Of a stretch of DNA of 64,000 nucleotides, positions 1 to 64,000 are shown in pieces. The position numbers and the translations under genes were made by a program. Under the pieces are notes generated by a model. That model made no database searches, was not told the origin of the DNA, and saw only the letters and a program-made list of their open reading frames with translations. Position 1 is the first letter of the stretch. Each line of letters starts with the position of its first letter. Source of the DNA: Sedimentisphaerales bacterium (GTDB taxonomy: Bacteria; Planctomycetota; Phycisphaerae; Sedimentisphaerales; Anaerobacaceae); assembly GCA_963708075.1 (NCBI GenBank), contig OY970194.1, forward strand, positions 5,408,001-5,472,000, read 5' to 3'.

Positions 1-256
1 CAAGAATATCAAGACCAGCGCCCGCAACGGCAAGGTGGTTGCCCTGAAGTCCGTGCAGACCGGCGACGATCTCATGCTCATCACGGCCAACGGGATGATC
101 ATTCGCACCGGCTTGGACGAGATTCGCTCCATCGGCCGCAATACCCAGGGCGTACGCCTGATCAAACTCAAGGAAGAAGATAAGCTCGTGGCCGCCGAGA
201 AGATCGCCGCCGAAGACCTCGAAGGCGACGAAGGCGAAGCCGAAGAAAAGAGCTAA
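1..256 (+). CDS. gyrA: DNA gyrase subunit A, C-terminal end (partial, runs off the window start)
   Basis: Beta-pinwheel repeat 'RNGKVVA...DDLMLITANGMIIRT...IRSIGRNTQGVRLIKL' followed by an acidic tail; stop at 254-256. Confidence 0.9.
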   Translation, partial: KNIKTSARNGKVVALKSVQTGDDLMLITANGMIIRTGLDEIRSIGRNTQGVRLIKLKEEDKLVAAEKIAAEDLEGDEGEAEEKS

Positions 257-337
257 GAAACTGTTTCAAAACGACGAATGTCATTGCGAGTCGCTGAGCC
301 GCTTTGCGGCTGGTGCCGGGAAGAATCCGGAGGGTGT

Positions 338-416
338 GGGTGCCATGCTTACGCTCGCGTAAGCATGCCTTGCCCGCCCAGTGGAACATGTCTACGCAAG
401 CGTAGACATGGCACCC
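338..416. repeat. GGGTGCCA-type REP-like inverted doublet
   Basis: GGGTGCCATG-CTTAC-GCTCGC-GTAAG-CATG plus an inverted partner; near-identical copy at 63670-63748. Confidence 0.85.
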
Positions 417-450
417 GGCCCCTCTGAAAATACGCCGGACAGATCTCCGC

Positions 451-502
451 GTAGGGCGAGCGCCCCCGCTCGCCCAAGGTCGTGCGAGGACGCACGACCT
501 AC
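451..502. repeat. GTAG-type REP inverted doublet (REPIN-like)
   Basis: GTAG-GGCGAGCG-CCCC-CGCTCGCC plus inverted GTAG-GTCGTGCG-TCCT-CGCACGAC; related doublet at 2135-2188. Confidence 0.8.
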
Positions 503-611
503 GAAGAGCATGGCATTTCCATCCTCTTCGGGCGCGCCAAAGGCCCATGAATGGCTACGCTCGCAATGACAAACTGAAGTCGGTTTTGAGATGGTTTGTG
601 AGACTGTTAAA

Positions 612-671
612 TTGGTCCTATTCGTCCTGTGGGGCCACGAAGTCCATAGGACGAATAGGACTCATAGGACT
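612..671. repeat. 9-bp periodic inverted array (GTCCTAT / ATAGGAC)
   Basis: gtcctattc gtcctgtgg ... ataggacga ataggactc ataggactt; related arrays at 27416-27531 and 28725-28801. Confidence 0.7.
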
Positions 672-684
672 TCCCGCCACGACC

Positions 685-1677
685 ATGGCTGATCGCATCT
701 ATGTCATCGCAGGCAAGGACGAATCGCTCGTCGGCGCCAAGTGCCAGGAGCTTCTGGACAAGCTGCTTGATTCCCAGCAGCGAATGACGGCGCTGCTGTC
801 CGTAAGTGGCGAGGAGGCGTCCATTTCCGATGTGCTCGACGAGTTGCGGACCCTTCCGTTCCTGGCGGACAAGCGCGTGGTAGCCGTGAAGGGGGCCGAT
901 GAGTTCATCTCGAAGCACCGGCCCATCCTCGAGAAGTACTTCGAGAAGCCCGCGCCGACCGGCATCCTGGTCCTGACCGTCTCGAGCTGGGCCGGCAATA
1001 CGAAGTTGGCGAAGAAGCTGCCCAACGTTGGAAAGCTCATCGAGATCACCCAGCCGAAGCGGGCGATGCTGCCGGGCCTGCTGACGCAGTATGCCGCCGA
1101 AAAGCATAAGGTCAAAATCAATCGGGATGCGGTGGAGGTGCTGATTGATTTGGCTGGAGAGGAGCTGACGCAGCTTTATAACGAGATCGACAAGCTGACT
1201 CTTTTCGCCCGCGGCGAGAACGTGATTACCCTGCAGCATGTGGAGTCGCTCGTCGGCCATCACCGCGTGTACGACGCGTTCGAGGTCATCGACGCAATGG
1301 CCGCGGGCGATCCGGGACAGGCCGTGAAACGCCTTCGCAACATGTTCGAAGAGGGCAAGGACGCGGAGTACTCGGTCGTCGGCGCCTTCGCCTTTCACGT
1401 CCGCCGCATGTTCCAGGCCAAGGCCATGCTCGAAAAACGCATGAATCCCGGCGAGATCGTCAGCCGCCTGCGCATCTGGTCCAACAAGGACCGATTCTTC
1501 GCCCAGCTCCAGCGCATGTCCCTCACCCAGGTCGCTGGCCTCCTCGATGAGCTGGCCGCCATCGACTACGCCACCAAGACCGGCCAGGCCCAGGCCCCCG
1601 TCGCCATCGAACAACTGGTCCTCAAACTCGCCGGCGCCACGGCTTCCCCGCCCCGCGCAATTCCACCCCAGCGATAA
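685..1677 (+). CDS. holA: DNA polymerase III subunit delta
   Basis: 'LRTLPFLADKRVVAVKGAD', 'LYNEIDKL', 'DYATKTG' motifs; start placed at MADRIYVIAG because the upstream in-frame extension is repeat DNA. Confidence 0.9.
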   Translation: MADRIYVIAGKDESLVGAKCQELLDKLLDSQQRMTALLSVSGEEASISDVLDELRTLPFLADKRVVAVKGADEFISKHRPILEKYFEKPAPTGILVLTVSSWAGNTKLAKKLPNVGKLIEITQPKRAMLPGLLTQYAAEKHKVKINRDAVEVLIDLAGEELTQLYNEIDKLTLFARGENVITLQHVESLVGHHRVYDAFEVIDAMAAGDPGQAVKRLRNMFEEGKDAEYSVVGAFAFHVRRMFQAKAMLEKRMNPGEIVSRLRIWSNKDRFFAQLQRMSLTQVAGLLDELAAIDYATKTGQAQAPVAIEQLVLKLAGATASPPRAIPPQR

Positions 1678-1728
1678 ATCGCTGAGACCACTTTCTCTCC
1701 GCCTGCCGCTGCCACCCGCCTCAGTGCT

Positions 1729-1938
1729 CTAAAAAGCCGAGGAAGAGGTCAAGCAAGTGGTTCTTGTGCTACAGCCTATGTAAAGGATTCCATCTTTGTC
1801 CGTTTGGAATAGGCGTTTGATGTGGATAGGGCGAGCCACCTTACCTTTTCCTTTCACGACGCGAATTTTATATACCCCACACGCCGATGCTGGGATACAC
1901 GGCTCCGCCCTCTCAACCGGATACCATCCGTACGCCAT
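1729..1938 (-). pseudogene. Truncated GIY-YIG nuclease-like ORF
   Basis: GGAGG RBS before the ATG; 'P...GVYKIR...ILYIG' motif pair; stops 14 codons after YIG, so the conserved Arg/Glu helices are missing; AT-richer. Confidence 0.5.
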
Positions 1939-2087
1939 GATCTTGCCTCCATAACCATACCGATAGTAAACTGTGACACCAGACGGTGCTGGTCATTCCA
2001 AGGCAGGGCCACAGCGCGGACAAGGGGTAGCTGTGATTAGCCCAGTATATTGTTGCCCTATGTTTCATGGACCCGAATGGTTTCGCA

Positions 2088-2188
2088 GGGCGGGCGAGGA
2101 CGCCCACCCCACGGGGAGAACCGCCGCGCTCTTCGTAGGTCGTGCGTCCCCGCACGACCCTTTGGACGAGCGGGGACGCTCGTCCTAC
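2088..2188. repeat. GTAG/GTGG-type REP cluster upstream of the truncated Y1 transposase
   Basis: Single inverted REP at 2088-2112 and doublet at 2135-2188 (GTAGGTCGTGCGTCCCCGCACGAC...GGACGAGCGGGGACGCTCGTCCTAC). Confidence 0.8.
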
Positions 2189-2277
2189 GCTGAGAGCCTG
2201 GGGCATCGTCTGTAGAGCATCCTCAGCGAACTGGCACTGTCGCCGGGCACTTGCATTGTGACGGATCGACTGTGACA

Positions 2278-2787
2278 ATGATGAGTATGGCAGACGACGA
2301 GATCCTATTCTATGACCCAGAGGCAGCCAAGGAAATCTACAGGCGTCACCTGCCTCACTGGAGTCAGCGCGGACGGATGTATTTCGTCACATTTCGCCTG
2401 GCGGACTCCATACCGGCCGCACGGGCTGCGGAACTGCGGCGAGAGCGTGACGCGTGGTGCAAAGCCCATTCAGGGCCACGAACCCCCGCGGAATGGGAGG
2501 AGTATCACAAGCTGTTCTCAGTTCGAGTCGAGCAGTGGTCGGACCAGTGCTCCGGTTCCTGTCTGCTGGCTGATCCGTCATGCGCCCAGATTGTTGTGGA
2601 TGCGATGGGCTTCTTCGAGGGCCAGCGCTACGAGCTCGACCAGTGGGTGATTATGCCCAATCATGTTCATGCCCTCGTGACGATGAAGGAGGGTTTCGCC
2701 TTGGAAGGAAGAAACACATGGACAAGCCAACCTGTTACACGTGCGTTTTTGCGTATTGGGACCGGGGTCTGTGGCTGCGGAGCCTGA
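2278..2787 (+). pseudogene. IS200/RAYT-like Y1 HUH transposase, C-terminally truncated at about 2705
   Basis: 'RRHLPHW...YFVTFRLADS' and HUH motif 'VIMPNHVHAL'; lacks the downstream WQ and catalytic Y..NP segment. Confidence 0.8.
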
Positions 2788-3491
2788 CGTCGGGTTTTCC
2801 GATCCGCCCGCTCTGCGCCAATCAGCCCGACGCGCCGGGCCACGAGCGCGAGACCCCCTTTGGCCGGGTCTGCCGCAACTACCGGCTCAGGCCCGCCACC
2901 CCGGACCTGGCCGACGGCACAGTCAAGCGAATCCCCATCACCGGCGGCCTGTACGCCTACGTCGATGCCGCCGATTACGAGGCCATCAGTCGCCACCACT
3001 GGCGCTTAGTCGGCGGCGGCTACGCGGGCCGGTATGAGAAGGGCAAGTGCATCCTCATGCACCGCCAGATCATGAACCCGCCCGAGGGCATGGTCGTCGA
3101 CCATCTCAGCGGCAATCGCATGGACAACACGCGCAGCAACCTTCACGTCTGCACGTCCGCCGAGAACTGTCGCAACCGGCCCAAGCGCCGGGGCAGCTCC
3201 TCGAACTACTTCGGCGTGTACTGGGTCAAACAGAGGAACAAATGGATGGCTGTGATCTGCCTCGGTGGCAAGCACAATCGCACGATAGGCTATTTCGACG
3301 ACGAGAACCGATGCCGCCCGCGAGTCCATGCCCATGCCCAGCGCACCGCGAAACAACAGAAGACCACCCCGAGAAAGACGGGACGAAAGAAGACCCGTAG
3401 GGGCGAATCATCATTCGCCCGCGCATCCGCCACCCTGCAAGGACCCGGAGGCCGCAAGCCAGGAAAGTCCAAAGGCAAGAAACGAACGTAG
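2718..3491 (+). CDS. HNH endonuclease / AP2-domain protein (AP2 domain damaged)
   Basis: RBS GGAAGGA; 'MHRQIM...VVDHLSGNRMDNTRSNL...EN.RN' HNH motif; 'SSNYFGVYW...KWMAVI...IGYFDDE' AP2 beta-strands. Confidence 0.8.
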   Translation: MDKPTCYTCVFAYWDRGLWLRSLTSGFPIRPLCANQPDAPGHERETPFGRVCRNYRLRPATPDLADGTVKRIPITGGLYAYVDAADYEAISRHHWRLVGGGYAGRYEKGKCILMHRQIMNPPEGMVVDHLSGNRMDNTRSNLHVCTSAENCRNRPKRRGSSSNYFGVYWVKQRNKWMAVICLGGKHNRTIGYFDDENRCRPRVHAHAQRTAKQQKTTPRKTGRKKTRRGESSFARASATLQGPGGRKPGKSKGKKRT

Positions 3492-4397
3492 GGGCGAATC
3501 ATCATTCGCCCGTCCATCATTCGTCCGCGCCGATGCGAATTCACCCGAGCGTTATCCGCCTGGACCGTATCTGTCGCGGGCCCAGGATGCTGGATTGTCG
3601 GCAATGTATTGCCGGATTAGGTTCAGCGATTTCTCATTGCGAATGATGTGCTCGTGATAATTGCGCTGCCAGACATCGTCAAGCCCGACGTTTTCCCGCA
3701 TCCATTTCGTGACGCCGATCTTGAAACCACGAAGGATCGATCCAACGGTCTGCGAAGTCCCCCGCGGGCGTGACGGCGCGGGCGGATGATGGACGGGCGG
3801 ATAATCATGTGGAGGGTCGGGCGAATGATTATCCGCCCCTACGAGGTTCCCCGTTGGCGTAACCAGATCATCCTTCGCCCGGATGAACAATATTCCGTGG
3901 ATGTGGTTCGGCATGACGGTGAATTCATCCACCTCGACCTGCGGGAAATGCGTGGGAATCTCGCGCCAACATTTCTCGACCGTGCGTCCGGCGTCGTTCA
4001 ATTCCATGGCATCGCCGACGATGCGCCCGAACAGACACCGATGGTCCCGGGTGCACACGGTCACGAAATACGCTCCGGCCTGTGAATAGTCATAATCCGC
4101 CAACCGAACCGACCGGCGCTTTGGCAAATCACGTTCCATAGTGTCCCCGCCTTCGTGCGCACGAATGATGATTCACAATAACGGGCGAATGGTACTCGCA
4201 CAAGGGACGGGCGAATAATGATTCGCCCCTACAGTTCTGTTTACACGACACGCGCAAACCTCGGTCCGCCCGTCCGTCGTTCGCGCATGGCCCGTTCGCC
4301 TGCGCCCGCTATCGGCCAAGTCATCATCCATCCGCATCCGGCGTACCCCGTAGGGGCGAATCATCATTCGCCCGTTCCCGCGAATCATTATTCGCCC
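3397..4397. repeat. REP family GTAGGGGCGAATCATCATTCGCCC clustered around and within the RAYT gene
   Basis: Copies at 3397-3420(+), 3488-3511(+), 3819-3842(-), 4209-4232(-), 4350-4373(+), plus partial copies such as 4380-4397. Confidence 0.9.
3552..4139 (-). mobile_element. REP-associated tyrosine transposase (RAYT, Y1 HUH family)
   Basis: 'RRSVRL.DYDYSQAGAYFVTVCT', 'VMPNHIHGI', 'WQRNYHEHIIR', 'YIADNP..W'; flanked by REPs. Confidence 0.92.
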
Positions 4398-5346
4398 GCC
4401 GTTGTTCGCCCGTCACAGAAGAGGCTTGTCGGAGTTCCGCGATCCAGGTGTCGGATTGGGCTTTGCTATAGCCGAGGAAGGCGGAATCGGGATCATGGCT
4501 GGCGAAGGACCGGCCGGCGATGGTTTTGTTGGCGTTGGCGTAGCAGTAGATGCAGCCGTGAGGGCAGGTGTCGTAGGTTCCGATGTCCACGCTTTCCGTG
4601 CAGCCGCACTCCTTTCGCGTTGGCTTGTCCTTGTATTCGCACCCGTCGGGCGGGAACAACTGCTGGATGATCGTGCCGTCGATGCAGTGGGCCTTTTGGA
4701 TGGACGGGCTGAGAAGGTACTCGCCGCAGCAGGAGTACATGCGGATGCCGTACCGCTCGGCGATGGAGGCGAGCCTGTCGGCTAGCGCAATCTTCTCCTC
4801 CGGATGCCGGTCGATCACGTGAACACCGGCGTGCTCCTGCATTTGCTGAAAGTTGCGTTTGACCTTGCTGTACTGCGTGACGAAGCTGAAGTAACACCGC
4901 TCAACACGGCCCGCCAGTCTCGCGGCCAGACGCGTGAAGGCGTCGAGATAGAAAGCGTCGTCGGTGATGTCGGAGAGCACGATCGGGTCGAATCGCCAGT
5001 TGATGTGCCTTGGCGAATAGCGCTCGCTCAGGTACAGGAGCGTTTTGAGAGCAGCATCCTTATCCACGTGGCTCTCGAAGACGGCGGGCAGGGCCGTGAG
5101 CGTGTAGTTGAAATAGAACCTGTAGCCGAGCTGGTCCAGCGTCTCCAGAGGCTCGATGAACGGCGTAAAATCCTTCGACCAGAAGACAAAGCAGCTCACA
5201 TCCTCCGGCTTGAGCGAGACCAGGTAGCGCTTGCCCCCGAACGGATTCACCGCGCCCGCATACCCCTCGCGCAGCCGGCGCATGAACCAGTCCCCATAGA
5301 ACGCCGACACATCCGTCCGCCGAGATACCGAGATGATCCGCTTCAT
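4324..5346 (-). CDS. DUF1848 domain-containing protein
   Basis: 'IISVSRRTDVSAFY', 'VFWSK', 'WRFDPI', Cys-rich 'ECGC..SVDIGTYDTCPHGCIYCYA'. Confidence 0.9.
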   Translation of the reverse strand: MKRIISVSRRTDVSAFYGDWFMRRLREGYAGAVNPFGGKRYLVSLKPEDVSCFVFWSKDFTPFIEPLETLDQLGYRFYFNYTLTALPAVFESHVDKDAALKTLLYLSERYSPRHINWRFDPIVLSDITDDAFYLDAFTRLAARLAGRVERCYFSFVTQYSKVKRNFQQMQEHAGVHVIDRHPEEKIALADRLASIAERYGIRMYSCCGEYLLSPSIQKAHCIDGTIIQQLFPPDGCEYKDKPTRKECGCTESVDIGTYDTCPHGCIYCYANANKTIAGRSFASHDPDSAFLGYSKAQSDTWIAELRQASSVTGEQRRANNDSRERANDDSPLRGTPDADG

Positions 5347-5550
5347 CGCATCTGACCTTATCAGCATGAGCACATCCCAACCCACCGCTTTCATCGTACC
5401 CGCGGACCCGCAATGTGGCAAGGTGCATTTGCCCTTGTCGCTCGTTGTATCACGTGCTTGACGGGGTTCGTGCGGCGCTATACACTCTCCTCCCGGCCAT
5501 GTGAATTGGCGACCTGAAGGACCTGGAACCTGCATTGGAAAGGAGAGATC

Positions 5551-6663
5551 ATGATGGGAACGACGCTTGCACGGACGCTGTGGTATCTGCCGGTGGTTCT
5601 TCTGGCATTGGCTGCCGCCTCATGCCAGCCTGGACCGGGAACGGGAGATCTGATCAGCGAGCCTTACCGGCTCGACACGGGGCTGGTGTCGCGGTCGATC
5701 TGTTTTGAGAACCCGACCGGGGCGCCGGGCGAGGGGGGCAAGACGGCGAGCAACCTGGGTGTCGGGCGCAAGGGCTCGCCGGCCATCACGCTCACCCCGG
5801 GCCAGCAGGTCCAGCTCTGCGACATCCAGGGCCCCGGCACGATTCGCCACATCTGGATGACGACTTCGAACAACCCGATGAACCTGCGCAGCCTTGTGAT
5901 CCGCGGCTGGTGGGACGACCAGGCGCATCCGAGCATCGAATGTCCCATCGGGGACTTCATGGGCTTCGCGCACGGCAAGGTCCAGCCCTACGTTTCCGCC
6001 GTGCACTCTCTCGGCGGCAACGCCGGCATGAACATCTGGCTGCCCATGCCATTCGCCACGAGGGCCGGGTTCACGCTCACCAACGAGGGCAAGGAGAGCG
6101 TCCCGCTGTTCTACCAGATCGATTACACGATCAACGACAAGCATCCGGTGGACGTGGGCCGGCTGCACGTGCTGTTCCGCCGCGAGAACCCGACGACGGA
6201 AAAGAAAGACTTCGAGCTGCTGCCCAAGCGGACCGGCAAGGGCCGATACGTCGGCGCCCTGATTGGCATCCGTAACATGCATCCGGACCTGTGGTGGGGC
6301 GAGGGCGAGATCAAGATCTATATGGACGGCGACAAGGATTTCCCGACGATCGTCGGCACGGGCAGCGAGGACTACGTCGGGCTGTCCTACGGCATGCAGC
6401 AGACGCCGTACCTCTACAACGGCTGCAATCTCGACCAGAACAACTTCGTCTCCATGTACCGCTGGCACCTGCCCGACCCGATCTACTGGAAAAAGGAGGT
6501 CCGCATCACGATCCAGCAGATTGCCTGGCAGAAGGGCCTGGCCGAGGTCCAGGACGACTGGTCCACGGCCACGTTCTGGTACGAACCTGTTCCCAGTGCC
6601 CCTTTGCCGCCGATGCCCAACCAGGAGGCCCGGACCACCGACATGTGGCAAGACAAGAAGTGA
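5551..6663 (+). CDS. DUF2961 / GH172-like glycoside hydrolase, predicted lipoprotein
   Basis: RBS AAAGGAG; lipobox-like 'AAASC'; 'GPGTIRHIWMT', 'WWGEGEIKIYMDGD', 'GTGSEDY'. Confidence 0.85.
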   Translation: MMGTTLARTLWYLPVVLLALAAASCQPGPGTGDLISEPYRLDTGLVSRSICFENPTGAPGEGGKTASNLGVGRKGSPAITLTPGQQVQLCDIQGPGTIRHIWMTTSNNPMNLRSLVIRGWWDDQAHPSIECPIGDFMGFAHGKVQPYVSAVHSLGGNAGMNIWLPMPFATRAGFTLTNEGKESVPLFYQIDYTINDKHPVDVGRLHVLFRRENPTTEKKDFELLPKRTGKGRYVGALIGIRNMHPDLWWGEGEIKIYMDGDKDFPTIVGTGSEDYVGLSYGMQQTPYLYNGCNLDQNNFVSMYRWHLPDPIYWKKEVRITIQQIAWQKGLAEVQDDWSTATFWYEPVPSAPLPPMPNQEARTTDMWQDKK

Positions 6664-6688
6664 CGCGCAACTAGAGAAAGGAAGACAG

Positions 6689-7327
6689 ATGGTTAGCAAG
6701 AGATGTTTGATTGTATTGACGGTAGCAGCGTTAGTGCTCACGGGTTGTCACAAGCCGGCGGAGAACGCCGCACCGAGTGCCGGTGTGACAAAGACGGGAT
6801 CCGCGAAGCTCTTCAATGGCAAGGACCTGACCGGCTGGCAGGCCGAGGGCAATGCCCGCTGGGTGGTTGAAAATGGCTTGCTCGTCGGAACCCAGGGCGC
6901 CAACAACGCCCCCGGCGACCTGTTCACGACAGAGAGTTTCCGCGACTTCGAGGCGAGCGTCACGTACCGCACGGAGTGGCCCTGCAACAGCGGCGTGTGG
7001 TTCCGCTACCAGACACCGGACAAGGCGTATCAGGCCGACATCCTCGAATACAAGAACCCTGAGGCCTACTCGGGGACCCTGTATTGTCCCGGCAAGCTGT
7101 TCCTGGCCATCAACAAGGATAAGACACTCGTCAACCGCGACGGTTGGAACACGATCAAGATCCGGGCGGAAGGCGACCATCTGCAAATCTGGCTCAACGA
7201 CCGGCAGGTGGCCGATGTACACGACGCGACGACCGATTCCGGCAGGATCGGTTTCCAGGTCCATCCCGGCGCCGAGTTCGGCCCGATGAAAATCGTCGTC
7301 CGCGAGGTCCTGCTCAAGAGGCTGTGA
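6689..7327 (+). CDS. DUF1080 (3-keto-disaccharide hydrolase-like) lipoprotein
   Basis: Lipobox 'LTGC'; 'LFNGKDLTGW', 'NSGVWFR', 'WNTIKI', 'GRIGFQVH'. Confidence 0.88.
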   Translation: MVSKRCLIVLTVAALVLTGCHKPAENAAPSAGVTKTGSAKLFNGKDLTGWQAEGNARWVVENGLLVGTQGANNAPGDLFTTESFRDFEASVTYRTEWPCNSGVWFRYQTPDKAYQADILEYKNPEAYSGTLYCPGKLFLAINKDKTLVNRDGWNTIKIRAEGDHLQIWLNDRQVADVHDATTDSGRIGFQVHPGAEFGPMKIVVREVLLKRL

Positions 7328-7362
7328 CCCGGATCAGGAGTGATCTGCGGGTTATGTGGTTC

Positions 7363-7463
7363 TGTCATCCTGAGCGTCAGCGAAGGATCTGGCCCGAGCA
7401 TGAGAGGTTCCCCTCATATGCGTGCCGGATCCTTCACTTCGCTTCGTTACGTTCAGGATGACA
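7363..7463. repeat. TGTCATCCTGA...TCAGGATGACA palindromic element
   Basis: Terminal inverted repeat with inner GAAGGATC/GATCCTTC; second copy at 51558-51649; lies between convergent genes. Confidence 0.85.
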
Positions 7464-10400
7464 CACGCGCATCGTACGGCGGTGGAACCAGCGAGTTGAG
7501 ATACTCCTCCAGGTTCGTGTAGCCGTCACCGTCGCGGTCTTGAGGTCCATCCGCAGAGTCATTGGAATTGAGGTTGTGTGAGCGCTCCCACTCGTCGGGC
7601 ATGCCGTCGTGATCGGAATCGGCTGGCGGAGGCGTGGACTTCAGAGTCGGCCAGCCGCCCACGGCCTTCTGCGAGTCGATGATCCCTTTTCCGCCGCCGC
7701 CCCAGGTTTCACCGTACGTGGCGGTTCCCGTGCGGATCTCCTCGATAATGCGGGCGTCCACCGCATCGCGGGCGAGCGAGGCGCCCGCATGCTTCAGCAC
7801 GAGTTCAAAGGCTTCCTCCGCCGTCTGCGTTCGCACGGGTGCGACGACGAATGGGTCATTCACACGCAGGGTCGCCTGCGAAGCGCCCTGGTCCGGCTGG
7901 AAGTCGATGCCGCCGGCCCAGTTATCTGTGGAGATTGCGGGGAAACCCCAGACGAAATTGCCCTGGGTGAACGCCTTGCTGCGCGGATCGCTCTGGATGA
8001 AGATCCTGCGGCGGACGTCCTTGTCGGTGGCGGGGCCGTACTTGTAGTAATTATTGATCCAGTTACGAGGCCAGCCCTCGCCGCCATAGGAACTGTTGAA
8101 GCCCCAGTTGTAGATCACATTGTTGCGGAAGTCCATCAGGCCGGATTCCTTGTTGCCCGAGGCGCGGGGGTTACGGCTGGCGTGGTGTGCGAGAATGTTG
8201 TGGTGCCAGGAGCCGCCGGGCCCGCCCCAGAGTCCGCCGTAGCCGTGCTTGCCTTTCTTGTGAATCGAGCCGTGCAGGCTCTCCGTGACCATGCACCACT
8301 GCGCCGTCAGATTGGAGGCCTTGTTGATGGAGAAGGTTCTCATCGACGCTCCAACTGGCGGAGCAGTGATCGATCATGACGTACTGGCCGTTGCCGCCAA
8401 AGCTGTCGGATTCCTGCCGGCACTCATCGCCCAGACGAAACCGCATATAGCGGATCGTTACATGGTCGGCCTCGAAACTCGTCTTGTAGTTCTTCACACA
8501 AATCCCATCGCCCGGCGCCGTCTGGCCGGCAATGGTGATGTATGGATTCTTGATTTTGAGCGGAGACTGCAGCGGGATCGTGCCGGAGACGCGAAATACG
8601 ACTGTGCGTGGTCCCTTGGCCTCGCAGGCCTCGCGGAGACTGCCCGGACCCATATCGTGGAGATTGGTCACCTCAAAGACCCGTCCGCCCCGTCCCCCGA
8701 GCGTGTACTTGCCAAAGCCTTCAGCGCCGGGAAACGCCGGCGCACGATCCGGCGCATTCTTCTCAGAATCACCTTGCCGCTCACCTCGCCATAGTCTATC
8801 TGGCACCGCCAGCCCGCCGGCAGGACCACGCGGTCGAACCGGCCCTCCAATCTCTTCACACCCTCAAACAGGGCAAATACGCTCGCCTGGTGTGGCTCGT
8901 ACCGGCCGGCAAACTGCACTTCCAGCGTGCCGCCCAGCCGCCACTGCCCGCCGGTGACAGGCTGCAGAACATGGTCGCCGGAAATGACAAACGTCATCAC
9001 AGAATCCGGACCGAGCGAATACTTCTCGCTTTCCGCGATTTCTCCACGGATGCGACGCGGTACGGCTGAGGAGGTCTCTCGCAGCGTGGTGCCCCGCAAC
9101 AGGACGTTCGGGTCGGCAACGAAGCCGGCGCGTTTCGCTAACGGCCAGACAACTCGCTCGTCGTCGCCGGCCCGCGGGCCGATTTGCTCGAAGGGGACTC
9201 GCTGGAAGCCTTGCAGCGAGTAGGCGGGCGAATCGTCGCGCAGGGCCAGGTTCAGGTTCTGCTCATCGACGAACCGCGGGTCCTGGTCCTCGATGTTATT
9301 CTCGATGGCGTAGAAGTCGAACCCGCCGCAGGCCCCGAGGCAGTTCTTCTCCAGCCATCGCTTGTTCTGCCGGCCGATGTTGGCGCGGATGACACAGCCT
9401 TCCGGCTCCTTCGCCTGCTCGTAGCCATTGTCGAGGATATGAGCCAGGCGCGGGTATCGCGTGCTCCACGGCGGCTCCGTGTAGTTGTATCGCTTGATCT
9501 TGTCGAGCAGTTTCCAGCTCTCGTCCTTGTCGATCCAGACCTTGCCGCGGCGGTCGGTGAAATGGGCCGAGCCGCACTTGGCGATCACATTGTTCTCGAT
9601 GGCGTTGTCGCGTCCGCCGCCGCACATGATCGCCCGCCCGCTGATCTGATAGAAGGTATTGCCAAAGACCGTGATGCCGCTGGCGCAGTCGTCGAGATAG
9701 ACCGCGTGGACGCCATTCGAGCCGGGCAGGTTGCTCTTGATATCGTGGAAAAAGTTGTGGCGGATGATGTTGCCGCGCAGGCCCCAGTCCCGGCCGCAGT
9801 AGATCGAGCCGGCGTCGTCCACCTCGTAGCAGACGCTGTGGATTTCATTCAGCTCGATCAGATGCTCGTTCCCACCGAAGAGGATTGCCGAGTGCGGCCC
9901 GTCGTAGAGCAGGTTGTTGCCGGCGATGCAGCCGACGCCGTTGATCTGAATCGCCGGGGCGTAGGTCCGCTCCCACCGGCCGAAATCATGGATGCGGCAA
10001 TCACGCGCGAAATTCCCGCATGAGATCAACTGTCGTCGATCCCCGCCCGACAGCGACACGCCCGTCTCGCCAATCCCGTGAATCTCGCAGTGCGTGACGC
10101 CGTTGTTCTCCCCCGACAACGTGATCCCATCCTTTCGAATGTTGCGGATCGTGCAATTGGCGACGAGATTGTCGCGCCCGCCGGAGATTTCGACGCCGTT
10201 GCCGGCGCCCATTTCAACAGTGAGCCCCTCAACATGGACGTACGATACATCTTTCATGGAGATGAGGGCCTGGGCCAAGGTGGAGATTTGAATCTCGGCT
10301 CCCTGCAGCTCCGAAGGCGGCCAGAAGTACAGGATATGCTGCTCGCGATCAAGGTACCACTCGCCGGGCCGGTCGATCTCCTCGAGCAGGTTGAGGACGT

Positions 10401-12057
10401 AATAAGGCTTGTTCGCCTGAATCCCGTAGCTCGGGGACTTGGCCAGCGTGATTTTCTTGTTTGTCGTATCGATTGACGCGATCTTCTCGATGCGATTGGC
10501 CCAGCCATGTCGCCAATAGCCGGCGGCGTAGGCGTCGGGAGCCTTGAGCCACCGCTCGGGCCGGGGATCATCGTAGCCGAACGTGATGTCATTCTCCGCC
10601 GAGCGGGTACTCACGAATCCCTCGTCGGGCCAGCGCGCCAACGGCATCAATTCGCCGTTGAGGCTCAGCTCTGTTCGCAGGGGCTCGCCGTATTCGGTAA
10701 CGCCATTCGACGCCAGATCGATCTTGAGGCATTGGCCGCGAGCTGCCGGATCGAGGCGCGACCAGACTGGATCCGCCTCTGTGACTGGAGAGAGCCAGTC
10801 CGGCTGAAGCTCGCGGCCGCCGATGAGGCAGACCTCTTCACCCGGATAGGCGCGGTAGGTGATCGGCTTGTTCGGCTCGCCGGAATCCTGGCCGATGAGA
10901 GCGAAGGACTGCGTGCGGAAGTACTTGCCTTCGCGGAGCCAGACCTTGATGCCGCCGACGGGCAGGCCCGGCGTTCTCTGCTGCCGGATGGTGTCCCGGG
11001 CCTTCTCCAGCGTGGCGAATGGCTTCTCCACCGTACCGGCATTCGTATCGTTGCCATCCGTCGCGACGTAGAGGAAGCGCGGGCGGATCGCTTCGCGTAT
11101 GGCAATGAGCTGTCTGAGATGAGGCTCATAAATCCTGCCGTCGGGCGAGCAATGGATGTCCATCGTGACAGCGCCCTCCTGGGCGTTGACCTTGCGGAGG
11201 TATTCGATCATCCAGTCGTCGCTCTTGCGAGGCCCGTCGGCCCTGCCCCACTGGGTGCCGAGGTAGGACAGCAGGTGCCATTGCAGGCCGCCCTGGGCCT
11301 GGTTGGATTGCGGGGTCGCGCCGAACTCGTTCTGCTCGCCGGCGGTGTAGTCCTGCTGGTCCGTGAGCTTGTTGAAGGCGTGCCCGATGTCGGCGCCGGG
11401 ATTGAAGGCGATGATACTGTCGGGATTGCCGGCGCGCACGGCTGCCGCCCAGGTGTTCCAGTTGAAGGGCTTCGACAGATCGTCCCACCCGTCCCTGTTG
11501 TAGGAGCCGTCGAACCACCAGCCGCAGACCTTCCGCCCATAGCGCTCAGACCACTCGCGAATCACCTCGGACCACTTGCGGGTGAATTCCTGCGGGGCCG
11601 GCTGCTGTTCATTGACATCGTTGAGATTCGCCATCGCCTGCGCGTCCTGCTGCGGGCTGCGCGAGGGCAGATAGAGCATCAGGCGGATGCCTTTCTTGCT
11701 GAGGGCGTCGGCGATCTCCATGGGCAGGTCCCGCCTGGAGCAGCGTTGTCCGCTCGGGTAGCCCGCGTATTTCTCATACGTAGCGTTGGGACTGCAATAG
11801 TAGCCGGAGTTCTGCCCAAGCGTAAAGACCAGATAGGCGGCGCCGGTCTGCGCGACCTGGTCGGCGAATCGTCCCACGTCGAACGAGTTGACTCTGTCAT
11901 TCCAGTCGGGCCCGCCACCGAGATAGTGAACGAAAACCCCGTATCCGGCGTCTGCGAGCCAATCTTTACTGTTGTCCTTGTTCTGGGCGGGGTCGGAAGC
12001 GGCCGCGTGCGCCGTGGCCCACAGGAGCGTCACAAGCATCACCGTGACGTGCTTCAT
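7453..12057 (-). CDS. Secreted multidomain CAZyme: GH29-like TIM barrel + right-handed beta-helix (GH141-like) + pectate lyase (PL1-like); two single-base frameshifts at about 8750 and 8340
   Basis: ORFs 8668..12057, 8171..8806 and 7453..8343 join into one frame; motifs 'GWWFDGSY', 'YVATDGND...PFATLEKAR', 'PAFPGAEGFG..T.GGRGG', 'DHCSASWSVDE', 'RNPR', 'DSDHDGMPDEWE'. Confidence 0.75.
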
Positions 12058-12078
12058 GGAATCTCCTCTATCTATGCG

Positions 12079-13560
12079 TTAGATCTTCTCCGGCACCACG
12101 AAAGGTTCGCGGTAATTGCGTGACACGAGCATGTTGGCCGACTCGCTGAATGGACCGGTGAACCTCTCCTGCTGCGGATCGAAGGTGAGCAGGGGACCCA
12201 TGTGGATCGGCGTCTTCTTCAGGTCGATCTCGTTGGCGTCCAGGTGAGCGAGGAAGCGGTCGAAGGTCTCGGCCAGGGGCTTCCCGCCTTTGATGGCCTC
12301 CCGGGCCTCGTCACCGGGAACTTCCTTTCCCAGGCGATAGGAGATGTTGCCCAGGTGGACCAGGGCGGCCGAGAGATGGCCCTGCAGGACCGGGCAGACA
12401 AGATCGCTCTCGCGCCGGCTGCGGATCGCATCGAGGAAGTTCGTGCGCAGGTCCGGCGTTGTCGGCTCGAACTTCTTGATGAGCTTGCCGCTGTTATCAC
12501 AGGCGGTGGTGCCCCGCCCTGAGTCGCAGGCGATGTAGCCGCTCTCGCAGCGGATGATCGTGCCAATCTGCGAGCCGCTGTATTCGTCCATGTCGGACGC
12601 TCGCCAGTCGCTCTTGCGCAGTGCCTTGCTCTTCGGCAGGCCGCGGACCTCGAAGAGAATCGGTGCGGGCTCGTAGTCGAGGAAGATAATCTGCGTGTTT
12701 GGCGTCTGGCCGTCGTCCTCGTAACCGAACCGGCCGCCCAGGCTCATCACGTGCGCGGGCAGCGTGTTCTGGCCCAGGCCCCAGCGGCAGCCGTCCATGT
12801 AGTGGATGCCCATATTGCCGAGGTCGCCGTTGCCGGTGTTCCAGTCCCAATGCCAGTCGTAGTGCAGTTGCTCGCGCATCAGCGGACGCTTGTCCGCCGG
12901 GCCACACCAGAGGTCGTAATTCAAGGACTCCGGGATCGGCTGCGGGCCGGCGACTTTCCCGATGCTTGGCCGGGGCTTGTAGTTGAGGCCGTGCGCGTAG
13001 AGAACCTTGCCGAGATTGCCCTGGCGGACATACTCCAGGGCCTCCGCAAATCCTGTCCGCTCGCGCGGGCCGTGCGGGGCCTGCACGATCCGATTGTACT
13101 TGCGGGCCGCCTCGACCATCCGCCGGCCCTCGAAGATCGTGTGCGCCGTCGGCTTCTGCACGTACACGTCCTTGCCGGCCTGGCACGCCCGGATCGTCGC
13201 CAGCGCGTGCCAATGATTGGGCGTCGTGATGATGACGGCGTCCACGTTCTTGTCGTCGAGCAACTCGCGCATGTCGGCGTACGCCTTGACGTTCGGGTCC
13301 TTCTCGCGGAGCTTGTTGACCTGCGGCATGAGGTTGGCGCTGTCACAGTCGCACAGGGCCGTGATGCGGACGCCGGGCTTGGGCAGAAACGCGGCGATTT
13401 CCTTCTTGCCCATGCCGCCGATCTTCACGCTGGACCCGACGCCGATGACCCCCAGGCGGATCGCATCGTTGGCCCCAAGCGCCTTCGAGAGGGGCGAGCC
13501 CAGCACCGCGCCGGCCACCAGAGAACGGCGAATGAACTGTCTGCGATTCAAGGCGTGCAT
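12079..13560 (-). CDS. Gfo/Idh/MocA family oxidoreductase, Tat-exported
   Basis: 'NRRQFI' Tat motif; 'TPNHWH...ACQAGKDVYVQKP'; 'GDLGNMGIHYMD'. Confidence 0.92.
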   Translation of the reverse strand: MHALNRRQFIRRSLVAGAVLGSPLSKALGANDAIRLGVIGVGSSVKIGGMGKKEIAAFLPKPGVRITALCDCDSANLMPQVNKLREKDPNVKAYADMRELLDDKNVDAVIITTPNHWHALATIRACQAGKDVYVQKPTAHTIFEGRRMVEAARKYNRIVQAPHGPRERTGFAEALEYVRQGNLGKVLYAHGLNYKPRPSIGKVAGPQPIPESLNYDLWCGPADKRPLMREQLHYDWHWDWNTGNGDLGNMGIHYMDGCRWGLGQNTLPAHVMSLGGRFGYEDDGQTPNTQIIFLDYEPAPILFEVRGLPKSKALRKSDWRASDMDEYSGSQIGTIIRCESGYIACDSGRGTTACDNSGKLIKKFEPTTPDLRTNFLDAIRSRRESDLVCPVLQGHLSAALVHLGNISYRLGKEVPGDEAREAIKGGKPLAETFDRFLAHLDANEIDLKKTPIHMGPLLTFDPQQERFTGPFSESANMLVSRNYREPFVVPEKI

Positions 13561-13594
13561 TTCAATTCTCCAAACATATCCTGTGTTCTCTTTT

Positions 13595-13688
13595 GGGTGG
13601 CAGCGGCAAGCGCCAGCTTGCCGATGGCGCCTGTGTATGCCCCAAGACCATCGGCAAGCTCCGCAGGCTCCGCTTGCCGCTGCCACCC
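13595..13688. repeat. GGGTGGCA-type REP-like inverted doublet
   Basis: GGGTGGCAGCGGCAAG...CTTGCCGCTGCCACCC; copies at 24097, 45394 and 47939. Confidence 0.88.
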
Positions 13689-13731
13689 ATTATTCTTTTA
13701 CCTTGAGAAGGGTGGCTCATGCAGCGCACGA

Positions 13732-14625
13732 TCAAACCGCGTCCTGCAGAGCGAGAAAGAGCGTGCGGTAATACTTCATCAGGCGAATGGGCTCGGGGCT
13801 TTCGGGAATCTCCGCGTCACAGTAGCCCTGGTAGCCGGACTGCTTGAGCAGTTGGAACAGCTTTCGGTATGGATAGTCTTCGCTGAGCTCGTGCATGTGG
13901 ACGTTGCGGATGCGGTCCTTGACGCTTTCGTAGTTGGCTTCCAGGCCGGGGCCTTTCACGTCGTTCGGGTCGCAGTTCCAGTTCACGTACACGTACGGGC
14001 TCTCGGAGTAATCGACCATCTTCTTGACCTTGCCTACGATGTTCGTCCCGCTGCCATGGACTTCGACGCGGATGTCCACGCCGTGCTCGTGGCCGAACTG
14101 GCCGACCTCCGCGAGCGACTTGCCGATCTGGCGGAGCGTCTGCTCCTCCGGGATGCCTTTGTTCACGAGCAGGGCGTTGGGAAAGACGCGGATGCCGATG
14201 GCGCCGAGGTCCTGCGCGAGGATCGTGTACTCCTTCGTGCCGTCGATGTTCTTTCGCAACTCCGCGGGGTCGGGATAATGGTAGCCGAACCCGCTGGCGA
14301 GGCTGATCTTCAGCCCGGCGTCCTCGAAGCGTTTGCGGACCTCGCGGCGCTGGTCCTTGCTCAAGGCCACCTCGACATGATGAGCGTGGGTCGTGCGAAG
14401 CTCGATGTGCTCGAACCGCGTCGCTGTACAGTTCTTGATGATCGTCGGAATATCCCAGTCCTTGGCCAGGTTGTAGCTCATCAGGCCCAGCCGCAACGGG
14501 GCCTTCGACTGCGGATTGGGGATTGCGGATTGCGGATTCGCAGCGTGTGCTGAGCCCGCAACCAGGGCCGAGGCGGCCAGCGCGGAAGACTTCAAGAGGC
14601 CTCGTCGGGTAAATTCGTGTGACAT
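13732..14625 (-). CDS. Sugar phosphate isomerase/epimerase (xylose-isomerase-like TIM barrel), Tat-exported
   Basis: 'TRRGLLK' Tat motif; 'IELRT.H.H.VE', 'RVEVHG', 'NVHMHE', 'DAEI'. Confidence 0.88.
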   Translation of the reverse strand: MSHEFTRRGLLKSSALAASALVAGSAHAANPQSAIPNPQSKAPLRLGLMSYNLAKDWDIPTIIKNCTATRFEHIELRTTHAHHVEVALSKDQRREVRKRFEDAGLKISLASGFGYHYPDPAELRKNIDGTKEYTILAQDLGAIGIRVFPNALLVNKGIPEEQTLRQIGKSLAEVGQFGHEHGVDIRVEVHGSGTNIVGKVKKMVDYSESPYVYVNWNCDPNDVKGPGLEANYESVKDRIRNVHMHELSEDYPYRKLFQLLKQSGYQGYCDAEIPESPEPIRLMKYYRTLFLALQDAV

Positions 14626-14832
14626 GTCAATTCCTCCAAACATAGTATGGAGACGCAACATCCTGCGTCCATGCACATGGTAGCAACGAATCGTGGGCCG
14701 TCAACGCCGTTCCTGGCTGAACTGGTGGCTTGTGTGTGCCGAAAACAAGGACAGGACCGTTACGTTTTGGCCGCTGGTGGCACTTATATATACTGGGCGA
14801 GGGGAAATCGTTGGGTCAAGGTGATGAGGGAT

Positions 14833-17800
14833 ATGGCTGTATCGAGAATGACGGTTGTGATAATTGCGGTAGTTGCGCTGGGGTTCTGCCCCATTGTCTG
14901 GGCACAGGACAAGGAGAAACCGCCATTGCCGCCTTCGTTCGATCCCAATGCCGTGTGGCGAGAGCAAATCGCACTGCCCGAGGACGCCTTCCTCGTACAT
15001 GGGACCGCACAGGATGAGCCGGCATGGGTGAAGTTCACGATTGTGCAGCAATCTGACGGCCCGGATCAAGTGTACTTCCAGGATGGAAACCGGTACTTGT
15101 TCCACTACCAGTTTGCAGTGGAGCACTTGTCGCCTTTCGCGGGAATGACGCCGGAGCAGTTCGACCAGGTTACCCTCTATTGCGAGGGCCGCAAAGCGGT
15201 GCTCGGCGCCGTTGTTGCCCCTGCACCTGGCATCCTGTCCTCCCAGCCGCGCGAGTATGGCATTCAACTCGTTGGCCGCGATCCATATACGAAGGAAGAA
15301 GTGGCGAAGTGGTGCAGTCTAATCAGCCGGTGTGTCGTGACGCACGAGCCATTCAAGGTGTTCTACTTCCCTACCTATGAGCAGCGGGCTACGGCGGAAG
15401 CCGACCGCGCGTGGCTCGAAGCGCAGGGTTTTCCCGTCAGCTCGTCCGACCGCTGGGCTCAGAGCGACACATGCTACTCTCCCGGCTGGACCATCGGCAC
15501 GCTGAGGAATATCAAAGGCAGTGACATCCGGCAGGCCTATCTCGATGGCTCTCTTAAGCCCACCGATATTCTCTTGACCGACGGCGTGCCCGCGGAGACC
15601 CCGTCCGTGGCGGGGATCATCACGCTGTCGCCGTCCACGCCCAATTCACATGTCGCGATTCTCGCCAAGACGTTTGGCATGCCCTTCGTTCACCTGGCCA
15701 CCGCGGAGACGCAGAAGCTTGCGTCGTCACTGGTTGGCCACAGGATTTGTCTGCGTGCTTACGACACCTACGGCCGGACCGAGATCCGGCTTATCGACGC
15801 TGAGGGCATCCTCGACGATGCGACGGTACAGGAGATCCTCGGCTTGAAGAAAGCGCCGCCGCTGGCGATCTCAGTCATGACGCCACTCGGGTCATACGCA
15901 GCCGGCACCGATGGGCTTATCCCCTCGGACATCAAGCACTTCGGGGGCAAGGCAGCCAATTATGGGATTCTCCGTCGGGCCATCCCCGATGATTGCCCTG
16001 TTGCCGCCGCATTTTCGTTTGACCTGTGGAGCGATTTTCTCGGTCAGACGCTCGCCGATGGGCGCAGTCTTCGCGAGACCATCGCCGGCCGGCTCGCCGC
16101 ATTTACCTATCCTCCCTCGGATGTGGCGGCGCTGTCTTCGACGCTGAATGATATCCGCGACATGTTCACCGATGCCGATGTGACCGGCTTCACCGACCTA
16201 CAGATGCAGACGGTCCTGTCCATTCTGCAGGACCCACAGTACGGCTTCGACCCTCTGCAGAACCTGCGGTTTCGCAGCTCGACGAATGTGGAGGACAGCC
16301 TGGAGTTCACCGGGGCGGGCCTGTACGACAGCTACAGCGGCTGCCTGGGCGACGACCTCGATGGCGACGACGCCGGGCCGTGCCTGTGCGATCCGGAGCG
16401 CAAACGCGAGCGAAGCGTCTTCACCGCGATACGCAAAGTCTTTGCCAGCTTTTACAGTGAGAATGCCTATCTCGAACGCCTGCGACACGGGATCGACGAG
16501 GCCGATGTCGGCATGGCGATGCTGGTCCATCATTCGTTCCCGGATGAGATCGAGCTGGCCAACGGCGTGGCCGAGGTGAACCGCGACGCCTGGTCAAACT
16601 GGCAGATCGAGCTCGTCACGCAGAAAGGGGCGACCTCCGTGACCAACCCCGAGGACAGCAGCATCCCGGAGGAGGTAGACATCTTTGCGTCCCCGCTCGG
16701 TCTGTCCGGCGATGTGACCCCGGAAGAGGCCGCCGGCTCATCGTCGGGGTACGGCATGTACATCGGTCGCGGCCGGCAGTCCAATCTCGTGCCGCTCGGG
16801 GCGACCATCATGCTATGGGAAGATGACTATGCAGCGCTGGCCGAGCTGCTCATGAAGATCGGCGACGAGTTCGCTGCTGTGACCGGCCGGGGCGAGTTCA
16901 CCCTGGAGATGGAGTACAAGAAGATCGCCCCGGATGGCAGGCTCATCATTAAGCAGGTCCGCGAGATTCCGCAGCCGGACAGTACGCCGTCCATTACGCC
17001 GTTCCTCGTGAACGAGCCCACCCGATATTGCGTCCTGCAGGGCGAGTTCGGCGACGTCTTCGCCAATCACCGGCTCAAGTCGTTCTGGCGGATCGAGACA
17101 GGCAATCTCTGGCTCACGGAGAAGAACCTGAGTAGTTGTCTTTACGGGCAGGTGTCTCTCGAATACGAGGCGGAGGGAAAGGTCGGCACGCTGACCGGCC
17201 GGATTTCCGATTGGCCCAAGGCCGCTCACAGCAACGATGAATCGAGCACGACAGATACGTGGCGGATTGGCGAGTTGGAGAACCCGCGCCTCTACAGGCT
17301 GCAGACGAATAACATACCTGCTCTCGTAAGCGCCGCTGAGAGTGCGGTTCTGACCGTGCGAGACTTGGGGTATCTTACGCTCGAAGTCGAGTACGAGAAA
17401 CCTGTGATGAGTTGGCAGTGGCCGGGCCTGGCGCAGAACACAACAGACCAGGTCCGGCTCTGCCCGTACTTCGAGCCCTCGCCGCAGGACCTGTTGCAGC
17501 AGCGGCGGCTTGAAGACTCCAACGGTGTGACCATCGAGACATCCTTCTACTGGCCGCCTTATCCCAAGGGTCCGACAGCCGGTTACACCGCGCCGCTAGC
17601 CCGCTGGGTCGAGACTCGAATCGCCGGATACACCAGCGAGCCCATCGTGCTTCGCGGCTGGTACTCGCAGACGTACAAACCCGAGCACCACAACTTCAGC
17701 GAGCACTTCCTGTTCGAGCCGGAGCTGGAGCCGGGCCTGTCGCCCGCCGTCCTGGCGGAGCTTCGCGAAAAGGACATCCGCTTGATCCATGTCTACACCA

Positions 17801-17868
17801 GCTTCGACGAGCCGACCATCACCACGTACGGGTTCGACCCCCAATTGCCCCCGCCAATCACACCGTGA
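14833..17868 (+). CDS. PEP/pyruvate-binding (PPDK_N ATP-grasp) domain protein with signal peptide
   Basis: Sec-type N-terminus '...VWAQ'; 'SHVAILAK', 'FGGKAANYG', 'RFRSSTNVED...GAGLYDS', 'KVFASFY', 'IKQVR'. Confidence 0.75.
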   Translation: MAVSRMTVVIIAVVALGFCPIVWAQDKEKPPLPPSFDPNAVWREQIALPEDAFLVHGTAQDEPAWVKFTIVQQSDGPDQVYFQDGNRYLFHYQFAVEHLSPFAGMTPEQFDQVTLYCEGRKAVLGAVVAPAPGILSSQPREYGIQLVGRDPYTKEEVAKWCSLISRCVVTHEPFKVFYFPTYEQRATAEADRAWLEAQGFPVSSSDRWAQSDTCYSPGWTIGTLRNIKGSDIRQAYLDGSLKPTDILLTDGVPAETPSVAGIITLSPSTPNSHVAILAKTFGMPFVHLATAETQKLASSLVGHRICLRAYDTYGRTEIRLIDAEGILDDATVQEILGLKKAPPLAISVMTPLGSYAAGTDGLIPSDIKHFGGKAANYGILRRAIPDDCPVAAAFSFDLWSDFLGQTLADGRSLRETIAGRLAAFTYPPSDVAALSSTLNDIRDMFTDADVTGFTDLQMQTVLSILQDPQYGFDPLQNLRFRSSTNVEDSLEFTGAGLYDSYSGCLGDDLDGDDAGPCLCDPERKRERSVFTAIRKVFASFYSENAYLERLRHGIDEADVGMAMLVHHSFPDEIELANGVAEVNRDAWSNWQIELVTQKGATSVTNPEDSSIPEEVDIFASPLGLSGDVTPEEAAGSSSGYGMYIGRGRQSNLVPLGATIMLWEDDYAALAELLMKIGDEFAAVTGRGEFTLEMEYKKIAPDGRLIIKQVREIPQPDSTPSITPFLVNEPTRYCVLQGEFGDVFANHRLKSFWRIETGNLWLTEKNLSSCLYGQVSLEYEAEGKVGTLTGRISDWPKAAHSNDESSTTDTWRIGELENPRLYRLQTNNIPALVSAAESAVLTVRDLGYLTLEVEYEKPVMSWQWPGLAQNTTDQVRLCPYFEPSPQDLLQQRRLEDSNGVTIETSFYWPPYPKGPTAGYTAPLARWVETRIAGYTSEPIVLRGWYSQTYKPEHHNFSEHFLFEPELEPGLSPAVLAELREKDIRLIHVYTSFDEPTITTYGFDPQLPPPITP

Positions 17869-20028
17869 ACTTGACTGTGTGGGTAGACTCCACCCCGGTG
17901 GCCAACCTTCGGACTCTAGCGGTTGCCGTGTGTTTGCCTGGGGCGGGATCAGCCATGTGGTAGAAGTGGTAGTAGTCCTGGTGCGCGCCCGCTTTGTTCT
18001 TAGGAGCCGCCAAGGTCGGGGTGACTTTCTGGCCATCGATGGCGAGATCGGTCAGCTCCGCTCGCGGAGTTTTCGGCAAGCCTTGGGCTGTGCAGTCCCA
18101 GCGGCATCGCACGCGGATGGTCACGCCCCGCTCGGGCCGGGCAGCTTCCCATTTGTCATCGGGCCTTGCCACTACGATGGACACGATTGGCGGTTGGATC
18201 GATGGATCATCCCACCACCGCCATTGCGGCTCGCGTCGGCGGATGAATTCGAGCACCTTGGGCGGGCCGCCGTGCATCCATGTCTGGCTGCTGCTTACGC
18301 GATCATGCCGGACGGCGACGACCCAATTGTTCTTCAGAGCCGTCAGCCACCCTTTCCATGTCGCCTCCGTCGCAAGGAACAGGGTCCGGAAGCCCTCCAG
18401 TTGATCGAACCACCACCAGGGCTCCTCTCCGTGTGCATCTTGGAGCGCGACAAACGGGATCTGCTGCCAGTAATGCTTCAGGAACGGCTCGCTGTTGGTG
18501 AAATCGGGGTTGCCAAAGTGAAACGTGCTGATGGCGGCGTACCCGCCCCGCTGAAGCGAGTCGTCGAGGTATAACCGCGTAAGCTCCTCGTTCTCGCCGA
18601 ATTGCCAGATCAGCCGGCCATCGGCCTTCTGTAAGGGAGTCAACCTCCTCTGGCGGAACTCCTCCCACGAGACCACGTCTTTGCCGGCCAGCGATGCGCC
18701 GAAATCCGCGCCGGCCGGCGCGATGATGTCACTCGTGTGGCTGTACGTCCCCAGTCCCGGCACATCGACGAAGGTGCCGTATTCTTCGTTGGCGACAAAG
18801 AACGTCACGGGGACTTTGCGTTCCTCGGCGATGGCCTTGCGCGGGCGATCCAGCCGGCCGGCGCATTCTTGGCGCCCCACAGGTCGATGTGCAGTGAGCG
18901 GGCCAACTCGACCGCCTCGACGCAACTGCCCCTGCCGTGGGCCTCGATCTGGATGGTAAAGACCTTGAGATTCTCCGGCAGTTGTTCCCGCTCCTTCACG
19001 CTGACCGGAGTCGCGGGAGGGGACGCGAATGAATCGAGAGCGTCGAGAGCGTACATGGCGTCGAGCGCACGGTAGGTTGCTTCTGGATTGCCTGGCCAGC
19101 CGGGCCGATCAGCGAATCCACCGTCAGGATTGCGAAGCGAACGCAGATAGTCGATACAGGCTGGCCGGCGAGCCAGGGAGGCGCCCAGATGCTTGAGGGC
19201 ACGCACCGCCGCCCAAGTGTAAGTGACATCCTCGACCCCGGCAAAGGAAGGCTCGGGCTGCCAGGTGAATCCGCCGCCGGGCCGCTGGCATCTCTGCACC
19301 CATTCGATGGTCTCCTGTTGCTTCCCGTACGGCCGGCCAAGTGCTGCTAACGCTTGGACCGCCCACCAGGTGTTCATCACGTGCCCACCGCCACCATCGG
19401 CGGCCGGAGTGTTATTGAAGCTGCCGTTCGGCCGCTGACGTGCTTCAAAGTACTCCGCAAATGCCGGCGCGACTTCATCCGTCGAAATACCTGACAGACG
19501 TCGGCACAGCACCGACATCGCCTCAAACTGCAAGACCGGGTAACGGTGTCGTTCGTAGACAGCAGGGTAGATCGACGGCTTTGTCCAGCCCCGGACCTGC
19601 TCGTGAAATGAGCTGACATCCTGACCGAGCCACAGCAGGCTCTGAATCTGCTGAAACTCGAACACCCGCAAGTCCCGCTCGAGTCTCTTGATGGCGAACG
19701 GATGATGCGTCCGCAGGAACTCGACCAAGGCAGTCTTGTCGGGCGGTTCTCGGCCGAGCAGGTGATAGCATCCGACAGCAGCGAAGCTCGGCGTCAAGTG
19801 CGACCACGGCTGATCCGCCCACGCATACCCGCCATCCGTCCGCCGCAGGCTCTCCAAATAGTCACACACTTCCTGCATCCATGCACGGGGCCTGCTATCG
19901 GCGCGAGTAATGTCACCCACTCCCGTGGCAGCCAGTGACACTGCCCCCAGAGCGGTCTTGAGGAAATCCCGGCGCGGCATTTCGGCCTTAACGTGGCCCT
20001 CAGCGAGCGGCAGCTTGGATATTGTCAT
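17858..20028 (-). CDS. Tat-exported prenyltransferase/squalene-oxidase-repeat protein with PHP-like C-terminal domain (frameshift at about 18838)
   Basis: 'RRDFLK'; repeated 'Q.P.GGF/DGG' motifs; ORFs 18805..20028 and 17858..18925 join as 'GWIARA.AIAEERKVPV'. Confidence 0.65.
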
Positions 20029-20308
20029 TCTGCTTTCCTTCAGATGCGGTATGGAACCTCTTCAAGAATAGACTGCTCTTTCAGTATTTGGGAGTCAGTA
20101 TTCCGTCGTCTGCATGCCTTGTCAAGGCATCGGGCGACGGAGTCGGGCAAGGAATTCCCTTGAACGGACGCTTTCCCTGCACCGCATACGTGGACTGCCG
20201 TATGCGCATTCAGAGGGGTCGTTGTTCGAGGCTCGGCAGCACCGGTTGCTTCGGCCTCGATGACTTGGCATTGAGGATATCTTGGAATTGACTCTGAGGG
20301 AGCAAGCC

Positions 20309-20806
20309 ATGAAGAAGAGCAATGTGAAACCCATCCCGGAAAGCTACCACACGCTGACGTCGCACCTGACTGTGCGCGATGCCGCCCGGGTGATCGAGTT
20401 CTACAAGGAGGCGTTCGGCGCCGAAGAGCGATCTCGCATGCTCATGCCGGACGGCAAGTTGATTGCCCATGCGGAGATGACGATCGGGGATTCGATCTTC
20501 ATGCTGTCCGATGAGATCCCGGGGTGGGAGTCTGTCTCGCCGCAATCTCTCGGCGGCACGTCCGTCGGCTTCTACGTGTACGTCGAGGACGTCGATAGCG
20601 CCTTCGAGCAAGCCGTCGCCGCCGGGGCTACGGTCAAGATGCCGGTGCAGGACATGTTCTGGGGCGACCGGACGGGTGCGGTGGTCGATCCCTCCGGCCA
20701 CCACTGGACCCTGGCAACGCACGTCGAGGACCTCAGTCCTGAGGAAATGGCAGAGCGCGGGCGGGAAGCGTTCGAGAAGATGATGCAAGGAGCGGGCCAG
20801 CCCTGA
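20309..20806 (+). CDS. VOC family (PhnB-like glyoxalase) protein
   Basis: 'VKPIPESYHTLT', 'IEFYKEAFGAEE', 'HAEMTIGDS', 'DMFWGDR.G.VVDPSGHHW'. Confidence 0.92.
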   Translation: MKKSNVKPIPESYHTLTSHLTVRDAARVIEFYKEAFGAEERSRMLMPDGKLIAHAEMTIGDSIFMLSDEIPGWESVSPQSLGGTSVGFYVYVEDVDSAFEQAVAAGATVKMPVQDMFWGDRTGAVVDPSGHHWTLATHVEDLSPEEMAERGREAFEKMMQGAGQP

Positions 20807-20859
20807 GCCGGCATAGACGTGCTCGATTCGACGGGCATGGCATGCTTACCCAAGCGTAC

Positions 20860-21000
20860 GCATGGCATCCACGCCGTCGGCCTGACCATGTGCGTCACGA
20901 TCCTGATCGTGACGGTATTGGAGAAGTTCCGTGAGGGCGGGTGGCTGACGCTCGCCATCACCGGCGTCGTCGTTGCCCTGTGCTTTCCCCTTGCCTGTTG
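20860..21000 (+). pseudogene. Two-TM remnant of an APC-superfamily permease
   Basis: 'IHAVGLTMCVTILIVTVLEKFREGGWLTLAITGVVVALC' resembles the KF.EGGW segment of KimA/YdaO-like permeases; no proper start or rest of the gene. Confidence 0.5.
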
Positions 21001-21091
21001 CGGGCGGTTCGGGCACAATACCACCAAGCCGGGCGGGACTGGTTTTTCCCGTCGCTTTCGGAACGTGGCGACTCAGCAAGGGAATCGATCT

Positions 21092-22624
21092 ATGCTTCAG
21101 CATTTCTTCAAGCGAAAGCCGCTCAGCATGGTGCACGAGGAGATGAAGGGTGAGAACCGCCTGCGCAGAGTGCTCGGCCCGTGGTCTCTGACCAGTCTCG
21201 GCGTCGGGTGCATCATCGGCGCGGGCATCTTCGTGATCACCGGATTCGCGGCGCACTACAAGGCCGGACCATCCTTAGTGCTCTCCTTTGTCACGGCCGG
21301 GATGGCCTGCATCTTCTCCGCCCTGTGCTACGCAGAGTTCGCCTCGATGGCGCCTATCGCCGGCTCGGCGTACACCTACGCTTACGTCACGCTGGGCGAG
21401 ATGCTCGCCTGGATCATTGGCTGGGACCTCATCCTCGAATACACCGTCGCCTCCGCCACCGTCGCGCACGGCTGGTCGAAATACTTCCAGAACTTCATCG
21501 GGATCTTTCACCTCCAGATTCCGCACGTGATCTCCAACGCGCCCTTTGAGTTCGACCCGATCAAAGGGGCCTTCATGGGCACCGGCACCTGGTTCGACCT
21601 GCCGGCGCTGGCTATCGTCACGATCCTGACGATTGTCCTCGTGGTCGGCATTCGGGAGAGCGCTCGCTTCAACAACGTGATGGTAGCCATCAAAGTGGCC
21701 ATCGTGTTGCTGGTTATCGGAGTCGGTGTGTTCTACATCGACCCCGCCAACTGGAAACCGTTCGCGCCATTCGGCTGGGCGGGCTTGAGTCTCTTCGGCA
21801 AACCGATCTGGGGACAGACCGGCGCAGACGGCACGCCGATCGGCATGGTTGCAGGAGCCGCAATCATCTTCTTCGCATATATCGGATTCGACTCCGTCTC
21901 GACCCATGCTGAGGAGGCCCGCCGGCCGCAACGCGATGTCCCCTTCGGCATCATCGCCTCGCTGCTCATCTGCACGGTCCTGTACATTGCGGTGACTCTC
22001 GTGCTCACCGGCATGGTGCCCTCTGATCAGATCGATGTGGATGCCCCCATTGCTGCAGCGTTCGAGCGAGTGGGGTTGAGCTGGGCGAGATTCATCATCT
22101 CCCTGGGCGCAGTGGCCGGCATCACATCGGTCATGCTGGTGCTGATGCTCAGCCAGCCTCGTGTGCTGCTGGCGATGGCTCGGGACGGCCTGCTGCCGGA
22201 AAGCTTCTTTGGTGATATTCACCCGCGTTTTCGCACGCCCTGGAAGTCAACCATCGTCACGGGCATCATGGTCGGGACGATGGCCTCGTTCATCCCGCTG
22301 GGCATCCTGGCGGAGCTGGTGAATATCGGCACGTTGCTGGCCTTCATCATCGTCTGCATCGCAGTGCTCGTGATGCGTTACATCCACCCGCATACAGAGC
22401 GGCCGTTCCGTTGCCCGTGGGTGCCGGTCGTTCCAATCCTGGGCGTGTTGCTCTGTCTGGGCCTGATGCTGTCACTGCCCTTTGGGAACTGGTTGCGGCT
22501 TCTGGTCTGGATGGCCGCCGGCATGTTCATCTACGTCTTCTATGGCCGCCACCGAAGCGTCATGGCTCGTCAGAGGCTCAACGAGCAGGCCGCCAACGCC
22601 GGCTGCGAGCCCCTGGCGCCATAG
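21092..22624 (+). CDS. Amino acid permease (APC family)
   Basis: 'LGVGCIIGAGIFV', 'ALCYAEFASM.P.AGSAYTY', 'FFAYIGFDSVST.AEE', 'MARDGLLP'. Confidence 0.93.
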   Translation: MLQHFFKRKPLSMVHEEMKGENRLRRVLGPWSLTSLGVGCIIGAGIFVITGFAAHYKAGPSLVLSFVTAGMACIFSALCYAEFASMAPIAGSAYTYAYVTLGEMLAWIIGWDLILEYTVASATVAHGWSKYFQNFIGIFHLQIPHVISNAPFEFDPIKGAFMGTGTWFDLPALAIVTILTIVLVVGIRESARFNNVMVAIKVAIVLLVIGVGVFYIDPANWKPFAPFGWAGLSLFGKPIWGQTGADGTPIGMVAGAAIIFFAYIGFDSVSTHAEEARRPQRDVPFGIIASLLICTVLYIAVTLVLTGMVPSDQIDVDAPIAAAFERVGLSWARFIISLGAVAGITSVMLVLMLSQPRVLLAMARDGLLPESFFGDIHPRFRTPWKSTIVTGIMVGTMASFIPLGILAELVNIGTLLAFIIVCIAVLVMRYIHPHTERPFRCPWVPVVPILGVLLCLGLMLSLPFGNWLRLLVWMAAGMFIYVFYGRHRSVMARQRLNEQAANAGCEPLAP

Positions 22625-22646
22625 GGGCAACCCCCTGTGGTTGCCC
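22622..22646 (+). repeat. GTAG-like REP hairpin overlapping the permease stop codon
   Basis: TAGGGGCAACC-CCCTGT-GGTTGCCC. Confidence 0.55.
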
Positions 22647-22784
22647 TCATGGGCAGGTCAAACAGGAAGTATTCGACGACCCGGCGAAGATGCGTGACAT
22701 CATCAACCGGGTCAAGAACGATCCATACGAGGCAGTACGGGGCGCCTCGGCCCAGATTTGGAGCGAGGGTAATTGAGGACGACT

Positions 22785-24042
22785 ATGACTAGGCACACAT
22801 TCATCGCTCTCTCCGCTTTCCTGATGGCAGTGCCGCAGATCGGTGCAGCGGATTTCGCGCCTGCGCGATGGAGACACGGTGGTCTTCCTGGGCGACAGCA
22901 TCACGGCGGCGCGCGGCTACGGCAAGGTGATCGAGAACTACACGCTTCTTCGCTATCCGCAGCGCAAGGTCCGGTTCATCAACGCGGGCCATGGCGGCGA
23001 CACGGCCGAAGGGGGCTTGAAAAGACTGGAGCGCGACGTCTTCGGCCGGGGAGCAACCGTGCTGACGGTGGCCTACGGCATCAACGACATCGGCTGGGGC
23101 ATGAAGGCGGACGCCGAGCACAAGCAGAGATACCTCGACGCCGTCCGCGGCATTGTCGAGCAGTGCCGCCAGCGCGGTGTGCGGGTGTTCATCTGCTCGC
23201 CGGCGATCACGGCCGAGGACCCCAATCGCTCCGAGGAAGGCTTCCTCCAGAAGATGGCCGACGAGGGCATGGCCCTGGCGAAATCGCTTGGCGAAGGAGC
23301 CATCGACATCCAGCGTGGCATGAGGGACATTCAACGCCGCATCTGGGCGGCAAACGCCCGCGAAACCGACCCGAAGAAAAAGACCTCACTGCACGTGGAG
23401 GACGGCATCCATCTCAATGATCTCGGCCAATTGGCAATGGCGTACGCGATGCTCAAAGGGCTGGGAGCACCGGCGGAAGTCTCCTCTGTTACCCTGGATG
23501 CGCGCGAGCCGGACCAGGTGCGAGCTGAAGGCTGCCGTGTCACCGACGTGCAGTGGCGTGACGGCGGCCTTGCGTTCGTTCGCCTGGACGAAGGGCTGCC
23601 ACTCAATCTCGGCATTCTCGGCGTCCTGCAATTCCGCTTCATCCCGATTCCGGACCAGTTGAACCGCTACATGCTCACTGTCCGGAACCTCCCTGCCGGC
23701 CGCTACGAGATCCGCGTCGAGGGCAGGTTGGTCGGAACAGTCACTGAACGGCAACTCCGCGACGGCATGAACATCTCCTCAATGACCGCCGACGCCTGGG
23801 AGCCCGGCGGACCCTGGGACGCGCAGGCCGGTGCCGTCAAGGAGCTGACGGAGGCGCGGGACCGGGTCACGATGGGCAACCTCCTGCGAAATCAGTTTCT
23901 CCCCGAGCACCCGCAGCGCGACGCCCTGAGCTCGCAATTCACGGAAACGGATGAGCGATTGATCGCCCTGCAAAGAAACGTAGCCCGGCCATTTCCCTAC
24001 CGCTTCGAAATTCACGCGCAGCCTTCTGAGCCGCAGCGTTGA
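22785..24042 (+). CDS. Secreted SGNH/GDSL hydrolase (frameshift at about 22860)
   Basis: Signal peptide MTRHTFIALSAFL... in one frame joins 'LRDGDTVVFLGDSIT', 'NAGHGG', 'GIND', 'DGIH' in another. Confidence 0.82.
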
Positions 24043-24096
24043 CATCGATGGATCTGCCGGGGCAATACCGGCTACGATTGGGTATCTCGAATCTCC

Positions 24097-24177
24097 GGGT
24101 GGCAGCGGCAAGGTCGAAGGCTTTGCCGATGGCGAATGGGCAAACCATTGGCAAGCTGGCGATTGCCGCTGCCACCC
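24097..24177. repeat. GGGTGGCA-type REP-like inverted doublet
   Basis: Same termini as 13595-13688; lies between convergent genes. Confidence 0.85.
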
Positions 24178-24274
24178 AAGGCCTGATAATCTGCTGTGAG
24201 CAACTTATGCGTGATCGGTATGAACCCCGTCCTGCGGATTGGGAATCGACTGGTGAATGTCGGTCGCGTTCCGC

Positions 24275-26560
24275 CTACGCGGACGGCAGGGTGATCGTCA
24301 CGGTGGTGCCGTGGTCGGGGTGGCTCTCGATGGCCATGGCGCCCTGGTTGAGCTGGATCAGACGGGCGGTATAGGCGAGGCCCATGCCTCGCTTGCGGCC
24401 GGCGGGCCTGGCGGAGAAGAACGGATAGGTCGCCTTGCGGACTGTCTCGGCATCCATGCCGTAGCCGAGATCGCTGATTTGCAGGCGGACGGCGCCTTCG
24501 GCGGGCTTGGCGGTGATCTTCACGGGACCCAGCGCATCCGCGTAGGATTCGACGGAGTTGGCGATCACGTTCGCGAGCGCGGAGACGACCTGGGCGGAAT
24601 CCACGAGGACCTCGCCGACGCCCTCGGCCACCCGGACCTGGACGTTGATCGGCTCGCCCCCGGCCTTGTGGGTGGCGAATTCCACTGCTTCATCGAGCAC
24701 CTGGCGGATGTTGACCTTTGCACGTCTCGGCGGGTCAGGCTGAGCGAAGCTCATCAGGTCATCGACAATGCTCGAAGCCTCGCGGGCGTTCTCCCTGATC
24801 AGGTCGAGGACGTGCCGCTTCTGCCCGTCGCTTTCGGCCTGGGCGAGCAACTGGGCCCGTCCGGCGATGACCGACAGCGGATTATTCAGCTCGTGCGCCA
24901 CGCCGGCAGCCAACTCGGCCAGTGCCTCCACGGCCGAGGCGGGCAGGAGCGGTTGCGGATTCGAAGCGGCGCCGGCCTCAGATTGCGATTCTCCGGTCTG
25001 TGGGCGCGGGCTTTCGGACTTGTTGTTTGTTTTGATCTGGGCGAAACGTTCGAGGAGGCGCTCGTCGTGCTGCTTCGTCAAGGCAAGGCCCAGAACTGCA
25101 CCGGCCATCGACGCGGCCGTCTCGAATTTCTCCGCGAAGAACTCCACGTCGCCCGGGTGGTTCAACTCGAACGCGACGACGGCGACAGCCTGACCATCGC
25201 AGCGCAACGGCGCCAGCTTGGTCCGGCCGGCATCGAAATCGACCTCCAACTGCTCCAGCAGCCAGTCGATATGGTCTCGCGCATCGGTCACGGCGAAGCG
25301 GCCTGCAATGGGCGGAGGGATCAACGAGCCGTGGTCCGGGGCCTCCAGGACGATCTTGGACGCGTGCCCCAGGGCCTCCACCACGACGGCCTCGACCACG
25401 CCTTCCTGGGCCTGGCCGGGCCAGAAGATACAGACGCTGCCCGTCTGGAAGAACCGCTGCCATCGCTTGGCGAAATCTTCGGCGATATAGATGGCGCCGC
25501 CGCTGACGCCTGTGCTGCGGAAGAAGTCATCCGCGAAGTGGAGGCAGCCGGAGGTCATCTCCAGATTGCGGCTCTCAATCGCCAGTTGCGTGTGCATTTT
25601 AGACAGTTGTGCCGCAGAGGCTTGGATCAGCTCGCAGTACCTCGCCATCGGCTGGGGCATATCGAAACCGAGGGCCTTCACTTTCTGCTCGACCTGCTCG
25701 GGCAGCTCGTCCCGGATCTCCTGCAGCGTTTCGGCGGCGATGCCGAGCGTCAGGGCGATACTGTCGAGCGATTCGGGTGTAGCGTATGTGCCGGAGTGGC
25801 CGATCCCTGCCTGGCGGGCGATGTGATCGGCCGCCCAGACCGGCAAGGCCGCCCTGGCTTTTGGGGTGCTTTCCAGGATGACTGCGGGGTCGCTGTGATG
25901 GAGCCAGATCGCCAGGACGATAGGTTCGGGCAGCCGCCATCGCTGGGCCAATTGCTTGCCCAGCAGGGCGTGATTTGTGCCCAGGTGCCTCTGTTCGACC
26001 TCATGCAGGCTTGAGCGTGCGGCTTCCGCCTCCTTGGCGATCGCCGCCAGGCTCCGCGGCATGATATCCTGCAGGGTGAGCTTGCCGATATCGTGGAGAA
26101 GACCTGCTGAGTAGGCGAGGTCGGGCTCGACCTGCAACGGCATTGCTTCGGCGATTCGGCGGGCACAGCAGGCGACGGCGAGACTGTGGAGTGTCAGGTC
26201 CCTGCGGGCGGGCACAGCGGGGTGCTCACTGGCGAACTCGATCTCGAAACCGGCGGTAACCTTCGTTTTGAGGAGGATGTCGCGGACCTCGCTTGCATCC
26301 AGGCGGTCCAGGATCAGGCGGACAGCGTGCCGCTGGGACGCGGGGCCGCTGCCGAGACGCTGCGCCAGGGAGATCAACTCGGCGGCGAGGACAGGCTCGC
26401 ATTCTGCAATCTCTGTGATGGAGGCCGGGGAGAATTGGCCTTGGAGCATCTTCGAGAGGTACTGCACGGCAACGCACGGCGGCACCGACAGGGCATCAAG
26501 CTCCCCAATGGCCAGTTCCACTTTTCGGGAGGCTGTTGCGTCCAAGTTCTTCTGTGCCAT
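24275..26560 (-). CDS. HDOD-domain sensor histidine kinase (soluble)
   Basis: 'HSLAVA...GLLHDIGK...HH' HDOD; H-box 'AHELNNPL', N-box, 'DLGYGM', 'PFFS', 'GMGL'. Confidence 0.9.
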   Translation of the reverse strand: MAQKNLDATASRKVELAIGELDALSVPPCVAVQYLSKMLQGQFSPASITEIAECEPVLAAELISLAQRLGSGPASQRHAVRLILDRLDASEVRDILLKTKVTAGFEIEFASEHPAVPARRDLTLHSLAVACCARRIAEAMPLQVEPDLAYSAGLLHDIGKLTLQDIMPRSLAAIAKEAEAARSSLHEVEQRHLGTNHALLGKQLAQRWRLPEPIVLAIWLHHSDPAVILESTPKARAALPVWAADHIARQAGIGHSGTYATPESLDSIALTLGIAAETLQEIRDELPEQVEQKVKALGFDMPQPMARYCELIQASAAQLSKMHTQLAIESRNLEMTSGCLHFADDFFRSTGVSGGAIYIAEDFAKRWQRFFQTGSVCIFWPGQAQEGVVEAVVVEALGHASKIVLEAPDHGSLIPPPIAGRFAVTDARDHIDWLLEQLEVDFDAGRTKLAPLRCDGQAVAVVAFELNHPGDVEFFAEKFETAASMAGAVLGLALTKQHDERLLERFAQIKTNNKSESPRPQTGESQSEAGAASNPQPLLPASAVEALAELAAGVAHELNNPLSVIAGRAQLLAQAESDGQKRHVLDLIRENAREASSIVDDLMSFAQPDPPRRAKVNIRQVLDEAVEFATHKAGGEPINVQVRVAEGVGEVLVDSAQVVSALANVIANSVESYADALGPVKITAKPAEGAVRLQISDLGYGMDAETVRKATYPFFSARPAGRKRGMGLAYTARLIQLNQGAMAIESHPDHGTTVTITLPSA

Positions 26561-26661
26561 GCTATCCCTGTTGCGCAATGGAACCGCTACGCTGCTTGCG
26601 AACCGGCTTATTCCATCCGACCTTCCGGCCCCATACCAAGCCCGCCGGTATCAAGCTTGCG

Positions 26662-27228
26662 TCATGCCATCTGCAGTGCGGCGTTGACTTTGTCCAGGAG
26701 ATCAGAGATGTTGAACGGCTTCTTCAGGAATTCCTGAGCCCCAGCCCTGAGGAGCTGATCGATCTCGTCCTGCTTGATCACGCCGCTGATGATGATGATG
26801 CGGGTGTTCTCGAACTCCGGATTCTTGCGAATGGTCTGGCAGACGACGTTGCCGTTGACGTCGGGCAGCATGTAGTCGAGCAGGATGAGGTCCGGCCGGA
26901 ACTGCTGCGTGATCATCCCGGCTTCGTATCCGCTGGAAGCCGTGCGAATCTCGAAGCCCCCCTCGCGCGACAGGATGTCGCTGATCAACTCCACGATCTC
27001 GGCGTCGTCATCGACGATGAGCACCTTGCGCTTGCCCGAGTCGAGGTTGTCCAGAGGGATGTCGTTATCCCGCATGAACCGGATCAGACTGGCACGCGGA
27101 ATGCGGCGGAACTTGGAGCCTGGGACGCGGAATCCTTTGAGCCGGCCCGAATCGAAGCAGCGGATAATCGTTTGCTGACTGACCCTGCAGATATCGGCCG
27201 CCTCGCCCGTAGTAAATAAGTCCTTCAT
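26662..27228 (-). CDS. Response regulator with N-terminal excisionase-like HTH
   Basis: 'FTTGEAADICRVSQQTIIRCFDSGRLKGFRVPGS'; receiver motifs 'VLIVDDD', 'LLDYMLPD', 'KKPF'. Confidence 0.92.
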   Translation of the reverse strand: MKDLFTTGEAADICRVSQQTIIRCFDSGRLKGFRVPGSKFRRIPRASLIRFMRDNDIPLDNLDSGKRKVLIVDDDAEIVELISDILSREGGFEIRTASSGYEAGMITQQFRPDLILLDYMLPDVNGNVVCQTIRKNPEFENTRIIIISGVIKQDEIDQLLRAGAQEFLKKPFNISDLLDKVNAALQMA

Positions 27229-27415
27229 CTTCCTTAACCCTTCCTTCTTCGCTAACTCCATTCAACGAAGGCCCATCCAGGTTGCCTTGCGTGCCCACAT
27301 TACCGAGCAACATTTCAGTTGTCAAGCTTAAAAATGGAGAAAACCCCATTTTTGACTATAGCACCCAATTTCTTATCGGCAGCAGAGCCAGGCACTGCTC
27401 CGCGTCGAATCCTGG

Positions 27416-27531
27416 CATGGACGGAATGGACTTATAGGACGAATAGGACCTATGAGCCTGCTGTGTGCAGAGCAACATAGGTCCTATTGGTCCCATTCGT
27501 CCCATAGGTCCACAATGTCCACTGCGTCCAT
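27416..27531. repeat. 9-bp periodic inverted array (ATAGGAC / GTCCTAT)
   Basis: Four GGAC units, a spacer, then six GTCC units, all at 9-bp period. Confidence 0.75.
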
Positions 27532-27635
27532 CGCAATTCCAGCCTTTGCCGCCGCTTTTTTGTAACTTGCCCGGCTTCGTTGCGTCTTACACGTGGATAA
27601 GTGTGGTTCTTCGCTTGCGAAAGGTGGTCCAACTC

Positions 27636-28711
27636 ATGACTGTAGCCGACAGAATCCACAAAGAGGGTGGTCCCGATGCAACTACCGACAACCGCCAGTC
27701 CGCGGGGCCGGGCCAGGCGAGCCTGGGCGACGATCAACTGATCGCCCGGCTGCACGAGGGCTACGGCAGGCTCAAACGCCAGGTGCATCAGGTGATCGTC
27801 GGGCAGGATGAGGTGATTGATTCTGTGCTCTGCTGCATGCTCGGCGGTGGCCATTGCATCGTCCAGGGCGTTCCCGGCCTGGCCAAGACCCTCCTGGTGC
27901 ACTCCATCGCCGATGCCATGAAGCTCAGGTTCAACCGGATTCAGTTCACGCCGGACCTGATGCCCTCCGACATCACCGGGGCCGATATCATCCAGAGAGA
28001 CGCGCAGTCCAATCAGAGGAAGTTCGAATTCATCAAGGGCCCGATCTTCGCCAACATCGTGCTGGCCGACGAGATCAACCGCACACCGCCCAAGACGCAG
28101 GCCGCCCTGTTGCAGGCAATGCAGGAACGCGAAGTGACCATCTCCGGCAAAACGCACAAGCTCGCAGAGCCGTTCTTCGTCCTGGCCACGCAGAACCCGA
28201 TTGAGCAGGAGGGCACGTATCCGCTGCCGGAGGCCGCCCTCGACCGATTCATGTTCATGGTCTACATCGACTATCCGACGGCCAAGGAAGAGCACCTGAT
28301 GGTCAAGCAGACCACCACGGGCAAGAAACACACCATTGAGAGCGTGCTCGACGGCAATGATATGGCCTTATTCCAGGAGATCGTCCGAACGGCGCCGGTC
28401 AGCGACGTAGTGATCGCCTACTGCATCCGGCTGGCCCGTGCGACCCGGCCGACGGACCCACTGGCCACGGCATGGTGAAGAAATATCTGAAATGGGGCGC
28501 CGGCCCCCGTTCCGGGCAGTTCATGACGCTCGGCGCCAAGGCGCTGGCGCTGACGAAGGGCCGCATCACGCCGAGCTTCGACGACGTGAAGGCAATCAGT
28601 AAGTTGGTTCTGCGGCACCGGATCATTCCGAACTTCAACGCCGAGGCCGACGGCATCAGCATTGAAGCGGTGCTCGATGATCTGGTAGAGAGGGTGTCAG
28701 TGCCGAAATGA
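27636..28711 (+). CDS. MoxR family AAA+ ATPase (frameshift at about 28470)
   Basis: 'GVPGLAKT', 'RIQFTPDLMPSDITG', 'LADEINR', 'ATQNPIEQEGTYPLPEA'; C-terminal 'WGAGPR...VLRHRI' in the next frame. Confidence 0.9.
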
Positions 28712-28724
28712 TCGCGCATTCGCG

Positions 28725-28801
28725 ATAAGACCTATAGGACGAATGGGACCCATAGGACCTGTACTGCGGCGCAGCGCGCCGATAGGTCCTATGCATCCTA
28801 T
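28725..28801. repeat. 9-bp periodic inverted array
   Basis: ataagacct ataggacga atgggaccc ataggacct ... ataggtcct atgcatcct. Confidence 0.7.
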
Positions 28802-28821
28802 CCAAGCGGCAGCTCAAAACA

Positions 28822-29721
28822 ATGGCAAGCTCGACCCGCGAATATCTCGATCCGATCTTTCTGAGCAAGCTGGCCAACATGGAGCTGGTGGCCCGGTGCG
28901 CCGTGGAGGGCTTTTTCTCCGGCCTGCATCCCAGCCCCTTCCAGGGCTTCAGCGTCGAGTACAGCGACCATCGCGAGTACCACGAGGGCGACGAGGTGAA
29001 GTTCGTCGATTGGAAGGTCTTCGCCCGCAGTGACCGGCTCTACATCAAGCGATTCCACCAGGAGACGAACACGACCGTCTATCTGCTGCTCGACACGAGC
29101 AGAAGCATGGCCTTTGCCGGCGGCAAAGCCGTCCGCAAGATCGATTACGCCTCGTTTCTCGCCGCCGCCCTGAGCTATCTCATGCTCAAGCAGTGCGACA
29201 GCACGGCGTTGGTGCTATTCGCGGAGAAGATCAAAGCGCAGGTCCCGCCGGCCTCCAGGCGCACGCATCTCACCGCCATCCTGCGCACGCTCGGAGATGC
29301 GACCGTCGCAGGCCGGACAAACCTCGCCGCCGTCCTGCACGCGATGGCCGAGACGACGAAACGCCGCGGCCTGATCGTCCTGATCTCCGATCTGCTCGAC
29401 GACGAGGGCGACATCTTCAAAGGCCTGGCGCACCTGAAGTTCCTCAAGCACGACGTCATCGTCTTTCACGTGATGGATCGCCAGGAATTGCACCTCGACT
29501 ACGAGGGTCTCATCCAGTTCGAGGACCTCGAATCGAAGGACAGGCTGCGCACGTTCCCGCAATCCATCCGGGCCGAGTACCAGCGGCAGGTGAGCGAATT
29601 CCTCGACGAGATAAAGAAGACCTGCGGCAAGAACAATATCGACTACTGCCTGCTCAACACCTCCGAGCCGCTCGACAGGGCCCTGATCGCCTACCTCGTC
29701 AGGCGAAGGAGGATGATGTGA
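28822..29721 (+). CDS. DUF58 domain protein
   Basis: 'GLHPSPFQGFSVEYSDHREY..GD...VDWK..AR', 'LDTSRSM', 'ISDL'. Confidence 0.93.
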   Translation: MASSTREYLDPIFLSKLANMELVARCAVEGFFSGLHPSPFQGFSVEYSDHREYHEGDEVKFVDWKVFARSDRLYIKRFHQETNTTVYLLLDTSRSMAFAGGKAVRKIDYASFLAAALSYLMLKQCDSTALVLFAEKIKAQVPPASRRTHLTAILRTLGDATVAGRTNLAAVLHAMAETTKRRGLIVLISDLLDDEGDIFKGLAHLKFLKHDVIVFHVMDRQELHLDYEGLIQFEDLESKDRLRTFPQSIRAEYQRQVSEFLDEIKKTCGKNNIDYCLLNTSEPLDRALIAYLVRRRRMM

Positions 29722-31805
29722 GTTTCCTGGCGTGGACATTCCTGTTCGGGGCACTGGCGGTCATCGGGCCGATCGTGGCCCACCTGCTGAGCAAGCCCCG
29801 CTTTCGGCGCGTGCCCTTCACGATGCTTCGCTTCCTGCGTGCGGGACAGAGCCACAGCCACTCTCGGCGCAGGCTTCGCGACCTGCTGATCCTGCTTCTT
29901 CGCTGCGCGATCGTCGTGCTGATCGCGATCCTGTTCGCCCAGCCGGTGCTGCATGTCAAAGCGACCCCGAAGGTGCAAAAGGCCGTCATTCATCTAGCTC
30001 TGGATGATTCGATGTCCATGGCCTATCGCGATGGCAGCCGAACTTTGTTCGAGCGGATGATCGAGAAGGCCCTCGATCACGTCAGGCAGGCGCCGGAGGA
30101 TGCCGCCTTCAACATCTGCGGCCTGGCGTCGGGCCGCTCAAGCCAGGGCCTGACGAAAAGCGAGGCGATCACGGCGATCAAGCAACTCACAGTTGTTTCG
30201 GCCGGCGTCCGACTTGCTGACTTCTTCTCAGCCCTGGGTCAAGCCGGCCGAGCGGCCGGCCCGGACGCCATGATTTCCGCCGTCCTCCTGAGCGATTTCA
30301 CGCCGAGTATTCTGCGGGAGTTCGAGCAGATTCAGACGCCCGCGACTGTCGAGGAGATTTACTGCGAGCCTATCATGCCTGACAAGCCGGCGGAGAATAC
30401 CGCGATTGTCGCCGCGCGAGTGGCCGGCCTCATCGGTGACACGCTGAACCTCGATGTCACCGTCGCCCACTATGGACCGACGCAGCGGGAGTGCACCGTC
30501 ACGGCAGGACTCCCCGACCACAGGTCCTTGTGCAAACAGGAGTTGAGCCTTGCCCCCGGGCAGCACAGGGCCGTGCGATTACAGATGGGCCTGAGTACCG
30601 GGTTACACAGGCCCGACCAGCCGTGCCTGCCCATTGAGTTGAGCGTGTCACAGGAGGACGGCCTGGCTGAGGATGACACATTTCGTATCGCGGTCTATGT
30701 CCCTCGCGCCACACAGACAAACGTCGTCCTCGTCCACCGCGCTGAGGAGACTTTTCTGTTTGAGACGGCGATCCAGGCCCTCTCCAACTCGGGCTCCCTC
30801 GAACGGCTGAGCCTGACCAAGGTCCCGCAGGGCCGGCTTACCACCCGCGACCTCGATGGAGCTAGTATCGCGGTCTTCTCATCCTTGCCCGCAGGCCCGT
30901 CCGTACGTGCAGGCGACCTGAAAGCCTTCGCACAGAGGGGCGGCAGGCTCATCTTCTTTACGGCGGGCACGCAGGATTTGGAGACCGCAAAGCTGTTGTC
31001 GCGCGAGGGGCTTCTGGCGGTCCAGCCACAGCGGTGGGTCCAGGCCATCACATATCCCGAGCCCCGGCCCTGCACCGGCGTATCTCTCGACCTGGACGAG
31101 CAGGCGGCAAGGTCCCTGTCCAACTATCGCCTCGATCAGGTCGCCCTGAAGGGGTACTGGCTGTGCCAGCCGGCCGCACAGGCGCAGTGCCTCTGGCGCC
31201 TGAGCGGCGGCGAAGGGCTCATCTACGGCATGCCCTGCGGGCACGGGCTCTCCATCTTCGTCAATACGAGCATCGACGATTCCCTCGGATTGCTCGCCAA
31301 GTCCGCCGCATGGGTCGCCTTCTGCCGCTGCCTCATCGGTGAGACTGAGCAGGTCCAGCAGTTCTGCTTCTCCACCGGCGAGCAGCCCGTTCTTCGAATT
31401 GCGGATCGCGGATCCTGGAATGCGGATTCCGGAGGGCGTGGCGAGCGTACGGCCCTCTCGGTGGAAAACTGTGACGGAAGCAGGGGCAGGGCGGCAGCCC
31501 AAGGCAACGTGCTTCTGCTGCCCACGCCTGCGGGCACGGGGTGGATGAAGACAACGGATGGGCCAATCCTGTACGCAGGCATCAACCTGCCTGCCGGGGA
31601 GACCGACCTGACGGCCCCGACGCAGGAGAAGATTGCCGATATAGCAGGCCGTATATTTGTGCGGACGGAGGCCCGGAGGCCGGAGACGGCCGGAGTCCCT
31701 GTATCCGCGAACCTTGAGCAAAAGCCTGTTTGGCCGTTCTTCGCCTGGGCGGCGATGCTTCTGCTTGTGCTCGAATCGGCGGTCGCGAACAGGCTCAAGA
31801 GGTAG
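29718..31805 (+). CDS. BatA N-terminal / vWA domain membrane protein
   Basis: GTG start overlapping the DUF58 stop; 'PIVAHLL...F.MLRFL...LLLRC...FAQP'; MIDAS 'DDSMS'; C-terminal TM helix. Confidence 0.85.
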   Translation: MSFLAWTFLFGALAVIGPIVAHLLSKPRFRRVPFTMLRFLRAGQSHSHSRRRLRDLLILLLRCAIVVLIAILFAQPVLHVKATPKVQKAVIHLALDDSMSMAYRDGSRTLFERMIEKALDHVRQAPEDAAFNICGLASGRSSQGLTKSEAITAIKQLTVVSAGVRLADFFSALGQAGRAAGPDAMISAVLLSDFTPSILREFEQIQTPATVEEIYCEPIMPDKPAENTAIVAARVAGLIGDTLNLDVTVAHYGPTQRECTVTAGLPDHRSLCKQELSLAPGQHRAVRLQMGLSTGLHRPDQPCLPIELSVSQEDGLAEDDTFRIAVYVPRATQTNVVLVHRAEETFLFETAIQALSNSGSLERLSLTKVPQGRLTTRDLDGASIAVFSSLPAGPSVRAGDLKAFAQRGGRLIFFTAGTQDLETAKLLSREGLLAVQPQRWVQAITYPEPRPCTGVSLDLDEQAARSLSNYRLDQVALKGYWLCQPAAQAQCLWRLSGGEGLIYGMPCGHGLSIFVNTSIDDSLGLLAKSAAWVAFCRCLIGETEQVQQFCFSTGEQPVLRIADRGSWNADSGGRGERTALSVENCDGSRGRAAAQGNVLLLPTPAGTGWMKTTDGPILYAGINLPAGETDLTAPTQEKIADIAGRIFVRTEARRPETAGVPVSANLEQKPVWPFFAWAAMLLLVLESAVANRLKR

Positions 31806-31806
31806 A

Positions 31807-34800
31807 ATGGCTGCGAAAGCAGAGAACATCTTGCATGACCTGATCAGTCGGATCGCACGGGTGCGACGGTGGCTCGTCGCGCTGGGGGTGTTGAAGACGG
31901 CTGCGATTGGGCTTGCCTGTGTCTGCCTCTATGTCGGCCTCTACGCCTGGCTCGACCACCACGCGCATTTCGGTCACGCAGGCAGGCTCTTGGCGTTGCT
32001 CGTACTGATCGGACTGCTGGCCGTGCTCTCATACTTCCTCGTCCGGGCACTCAAGCGCAGCATGACCTACGCCTACGCGGCTAACTACGTCGAGAACAGG
32101 CGCAGCTTCGATCAGCAGCTTGTGGCCGCCGTCGAGTACTTTGAAAGAGGACAGGATTACCCCTATTCCCGGGCGCTCGCTGAGCAGTTGGTGCTGCAGG
32201 TGGACGAGGCCGCACGCGGATTCCGCTTCGATTCCACGGTCAACAAGTGGCAGGGCTACGTGCTGGCAGGCCTCATCGCGCTCGGCCTGTTCGTGGTCGG
32301 CCTGTTCGTCCAGCAGAACGTGCTGTACTTCTCGTCCTATCTGTCCCGGCTGTTCCGCCCGCTGGCAAAGATCGAGCCTGTGCCTGCGACCGTGCTGGAG
32401 TCTGTGACAGAGGATATTGTCGTCGCCCGCGACACTCCGGTCACGCTCACCGCCGCTGTTCAAGGCCGCACGCCGGAGTCTGCTTCGCTCGTCCTGACCC
32501 GGCACGACCCATGCGATGCCAATACAGTTTCCGAGAGATTGGAGGTCGGCCCAGCCGTGGATGCGCAGGGCAATACGACCCTCACGGCAACCAGGACGCT
32601 CGGCACGCTTGGACATTTCAGCTATCGGTTCGAAGCAGGCGGTGTCTCGTCTGAGGTGCACACAGTGAAGGTGTGCGAGCCGCCTTCGATCAAGAGCATG
32701 ACAGCCACAGTATCCTTGCCCCAGGACAAGGGGCAAGGCGCCGCGACTTACACTCAGCAGGTCAAAGACGGAACGCTGGAAGTGCTGCCGCACAGCACGG
32801 TCGAGCTGCAGGTCGAGTGTACCGCGCCTCTGCGCGAGGCAAGTGTCGCCATGCCGGGCGGGCAACCGGCCGTGCGGACCCCCGATGGGGCCAACTCCTT
32901 CAGTGTCCAATTCCCGGTGGATGCCGCCGCCGCCATGGAGTTCACGCTCACGAGCGCCGATGGCATTGCCAATCGGGAGCCGCAGCAGCTTCGCCTCGTG
33001 CTCAAAGGCGATGAGCCTCCGCAGTTCAAGCTGCTTTGCCCCGACGGCGACTGCCTCGCCACGGATGTCGCCAGTATTCCTATCACATTCGAGGTCACAG
33101 ATGACTTCGGCCTGGACGCTGTGCAACTCTTCTGCGAGTTGCCCCGCCGTGATCCGTCTCTGATCGAGTCCAAAGTGGGCGAGGGTGCCAAGAGCATGAC
33201 ATTAACGCATACGCTCGAACTAGAGCAACACGACGTACGGGTCGGCGACAGTATTCTGTTCTATGCTCGGGCGACGGATGTCAGCACGGGACAACGGACT
33301 GCGGACGCCAATTCCTGCAGCGAGGTCTATTTCATTGAGATCCGGCCCTATCAGCAGTACTGGCATCCGGAGGAGGGCGGCCAGCCGAGCTCCATCCCTG
33401 GCCCTGTCCCCGAGGACCTCATCGCAATCCTCGAATACACCCGGGCGATTCTCAAGAAGACTTGGGCACTCGCCAATGCGTCACTGCCCGCGAGCGAAAG
33501 CGCGTCGCGCCTCGACGCCCTTCGCGGGGATGTGGAGTACTGTACCCGGACGCTCGCGAGCACTCGCGATGACCCGGAGAACGCCTTTAGCGAATCCGAC
33601 AAGGCAGCACTGCGTAAGATTGGCGAACGCTACGAGGACGCCGGGGATAAGCTCAGGCGTGGCGATGCCGACGCCGCGCTGCCTGCCGTGCGGGACGCCT
33701 ACCGCCTGCTGCGGCAGTTCATCGACGAGTTACACCTGAAGTGGACGCCACCTCAGAGCGGCCAAAGCGTCCCCGAGGAAAAGCCCGAGCGCGTCAAGCT
33801 CCAGGAGGAGCCGCAAAGCCCGGAGATGGACAAGCAGCGCGTCGAGAACCAGCTTGAAAAACTGCAGCGCAAGATCGATTCTCTGACCCGCGAGCAGAAG
33901 TCCCTCAGCACCGACCTGAACAAGGCCCTGCAACAGGAGCAGGCGGCAAGCAGCGGCCAGCCGGATAGCGCATCCTCCTCAAGTGCCGGCAGCAGCGGAC
34001 AATCATCACCGAGTCCGGCCCAGGACTCGCAGCGTCAATCGACACAGGACCCACAGGGTGCAGATAAGAAGATGCCTCAGCAAACGCGCGAGGACAAACA
34101 GACCGCGGGCGACGCGGGTTCCTCTGAGGGCCAGAAAGACAACGAGCAGAAAGACTCCGCGAAGGATCAGGCGACTCAGGGCCAATCGACCTCCGCACAC
34201 GCGCAGTCGCAGGACGGCAGCCAGTCGAGCGCGCAACAGGGCTCCTCACCCGGTAGTTCAGGCTCACCGCAGCAAAACTCGGCAAGCCAACCCGGCTCCA
34301 CACAGGCGAACTCGCAAGACGGCAAGGAATCGAGTACGCCGCAAGGCTCGTCACCGGGCAGTCCCGGTGCCGCACAGAACAGCCAGACTGGCCAAGCCCG
34401 CTCGGCCGGCTCACAGAGCGAGGGGAGCCCTTCCGCGGCGACGGATGCACGGCTTCGCATGCTGGAGGCGAAGCAGAAGGCCATCCGCGAGCAGGCGTCG
34501 CAGGTGCAGGCGGAGTTGCAGCAGGTGCGCACGACGGAGGTGACTGCCCAGGGCCGTGCGCGGGATGAGGCGCAAAAGCGCGTGGGGCAGGCCGTGGAGG
34601 AGATGAAGGAGTTCGAGGAAAAGCTCGCGGATGCGCGGTATGAGGCGGCGCCATCGCAGGACAAAGCCGGCCTGTCCGAGTCGGCCGAATCCGCACGTCG
34701 GCAGCTTGCCGAGGCGGGCCGGGCCATCCGCCAAGGGCTGTCCGGCGATAAGCCCAAGACGGCTGCCGAGCAGGCCCGGGAGATGGCCGAGCAGCTTGCC

Positions 34801-35151
34801 GCCGATGCCGACGCGCTCGATGAGTCTCTCAGCCCCGCCGACCGCCAGCGAATGCTGGAGCGGCTCGAGGCGGCCAAACGCCTGCTCCAGGACAATCCCG
34901 ACGTGCAGTGGGGCACGGTCTCCGGCCGCGGCACGTCCACCGGCGGCCTGGTCTATACGCAGGGCGGAGCCACGACGCCCGCGGAGACGGCGCGGATGCT
35001 GGCGAAGCAGTTCTGGTCCATCGCCATCGAGGCAAGGCAGAAGGAACTCCAGCCGTTTGTGGAGCAGCCGTCCGACGTCGAGTTCTTCCAGGCGGAGAAG
35101 GAGTTCTTTGAGAGAGCGGCCCAATTCAAACCGTCGGGTACGGAAAAATGA
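31807..35151 (+). CDS. Large membrane-anchored coiled-coil protein (DUF4175-like) of the MoxR operon
   Basis: N-terminal TM helices, Ig-like middle ('VTDDFGL', 'VGDSILFYARATD'), S/Q/G-rich linker, helical C-terminus. Confidence 0.7.
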   Translation: MAAKAENILHDLISRIARVRRWLVALGVLKTAAIGLACVCLYVGLYAWLDHHAHFGHAGRLLALLVLIGLLAVLSYFLVRALKRSMTYAYAANYVENRRSFDQQLVAAVEYFERGQDYPYSRALAEQLVLQVDEAARGFRFDSTVNKWQGYVLAGLIALGLFVVGLFVQQNVLYFSSYLSRLFRPLAKIEPVPATVLESVTEDIVVARDTPVTLTAAVQGRTPESASLVLTRHDPCDANTVSERLEVGPAVDAQGNTTLTATRTLGTLGHFSYRFEAGGVSSEVHTVKVCEPPSIKSMTATVSLPQDKGQGAATYTQQVKDGTLEVLPHSTVELQVECTAPLREASVAMPGGQPAVRTPDGANSFSVQFPVDAAAAMEFTLTSADGIANREPQQLRLVLKGDEPPQFKLLCPDGDCLATDVASIPITFEVTDDFGLDAVQLFCELPRRDPSLIESKVGEGAKSMTLTHTLELEQHDVRVGDSILFYARATDVSTGQRTADANSCSEVYFIEIRPYQQYWHPEEGGQPSSIPGPVPEDLIAILEYTRAILKKTWALANASLPASESASRLDALRGDVEYCTRTLASTRDDPENAFSESDKAALRKIGERYEDAGDKLRRGDADAALPAVRDAYRLLRQFIDELHLKWTPPQSGQSVPEEKPERVKLQEEPQSPEMDKQRVENQLEKLQRKIDSLTREQKSLSTDLNKALQQEQAASSGQPDSASSSSAGSSGQSSPSPAQDSQRQSTQDPQGADKKMPQQTREDKQTAGDAGSSEGQKDNEQKDSAKDQATQGQSTSAHAQSQDGSQSSAQQGSSPGSSGSPQQNSASQPGSTQANSQDGKESSTPQGSSPGSPGAAQNSQTGQARSAGSQSEGSPSAATDARLRMLEAKQKAIREQASQVQAELQQVRTTEVTAQGRARDEAQKRVGQAVEEMKEFEEKLADARYEAAPSQDKAGLSESAESARRQLAEAGRAIRQGLSGDKPKTAAEQAREMAEQLAADADALDESLSPADRQRMLERLEAAKRLLQDNPDVQWGTVSGRGTSTGGLVYTQGGATTPAETARMLAKQFWSIAIEARQKELQPFVEQPSDVEFFQAEKEFFERAAQFKPSGTEK

Positions 35152-37327
35152 CGCTCACGCACTATCCGGGACATCTCGTTGTCGTGACTGCCGCAGTGGC
35201 GCTGGCCGTGCTGACGTTTACCGCGTTCTATTGCGCCGAGACGCGAGCCCCCCAGCGCGGGCGATACCGCTGGCTCCTGATGCTGCTGCAATATGCGGCA
35301 ATCCTCGTGCTGTTTATCATCACGTGGGACCCGTCCACGCTGCAGACACACGAGGTCTTCCAGCGCAACGCCGTCGTGACGCTGTTCGACACGAGTGAGA
35401 GCATGTCCATCGCCGATGAGCGGAAGCTCGCCCGCTTGGACAAAGCCGTGGAGAAGTTCGCAGCATCCTTCCATCCGGATGATTCCACCGGTCCCGAGTA
35501 CCGGCTCTACGGCTTCGACCGCCAGGCGTATCATTGCAGCTCGGCCGACCTGCTGCGCCGCTGGGGTTCCGAGACAAATCTGCACGCCGCGATGTCACTG
35601 CTGACCCAGTCCGGCCGAGGTGCAGACCGAAGTCCGGCCGGCGCGATGGTGTTCACGGATGGCCGGGCAGGGGATAGGAACGTCCGGAGTTATCTGCCGC
35701 CGCTGGAGAAGGGCACGCAGATGTTTGTCATAGGCGTCGGCTCCAAAACTCCACGGATGGGTGCCGCGATCAAATCGATTTCCGCTCCCGCGCGGGCTTG
35801 GATCGATACGGCGTATCCCGCAGTCGTCACGGTCACAGGCACGAACCTCTCGAATGAGCCGCTCACCGTCGAGCTGCTCCACGACGGCCAGGTCACAGAC
35901 TCGCGCCGCATTGCACGAGACCAATTGAAGCGTTCCACCGACCGGCCGACCGCGGGAGAGGCCACCCTGGAGTTCAGAGTCCCCGCGCAGCAACTCGGCA
36001 CGCACGTCCTCACGGCCCGCGTCGTGCCTCACGGGAACGAGGCGAACACGGCCAACAACACCCGCAGTACGGCCGTCGAGGTCACCCAGGAACAAACGCT
36101 TCGGCTCCTGCTGTACGCACAGCAGGCGAGCTTCGATGTGGGCAAGATCCGCCAGGCGCTGGCCTGGGACAAACGAATCGAGCTCGACCTTCGGCTGGAC
36201 ATGATCCGCGACCCGGTCCTCGCGCAGCGCGCTTCTATCAACTCCGCGTCCGTGAAGTTCCCCGAGGGCAGGGAGCAACTCAATGACTTCGATGTGATCG
36301 TCCTGGGCCCGTGTGATCTGGGCCGATTCACGTCCGTGCAGCGCGACGCCTTGTACAGTTTCGTCGCGGATCGCGGGGGCGGGCTGCTGCTCCTGCCCGG
36401 TCCCAGCGTGGCCTCTCTGGCCGCCTGGCAGAGCGAGCAAGCCGATGTGTTGCTGCCTGTGATCCTTGACGCTCGGAATCCTCGTGTCATGCCGCCGGAC
36501 CCAAACACGATCAAGTTGTCCTTCGAGGCTCAGGTTGGCCGCCTCTTCAATCCGGCGGACCTTGCAGATCCGAACAAATCCATCTCCCCGTATTATCATG
36601 TGGCTCGGACCAAGCCTGCGGCCACCACGTTGGCCACGGTGGGGGGCACGCCGATCATCTCGGCCCATCGGCTCGGCCGGGGACGCGTCTGCCTCCTCAA
36701 TGCCGCCAAGCTGTTCACGCTCTATCGCGAGGACGAGAAGGGCGGTCTACTGGGCGACTTGATCTGCGGCCTTGCCGCCTACCTGGGCGCTGCGCTTCCG
36801 GGGGGACCGGCATCGAGTTGTTCGTCGAGCGCGAGGTGGACGATCCAAGGCGTGCGGCGTTCAACGCCTATGTCACCGACAAGGATTTCAAGCCGGTCAG
36901 CGAGGCGAGTGTGCTCCTGAGCGTCGGTGACCAGGCGGTGACCATGGAGCCGGCGGGCGAGGGACGCTACACAGCCGAACTCGACCTCGGATCGGCTGAA
37001 TCCGTCGTAGCTACTGCCCAGGCGGAGCAGAACGGCACGTTCCTTGGTGAGAGGACGATCGCTGCCAATCTCCCGCCAGTCCGTAATGAAATGTCCGAGA
37101 CTGATCTCGACGAGCCGTTCCTCAAGGCCCTCGCCCAGCGCCTCGGCGCCAAATACCTCCACATCGACGACGTTGACAACAAAATCGCGGGGACTTTCAC
37201 AGCGAAGCAGCAGATCGGCACCACGCAGGAAATCACCAGCGCCTGGCCGCGCTGGCCCCTGCTGCTCCTGCTATGCCTGCTGCTGTCCATCAAGTGGTTC
37301 CTCCGGCGATCTATAGGACTGGTCTGA
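35148..37327 (+). CDS. vWA + glutamine-amidotransferase-like membrane protein (frameshift at about 36790-36806)
   Basis: 'FDTSESM', 'FTDG', 'FDVIVLG', 'FV..RGGGLLLL', 'GRGRV'; C-terminal 'L..LA...G...W...KWFLRR..GL' in the next frame. Confidence 0.75.
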
Positions 37328-38157
37328 TGCGAAGAATAGCTCCACAAATCGCGACACTTGTCTTGCTGCTCTCGTGCATGACCTGCCCCGAGGCTGCCGA
37401 TTGCGGCGTGCCGACCAATCATCGGCCAGAGACAACGCTGCTCATTGTCAGCGGGATCAGCAGGGACCCGAACGATCAGGCGACCCGCGACCAGGCTATG
37501 ATCGCCCTGCGAGAGCATCTGCTCAAACGGATGAATGTCGATCCACAGAGGCTGGTGGTTCTTACGGCCGACGCGTCTCCCGCCTCCAGCCTGCAGTCTA
37601 CAGTCTCCCAGATTTCTCGCGTGATGGACACGTTCGTATCCGCCGTTCGCCCCACGGACAGGTTCATCTTCTACTATATCGGCCAGGCCAATGTGGCCGG
37701 TGGGGAGTTGCGGTTCAATCTGCCCGGGCCGGATATGACGCAGAAGGAACTGGCGGGACGGCTTGGCAGGATCAAGGCGGGCGCTCAGCTTATCGTGCTC
37801 GATTGCCCCTGTGCGGCTCTGGCCGCCAAAACTCTGACCTCAGCCAATCGAATCACCGTATGCGCCTCAGCGGCAACACAGGTTTACGGCACGCGGTTCA
37901 CCCCGCACTTCGTGCACGCGCTCGCCCAGCCGCAAACCGATGCGAACAATGACGCCAAGGTCTCGGTCCTGGAGGCCTTTACAGAGACCGCCAAAGAAAT
38001 CGAGCAGTGGTATCGACAAAAGGGAATCTTGTCCACGGAAACCCCTTGCCTGGAAGACGACGGCGATGGCACACCGAGCGAGCGGCCGTGGAAGCATGCG
38101 ACTGAAGGTGGCGACGGTCTGAAAGCCTCCGCATTCCTGTTGGCGGAGGGACGCTGA
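37327..38157 (+). CDS. Secreted caspase-like (C13/C14 fold) protein
   Basis: Signal peptide; 'FIFYYIGQA...FNLPGPD', 'VLDCPC', 'D.NNDAKVSVLEAF', 'LEDDGDG'. Confidence 0.6.
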   Translation: MRRIAPQIATLVLLLSCMTCPEAADCGVPTNHRPETTLLIVSGISRDPNDQATRDQAMIALREHLLKRMNVDPQRLVVLTADASPASSLQSTVSQISRVMDTFVSAVRPTDRFIFYYIGQANVAGGELRFNLPGPDMTQKELAGRLGRIKAGAQLIVLDCPCAALAAKTLTSANRITVCASAATQVYGTRFTPHFVHALAQPQTDANNDAKVSVLEAFTETAKEIEQWYRQKGILSTETPCLEDDGDGTPSERPWKHATEGGDGLKASAFLLAEGR

Positions 38158-38158
38158 G

Positions 38159-39166
38159 ATGCAACGGCGAGATTTCCTGAGACTGGCGGCTGGACTGACG
38201 CTTGGCGTCGGGCAGTCATATGCTTGTGCAGGCTCGGCGCCGCGCACACGGCGACAGGCGGACCCGCAGTTTGAATCCTTCATGCGGGACATGCAGGCGA
38301 GGATGCGCAACATGCAGCAGTCGATGCCGCCGTTTGGCATCCCGCCCTCGCAGCCGCCGTTCGGCTTTCCGCCGTCACGGTCGCCGCTCGGACCCGACCC
38401 CAACCAGCCGTCATATATGGCTTCGGCCGCAACCTACGATGACTACGACTTTGTCCTGACGCGGGTGCAGTTCAAAGAGCAGGGGACACCCGGGTACGGC
38501 AAGGGCCCCGATGTCTGGAACGTCCGCCCGGGTGCCGACGCCAATCTCCTGCGCGAACTCTCTGCGGCGATCCGCTGCAAGGTCAAACCGGTCGATCTGG
38601 GCTTCGACTGGGACCCGCAGTACGCCCAGCCGGGCCAACTCAACGCAGTCGTCACCTTCGACGACCGGCAGCGCCTGCGCGAGTACCCCTTCCTCTTCAT
38701 GACCGGCGAGAACGGCTACGTGTTCACCGACGAGCAGAAACAGAACCTGCAGGACTACATCAAGGCCGGCGGCTTTCTGCTCATGGACGACTGCGTCGTC
38801 AGCGACGGCGGTGATTTCTTCTATCGCAGCTCCTTCGAGCTGCTGGAGAACCTCTTCGGCAAGGGGGCCGTGCGCCAGATCCCGCGCGAGCACGAGGTTT
38901 GCCACAACATCTACGACCTGCGCGAGGTGGGCCTTCCGACGCTGGAGTACATCCAGCGCCGCCCGTACCGCCACATGCGTCAGACACACGGCCAGAACCA
39001 CGGCCCCCGCGGCGTCTTCATCGGCGACCGGCTCGCGGTCTTCCTCAGCTCCACCGACCTGCATTGCGGCTGGTGCGACAGCCACGGCATCGAATGGGGA
39101 CTCGACGCCTACCGAAGAACCATCCAGTGGGGCATCAACATCATTATGTACGCCATGACGCATTGA
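38159..39166 (+). CDS. DUF4159 domain protein, Tat-exported
   Basis: 'RRDFLR'; 'YPFLFMTG', 'LQDYIKAGGFLLMDD', 'DL.CGW', 'GINIIMYAMTH'. Confidence 0.88.
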   Translation: MQRRDFLRLAAGLTLGVGQSYACAGSAPRTRRQADPQFESFMRDMQARMRNMQQSMPPFGIPPSQPPFGFPPSRSPLGPDPNQPSYMASAATYDDYDFVLTRVQFKEQGTPGYGKGPDVWNVRPGADANLLRELSAAIRCKVKPVDLGFDWDPQYAQPGQLNAVVTFDDRQRLREYPFLFMTGENGYVFTDEQKQNLQDYIKAGGFLLMDDCVVSDGGDFFYRSSFELLENLFGKGAVRQIPREHEVCHNIYDLREVGLPTLEYIQRRPYRHMRQTHGQNHGPRGVFIGDRLAVFLSSTDLHCGWCDSHGIEWGLDAYRRTIQWGINIIMYAMTH

Positions 39167-39455
39167 CAGGTCAGTCGGCGGTTATTGGCATCCTGTATTT
39201 AGGCGCAACGCGAGCCCATTTGGCTTTTGGTTGACCGATGCTCAAGGCCGCATCGCTTGTTAGTTCACCTCGCGAAGAAGCGGACTACCAGGACATAACG
39301 TCGGCGGTCACAGCAAGCATGCGCAATATTAGCTAATCTCCAGTAGATTCCCGGCAGAGGTGAAGCATCGTCACGACCATACTCCATTCATCGACCTGCC
39401 GACAGGTCACTGTCGCCAATTGCTCTTTCCGGAGTCATTGCACCAGTTTGGCGAC

Positions 39456-39656
39456 CTATCCTCCATTGTTGGATGGAGGCGTGGACTCATTTGTGTTGGA
39501 ACCTGGCGTGGAGCATGCATTCTTCTTCCATTCAGGCCAACTCTCGACAATTCTCCGAGCCTCAGCAAAGTGCGCAGGCTGCGATTGTTGGCTGGAGGCG
39601 GTTGTCCGGTTCCAAGCGAGCCCACCTTCCCTATTGCTTTCCTGCGGCTTGTCCAT
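39456..39656 (-). CDS. Small hypothetical protein (66 aa) overlapping the dCTP deaminase 3' end
   Basis: ATG preceded by a purine-rich tract (GGAGAGTGGAA); overlaps the upstream gene by 26 nt; helix-like core 'FAEARRIVESWPEWKKN'. Confidence 0.5.
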   Translation of the reverse strand: MDKPQESNREGGLAWNRTTASSQQSQPAHFAEARRIVESWPEWKKNACSTPGSNTNESTPPSNNGG

Positions 39657-41187
39657 TTCCACTCTCCAGTCCTTCCCGATATTCGGCGAATCTCTTTGTT
39701 GCCTCAGTCTCCTGCTCCAAGTAGGAGCAAGGGAGCATCTGTATTCTCACACAACTCTGGTCGCGCTGCCAGCGTAAAATATGACCATCGTTGTTTTTAC
39801 GCACAAGGTCGAATCCAGTGCTCAATCTCATCGAGAATAAGTCAAAGAACTTTCTAGGACCTATCCCGACGAATGGCTCGAACTTGACAAAGGTCGCATT
39901 AGAGCTTTTCCCGTCGGCAATTGCGTCGTCGTGAAATTCCATTGCTTTGCTCTTGGGATAGGGCTCTACGTACACAACCCGTGCAATTCCGGCGGCTATT
40001 ATGTGCTTTGCGCAGTTATGACATGGGAATGTCGTTGTATATAACGTCGCCCTGCGAGCACCCACAGTGTTCCGTGCACAGAAGAGTAGTGCCTCCATTT
40101 CAGCGTGTACCACACGTCCATATTCAGTAAGGTCTCCTATCCTGCTCTTCAGCAGCGCGGCATCGACCTTCGATTTATCGACGCTTTTGTCCAGTCGTCC
40201 CAGGATTTCCTCTACTATCTTCTGCTGCTCCTTCTTGTTTGAATCTTCACCTCTCTTGTAGTCTCGCCCGTTCTTAGCATCTTCGTATTCGTGTGTGTCC
40301 GGGTTCCATTTAGACCAATACAAGCCGCCTCCAGGTTTGGGGCAGTCATTAGCCCCTGTAGCAATAATCTCTTCGTTATTAGCTATTACAGCTCCTATTT
40401 GTCGTGACAGGTCCGCCGACCTCAGGGAAGAAGCGAACGCCATGAACATCGCGTATTCGTCAAAGGTAGGAGTGATGTACGGATTCCCGAAAATAAGGTC
40501 CAATATTCGCCACAAGCTGCTTTTCCAGCAACGGTCGTCATCATCCAGATTGATGAAGAAGTCCGCCAAGTGAAATGTGTCACGCGTGTGTTGACCGTGC
40601 CCCTCCACCTCATCCTCATCCCTTGTGATTAGCTCTTCCGCCTTAGCCGGATCTACATTCTTCTCCCCTGTCAGGTAGTCTCGACGGCTCTGCTTGCCGG
40701 AGTATACTCCGATAAGATAGAAGCCGTCTGTGTAGACGCGTCGGAGACGCCTCACCTCCTCGGGATGCTTCAATGAATCCACTATATAAGCAATGCGGGG
40801 TCGAGGCTTAACATTCTCCTGTTCGTCATGATCTCTCTCACGGAATACTTCTGAACAGATTCCTAGAGCAAGAATGGAGTTGTCGCCTGAAGACTTACGC
40901 GCTTGATTGCCTCGATCGATATATGTACTTACACGATCGAACTCCGACGAGAATTCCGGAGGGATATCGCTGTAAAGGGTTCCAATCACATGTTGAGACA
41001 CACGGATTTCCCTAACATGGTAGTTGAAGACACGAAGCCTATCAGTGATGGCCTCAACCACTCGCTTTTGTTGAGTACCCACCGCACCTACGAGGCCAAT
41101 CACAAGTTCCGTATCTGTGTACCTACCCTCGAACGATTTGTGAATATGGTCGTCTGAAGTACGAATGGTGCTCGCATTCTCACACAA
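39631..41187 (-). CDS. Anti-phage dCTP deaminase (Dcd/AvcD-like; kinase-like domain + Zn deaminase)
   Basis: 'ELVIGLVGAVGT', 'DSLKHPEEV', 'ADFFI', 'RSADLSRQIGAVI', 'HAEMEAL', 'TTFPCHNCAKHII', 'EPYPKS'; TTG start 8 nt after GGAGG; AT-richer than its flanks. Confidence 0.9.
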   Translation of the reverse strand: MCENASTIRTSDDHIHKSFEGRYTDTELVIGLVGAVGTQQKRVVEAITDRLRVFNYHVREIRVSQHVIGTLYSDIPPEFSSEFDRVSTYIDRGNQARKSSGDNSILALGICSEVFRERDHDEQENVKPRPRIAYIVDSLKHPEEVRRLRRVYTDGFYLIGVYSGKQSRRDYLTGEKNVDPAKAEELITRDEDEVEGHGQHTRDTFHLADFFINLDDDDRCWKSSLWRILDLIFGNPYITPTFDEYAMFMAFASSLRSADLSRQIGAVIANNEEIIATGANDCPKPGGGLYWSKWNPDTHEYEDAKNGRDYKRGEDSNKKEQQKIVEEILGRLDKSVDKSKVDAALLKSRIGDLTEYGRVVHAEMEALLFCARNTVGARRATLYTTTFPCHNCAKHIIAAGIARVVYVEPYPKSKAMEFHDDAIADGKSSNATFVKFEPFVGIGPRKFFDLFSMRLSTGFDLVRKNNDGHILRWQRDQSCVRIQMLPCSYLEQETEATKRFAEYREGLESGNGQAAGKQ

Positions 41188-41275
41188 GATAGATCCCTCC
41201 AATCAACGCACCTCTAATGACCACAGGTTCTGTCAACCCAAACGCAAGGCCACGAAAGTCACTGTTACCAGTAAG

Positions 41276-41304
41276 AATATACCCAGAATTGCGCGACAAT
41301 ACAA
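41276..41304 (-). promoter_or_regulatory. Sigma70-like promoter for the dCTP deaminase
   Basis: Minus strand TTGTAT-17 nt-TATATT, about 90 nt upstream of the start codon. Confidence 0.55.
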
Positions 41305-41352
41305 GTGTGAAATTGGGTTGTGAACAGAAGCTGTGGTGGCACAATCTGCGCG

Positions 41353-41856
41353 CTAATGGCGAAGGAACAGGCGGAGGAGGGCCATGATCACGGCGAGGCC
41401 TACCTCAACGTAGTAGGTGATGTCCGCGTTCTGGTCGTTCGTGCCCACATCCGTCATTGAGCTGGTCCGCATCTGAGCCAAGGCGATTTGCTGATCGATG
41501 TCCGTGGGTTGGACCTTCTTTACCCTGGGAAAGATCTCCAGCTCGCCGGGGTCGAACCACATCATCTGACACTGCCGGCACAGGTCCAGGCGCAGCGATT
41601 GGTCCTCGTGGCGGGCGACAAACTCCCTGAGCGCACGCGAACATGACGGGCACTTATGAGGGGAAGGCTCGCTGGCGTCCATGGCCTTGCGCCAGAAATC
41701 CCGGACCACATCTTCCGCCAGTTGCCTGCGAAGAACCGTGAGATTAGCCGCGACGCCGGAACACTGGGGACATCGCCACAAGCCGCCGTGAAGATGCTTC
41801 TCCAGGTTGAGCGGCTTGCCGCACCGCGGACACAACATGGGCTGCAGTTGCATCAT
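41353..41856 (-). CDS. Double zinc-ribbon (zf-TFIIB-like) protein with C-terminal TM helix
   Basis: CPRC/CPQC and CPSC/'LDLCRQCQMMWFDPGEL'; RBS AGGAG. Confidence 0.75.
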   Translation of the reverse strand: MMQLQPMLCPRCGKPLNLEKHLHGGLWRCPQCSGVAANLTVLRRQLAEDVVRDFWRKAMDASEPSPHKCPSCSRALREFVARHEDQSLRLDLCRQCQMMWFDPGELEIFPRVKKVQPTDIDQQIALAQMRTSSMTDVGTNDQNADITYYVEVGLAVIMALLRLFLRH

Positions 41857-41931
41857 CTCCTGTCCTCGATACCAATGACAAGCCCATTCTGCCGGTATCG
41901 GCTCAGCCTGTCAAGCCGCGCGGTCTTGAAC

Positions 41932-44672
41932 TCACAGCAGGTTGCCGTCGGCGTCGACGTAGCGGATTTCGCCCATGCCCAAAGCTCTGATGGACTCCTC
42001 GATCTTCGCCTTGTCGCCAACGATTACCCAGACGAGCGAGCCCGGCTTGATCACGCGTTTGGCGGCGTCCTGGACAGCATCCACTTTCATGCCCTGGATT
42101 TTCGCGGGGTACTCCTGGTAGTAGGTGTCCGGCAAGCCGTATTGCACGATCTGCTCGACCGATCCGGCGACCTGGCCGATGGTCTCCCAGGAGCCGGGCA
42201 GACCAAGCACGACATTGGACTGCGTTTTGGTGAATTCCTCCGGCGTGGGCGGCTTGTCACCGGCGATCGCTTGCAGCTCGTTCCGGATCTCCCGCATGGA
42301 GTCCGCCGTCTTGTCGCCTTGGACGGAGCTGAGCACGATGTACATCCGCTGTCCCTTGGCGTCCACGATGAGGCTCGTGGCGCCGTACGACCAGTGCTTG
42401 CCCTCGCGCAGGTTCATGTTCACGCGCGACGTGAAGTCGCCGCCGAGGATGTTGTTCATCAGTTGGATGGGCTCTTCATAGGGGTTGCGCGCGGCAGGGT
42501 GAGGAAGCCGGCGAAGATGATGGACTGCTGCGAGCCCGGCCGGTCCACGATGTAGACCTCCGGCTTCGGCTTATCCGCCACCTCCGCAAGGTTCTTCGCG
42601 GGGACCTCGCCCCTCGTCCAGTTCTTGAACAGTCTCTCCAGCCGGGGCTTGATTTCCGCCAATGTAATGTCGCCCGTAATGACCAGCGTCGCGTTGTTAG
42701 GCTTGAACCATATCTTGTGGAAATTCGCCAGTTGTTCCCGCGTCATCGCGGACACAGTTTTCTCAGTGCCCGAGCCCGTCAGGGGACAGCCGTAAGCGTG
42801 GTCACGGCCGTACAACAGCCCGGGAAATACGCGCAACGCCATCGCCACCGGCATCACCTTCTCCCGCTGAATCCGCGCCAACGTTTGCTGCTGGAGCCGC
42901 TTGAACTCCTGCTCCGGGAACGACGGATTCAGCACGACGTCCGCAAGCAGCTCCAGCGAGGGGTCCAGCTTCTCCTTCAGCGTGTTCAGGTTGATGATGC
43001 AGACATCGAGTTGGGCGCCCGTGTCCAGCGAGGAGCCGAGCATTTGGAGCTGCTCGCTGATCTGCAGCGAGGTCCGCGTTTTGGTGCCCTCATCGAGCAT
43101 ATCCATGGCCAGGCTTGCAGCGCCCGCGGCGGCAGAACTGTCGGCGGCGTAACCGGCATCCACCAGCAGGCGAAGATCGACGACCGGGACGCTGTGCCGC
43201 TGGGCCAGGACCAGTTTCAGGCCGTTCGACAGCTCAGCGCGTTCGATATCCGGAAACTGCGCCTGCGGCGGGGTCCCCGGTGACGGCAGCTTCGAGCGGT
43301 CAACGTTTGAAGCCGTGGCGCTCGTCGGCGGGTATGGTGTGATGCTCAGAACATAGTCGCCGTCGCCGAGCCACTTGACGGCCGTGTTCTTCAGATCGGC
43401 GGCGGTCGCCTTCTGTATCCGGTCAAGGGTGGTCTTGTAGTAGTCAGGCGAGCCGCCATAAACCATATTGGTCGCGAGGATATCCGATTTGCCGCCGAAG
43501 CCGCCGATACGCTCGATGCCTCGGATGAACGAGGCCCGGTATTGGTTCTTGATCCTCGTCAGCTCCGCGGCGGTCGGGCCGCCGGTGAGGAACTTCTGCA
43601 GCTCTTCATCCACAGCTTTTTCCACGCGGCTCAGCTCGACGCCGGGTTTGGCCGTGGCGGTGATCTCGAACAGCCCCGCGATCTCATAGAGCCCGGCGTC
43701 CGCGCTGACATCCGTGGCGATCTGGTCTTCATAGACCAGCCGCTTGTAGAGGCGCGAGTTCTTGCCGGAGGCCAGCACATCGGCGACGAGGCTCAGGTAA
43801 TCACCCTCCGCGGAGCCCCACTGCGGGATATTCCAAACCCGGTAGATGCGGGCCTGGGGCACGCGGTCCTGCGCCGTCTGGCGATGGGTGCCGGTGCGCT
43901 TGGCGATCCACACTTGGTGCTCGGAGGTCGGCGGCCCGGCGGGGATGTCGCCGAAGTATTGCTTCACCTTGTCCAGCGCCGCCTGGGCGGTGATGTCGCC
44001 GGCCACCGCCAGCACAGCATTATTAGGACCGTAATGGGTCTTAAACCATTCCTTTACGTCCGGCAGCGAGGCGTTGTTCAGGTCCTCCATGGAGCCGATC
44101 ACCGTCCAGGAATAGGGATGGCCTTTGGGAAAGCACGCCGTCTGGATCATCTCGTCCGAGATGGCGTAGGGCTGGTTCTCCTTCTGGCGTTTCTCGTTCT
44201 GGACGACCCCGCGCTGCTCGTCGAGTTTCTCCTGCTTGATCGCCCCAAGCAAGTGCCCCATCCGGTCCGACTCCAGCCACATCGCGATGTCCAGCGCGGA
44301 GGTTGGCACGTTCTGGAAGTAGTTCGTGCGGTCGTACGCTGTAGTGCCGTTAAGGTCGGTGGCGCCGATCCGCTCCATTGCCTGGAAGTAATCGTCGTCG
44401 TAATTCTCCGAACCGTTGAACATCAGGTGCTCGAAAAGATGGGCGAACCCGGTCTTGCCCGGCTTCTCGTTCTTCGAGCCGACGTGATACCAGATATTGA
44501 CGGCAACGATCGGCGCCTTGTGGTCTTCGTGCACCAGCAGCGTCAGGCCGTTGTCGAGCACGAATTTCTCGTAGGGAATGTCGATTTCGGCTGCCCTTGC
44601 GGCCAGTGCCGACGCCATCGACAGGACCACCACGCACGCAAGGAGCCTCGCAACGGATTGTCGTGTATGCAT
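41932..44672 (-). CDS. M16 family zinc metallopeptidase (pitrilysin/PqqL-like), secreted (frameshift at about 42488)
   Basis: Inverted Zn motif 'GFAHLFEHLMFNGS'; 'NGTT..DRTNYF'; C-terminal 'NNILGG.FTSR.NMNLRE.K.WSYG'. Confidence 0.9.
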
Positions 44673-45054
44673 ACGCTTCTCCAAACCCAAATACCCCGTA
44701 CTCCGGACGGGGTTTTCCAGACTCCGCTTGGGACTCATGCGTCCCAAGCTCGCGCGGCCGGCCCCAAAGCCGGTCGCCACGTATCTTAGCCCAACGTATC
44801 CTATAAATGCAACCCCTTATTTGAGCTAAGTTTACATCGCACGCACAGCACACATGCCGGCTGGAGGGTGGCAGCAGCAGGCGCAGCCCCCCTCCTGAGC
44901 TTGTCGCAGGATTGCCGATGGTCGTTCTTACATACGCTACGGCTGCCCGGATATTTCGTCACGCACCCGGAATTTGCGAACCGGTGACACGCAGGCTCAG
45001 TATATCCAAACGGCCGAAGGCTGAAGAGTCACGGCCAGTGTCACCGGCAGTTCA

Positions 45055-45171
45055 TTGAAAGGGAAACTCGACGTGAATGACCATGACGAACGCGGGCTGC
45101 TGGGCCTTGACTTCCACCCTGGATTCGCCAAACCCGGCAGCCCCGCCTCTGGCCGCGGGGACACATATTGA
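45055..45171 (+). pseudogene. Fragment of a glucose/sorbosone dehydrogenase (PQQ-dependent) gene
   Basis: Reads 'KLDVNDHDERGLLGLDFHPGFAKPGSP', matching the ERGLLG.AFHP signature; isolated 38-codon piece. Confidence 0.55.
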
Positions 45172-45393
45172 TCAAAGGGACAGGACAAGACCATGAGGGC
45201 GAGGCCCATGTACGGGCGACCTCGGCTCTGGGACCTTATGGCGCCGTCCTCAAGAGGGTCCACCTGTCCGACAATCGATGATGCACGAGCGTAACGTCAG
45301 ATCAACACTCGTTGCACGCGAAGGCTGCGACTTCGCTCGCAGCCTTCTTCTATTGATAGGGTGCCATGCAGACCTTCGCCACCTGTCCCGGCT

Positions 45394-45487
45394 GGGTGGC
45401 AGCGGCAAGCGCCGGCTTGCCCATGGCGTCTGTGTATGGCCCGAAACCATCGGCAAGCTCCGCAGACTCCGCTTGCCGCTGCCACCC
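45394..45487. repeat. GGGTGGCA-type REP-like inverted doublet
   Basis: Nearly identical to 13595-13688. Confidence 0.9.
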
Positions 45488-45645
45488 GAACTTGATGCTT
45501 GCTTGGCCTTTATTCTGTCGTGCATCTGCGGGCTTTTCGCGCGCGGATTTTTCTACAGTCATGACCCCGGCGTGGACGATGGTAGTCAGGCACAACACCG
45601 TCGTGTCGATGCCAGAGAAATGAACATCGCATGGGGGTTAGAAAG

Positions 45646-46464
45646 ATGTTGTCCCGAACGTTTGCCGCAGCGCTCCTGCCTGCTGTGGTTTCGGTCTTTT
45701 TGCTCATCGCCGGTTGCGGCACACTGGAGAACGGCAGGGGGTGGGGGCAGGATGCTCCTTGGCCGATAGACGGGCAGCGGGTCGCTCAAGCTGCATACGA
45801 TGCGTTCTTGAGTCCCGGCACCCTCGTACCGCTGACCGGGGCGCTGGCCATCAGGATCGATAACGTCGATCAGCGGCTCTCCGATTGGGCGGTGGATCAC
45901 ACCCCGGTTTTCGGGTCCCCGTCTCACGCCGGCATCATGAGCGATTACCTGCGCGATGCGCTGATCCTGGAGGCGATCGGCCTGCCCCTGGTGACTCCGA
46001 GCGGCGACACCCTGGAAGAATGGGCGCCGGCGAAATTGCAGGGCTATGCAGTGGAACTCGGCGCGATCGGTGCGACGGGCGCCGCGACGGAAGCGCTCAA
46101 AATCGGGATGCACCGGCATCGCCCGGACGGAGCCGATGACATGAGCTTCCCATCGGGCCATACCTCTGCGGCATTCTCCTGTGCGACTCTGGCCAACCGC
46201 AATCTTGAATCCATCGATGCCTTGGAAGATGTCCGGCCCGCGCTCGAGGTCGCCAATACGGTCCTGGCGGCCGGCGTCGGCTGGGCCCGCGTGGAGGCGG
46301 GAAAGCATTATCCCTCGGACGTGCTCTTCGGCGCCGCCCTCGGACACTTCCTCACCGCCTTCATCCACGATGCCTTCATGAACCTGCCCACAGACAGTAA
46401 GATTGATTTCGACTTCTTCCCCGTCGAGAACGGGGCCGGCATCGAGCTGGCCTTCCGCTTCTGA
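45646..46464 (+). CDS. PAP2 superfamily phosphatase, predicted lipoprotein
   Basis: Lipobox 'IAGC'; 'K....R.RP', 'SFPSGH', 'ARVEAGKHYPSDV'. Confidence 0.88.
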   Translation: MLSRTFAAALLPAVVSVFLLIAGCGTLENGRGWGQDAPWPIDGQRVAQAAYDAFLSPGTLVPLTGALAIRIDNVDQRLSDWAVDHTPVFGSPSHAGIMSDYLRDALILEAIGLPLVTPSGDTLEEWAPAKLQGYAVELGAIGATGAATEALKIGMHRHRPDGADDMSFPSGHTSAAFSCATLANRNLESIDALEDVRPALEVANTVLAAGVGWARVEAGKHYPSDVLFGAALGHFLTAFIHDAFMNLPTDSKIDFDFFPVENGAGIELAFRF

Positions 46465-46606
46465 TCCAGCCTCCGCTGCAACTCGCTCAGTGACCACGCG
46501 CCACCAGCCCTCGCCGCAGAATCTTCTCATCGCCCGGTCTTCGACGGGAGCCGGAGGCCATGTCTTTCCCACGCAGAACCTTGAGCCCCGATACCGCGCT
46601 CGGCCA

Positions 46607-46678
46607 TGTCATTCCCACGCAGGTGGGAATCCACGTGCGCCGCGGCGTTCCTGGACCCCTGCTTTCGCAGGGGTGACA
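46607..46678. repeat. TGTCATTCCC...GGGTGACA palindromic element
   Basis: ATTCCCACGCAGGTGGGAAT hairpin and inverted partner ACCCCTGCTTTCGCAGGGGT; its first ~20 nt are duplicated at 46556-46576. Confidence 0.75.
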
Positions 46679-46907
46679 ACAGAGAGACCCACAACCGCCA
46701 TTCTGTTAGAGGCTCTGAGGCAGGAGGGGAGGTCTTATGCTCCTACCTTCTTACGTTCTCACCTTCTTCGCATCTCTGCGTCCCTGCGTCTCTGCACGAG
46801 ATGATTCTTCCGTTGGCTGGGGCGGCGGTACAGGGTTTTCCTGGTTGGGAAATCTGGTATGCTGGCGGAGAATACGATGGATTGTGTACGGTAAGGGGAT
46901 TTGACTT

Positions 46908-47894
46908 ATGGCGCGACTTCGGCTCAGGACGGCAGAGGGTGTGCGGCTGGCGGGCATGTTGGGGGTGGCGATTCTGTTGTGCGGGTCGTGCGTGCCCGGC
47001 GGGTCGAACAAGGACTATGCGGGGCCTGAGGAACGGTCCTGTGCGCTACTGGCCTACTACAGCTATCCGCAGCGGGCCATGGAGCCCGTGATTCAGGTAA
47101 AGAAGCAGAAGAAGGGCTACGACATCCTGCGGATTACATTTGCCTCGATCATCAACGTGTTCGGGAACGAGAACATCCGCGTGGACTACTACGTCGGCAA
47201 GGGGCCGGGACGGCGGCCGACGGTGCTCATGCTGCCGATCTCGGGCGGCGTGGACATCTCCGTCACGAGCTTCGCGGACTACTTCACGCCGCGGGGCATC
47301 AACTGCGCCATCGTGTACAATCGCGAGGTGGAGATCGAGGACACGAACAGCGCCGAGCAGGTCGAGGCGTACTTCCGTCAGACCGTGCTCGACAATCGGC
47401 AAGTGCTCGATTACCTGGTCACCCGGCCCGACGTCGATCCCAATCGGCTCGGCTGCATGGGCCTGAGCCTCGGCGGCATCAAGGCCAGCCTCCTGGCGGG
47501 CGTCGATAAACGGGTCAAGTGCGCCGTGCTCGGGCTGGCCGGCGGGAGCATGGCCGACATCGCGATGAACTCCAAAGAGAAGCGGCTTGAGGACTACGTC
47601 AAGTACCTGCAGAAAATCGGGGCTCCCGCGGAGATGATTCACTCGGAGCTGCAAGAGAAGGTCCGGACCGATCCGCTGCAACTGGGGCCGTACGTGGACG
47701 CGCGGGACACCTTGATGTTCGTCGCCGCCTTCGATCAGGTGGTGCCCACCTGGACGGGCAACCAACTGCGCCAGACCATCGGCGGGCCAAAGACGGTCTA
47801 TCTGCTCGCGGGCCACTACACGTCGTTTCTCTTTCTGCCCTATGCGCATCGGGAATCACTGTCCTTCGTCAAGAAGAAATTCAGCATGGAGTGA
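46908..47894 (+). CDS. Alpha/beta hydrolase (serine hydrolase), probably exported
   Basis: Nucleophile elbow 'GLSLGG', 'FDQVVP', 'AGHY'; hydrophobic N-terminus with Cys. Confidence 0.82.
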   Translation: MARLRLRTAEGVRLAGMLGVAILLCGSCVPGGSNKDYAGPEERSCALLAYYSYPQRAMEPVIQVKKQKKGYDILRITFASIINVFGNENIRVDYYVGKGPGRRPTVLMLPISGGVDISVTSFADYFTPRGINCAIVYNREVEIEDTNSAEQVEAYFRQTVLDNRQVLDYLVTRPDVDPNRLGCMGLSLGGIKASLLAGVDKRVKCAVLGLAGGSMADIAMNSKEKRLEDYVKYLQKIGAPAEMIHSELQEKVRTDPLQLGPYVDARDTLMFVAAFDQVVPTWTGNQLRQTIGGPKTVYLLAGHYTSFLFLPYAHRESLSFVKKKFSME

Positions 47895-47938
47895 CCGGCG
47901 TGCACGATACGATTGTGGCAGAGCAGACACGAAGTTCC

Positions 47939-48019
47939 GGGTGGCGGCGGCAAGCGCCGGCTTGCCGATGGTTTGTCCATCCGCCATCGGCAAAGCCTTC
48001 GGCCTTGCCAGTGCCACCC
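47939..48019. repeat. GGGTGGC-type REP-like inverted doublet
   Basis: Close to the reverse complement of 24097-24177. Confidence 0.85.
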
Positions 48020-48089
48020 GGATGATGCCAACAGACATGGCCTGCAAGGCTTGGCGATAGCCGGCGAGAGTCGAAGAGGAGAATGTGTG

Positions 48090-49271
48090 ATGTTCAATCG
48101 GGTGCTCATTCTGACGGTCGATATCGGCGGCGGGCATACGCGGGCGGCCCGGGCGCTGGAGGCCGCCTTTGGCCGGCTCGGCGCCGCGCGCGAAGTCCGC
48201 GTCGTCGATACGCTCGAGTACATCAACAAGCTCTTCCGCAAGCTCTTTCTAAAGGCGTACTTCGACATAATCAAGAGCGCGCCGGAGCTCTACGGCTGGT
48301 TCTATGAGCACTTCAACAAGCCGTGGCAGAACCAGCGCCTGCGCAACATCTTCGACAAGCTCAACACCCGGTCCATCCTCAAACTGCTGGAGCAGACGCG
48401 GCCGGACTTGATCATCTGCACCCACGTGCTGCCCGCCGGAATCATTTCGTGGCTGACGGAGAAGCAACGTGTCGCCATGCCGCAGGTCATCGTCACTACC
48501 GACTTCGACGTGCACTCCATGTGGCTGGTGGAGCACTGCGAGCACTACTTCGTTGCCATCGACGAGACGAAGCTGCACCTGGAGGCGATTGGCGTACCGG
48601 CGAGCAAAGTCACGGCTACCGGCATTCCCATCGACCCGGTCTTCGCCGAGGATCAGGACAAGGCGGAGGCACGAAGGGAACTTGGTCTTGACCCGGACCT
48701 CACGACGATCCTGGTCACAGGGGGCAGCCTGGGCTTAGGCCCCATCGAGCAGCTCGTCCAATCGTTGCAGAACCTGAAGGTCCCCGTGCAGATCGTTGTC
48801 ATCTGCGGCTATAATGAGTCGCTAACGACTGGCCTGGAAAAGGTCGTCTGCGCCGGTTCGCCGGCCGGCCGGGTGAAGACAGCCTGCATTGGCTGGACCG
48901 ATCGCATGCACATATACATGTCTGCCGCGGACCTCATCGTCGGCAAGACCGGCGGCCTGACCACATCCGAGGCTTTGGCCAAGGGCCTGCCCTTTCTGGT
49001 GGTCAACCCTATCCAGGGTCAGGAGCAGCGAAACGCCGACCATCTGCTCGAAGAATGTGCGGCGATCCGGTGCAACAGCTTTCCCGTCCTGGCCTATAAG
49101 GTGGAGCAACTGCTGGCCGACAAGGATCGCCTGGCCCGCATGCGGGCAAACGCCCGGCGTTTGGCCCGGCCCCACGCCGCGTTGGATACCGTCCGCAAGC
49201 TCCTGGCGATCCAGGCCGACCGACTTGCCCTCGCGCCGTCTCCAGCGGGAGCAGCGCCGGAGCCGGTCTGA
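48090..49271 (+). CDS. MGDG-synthase/UgtP-like glycosyltransferase (GT28)
   Basis: 'GGGH.RAA', 'TDFDVHSMW', 'TGIPI', 'KTGGLTTSEAL', 'PIQGQE.RNA'. Confidence 0.9.
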   Translation: MFNRVLILTVDIGGGHTRAARALEAAFGRLGAAREVRVVDTLEYINKLFRKLFLKAYFDIIKSAPELYGWFYEHFNKPWQNQRLRNIFDKLNTRSILKLLEQTRPDLIICTHVLPAGIISWLTEKQRVAMPQVIVTTDFDVHSMWLVEHCEHYFVAIDETKLHLEAIGVPASKVTATGIPIDPVFAEDQDKAEARRELGLDPDLTTILVTGGSLGLGPIEQLVQSLQNLKVPVQIVVICGYNESLTTGLEKVVCAGSPAGRVKTACIGWTDRMHIYMSAADLIVGKTGGLTTSEALAKGLPFLVVNPIQGQEQRNADHLLEECAAIRCNSFPVLAYKVEQLLADKDRLARMRANARRLARPHAALDTVRKLLAIQADRLALAPSPAGAAPEPV

Positions 49272-49400
49272 GGCGCGCTGTCAGGGACCAACACAAATGA
49301 TGGCTTGCATTGCCGCCCTACCCGACCGATAATGGCGGCGTACGAGAGTAGCCGCGTGGATGCGGCTGCAATGAGTCCTGATGCTTAGGGGGGAAGACAT

Positions 49401-50240
49401 ATGTACGAATTCCTGCTGCGAACTGAAACGCTCTTGATCGGCCTGCGACCGCCGGTGTTGCTGGGCGTTGGGGCCGTCGCCCTTGCGATCGGTCTGGTCT
49501 TCTGGCTTGCGGGCACGCGGTATAGCACCGCCATTATGGCCTTGTTCGGCGCCGTTATTGGCGCCGCCATCGGCTTGATGGCCGGCAATCGCTTTGACGT
49601 ACACCCGTGGCTGAGCATCCTGATCGGGGCCGTGGTGGTGGCCGTGCTGGCCATCCTGCTCAAGAAAGTCCTGGTTCTCGTTCTGGCGGTGCTGATTCTC
49701 TCGGCCGTCAGCGGCGTCGGGTACGTCTCCGTGGTCCTCGATTACACCGCGCCTCCGCCTCCATCCGACACCGAGACGGAGCAGATCACGGTTTATCACC
49801 CCTTCCTGCAAATGGCGCCGGAAGCCCGCATGGAGTACGTCGACCGGATCAGCAATGAGTCGCCGACCTTCCTGGACCGGCTCAAAGCCCTGTTCGCCGA
49901 CACCTGGGCCGCCATCAAGCCGCATACAACGCCGGCTCTTATCGCCATCGTCGTTGGCGCGGTCGTGGCCCTGGTGCTCGTCTGGCTCATCGCGAAAATC
50001 ATCATCCCTTTGGCGTACAGCATCATCGGGGTGGCGGCCATCTTCATCGGCCTGCAGGCGGCCCTGCTGTCCGTCAATGTTCGCGCCACCTCCGACCTGA
50101 ACCCGCGTCCGTGGCTTTTGCCTGTCATCTTCCTCGTTCTGGTCGTCATCGGCTGGATGTGGCAGCTCTTCTTCTACCGCCCGGTAAGAGTTGTGCACGA
50201 GGAGCCCGAAGAGGTGCACGAGGTATCCCACAGGCGATAA
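49401..50240 (+). CDS. Multi-pass membrane protein of unknown function
   Basis: About 7 hydrophobic segments with a central soluble loop; host-like codon usage. Confidence 0.75.
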   Translation: MYEFLLRTETLLIGLRPPVLLGVGAVALAIGLVFWLAGTRYSTAIMALFGAVIGAAIGLMAGNRFDVHPWLSILIGAVVVAVLAILLKKVLVLVLAVLILSAVSGVGYVSVVLDYTAPPPPSDTETEQITVYHPFLQMAPEARMEYVDRISNESPTFLDRLKALFADTWAAIKPHTTPALIAIVVGAVVALVLVWLIAKIIIPLAYSIIGVAAIFIGLQAALLSVNVRATSDLNPRPWLLPVIFLVLVVIGWMWQLFFYRPVRVVHEEPEEVHEVSHRR

Positions 50241-50458
50241 GGGGTGCACGAAAGAAAAGTGCCAATGGAAGTGGGTGGCAGCGTCATGCCTGCCCCATCG
50301 CAACTTCATCCTGCGCCCATGCGAACGACATACGTCTAATTCTCTTGATCGTTTCCACGGGGAAAGTACAATGATTTGGGAGCGGGCGAAAGGGGACCGG
50401 GTGGTGGAGATCGATTGCAGGTTCGACGGGTTTGTTCACGTGGGGGCACGTACCGCAG

Positions 50459-51532
50459 ATGATCAGAAATCTCGAATCCAACGCTTCGGATTGCGATTTG
50501 GCCGACGCGCTGCAGAAAATCAAGGGCAGCTTGCATGGCAAAATGGCCCATGCGAACCTATTCCTTCTGCCGAAGGACGGGGCCGGCCCGGCGTCCACAT
50601 CCATCGCGGCATTCCTTTATGAGAGCCTTCGGCGCGAGTTCTCCGTGTCCATTTTTGGGGCGAGCCTGCCTGGGCACAACGGTAATGACAGCCCGACAGG
50701 GTATCTCTGCATCGCTATCGACTGCTCACAGCCGGAGAGGGTAAGGGATACCATCAAGAAGCGATTGTGGCTCACGCGGGGCGAATCCGTCGCGGGGACG
50801 ACGTTGAACGATATCCTTTGCGGCCGACACGAGAAGCCAGTCCGAGAATTCCGCCTGGAAGAATACGGCCTCTTCGTCCCCTGCAGAACGAGGAAATTCG
50901 CGGACATCCGGACGCATTCCTTCGCTCACAGTCCGGCCTACTACCGCTACCGGCTCGCCCTGGCTCGCACGGAACATCTGCCCGGGCCCATGGCCGACTT
51001 TCTGCACGCCCTGTTCGCCGACTGTCCGAATCATCTGTTCGGCCAGACGATGTGCCGGGCGTCGCGCATAGCCCGCAGCGGGCTCGACGTCGAGATTGCC
51101 CTGACGAGACTGAAGGACCACGCCATCATCGCCCTGGCCGATAAAAGCCGCAGGTTCGACGAGGTCAGCAGCCGCCACGAGAATCTCCAGAAGTTCTTCC
51201 TCGATCCCAATCCGAACACGATTGCCTGCGAAGTGCCCGTCTGGGCGGAGGCGTGGGAGTTCGAGGACTATCCCCGGCTGCTGGGGACCCGCGATACCCT
51301 CACCGGCCACATCGACGTCCTGCGCCATGAAGATGACGGCCTGCTCGGCGTCTGGGACTACAAGCCCCGCGCTGCTGCCGAGCGCAAGGCCCACATCCAA
51401 GTCTTCCTCTACGCTCTGATGCTGGCCCTGCGAACGGGTCTGCCCATGAGCGCCTTCCTCTGCGGCTACTTCGACGAGAAAGACGCCTACATCTTCCACC
51501 CATCCCAGGTCAGAGTCGTTCATGAGCCCTGA
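50459..51532 (+). CDS. PD-(D/E)XK (RecB-family-like) nuclease domain protein
   Basis: 'ACEVPVW', 'TGHIDVL', 'VWDYKP', 'QVFLYA'; start uncertain. Confidence 0.75.
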   Translation: MIRNLESNASDCDLADALQKIKGSLHGKMAHANLFLLPKDGAGPASTSIAAFLYESLRREFSVSIFGASLPGHNGNDSPTGYLCIAIDCSQPERVRDTIKKRLWLTRGESVAGTTLNDILCGRHEKPVREFRLEEYGLFVPCRTRKFADIRTHSFAHSPAYYRYRLALARTEHLPGPMADFLHALFADCPNHLFGQTMCRASRIARSGLDVEIALTRLKDHAIIALADKSRRFDEVSSRHENLQKFFLDPNPNTIACEVPVWAEAWEFEDYPRLLGTRDTLTGHIDVLRHEDDGLLGVWDYKPRAAAERKAHIQVFLYALMLALRTGLPMSAFLCGYFDEKDAYIFHPSQVRVVHEP

Positions 51533-51557
51533 TAACGCGGAATTCGTGCGCCGAGCT

Positions 51558-51649
51558 TGTCATCCTGAGCGCAGCGAAGGATCTGGGCTGCGAACGGGAG
51601 AGACCTCCTATTCGATGGCCAGATCCTTCGACTTCGCCTCAGGATGACA
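51558..51649. repeat. TGTCATCCTGAG...CTCAGGATGACA palindromic element
   Basis: Same family as 7363-7463; lies between convergent genes. Confidence 0.85.
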
Positions 51650-51665
51650 GAGAATTTGCGCGTCC

Positions 51666-54600
51666 TCACTCCTCGATGATCTGCTTCATGGCGAAGGGCT
51701 CGAAGAGGCCGTAATCGACGGTGTGATAGCTGTTGCCGGCCGGGGGACCGGTCTCGGGGGCTTTCTGGAAGCTGCCGGGCCAGGCACTGCCGAGGCCTGT
51801 GCCGGCGTGATGCGGGCCGAGCGTGTTCTTCAACGTACCGATCACGTGGACCTCGATTGTGTTTGCACCCGGCTTGATGAGCTTCGTCACGTCGCATTGC
51901 CATGGCTGAAACGCGATGTGACCTGCCGATTTGCCGTTGACGAGCACTTCCGCGACGCTGCCGTACCATTTGCCCGGCTCGACGATGTACCGCCCCGCGG
52001 GCTTCTGGATATCGAACTTGCGAGTGTACGAGACGCCGGTGGCGTACATCGGGTATCCCTGACCCTTCCAACTGCCGAGAGCCAGCGTCGGCTTTGAGCC
52101 GCCCACAACGACAAACCCGGATTCAGTGGGCTTGAGCGTGAACGTGCCGAGCAGGTAGGCCGACTCCAGCTCATGGTAGATCGTGAATGGCGACGCCTTA
52201 ATCGTCACGGTGTTTTCGCCGACTTTGGCTGCTTTCGCAACATCGATTCTGCCGAATGATTTGTCGAGCCACCAGGCGTCTTTCTCCGCCGAGATCGCCT
52301 GACCGTTGCAGGTGATCGTGTACAGGTCCGGCCGCTCGATAACGATGGAGAGCCGCTCAGGTACTCGCTGCTCGATGGCGAATCGGTACGTGGCCTCGAA
52401 TCCGCTGCCGGCGTCGAATGTTTTCTTGATCAGCTCATCGCGGAATTGCACGGAGCTGTCCCACGGGTTGCGGGGCATGCCATTTTTCGCAAATGCGAAC
52501 TGTGACGCCCTATAGAAGTACAGGTTCTTCTTCGTCTCGCCCTGGGCCGTGACATCGACGTAATCGAGGGTCAGCACGTTGTCTTCCAGCGGCGCGATCT
52601 CAAGTTCGCTCACCGGCTCGACCGCCTTGACAGTCCGCACGGGCTGTTTTGCGGGAACTGCGGCTTTCCTGGATAGGAACAACAGCAGACTGCCGCAGGG
52701 CGGAAGCTCGAATCGGGCCTTCACGCCGGCATCGGCCTTCTGGAAAGGATACGGGGACGTCTGTGCGGCAGCCAGATCCCACTGCTCGATCCCTTGAGCC
52801 GAGGATGTGATGGACCCAGCCGAAGGAGCGTCGATGCTCGTATTCACAAGCAGAAGGAACTCGCCATCGTCGATTACCCGCCTGTGATGAAACAGATTGC
52901 CCTTATCGCCATTGTCCCGCCCGATGGCAAACCCATCCTTCGTGCGGGCCAGGAGCATGGCCGGTGCCTCGGAGGCCTCGATCCGTTTCCACCCTGAGCC
53001 TTTTGCCGCTGCCTCCCCTCGGTCGGAGACGCCGCCGTCCACATGAGACGGAGCTTCACCGCAACAGAGCACTACGCCGCCCGCCTTTGCGTACGCGGCC
53101 AATAGGTCCATGGTCTGCCTGTTGAGGTTCTCCGTCAGTGGCGGCAGGACTATGGTTTCATATGTGCCTTGCCCAATCTTGAACTGTACGCCATCCACCG
53201 ACGCGTGGCGAGCGATAATGTCCTCGCAGCCGATGTCGTATTCCACCTGTGCCCGCTCCAGGGCGATCAGCATTTGCTGGAAGCGGTTGCCGACCTCGTT
53301 GAGGTGCGCCGCGTCACCCTGGTACATCCACGCGGTCGTTGTCGGCTCCAGGACGAGGATGCGATTGAGCTGCCGGCCCTGGGACATGATCATCGACAGT
53401 CTCGTGAAGTACTCCGCCATCACGTGATACGCCTTCCACCAGGGCTCATGATAGGAGAACGATTGCGGATGATCGCGTTTGCGGGCGCCGCGGATCGTGA
53501 TGTAGGAGAGGTGCTCGTCGAGCGTGTTGACGCCGAGGACGTAAATCCAGTCGCCGATTCGCTTCATGTCCTCGAAGCGCAGGTCCCATCCGCCCGCGCC
53601 GTACGCCTCGCACAGGGTGCGTGGCTGGCCAAGCTGATTGACGACGCTCGACAGCTCCTTGACGACCCGGGCGTTTCCAAACTGGGCGTGCGTGCCCTCA
53701 TCGTACTGGTTCATCAGGATGTCGATCGAGGGCCTCTGGTGCCACGCGTACATGGCCATGTTGTCGGGCGACATGAGGCAGTTGGGCCACTCGTGCTCCC
53801 AGTAGTGGCCTGTGAACTCGATGCCGTGCCTTTGGCAGTATTCATAGTACGGCTTGGCCCAGCGCTCGATGAACAGATCGAGCAGGACCTGCTCGTAGTT
53901 GTGTCGCACGCGTCTCCAGTCGCCGACCGGCCGGACGAGACTTGGCAGGTTGTCCATCAGGTCGTAGCCCCAGCGTTTCTGGAACACCTGCGGCAGATCA
54001 TCCGCCCACGGCAGGCCGCCCGCCGGCAGGATCTCCGGCTCATCGGTGAAAACGCCCGGCACGCGCTTGCCGTACTGCTCGCCGATGTTGCGCGTGTACG
54101 GGTCCATCGTGACCTCCAGGAACTTCTGCGTGACGCCCGGAGTGAGGAGATTGACGTAGAACTTGCCGCCATGCCAGGGCGAGGTGCCCGCCCAGCGCAG
54201 GGACGCGACGAGGTATTTCCCTTGTGGAAGTTGTCCCTCGGCCTTTGCCTGTTTGGTGACGTTTTCATAGCCATCCTGCACCGGCCGATACACGGCCACG
54301 CAGTTCTCGTCGATCTTGATCGGCGACTCCTGCTCCCGGAGCTCGATACCCTTGCCGCGGGACTCCGGCATTGCGTCCGGGACAAACCCGCCGGCGAAGC
54401 CGGATGGATACGAGTTCTCATCGTAGATCCAGATGTTCATGTCGAGCCGCTCGGCTTCGCCCAAGGCCGCTTTCCACAGTCGGAACCAGTCCTCCGACAG
54501 GTACGGCGTCATCAGTCCCGGCCGAGGATGCACGAACGCCTGTTTCACTTTCTGGCCGGCCAGATCGCGGAGCGTGCCGACGATCTGCTCCTCGGTCAGC

Positions 54601-54794
54601 ATGTCGTTCCAGACCCACAGCGGGGCGGAACTGTACTCCCGCGGCGGCGCCGCAAACGAATTCTTCAGCTTGGCGGAGTCCACGGCCTGGCCGGGCGCAG
54701 CCAGACTCGCACAGAAAACCGCCGCCAGTGCGAATAACGCAGTGAGTGAACCACGAGACGTGACAACCGTTGTGAATGGAGCGCGCTCGATCAT
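51666..54794 (-). CDS. Secreted glycoside hydrolase, GH106 (alpha-L-rhamnosidase)-like
   Basis: 'PLWVWN', 'HPRPGL.TPYLSEDW', 'WIYDE.SYPSG.AGG', 'FTDEP', 'CEAYG..GW'. Confidence 0.8.
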   Translation of the reverse strand: MIERAPFTTVVTSRGSLTALFALAAVFCASLAAPGQAVDSAKLKNSFAAPPREYSSAPLWVWNDMLTEEQIVGTLRDLAGQKVKQAFVHPRPGLMTPYLSEDWFRLWKAALGEAERLDMNIWIYDENSYPSGFAGGFVPDAMPESRGKGIELREQESPIKIDENCVAVYRPVQDGYENVTKQAKAEGQLPQGKYLVASLRWAGTSPWHGGKFYVNLLTPGVTQKFLEVTMDPYTRNIGEQYGKRVPGVFTDEPEILPAGGLPWADDLPQVFQKRWGYDLMDNLPSLVRPVGDWRRVRHNYEQVLLDLFIERWAKPYYEYCQRHGIEFTGHYWEHEWPNCLMSPDNMAMYAWHQRPSIDILMNQYDEGTHAQFGNARVVKELSSVVNQLGQPRTLCEAYGAGGWDLRFEDMKRIGDWIYVLGVNTLDEHLSYITIRGARKRDHPQSFSYHEPWWKAYHVMAEYFTRLSMIMSQGRQLNRILVLEPTTTAWMYQGDAAHLNEVGNRFQQMLIALERAQVEYDIGCEDIIARHASVDGVQFKIGQGTYETIVLPPLTENLNRQTMDLLAAYAKAGGVVLCCGEAPSHVDGGVSDRGEAAAKGSGWKRIEASEAPAMLLARTKDGFAIGRDNGDKGNLFHHRRVIDDGEFLLLVNTSIDAPSAGSITSSAQGIEQWDLAAAQTSPYPFQKADAGVKARFELPPCGSLLLFLSRKAAVPAKQPVRTVKAVEPVSELEIAPLEDNVLTLDYVDVTAQGETKKNLYFYRASQFAFAKNGMPRNPWDSSVQFRDELIKKTFDAGSGFEATYRFAIEQRVPERLSIVIERPDLYTITCNGQAISAEKDAWWLDKSFGRIDVAKAAKVGENTVTIKASPFTIYHELESAYLLGTFTLKPTESGFVVVGGSKPTLALGSWKGQGYPMYATGVSYTRKFDIQKPAGRYIVEPGKWYGSVAEVLVNGKSAGHIAFQPWQCDVTKLIKPGANTIEVHVIGTLKNTLGPHHAGTGLGSAWPGSFQKAPETGPPAGNSYHTVDYGLFEPFAMKQIIEE

Positions 54795-54934
54795 AGCCAG
54801 TCACCTCAATTCCATGTGCCAGTCAGCTTGTCGCCGGGACAACGATATGCCCGGCATCAACTCGCCTGTGCATGATAAGCGAGCGGATTCTCCTTGCACA
54901 ACAGGAATCCCGGCGCTCCATTGCGCCGTGGGCT

Positions 54935-55042
54935 GGATGGCACGGGCAAACTCGTTTGCCCGTGGGGTTCCGGAGGATTAAGCCTGGCTAAAGGAGCATC
55001 GTCAAACGAGTTGGCAACCCAACGAGTTTGGCGGTGCCACCC
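54935..55042. repeat. Variant GG(A/G)TGGCA REP-like doublet with AACTCGTT loop
   Basis: GGATGGCACGGGCAAACTCGTTTGCCCGTG ... CAACGAGTTTGGCGGTGCCACCC; a further partial copy at about 55115-55138. Confidence 0.6.
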
Positions 55043-55097
55043 GTCTCTGGCGTGATGTCCTCTCTCACTTGCTGTGTAAAGTGCCGCTACCCAAGAC

Positions 55098-55955
55098 TCA
55101 AGGAGTTGGGACGCTGCCAACGAGTTTGGCGGCGCCAGTCGCCTCCACCGCGACCTCTTCTCGGGTCTGCTGCGTGACGCGCTGGCGGTAGCATTGCCAG
55201 ATGGCTTCGAGGGCGGGGGCGGCACGCATGGGCAGGCGGAGATCGACGAGGTCGGAGACCTCGCTGGATTGAGGATTGATCTCGATGGTGGGCCTGCCGA
55301 GGGTGGCGGCCATGCGGACCGGCTCGGCGACATAGGGGAACATGCTGCTGGTGCCGATGGTGAAGACCGTGTCGAACCCGCGATCCAGTTCCAGGAACAG
55401 CGGCATGAGCTTCTCCAGGGGGAGGGTTTCGCCGAACAGGACGACGTCCGGCCTCAGGATCGTGCCGCAGTTGGGGCATCGCGGCGGCACACTCAGGCCG
55501 CAGTAATCGGGCACCGTCCGGCGGTACCGGCAGCGCGTGCAGCGCAGATTGTGCAGGTCACCGTGGATGTCGATGACGTTCTTCGCCCCGGCAGCACGAT
55601 GAAAGCCGGTGATGTTCTGTGTCAGCGTCCAGACGCGCTCGAAGTGCCGCTCCATCTCCGCAATCACTTCATGTGCTCGATTGTGCCGGGCGCCGCGACA
55701 GGTGCGCTCGATCAAGGCCAGGTACTTCCACGTCAGTTCCGGGAAGTCCCGCATGATGTCGCCGGCCAGGGCCCGCTCGACGGGCAGGCCGTCTTCCGCC
55801 GTGTCGATGTCAAACAGTCCGCCCGAGCCGCAATAGGTCGGCAGGCCGGAGTCCGCGGAGATGCCGGCGCCGGTGATAAACAGGATGCTGCGGCTGTGTG
55901 CGAGCGTGTCCGCGATCTGGTCGATGATGGTTTGGTTGTCGGTCATAGTTTCCAT
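55098..55955 (-). CDS. Sir2/CobB family NAD-dependent deacylase (atypical motifs)
   Basis: 'TGAGISADSG.PT', 'TQNITGFH', 'IHG', two CxxC pairs, 'RPDVVLFGE', 'IGTS', 'EINP'. Confidence 0.88.
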   Translation of the reverse strand: METMTDNQTIIDQIADTLAHSRSILFITGAGISADSGLPTYCGSGGLFDIDTAEDGLPVERALAGDIMRDFPELTWKYLALIERTCRGARHNRAHEVIAEMERHFERVWTLTQNITGFHRAAGAKNVIDIHGDLHNLRCTRCRYRRTVPDYCGLSVPPRCPNCGTILRPDVVLFGETLPLEKLMPLFLELDRGFDTVFTIGTSSMFPYVAEPVRMAATLGRPTIEINPQSSEVSDLVDLRLPMRAAPALEAIWQCYRQRVTQQTREEVAVEATGAAKLVGSVPTP

Positions 55956-56179
55956 AAGTGTCACGGACCTCCGGAGTACTCTATGAGCCAAATGGCTGCA
56001 AGTCCCGCAAGAAAGTCTGTCACCCGCCCAAATCTCTCGTGGTTGGGCATCACAAAATTGCCAAGACTACATAGCCGGGAAGCAGGAGAGTTTGATCGTA
56101 AGCGATACCCTCAAAAGCCCGCAGGAGATTCCGCAATACCGAGCGCGAGCCGCCTGCCGGGTCGATGAAGGGCTATTCG

Positions 56180-57370
56180 CTACCCTCTATTTGAGACTGT
56201 TCCGGCCGCCAGTGCCGCAGGAGGCGGCGAAATCTCGCGCAGAGGGTACAACCAGAAGCCCGCGAGAGCGGCGGTCCCGCCGTACAGCTCACGCAAAGTC
56301 AGACCGCGCGGGTAGGGCTCCCTGCGGCGCAACTGCGGCCAGAGCCGTCGCCTCGCCTGGTAGGAAAACCAGTTACGGATGTCCGCAATAGCCGCTTTGC
56401 GGTACGCCGTGTCGGTCGCCGCGATGTGGAGCAGATAGCCGACGTACCCCCGGCCCCAATCGTACATCCTGTCCTGCAGGTTGGCATATTCCTCGGGGTG
56501 GTCGTGCCGGACGGCCGCTGCGGGCTCGTACACGACCTTGTGGCCGTGACGCATCACGCGGAAGAAGATGTCGATGTCCTCCGCCGTCGGGAGTGTCTCG
56601 TCGAATCGGCCGACCCGGTCGAGCACGGACTTGCGAAAGGCCATGTTCGCCCCCGAGCCACGCAGGCAGGAATGCAGCGGCAGGCACAGAGCCTCGGCGT
56701 CGCGGCAGTCCGCGCAGAAGACGTGCCTTTCGAGCCCGCGGTTGAATCCGCCGCCGGTTTCGAGCGGCCACTGGGCCGGCGTTCGCAACCGCAGAGGCAG
56801 GATCGGACCCGTGCAGCAGCCGACCTGTGGATCGCGGAACCCGCAGGCGATGCTTGCCAGCCAGCGAGGGTGCGGGACACAGTCATCGTCGATAAATGCG
56901 ACGATCTCACCGCGCGCTGCGTGTGCTCCGGCGTTGCGCGCGTAGCGGATGCCGCGCCTCGGCTCGGGGACGTACCTTGCCCGGCCGAAGCGCGCGACAA
57001 TCTCGCTCGTACCTGGCTCCTGCGGCGCATTGTCCACGACTATGATCTCGAAGTCACCGTATCGCTGCTGCTCCAGCATCATGAGAATCCCCTCCAGGGC
57101 CGAATCGCGCTGAAAGGTGCACACGACTACGCTGGCGAACGACCGGCAATCGAGCTTCGGCGTCTCCATCCGGCTGAGCGCACTTCGATACTTCCACACC
57201 AACTCCTGCAGCCTCTCCCTCTCGATTCGCCCATCGACCGGCTCCAGTCTCTCGACACCAATCGGCCGGTATGCCGCCCACAGGATCACGTAGACTGCCG
57301 TGTCCTCACCGAGGTGCAGATCGTCGGGCATTCGACGAAGAACATCAATGTCGGCAAGCTCCCAGTGCAT
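56180..57370 (-). CDS. GT2 family glycosyltransferase
   Basis: 'SVVVCT', 'EIIVVDN', 'ARNAG', 'AFIDDD', 'GANMAFR', 'ED.D'. Confidence 0.88.
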   Translation of the reverse strand: MHWELADIDVLRRMPDDLHLGEDTAVYVILWAAYRPIGVERLEPVDGRIERERLQELVWKYRSALSRMETPKLDCRSFASVVVCTFQRDSALEGILMMLEQQRYGDFEIIVVDNAPQEPGTSEIVARFGRARYVPEPRRGIRYARNAGAHAARGEIVAFIDDDCVPHPRWLASIACGFRDPQVGCCTGPILPLRLRTPAQWPLETGGGFNRGLERHVFCADCRDAEALCLPLHSCLRGSGANMAFRKSVLDRVGRFDETLPTAEDIDIFFRVMRHGHKVVYEPAAAVRHDHPEEYANLQDRMYDWGRGYVGYLLHIAATDTAYRKAAIADIRNWFSYQARRRLWPQLRRREPYPRGLTLRELYGGTAALAGFWLYPLREISPPPAALAAGTVSNRG

Positions 57371-57624
57371 AATTTCACCAACTCTCTATACCCATTTTCT
57401 TGCTTGTCCAGCGGCGTGCACAATCGGCAAAGGGATTCATTCGCCGGCGGATATGTCGGCATGCTGCCTGCGGATATCTCGCGAGGCAGTAAGCCCCCGG
57501 CGGAAAGCTCGAATCCGGGGGGATGAGGGATGTATATTGAAAACCACGAAAAATCGGGCGAAGGATTTTCGCGCGTTCGGCTGTATAAGTAAGGAAAGCC
57601 GTAGTGTTGTTTTCGAGCGTGTCC

Positions 57625-58227
57625 ATGGACCAAGCAGAAGAGAAGGCCCTTATCCGGGGGCTGGTCAGGATGGATGAAGGGGCATGGGAGGTATTCTGCA
57701 GCGAGTACTCCTTGTCCTTGCTGGCATACGTTCAGTTGCAGTTCGCCTGCAGTCGTGAGCTGGCGGAGGAAATTGTGCAGATGTCATTCGTCCGATGCGT
57801 GAAATCGATCAAGAGCTTCGATCCGTCTCATGGGCGCCTGTTCACCTGGCTCAAGGCCGTCGCCAGAAACGAAGCACACACAGCGCTGTCTGCGTATCCG
57901 GCACGGTCGGCAGCCGAGTCCGAGATTACATGCGAGGCTATCGAAGGGCTGGATGATGCGGTCCTGCCCGACGAGGTCCTTGCCCGCAAGGAGGCACAAT
58001 TACTGGTCCACGAGGCCTTGATGGAGCTGCCCAGTCGGCACAGGAAGGTGCTGACCCTGAAATATCTGGACAACTGCCGGGTCACCGAGATCGCCAGGGT
58101 GCTCGGGCAGTCGGAAAAGGCGGTCGAGTCGCTGCTGTCCCGGTCCAGAAATGCCTTCAAAGCCATGTTTCTGAAAAAGGCCAACGGCAACAAGGTAACT
58201 GAGAGTGAGCGCACCGATGGAATCTGA
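57625..58227 (+). CDS. ECF RNA polymerase sigma factor
   Basis: 'AEEIVQ.SF', 'LFTWL..VARN', 'LP.RHR.VL.LKY', 'EIA..LG.SEKAVESLLSR'. Confidence 0.92.
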   Translation: MDQAEEKALIRGLVRMDEGAWEVFCSEYSLSLLAYVQLQFACSRELAEEIVQMSFVRCVKSIKSFDPSHGRLFTWLKAVARNEAHTALSAYPARSAAESEITCEAIEGLDDAVLPDEVLARKEAQLLVHEALMELPSRHRKVLTLKYLDNCRVTEIARVLGQSEKAVESLLSRSRNAFKAMFLKKANGNKVTESERTDGI

Positions 58228-59479
58228 ATCTCACCGCGACATTTTTGACGAGAATCTCAAGAGGCTGCTGGAAGCCTCCCGGCAGGAGGATTCCGGCTTC
58301 CAGGCGCATCTTCTGGACGTCGTGCGCAAGGAGGTCCGCAAGGAGCGTTCCGCCATTCGCAAGAGGTGGATTTTCAGAAGTCTGATCACTGTCACCAGCG
58401 CAGCGGCGGTCATCGCGATTGCCTGGTCGGCTGTGGGTCTTCAGCCGCAGAACGTAGGCCAGTTCCAGTCCATTTATGGAATGGCCGAGCTGGTCAATAG
58501 GGGGAAATCGAAAGCGATCTCCAGCGGCGAGCCGATTCGCGCCGGCAGCCTGGTCAGTACCCTGTCGGGCAGCAAGGCCGCGATCCTGCTCAGCGACGGA
58601 AGCAGACTCACCTTGGCGCCTCGCACAACTGTGAAGATGGGCGATGGAAGGCAAGGCCCGCTCGTAGAGCTGAAGATAGGAGCCGTAGGCGTCGAGGCGG
58701 CCAAGCAGCGGGCTGGCAGAAAGCTGATGATCAAGACCCCTGGCTCGCGGATCACTACGCTGGGTACTGTCTTTACCGTGCAACTGAGCACAAAAGCCGA
58801 TGGGACGCGGAAAACGAGAGTGGGCGTCGCGTCCGGCCTGGTCGAGTTCGAGTCCGGCGGCCAGAAAGTGCAGTTGCCGGCCCGCACGGAAGGGATCGCC
58901 GAGGAAGGACAGTCTCCTGAGAAGCGTCTGGTAAGGTTTGAGCTCAACGAGATGCTCCGACTGATCCGCGGGACCAGCGAGCTGGCCTCAGAGCTGAACA
59001 AGAAGGCGGGATCGCCCGCCATTATCCAGTGCAGGGACGGCAGCACCGCGGCAATCTGGACGGTCATCCGCCTCAATGCCTTCCGCGAAACGGCGGGAGG
59101 AGCGCGCACATTGCAGTTGAAGTCGCCTGCTACCGGGGCAAAGCTGTTCACCTTGGACGGCCGGGAGATACTCACTGAGGCTGAAGGACGCAACCTGCTG
59201 GTCAAGGCATCCGCGCTGGGCTCCGGCGCATCGCAGGAAACGCAACTGATTCTGGAGTTGCGGGATGTGAAGGGGGTGTTTCAAACCGACGAGGGCGGCA
59301 CAACCCGGCTCAGCCTGCCGGCCGGCCCATCCGACGCTGTGACGCTGCTTCAGTTCCACCTGCCTACCGAGGCGAAGATCGAGCATATCTGGCCCGAGCC
59401 GGTGGAGAGAACGAGAGTGTTGAATCGGCTGGCGATTACGGTGGCCGCCGAGATCAAAGGGCTTGAGGTTTCCGAGTAG
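58217..59479 (+). CDS. FecR-domain anti-sigma factor
   Basis: Overlaps the sigma stop; single TM; 'L.DGS.L.L', 'IKTP...ITTLGT.F.V', 'V..GLV'. Confidence 0.82.
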   Translation: MESESHRDIFDENLKRLLEASRQEDSGFQAHLLDVVRKEVRKERSAIRKRWIFRSLITVTSAAAVIAIAWSAVGLQPQNVGQFQSIYGMAELVNRGKSKAISSGEPIRAGSLVSTLSGSKAAILLSDGSRLTLAPRTTVKMGDGRQGPLVELKIGAVGVEAAKQRAGRKLMIKTPGSRITTLGTVFTVQLSTKADGTRKTRVGVASGLVEFESGGQKVQLPARTEGIAEEGQSPEKRLVRFELNEMLRLIRGTSELASELNKKAGSPAIIQCRDGSTAAIWTVIRLNAFRETAGGARTLQLKSPATGAKLFTLDGREILTEAEGRNLLVKASALGSGASQETQLILELRDVKGVFQTDEGGTTRLSLPAGPSDAVTLLQFHLPTEAKIEHIWPEPVERTRVLNRLAITVAAEIKGLEVSE

Positions 59480-59511
59480 AACTTCTTATGAGGAAAGGCG
59501 AGGTGAGCATT

Positions 59512-61425
59512 ATGTGGCGCAGAGAGTCTGTGAGCATTTTGACGTGTATTTTGATGGCTTGTCCGGCGGTCGTCCACGCGGGGGGCGCTGGTGGTGGAAA
59601 TGGAGTGGACCTGCAGTTCTCCCTGAACGCGGATCCGGTTACCGTCACGGTCTCGGGGAAGGTGACCAGTAAAAGGACCGGCCAGCCCATCCCCGATGCG
59701 CTCGTGCGGGGGCACGTTCTCCTCTGGAAGCACCAAGGTCCGGAGCTGTACGAGAAGGCTCACTACCTGGAGACAAGGACGGATGCGCAAGGGCTGTACA
59801 CGCTGGAGTTCGTCACGGCGTTGACTACGTCCGGTGGGATGAAGGGAAAGGACAGTCTGTGTGTAGATGTCGCAGCGCCCGGGTATGAGACCCTGCCGGA
59901 ATACGCAAAGCCCTACGTGACTCCTGAGAACGCCAGGTACGACAACTTCGATTTTGCCCTGGACGAGGGCCAGCGGATCTCCGGTGTCGTGGTGGACCAG
60001 GACGGCCATCTCGTCGAGGGCGCTGTCGTTAAGCTCCAGGGCGGCGAGAATGGAGACTGGGATTTCTTCGGTGCGACAGGGCAGACGAGGACCGACGCCA
60101 CGGGCAAGTTCGAGCTGTGGATCAGCAAGGCCCGCGGCCGCTGGCTGAACGTCACCAAACAGGGCTACGGCACCTCCTTCTTCTGGGATTACCTGGAGAA
60201 GGGCGACATGGGAACCTTGACCCTCATGCGTGGCGGCAGCATCAAGGGCAGGGTCCTTGGTCGGGATGGCAAAGGGCTGGCCAACTGCGAGGTGTCCGTG
60301 CGGGGATACCCCTGCGGGCTGATCGACACGGTCCTCACGGACAGCGAAGGCAATTACGTCCTTCAGGGCGTGCCGGGCGATCCAAGCCTTGTCGAGTTCT
60401 ATAAGATGAAGAATGGGCCGAGGGACGCGGAGGAGTACGCCCAATGCGAGGTCCACGTGCGTCTCGATCCGGATGCACCGCTGACGAGCTTTCCGACGTA
60501 CAAGATCCTGGCGAAGGATGGCGAGACTATCATAGGCCCGGGTCTGACCGGCGGCGCCAATACGACGGTCTCCGGCGGCCTGATCGCTTCGAATCATACC
60601 TATGGCCTTGGCGGATTGCTTGTTCGGCTGGACGGTGACTGGGGCAACATGGTCGAGGCCGACGCCGATGGTAACTTTCAATTCCCGTTCGTCTCGCCGG
60701 GCCAGCATCGCCTGACCGCCTACCTCCCGCATAACCTGCGGTATGACCGCGGGATCGGACATGTAGACGTCGAGGTCGAGCCGGGCAAAGCACTTGCCGG
60801 CGTGCAAATCCAGTTGGCCGATCTTGCCGAGGTGCGGGTGCAATATCTCGATGCCGACGGCAATCCGCTGGAGGGCATCGCGGCAGGCGCCACGTGGTCG
60901 CAAGACGGCTCCGGCCTCTGGACTGAAGGGACAACTTCGGGCAAAGACGGTTGGGCCGTCCTCTACCTGTACCCTGATGAGACCCAATATGTCCGCGGCT
61001 TTGATTTCGGTACGGGGACGCTCGTCGCCGAGGCATCGGAGAAGGTTGATCCGAAAGCGGGACAGATTCTCGACAGCCTGCGGATCACCATGCTCCCCTG
61101 TGCCAATGTTCACGGCAAGCTCGTGGAGGGTCACGGCATGCCTCTGGCTGAGAAGATCGCCCTGTGCACGCTGACCTTCGCGGACGGTACGCAACGGAGG
61201 GACAGTGTCAGAACCGACACGGAGGGCCGCTTCAATCTACGCAGGCTCACGCCGGGGTTCGCGACACTGTCTGTGGAGATGGATTCCATCTTCTTCCAGG
61301 ATGTGATCGCTGAGCCGTTCGAGCTCAAACCCGGTCAAACGCGGGATTTGGGCGTCATCACGCTCAAGGGCGGCCGGCCAGGAGCAGGATCGGGCGGAAG
61401 CGGAAGTGGCATCAGATCTCCGTGA
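59512..61425 (+). CDS. Secreted carboxypeptidase-regulatory-like repeat protein
   Basis: Signal peptide; repeated 'G.V.D.DG.P..GA.V...TD..G.F/Y' units. Confidence 0.8.
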   Translation: MWRRESVSILTCILMACPAVVHAGGAGGGNGVDLQFSLNADPVTVTVSGKVTSKRTGQPIPDALVRGHVLLWKHQGPELYEKAHYLETRTDAQGLYTLEFVTALTTSGGMKGKDSLCVDVAAPGYETLPEYAKPYVTPENARYDNFDFALDEGQRISGVVVDQDGHLVEGAVVKLQGGENGDWDFFGATGQTRTDATGKFELWISKARGRWLNVTKQGYGTSFFWDYLEKGDMGTLTLMRGGSIKGRVLGRDGKGLANCEVSVRGYPCGLIDTVLTDSEGNYVLQGVPGDPSLVEFYKMKNGPRDAEEYAQCEVHVRLDPDAPLTSFPTYKILAKDGETIIGPGLTGGANTTVSGGLIASNHTYGLGGLLVRLDGDWGNMVEADADGNFQFPFVSPGQHRLTAYLPHNLRYDRGIGHVDVEVEPGKALAGVQIQLADLAEVRVQYLDADGNPLEGIAAGATWSQDGSGLWTEGTTSGKDGWAVLYLYPDETQYVRGFDFGTGTLVAEASEKVDPKAGQILDSLRITMLPCANVHGKLVEGHGMPLAEKIALCTLTFADGTQRRDSVRTDTEGRFNLRRLTPGFATLSVEMDSIFFQDVIAEPFELKPGQTRDLGVITLKGGRPGAGSGGSGSGIRSP

Positions 61426-61876
61426 TCATGAGGATGCCGTCGAGGCCGCGGCCGTAGTAGTTAGGCAGCTTGCGGACTTCGCGGAACCCGCGGCTCTTGA
61501 AGAAGGCGATGCCGGCGTCGTTGGGAGTGGCGACCTCAAGAGCGAGCGTGCTGCAGCCGTGCTGCCGGGCCACCTGGACCAGGGCATCGAGAAGCTGATG
61601 ACCGATTCCCTGACTGCGGTGCTCCGGCAGCACGGCGATGCTGTCGATGTGCAGGACCGCCCCGGCTCGCGGGCGGCGCACCACGGCGGCCGTGTAACCC
61701 ACGACGTGCTCGTTGGGAGTCGCCACAAAGAGGATACAGTTGGGGCCGTACAGATAGTAGAGGAACTCCTCTACGCCGAACTTGTACTGGCCATAGTAAT
61801 AGATACTGAAGCACTCGTCCTCAATCACGAGCAGGTCGTCGATATCGGCCTCATCGCCCCGGCGAATCTGCGTCAT
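61412..61876 (-). CDS. GNAT N-acetyltransferase (RimI-like)
   Basis: 'IAVLPEHRSQGIG', 'LEV...N..GIAFF...GF', 'PNYY'. Confidence 0.88.
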   Translation of the reverse strand: MTQIRRGDEADIDDLLVIEDECFSIYYYGQYKFGVEEFLYYLYGPNCILFVATPNEHVVGYTAAVVRRPRAGAVLHIDSIAVLPEHRSQGIGHQLLDALVQVARQHGCSTLALEVATPNDAGIAFFKSRGFREVRKLPNYYGRGLDGILMITEI

Positions 61877-61902
61877 TGTCTCATCTCAATAGGGCGAGGC
61901 TC

Positions 61903-63648
61903 TCATCGTTTGAATACGAGTCGGCCGTTGAGGTAGGTTCGCAGGACCTGGGTATCCTTGATCGCGTCCTCGGGACACGTGAGCAGATCGGTATCCAGGA
62001 CGATCAAGTCGGCGAATTTGCCGGGTTCGAGCGAGCCGGCGTATTCCTCCTGGAACAGGGCCTGGGCACAGCAGATCGTGTAGAATCGGATGGCCTGTTC
62101 GCGGCTGATCGCCTCTTCCGGGTGCAGTTGCCCGTCGTACCACTTGGCCTGGCGGGTGACAGCGGTCCCCATGGCGAGGAATGGATTGTACGGATTGTTG
62201 GAGCGGAGGGAGCCGACTTTCTGCATGTGATCGGACCCACCGGCCGCAATTCCGCCGGCAAGGAAAATACTACGCAGTGGCTGGAAGTAGCGCAGCCGGT
62301 CATAACCGAAGTGCATTTTCAGGGTCCGGGCATCGAGGTACAGCCACGCCGGCTGAATCAGCGGGATCACGCCGAGGCTTGAGACCTTGTCGATGGACTC
62401 GGGGCTCATGAAATTCGAGTGCGTGATGCAGTGGCGCACCTCCCGGATCGGCGTCGTTCGGTTGATCTCCTCATAGACATCGAGCAGGGCATTGACGGCC
62501 CCGTCGCCAACCGTATGGGCCGTATATTGCAGCCCGCACTCGGTGGCCGTCCGCACAATGGGCAGGAGCCGGTCCTTCGGGATGAACAGGACGCCCCGAT
62601 AGTTCGGGTCGTCGATAGCGTAGATCTTGCTGACGCCCCAGGGCTCTCTCATGTAGGCGCTGCCGGTGAGCATGCCGCCGTCCAGGAAGTTTTTGACTCC
62701 GATAATGCGGAGCATGGGCCCGCCCTTGCGCAGGGGGTGCTGGGCAACCTTCCGGATATTGTCCTGGATATGATTTATCGGACCGATCGTATCGATGTAA
62801 TACTGGGCTGCTACGCGGACCGGCAGATCGTCGCTTTCGAGCATCTTCTTGTATAGTTGCAGATTCCCCTCGCTGGCCGCACCCTCGCAGATGCCGGTGA
62901 TGCCGGCGGAACTGTAGTCCTTCAACAGGGTGAGCAACCTGTCATAGCGGTCTTGCTCGGTGGCCGTTTTGCCTGATGAGTGGCTCTCGATATAGCGATT
63001 GCAGCCGCGCAGGATGCCCGTGGGCTCGCCCGTCTTCGGGTCTTTTTCCGCATAACCCGGGCCGCCGTCGGTGACGCGGAAGTCCTTGTCGATGTGGCTG
63101 AGCTTCAGCGCCAGTGTGCTGAGCGAGGCGTCGGGCCCGGTGCGAAAAACGGCCGGGTTCTGCGGGGCCACCGCGTCCAACTCCTGTCGCGTCGGGTAGC
63201 GCTGCTCGCGGAGGCGCGTAATGAAGACTTGCTGCAGGACGATCCACTGCCCATCTTCCAGGACCTTGGCCCGGCCCTTGAAATAGTTCAGGACATCCGT
63301 GACGGAGTCCATCTGCGGGATGGGATGATCGAACTCGGTCATGGCAGCGTCGCAGGCGTGGACGTGGGTATCGATCAGGCCGGGCAGGACCATCCTGCCT
63401 TTCAGGTCCAGCAGCTCCGTTCCGGCTGTCTTCATGCGCAGGATTTCCTCGTTGCCGCCGACCGCCACGATGCGGCTGCCCCTGACCGCTATCGCCTGGA
63501 CGACGGAGAAGCCGGGATCGACCGTGACGATCCTGCCGTTATGAAGAATCAAGGTAATATCGGACTCACCGGCAAAGGCTACCGACGCGAGGACCATCGA
63601 CAACAGTGCCACCCTGACGCACGAGCGGCCAATGAACGCATTTTTCAT
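61903..63648 (-). CDS. Secreted amidohydrolase (Amidohydro_3/YtcJ-like)
   Basis: 'PGLIDTHVH', 'KNFLDGG', 'AHTVGD.A', 'ITH', 'GSD', 'GSLEPGKFADLIVLD'. Confidence 0.92.
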   Translation of the reverse strand: MKNAFIGRSCVRVALLSMVLASVAFAGESDITLILHNGRIVTVDPGFSVVQAIAVRGSRIVAVGGNEEILRMKTAGTELLDLKGRMVLPGLIDTHVHACDAAMTEFDHPIPQMDSVTDVLNYFKGRAKVLEDGQWIVLQQVFITRLREQRYPTRQELDAVAPQNPAVFRTGPDASLSTLALKLSHIDKDFRVTDGGPGYAEKDPKTGEPTGILRGCNRYIESHSSGKTATEQDRYDRLLTLLKDYSSAGITGICEGAASEGNLQLYKKMLESDDLPVRVAAQYYIDTIGPINHIQDNIRKVAQHPLRKGGPMLRIIGVKNFLDGGMLTGSAYMREPWGVSKIYAIDDPNYRGVLFIPKDRLLPIVRTATECGLQYTAHTVGDGAVNALLDVYEEINRTTPIREVRHCITHSNFMSPESIDKVSSLGVIPLIQPAWLYLDARTLKMHFGYDRLRYFQPLRSIFLAGGIAAGGSDHMQKVGSLRSNNPYNPFLAMGTAVTRQAKWYDGQLHPEEAISREQAIRFYTICCAQALFQEEYAGSLEPGKFADLIVLDTDLLTCPEDAIKDTQVLRTYLNGRLVFKR

Positions 63649-63669
63649 ACTTTGGCTCCCGAACCAATT

Positions 63670-63748
63670 GGGTGCTATGCTTACGCTCGCATAAGCATGT
63701 CTTGCCCATCGAATCGAACATGTCTACGCAAGCGTAGACATGGCACCC
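63670..63748. repeat. GGGTGC(C/T)A-type REP-like inverted doublet
   Basis: Near-identical to 338-416. Confidence 0.85.
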
Positions 63749-64000
63749 GGCGCGGTGCCCGCAGGACATTGCACACCATGCACCGGGCCATGTCAATCCT
63801 GCAATCTGTGCCAAGTCCGTTATAGGTCCACACGTCGCGTTCCACCAATCCCCCCTTGACATTGGGGGGATGAATGGTCCCGAAATGCCTAAAGTCGCGT
63901 CCGGAACGGCCGAAAGAAGGGGAACGGGTCCGTTGTCTCGTCATGCGCGATGCCTGGGTGTCACGCACCGCGCACGGCGACCGGACAAGTATTAGGAGTG

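Follow-up and report, generated by a model that had tools for sequence, protein, structure and literature searches.

Among the closest described relatives of the locus analyzed here are the AvcID (DcdV/DifV) systems, type III-like toxin-antitoxin systems in which a deaminase of the same enzyme family, AvcD, is encoded next to a small partner locus, AvcI, located 5' of the enzyme gene (bioRxiv 10.1101/2021.03.31.437871; PMC10511110). According to the first report, AvcD enzymes lacking this 5' locus filament cells, and the partner inhibits the enzyme post-translationally and in a mostly cognate-specific manner (bioRxiv 2021.03.31.437871). AvcI was described there as an RNA overlapping a small ORF, start-codon mutants of which were still active, and activity was lost when the V. 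cholerae ORF was shortened by 4 bp at its 3' end. Activation of AvcD was reported to follow transcription shut-off (PMC10511110; PMC12409362), and spectinomycin, which blocks translation, did not activate the enzyme (PMC10511110). Related anti-phage deaminases were handled by Tal et al. (bioRxiv 10.1101/2021.04.26.441389) as single genes cloned together with their promoters, which gave viable, defended cells; the accessible part of this preprint does not mention a downstream microprotein. Within the literature covered, the mechanism by which nucleotide-depleting deaminases are kept inactive in the absence of infection is explained for the AvcI branch alone. On the phage side, T4 Dmd, ICP1 AdfB, RB69 AdfA and phage TE's pseudo-ToxI, a known antitoxin mimic, are proposed to neutralize toxins directly, and Dmd, AdfA and AdfB are reported to resemble the host antitoxins little or not at all in sequence (PMC11481870).

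We analyzed a window of 64,000 nucleotides from a Sedimentisphaerales bacterium (assembly GCA_963708075.1, contig OY970194.1), in which a small ORF overlaps the 3' end of a dCTP deaminase gene. The locus shares with AvcID the enzyme family, a small adjacent partner and, in the model proposed below, the release of the enzyme after host shut-off. However, AvcI lies 5' and is reported to act as an RNA, whereas the partner found here lies 3', is selected as a protein and accompanies another clade of enzymes; the tested ETEC homologue is 33% identical and lacks a WPxWK ORF. Together these differences indicate that the window system is not AvcID. The small gene apparently represents a conserved and undescribed microprotein family, by which a known defence enzyme is extended to a two-gene variant; candidate mimics occur in phages.

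The deaminase and the overlapping microprotein gene

The coordinates of all features are given in Table 1. As the earlier note had proposed, the large gene encodes an anti-phage dCTP deaminase: the protein scored 474.8 bits against NF041025, above the curated cut-off of 400, and matched the PADLOC dCTPase model with an E-value of 4.5e-173. Residues H366, E368, C394 and C397 are invariant across 58 aligned relatives. The closest relatives come from Planctomycetota assemblies, and the gene shares with its family the kinase-like plus deaminase architecture, a patchy distribution and the location in a low-GC cassette. The GC3 of the deaminase gene is 0.53 vs. 0.84 in the neighbouring DUF4159 gene, and the deaminase and the microprotein gene were probably acquired horizontally as one unit. 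No inhibitor locus of the AvcID kind lies immediately 5' of the deaminase, where approximately 150 nt of intergenic DNA are followed by a zinc-ribbon gene that, as far as seen, stands outside the defence system. On the other side, the cassette is convergent with an operon whose DUF4159 gene has a twin-arginine-like signal.

Table 1 Features of the defence locus and its neighbours (positions in the window)
Feature	Position	Strand	Remarks
66-aa WPxWK microprotein gene	39456..39656	minus	ATG at 39656, stop ends at 39456
Conserved core, residues 26-47	39516..39581	minus	amphipathic helix, W40-P41 break, short helix
GGAG ribosome-binding site	39664..39667	minus	within the deaminase 3' end, 8-11 nt before the ATG
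Anti-phage dCTP deaminase, 523 aa	39631..41202	minus	zinc-binding HAE and PCHNC motifs; NF041025, PADLOC PDLC02373, Pfam PF00383
Low-GC two-gene cassette	39170..41350		50% GC vs. 60% in the genome
Zinc-ribbon gene, 167 aa	41353-41856	minus	double zinc-ribbon (PF13453), host-like GC, 5' of the cassette
Operon of large membrane-anchored proteins	31657-39166	plus	last gene DUF4159

The 26-nt overlap of the two genes (39631-39656) and the RBS-like tract described in the earlier note were both recovered, and an alternative in-frame GTG is present at 39662, two codons 5' of the microprotein ATG. The ORF contains the core FAEARRIVESWPEWKKNA, for which the family consensus is F-x-x-H-L-x-x-A-x-x-I-V-x-x-W-P-x-W-K. 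AlphaFold2, run with an alignment of 81 rows, predicted helices at residues 26-38 and 42-47, interrupted at W40-P41 (residues 31-50 had pLDDT values of 93 and 83, the flanks 52-65), and the flanks are predicted to be disordered. When the C-terminal residues were compared, no degron-like ending common to the family was seen.

The window ORF had no match in Pfam, PADLOC, NCBIfam or the PDB, where a sequence profile gave one chance-level match (E 0.27), and Foldseek searches with the peptide model in viral and PDB libraries returned nothing at E up to 0.001. In the ESM Atlas, it fell into unnamed clusters only, with scores of 0.80-0.86 that are under the trust threshold of this resource. It matched PHROG 38465 (E 7e-4), while the core of the family matched both PHROG 38465 and PHROG 29728, with relatives down to E 1e-7; neither entry has a function or description. 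Scans for promoters and terminators stayed at chance level, and the source genome holds one significant copy of the peptide. A modified-peptide (RiPP) precursor, which the Trp motif might suggest, was dropped because no maturation enzyme is found beside the window ORF.

A conserved family selected at the protein level

The motif search behind other deaminases that the earlier note had named as a check was performed on 80 loci fetched by deaminase similarity alone together with the window, from which two truncated loci were dropped, leaving 79 with readable stops. An ORF with WPxW[KRE] was present at the deaminase end in 59 of the 79 (R and E were admitted at the last motif position only after the first results had been inspected), in comparison with 1/733 opposite-strand and 2/608 same-strand control windows of 700 nt, and many of the 20 misses show divergent versions of the motif by eye. 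The outcome that the earlier note had named as refuting, homologous deaminases lacking such an ORF beside them, was therefore not observed. Hosts of the motif loci include Planctomycetota, Pseudomonas, Photorhabdus, Vibrio, Enterobacter and Bacillota, and the peptides are 47-76 aa long, apart from one of 101 aa. A Shine-Dalgarno-like word precedes 56/59 family starts vs. 180/1180 control ATGs. The start overlaps the deaminase stop by 4 nt in 16 of the 59 loci and lies at -32 to +17 from it in 53. In two assembled genomes, the peptide gene just 3' of the deaminase stop appears to be broken, by a frameshift (L048) or by a TGA at the first Trp (L064), either of which could be a real loss or an assembly error.

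Selection was estimated in three groups of related loci, where the 20-codon core had in-frame pN/pS values of 0.36, 0.27 and 0.22 (pairs inside one group are not independent), in comparison with 0.88-2.02 in the shifted frames and 0.74-0.80 in the C-terminal flank. Among the 20 columns of each codon position, 10, 18 and 18 are variable at the third position and 5-10 at positions 1 and 2, and all four Pro and both Lys codons are in use. A profile built from 46 deaminase-linked peptides recovered 1140 clusters at E up to 1e-3, and among the 150 clusters listed, all 150 carry WPxW and 117 are at most 80 aa long; a word-seeded search with the single ORF had found one relative. When longer proteins were searched, one match and no deaminase fusion were obtained among the best 7998 candidates scored, which is weak evidence for the absence of such fusions. 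Contigs assembled from RNA libraries cover parts of an enterobacterial homologous locus (L153) and span the gene junction in 3/4 runs at a depth of 2-4, although DNA may be present in these libraries and contigs cannot show transcription.

The microprotein of the window is a real, conserved, protein-selected gene placed for translational coupling. The picture drawn in the earlier note, that of a mostly disordered, coupled partner with a short conserved motif, agrees with the conservation, the codon-level selection, the placement of the starts, the linkage and the modelled flanks. Its expectation that annotation pipelines would miss the ORF was borne out in part: a Vibrio plasmid gene table omits the homologue, and the ORF behind an E. 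coli deaminase is annotated in RefSeq as hypothetical protein WP_000021256.1. Abutting or overlapping starts, a ribosome-binding site and purifying selection give the locus the form of a type II two-gene operon with a small protein partner, the operon being read from the sequence.

Distribution in cells and among deaminase clades

A tree of 121 deaminases was calculated with FastTree, with SH-like support only, after leaving out 15 partial, frameshifted or stop-containing loci and three duplicates. A downstream peptide scoring ≥ 11 bits was found in 61/81 members of the window clade (SH 90) vs. 1/40 deaminases outside; this threshold was picked after the scores were known and the labels are partly circular, as the profile derives from the same loci, the motif count of 59/79 being less so. 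In cells, the peptide is restricted to one clade of anti-phage dCTP deaminases, and the window enzyme lies outside the clade of the ETEC AvcD homologue. The deaminase columns specific to the window clade point to no binding site, and most of them are kept in the members without the peptide.

An intact deaminase without a recognisable partner ORF was found in five clade members (L035, L046, L078, L145, L187). In two of them, the N-terminus bears an additional domain, a cold-shock domain in L046:2584-4449 (weak Pfam match, E 0.023) and a PDC-S35-like N-terminus in L187:521-2287 (PADLOC PDC-S35, E 1e-6); none was seen in the other three. A cold-shock-like N-terminal domain (weak Pfam match) is also present in a deaminase whose 3' end is truncated (L039:2728-4236). 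In a well-supported subclade (L056, L059, L066, L074, L075, L079), the partner lacks the Pro and is of the WxVW, MVVWK or LPAWR type, and the enzymes have Gln in place of Leu460.

The peptide was found in 5/251 Planctomycetota genomes (deaminase in 10), 1/400 Gammaproteobacteria genomes (deaminase in 11) and 4/331 Enterobacteriaceae genomes (deaminase in 15), the latter two samples possibly overlapping. The three surveys were not peptide-selected except for three seed genomes, which make up 3 of the 10 genomes with the peptide. When the surveys are pooled, a deaminase is present in every genome with the peptide (10/10), and 10 of the 11 peptide copies adjoin one. The peptide was detected in 0/946 deaminase-negative genome searches, with misses possible as limited candidates were scored per genome and many genomes are incomplete. 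The non-adjacent copy (L135; G246:C83:11001-11147, minus strand) ends a cassette of other genes, with no deaminase in the 3.1 kb covered, in a genome that also has an intact deaminase/peptide pair. By eye, this cassette has genes resembling DUF262 and HEPN nucleases; the one gene tested had no PADLOC match. The E. coli pair (WP_044686932.1 and WP_000021256.1) is flanked by a phage polarity-suppression gene on one side and, on the other, by an integrase at tRNA-Sec, a locus that is presumably a P4-like satellite.

Phage copies of the motif

The motif occurs in the Pectobacterium phages Peat1, CB5 and phiTE (gene 068), in the 37-aa gene XbC2_73 of the Xanthomonas jumbo phage XbC2, in Pantoea phage AAS21, in the Pseudomonas phages DMTU_1, 15b and D3, in Vibrio phage P018-4, and in 33 IMG/VR loci. 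We take phage TE, the carrier of pseudo-ToxI, to be this phiTE. A profile built only from deaminase-linked peptides gave 20-49 bits for 40/40 viral loci and matched 0/40 reversed controls; as the phage copies were chosen as matches, these scores are no measure of enrichment. Searches with tblastn found a deaminase at 0/40 viral motif loci, in up to 4 kb on each side and less at contig ends, and no deaminase is present in the annotations of the short flanks of D3 and P018-4. Over the DNA searched, all 40 loci thus hold a phage-encoded homologue without the deaminase. Their cores keep the conserved residues of the family inside unrelated reading frames. In contrast to Dmd, AdfA and AdfB, the phage copies are homologues of the cellular peptide and can be grafted onto other proteins.

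The viral motif loci have small hypothetical genes as neighbours or lie within a tRNA region or replication modules. A scan of 30 proteins that flank or bear the motif gave matches to phage families for 20 of them, mostly helicases, primase, polymerase, RNA ligase, recombinase and homing endonucleases. Two copies of the motif are present in four matches. Fusions were found with MazG-like proteins twice (P0060, L107:4016-4708), with a NUDIX protein (P0079) and with a dCMP deaminase (P0026), the last two of which could be of viral or cellular origin. A motif fused to nucleotide-pool enzymes (P0026, P0060, P0079, L107) would fit a counter to nucleotide depletion. Several viral contigs (L152-L156) carry the intact deaminase/peptide pair as cargo.

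An antitoxin-like model and its alternatives

We lean, if not strongly, towards the reading in which the microprotein acts as a type II-like antitoxin: its helix-WPxWK core would bind the deaminase and inhibit it, would disappear once the host is shut off and would be imitated by phages. The locus would then be a two-gene defence module comparable to a type II toxin-antitoxin pair in which the toxin gene comes first. The core would hold the enzyme off until host gene expression is stopped by a phage; with replenishment at an end, the peptide would be lost, the enzyme freed and dCTP depleted. Phages would keep the enzyme off by producing the core themselves, either free-standing or fused to accessory proteins, which would amount to antitoxin mimicry. 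The "labile inhibitor" of the earlier note would be the most likely role of the microprotein, and an antitoxin is favoured over an activator, as a gene that switches on a defence enzyme would hardly be kept by phages. The model draws on the linkage to the deaminase, the protein-level selection, the coupled starts, the phage copies lacking a deaminase, and the precedents of the inhibitory partner locus of AvcD and of pseudo-ToxI. If the peptide were a replaceable regulatory part, this would also explain the extra N-terminal domains of the two enzymes without a partner ORF.

Several observations argue against the antitoxin model. The family has no common degron-like C-terminus, one copy (L135) has no deaminase nearby, and, in the accessible part of Tal et al., cells were viable and defended with deaminase genes cloned with their promoters, among which an enzyme of the window clade might prove to work without the peptide. 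The enzyme may not even need an inhibitor, since five clade members have an intact deaminase without a recognisable partner. A labile-protein trigger would be without direct precedent in the family, given that AvcI is reported as an RNA and that spectinomycin is reported not to activate AvcD. The phage copies could also bind another host target.

The same linkage, coupling and selection would be expected of any stoichiometric partner, and translational coupling behind a leading toxin gene would yield the two products in similar quantities, as would suit a required co-factor or sensor subunit that assembles or switches on the deaminase, with the phage copies as dominant-negative decoys. We regard such a co-factor as unlikely: phage cores that retain the conserved residues would risk activating the enzyme, five clade members lack the peptide, and the partner locus of the AvcD clade is inhibitory. 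It is likewise improbable, in our view, that the motif binds a third, general host protein (e.g., a protease, RNA polymerase or a nucleotide enzyme) without direct contact with the deaminase, being used by the cassette as a guard or tether and by phages for their own ends. The conservation of the motif across distant phyla and its portability onto unrelated proteins (MazG-like, NUDIX, dCMP deaminase), sometimes in two copies, would suit a general target of this kind. However, the cellular copies adjoin a deaminase with the single exception given above and did not turn up in the deaminase-negative searches, and the variant peptides track deaminase subclades (e.g., the WxVW/MVVWK type and the Leu460-to-Gln subclade), as shared ancestry alone could also make them do.

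AvcI is described as an RNA whose sequence overlaps a small ORF and which stays active when the start codon is mutated. This raises the question of whether here, too, the same DNA acts through an AvcI-like antitoxin RNA, with the ORF incidental. Such an RNA seems very improbable, as variation is concentrated at third codon positions, the folding z-scores average 0.02 over 37 ORFs with one below -2, Rfam gave no match, and the phage copies keep the amino acids within unrelated reading frames. That the ORF arose by chance, or rides neutrally on a mobile cassette, as the shortness, the low-complexity flanks with pN/pS near 0.8 and the sub-threshold ESM Atlas score might suggest, is largely refuted by the control counts, the 1140 clusters and the purifying selection on the core, and the probability of this reading is next to negligible.

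Under the antitoxin reading, the WPxWK microprotein would be a second, protein-based candidate off-switch for nucleotide-depleting deaminases, in a large clade spanning Planctomycetota, Pseudomonadota and Bacillota. Isolated phages would carry candidate counter-defence genes (e.g., XbC2_73, 37 aa) for which no published counterpart was found; the literature search, outside of which most subscription journals lay, turned up neither a description of the microprotein nor one of a phage product inhibiting these deaminases. The locus would have to be entered in catalogues of defence systems as two genes, and experimental results could differ if the deaminase is cloned without its 3' neighbour.

Small ORFs beside other deaminase clades

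Deaminases of other clades are accompanied by different small ORFs 3' of the enzyme gene (L086:2762-2983, L142, L144, L190, L217, L085, L193), which overlap the deaminase stop or sit near it; this suggests clade-specific partner families. In the clade to which the ETEC AvcD homologue belongs, 10/10 rows had a small ORF upstream of the enzyme gene, eight of them ending in a helix and Trp, and so did 3/5 further members, two of them ending in Trp, so that overall 13/15 members of the AvcD clade have an upstream ORF and 10 end in Trp. For ORFs at the avcI position, the folding z-scores were near zero in 6/7, and a phage search with one such peptide found nothing. As a lead only, these loci suggest that the RNA antitoxin locus described in print may contain a conserved peptide. 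A still wider reading, which we regard as doubtful, is that anti-phage dCTP deaminases are generally under the control of clade-specific microproteins, with WPxWK as the antitoxin of one clade that phages have grafted, and with the published RNA antitoxin acting partly via a peptide.

Upstream small ORFs with a ribosome-binding site at the avcI position were observed at L083:948-1133, L084:917-1087, L149:1220-1396, L169:435-608, L188:269-451 and L081:901-1086 as well as in L208, L212 and L216. Most of the upstream ORFs of the AvcD clade end in an amphipathic helix with a terminal Trp.
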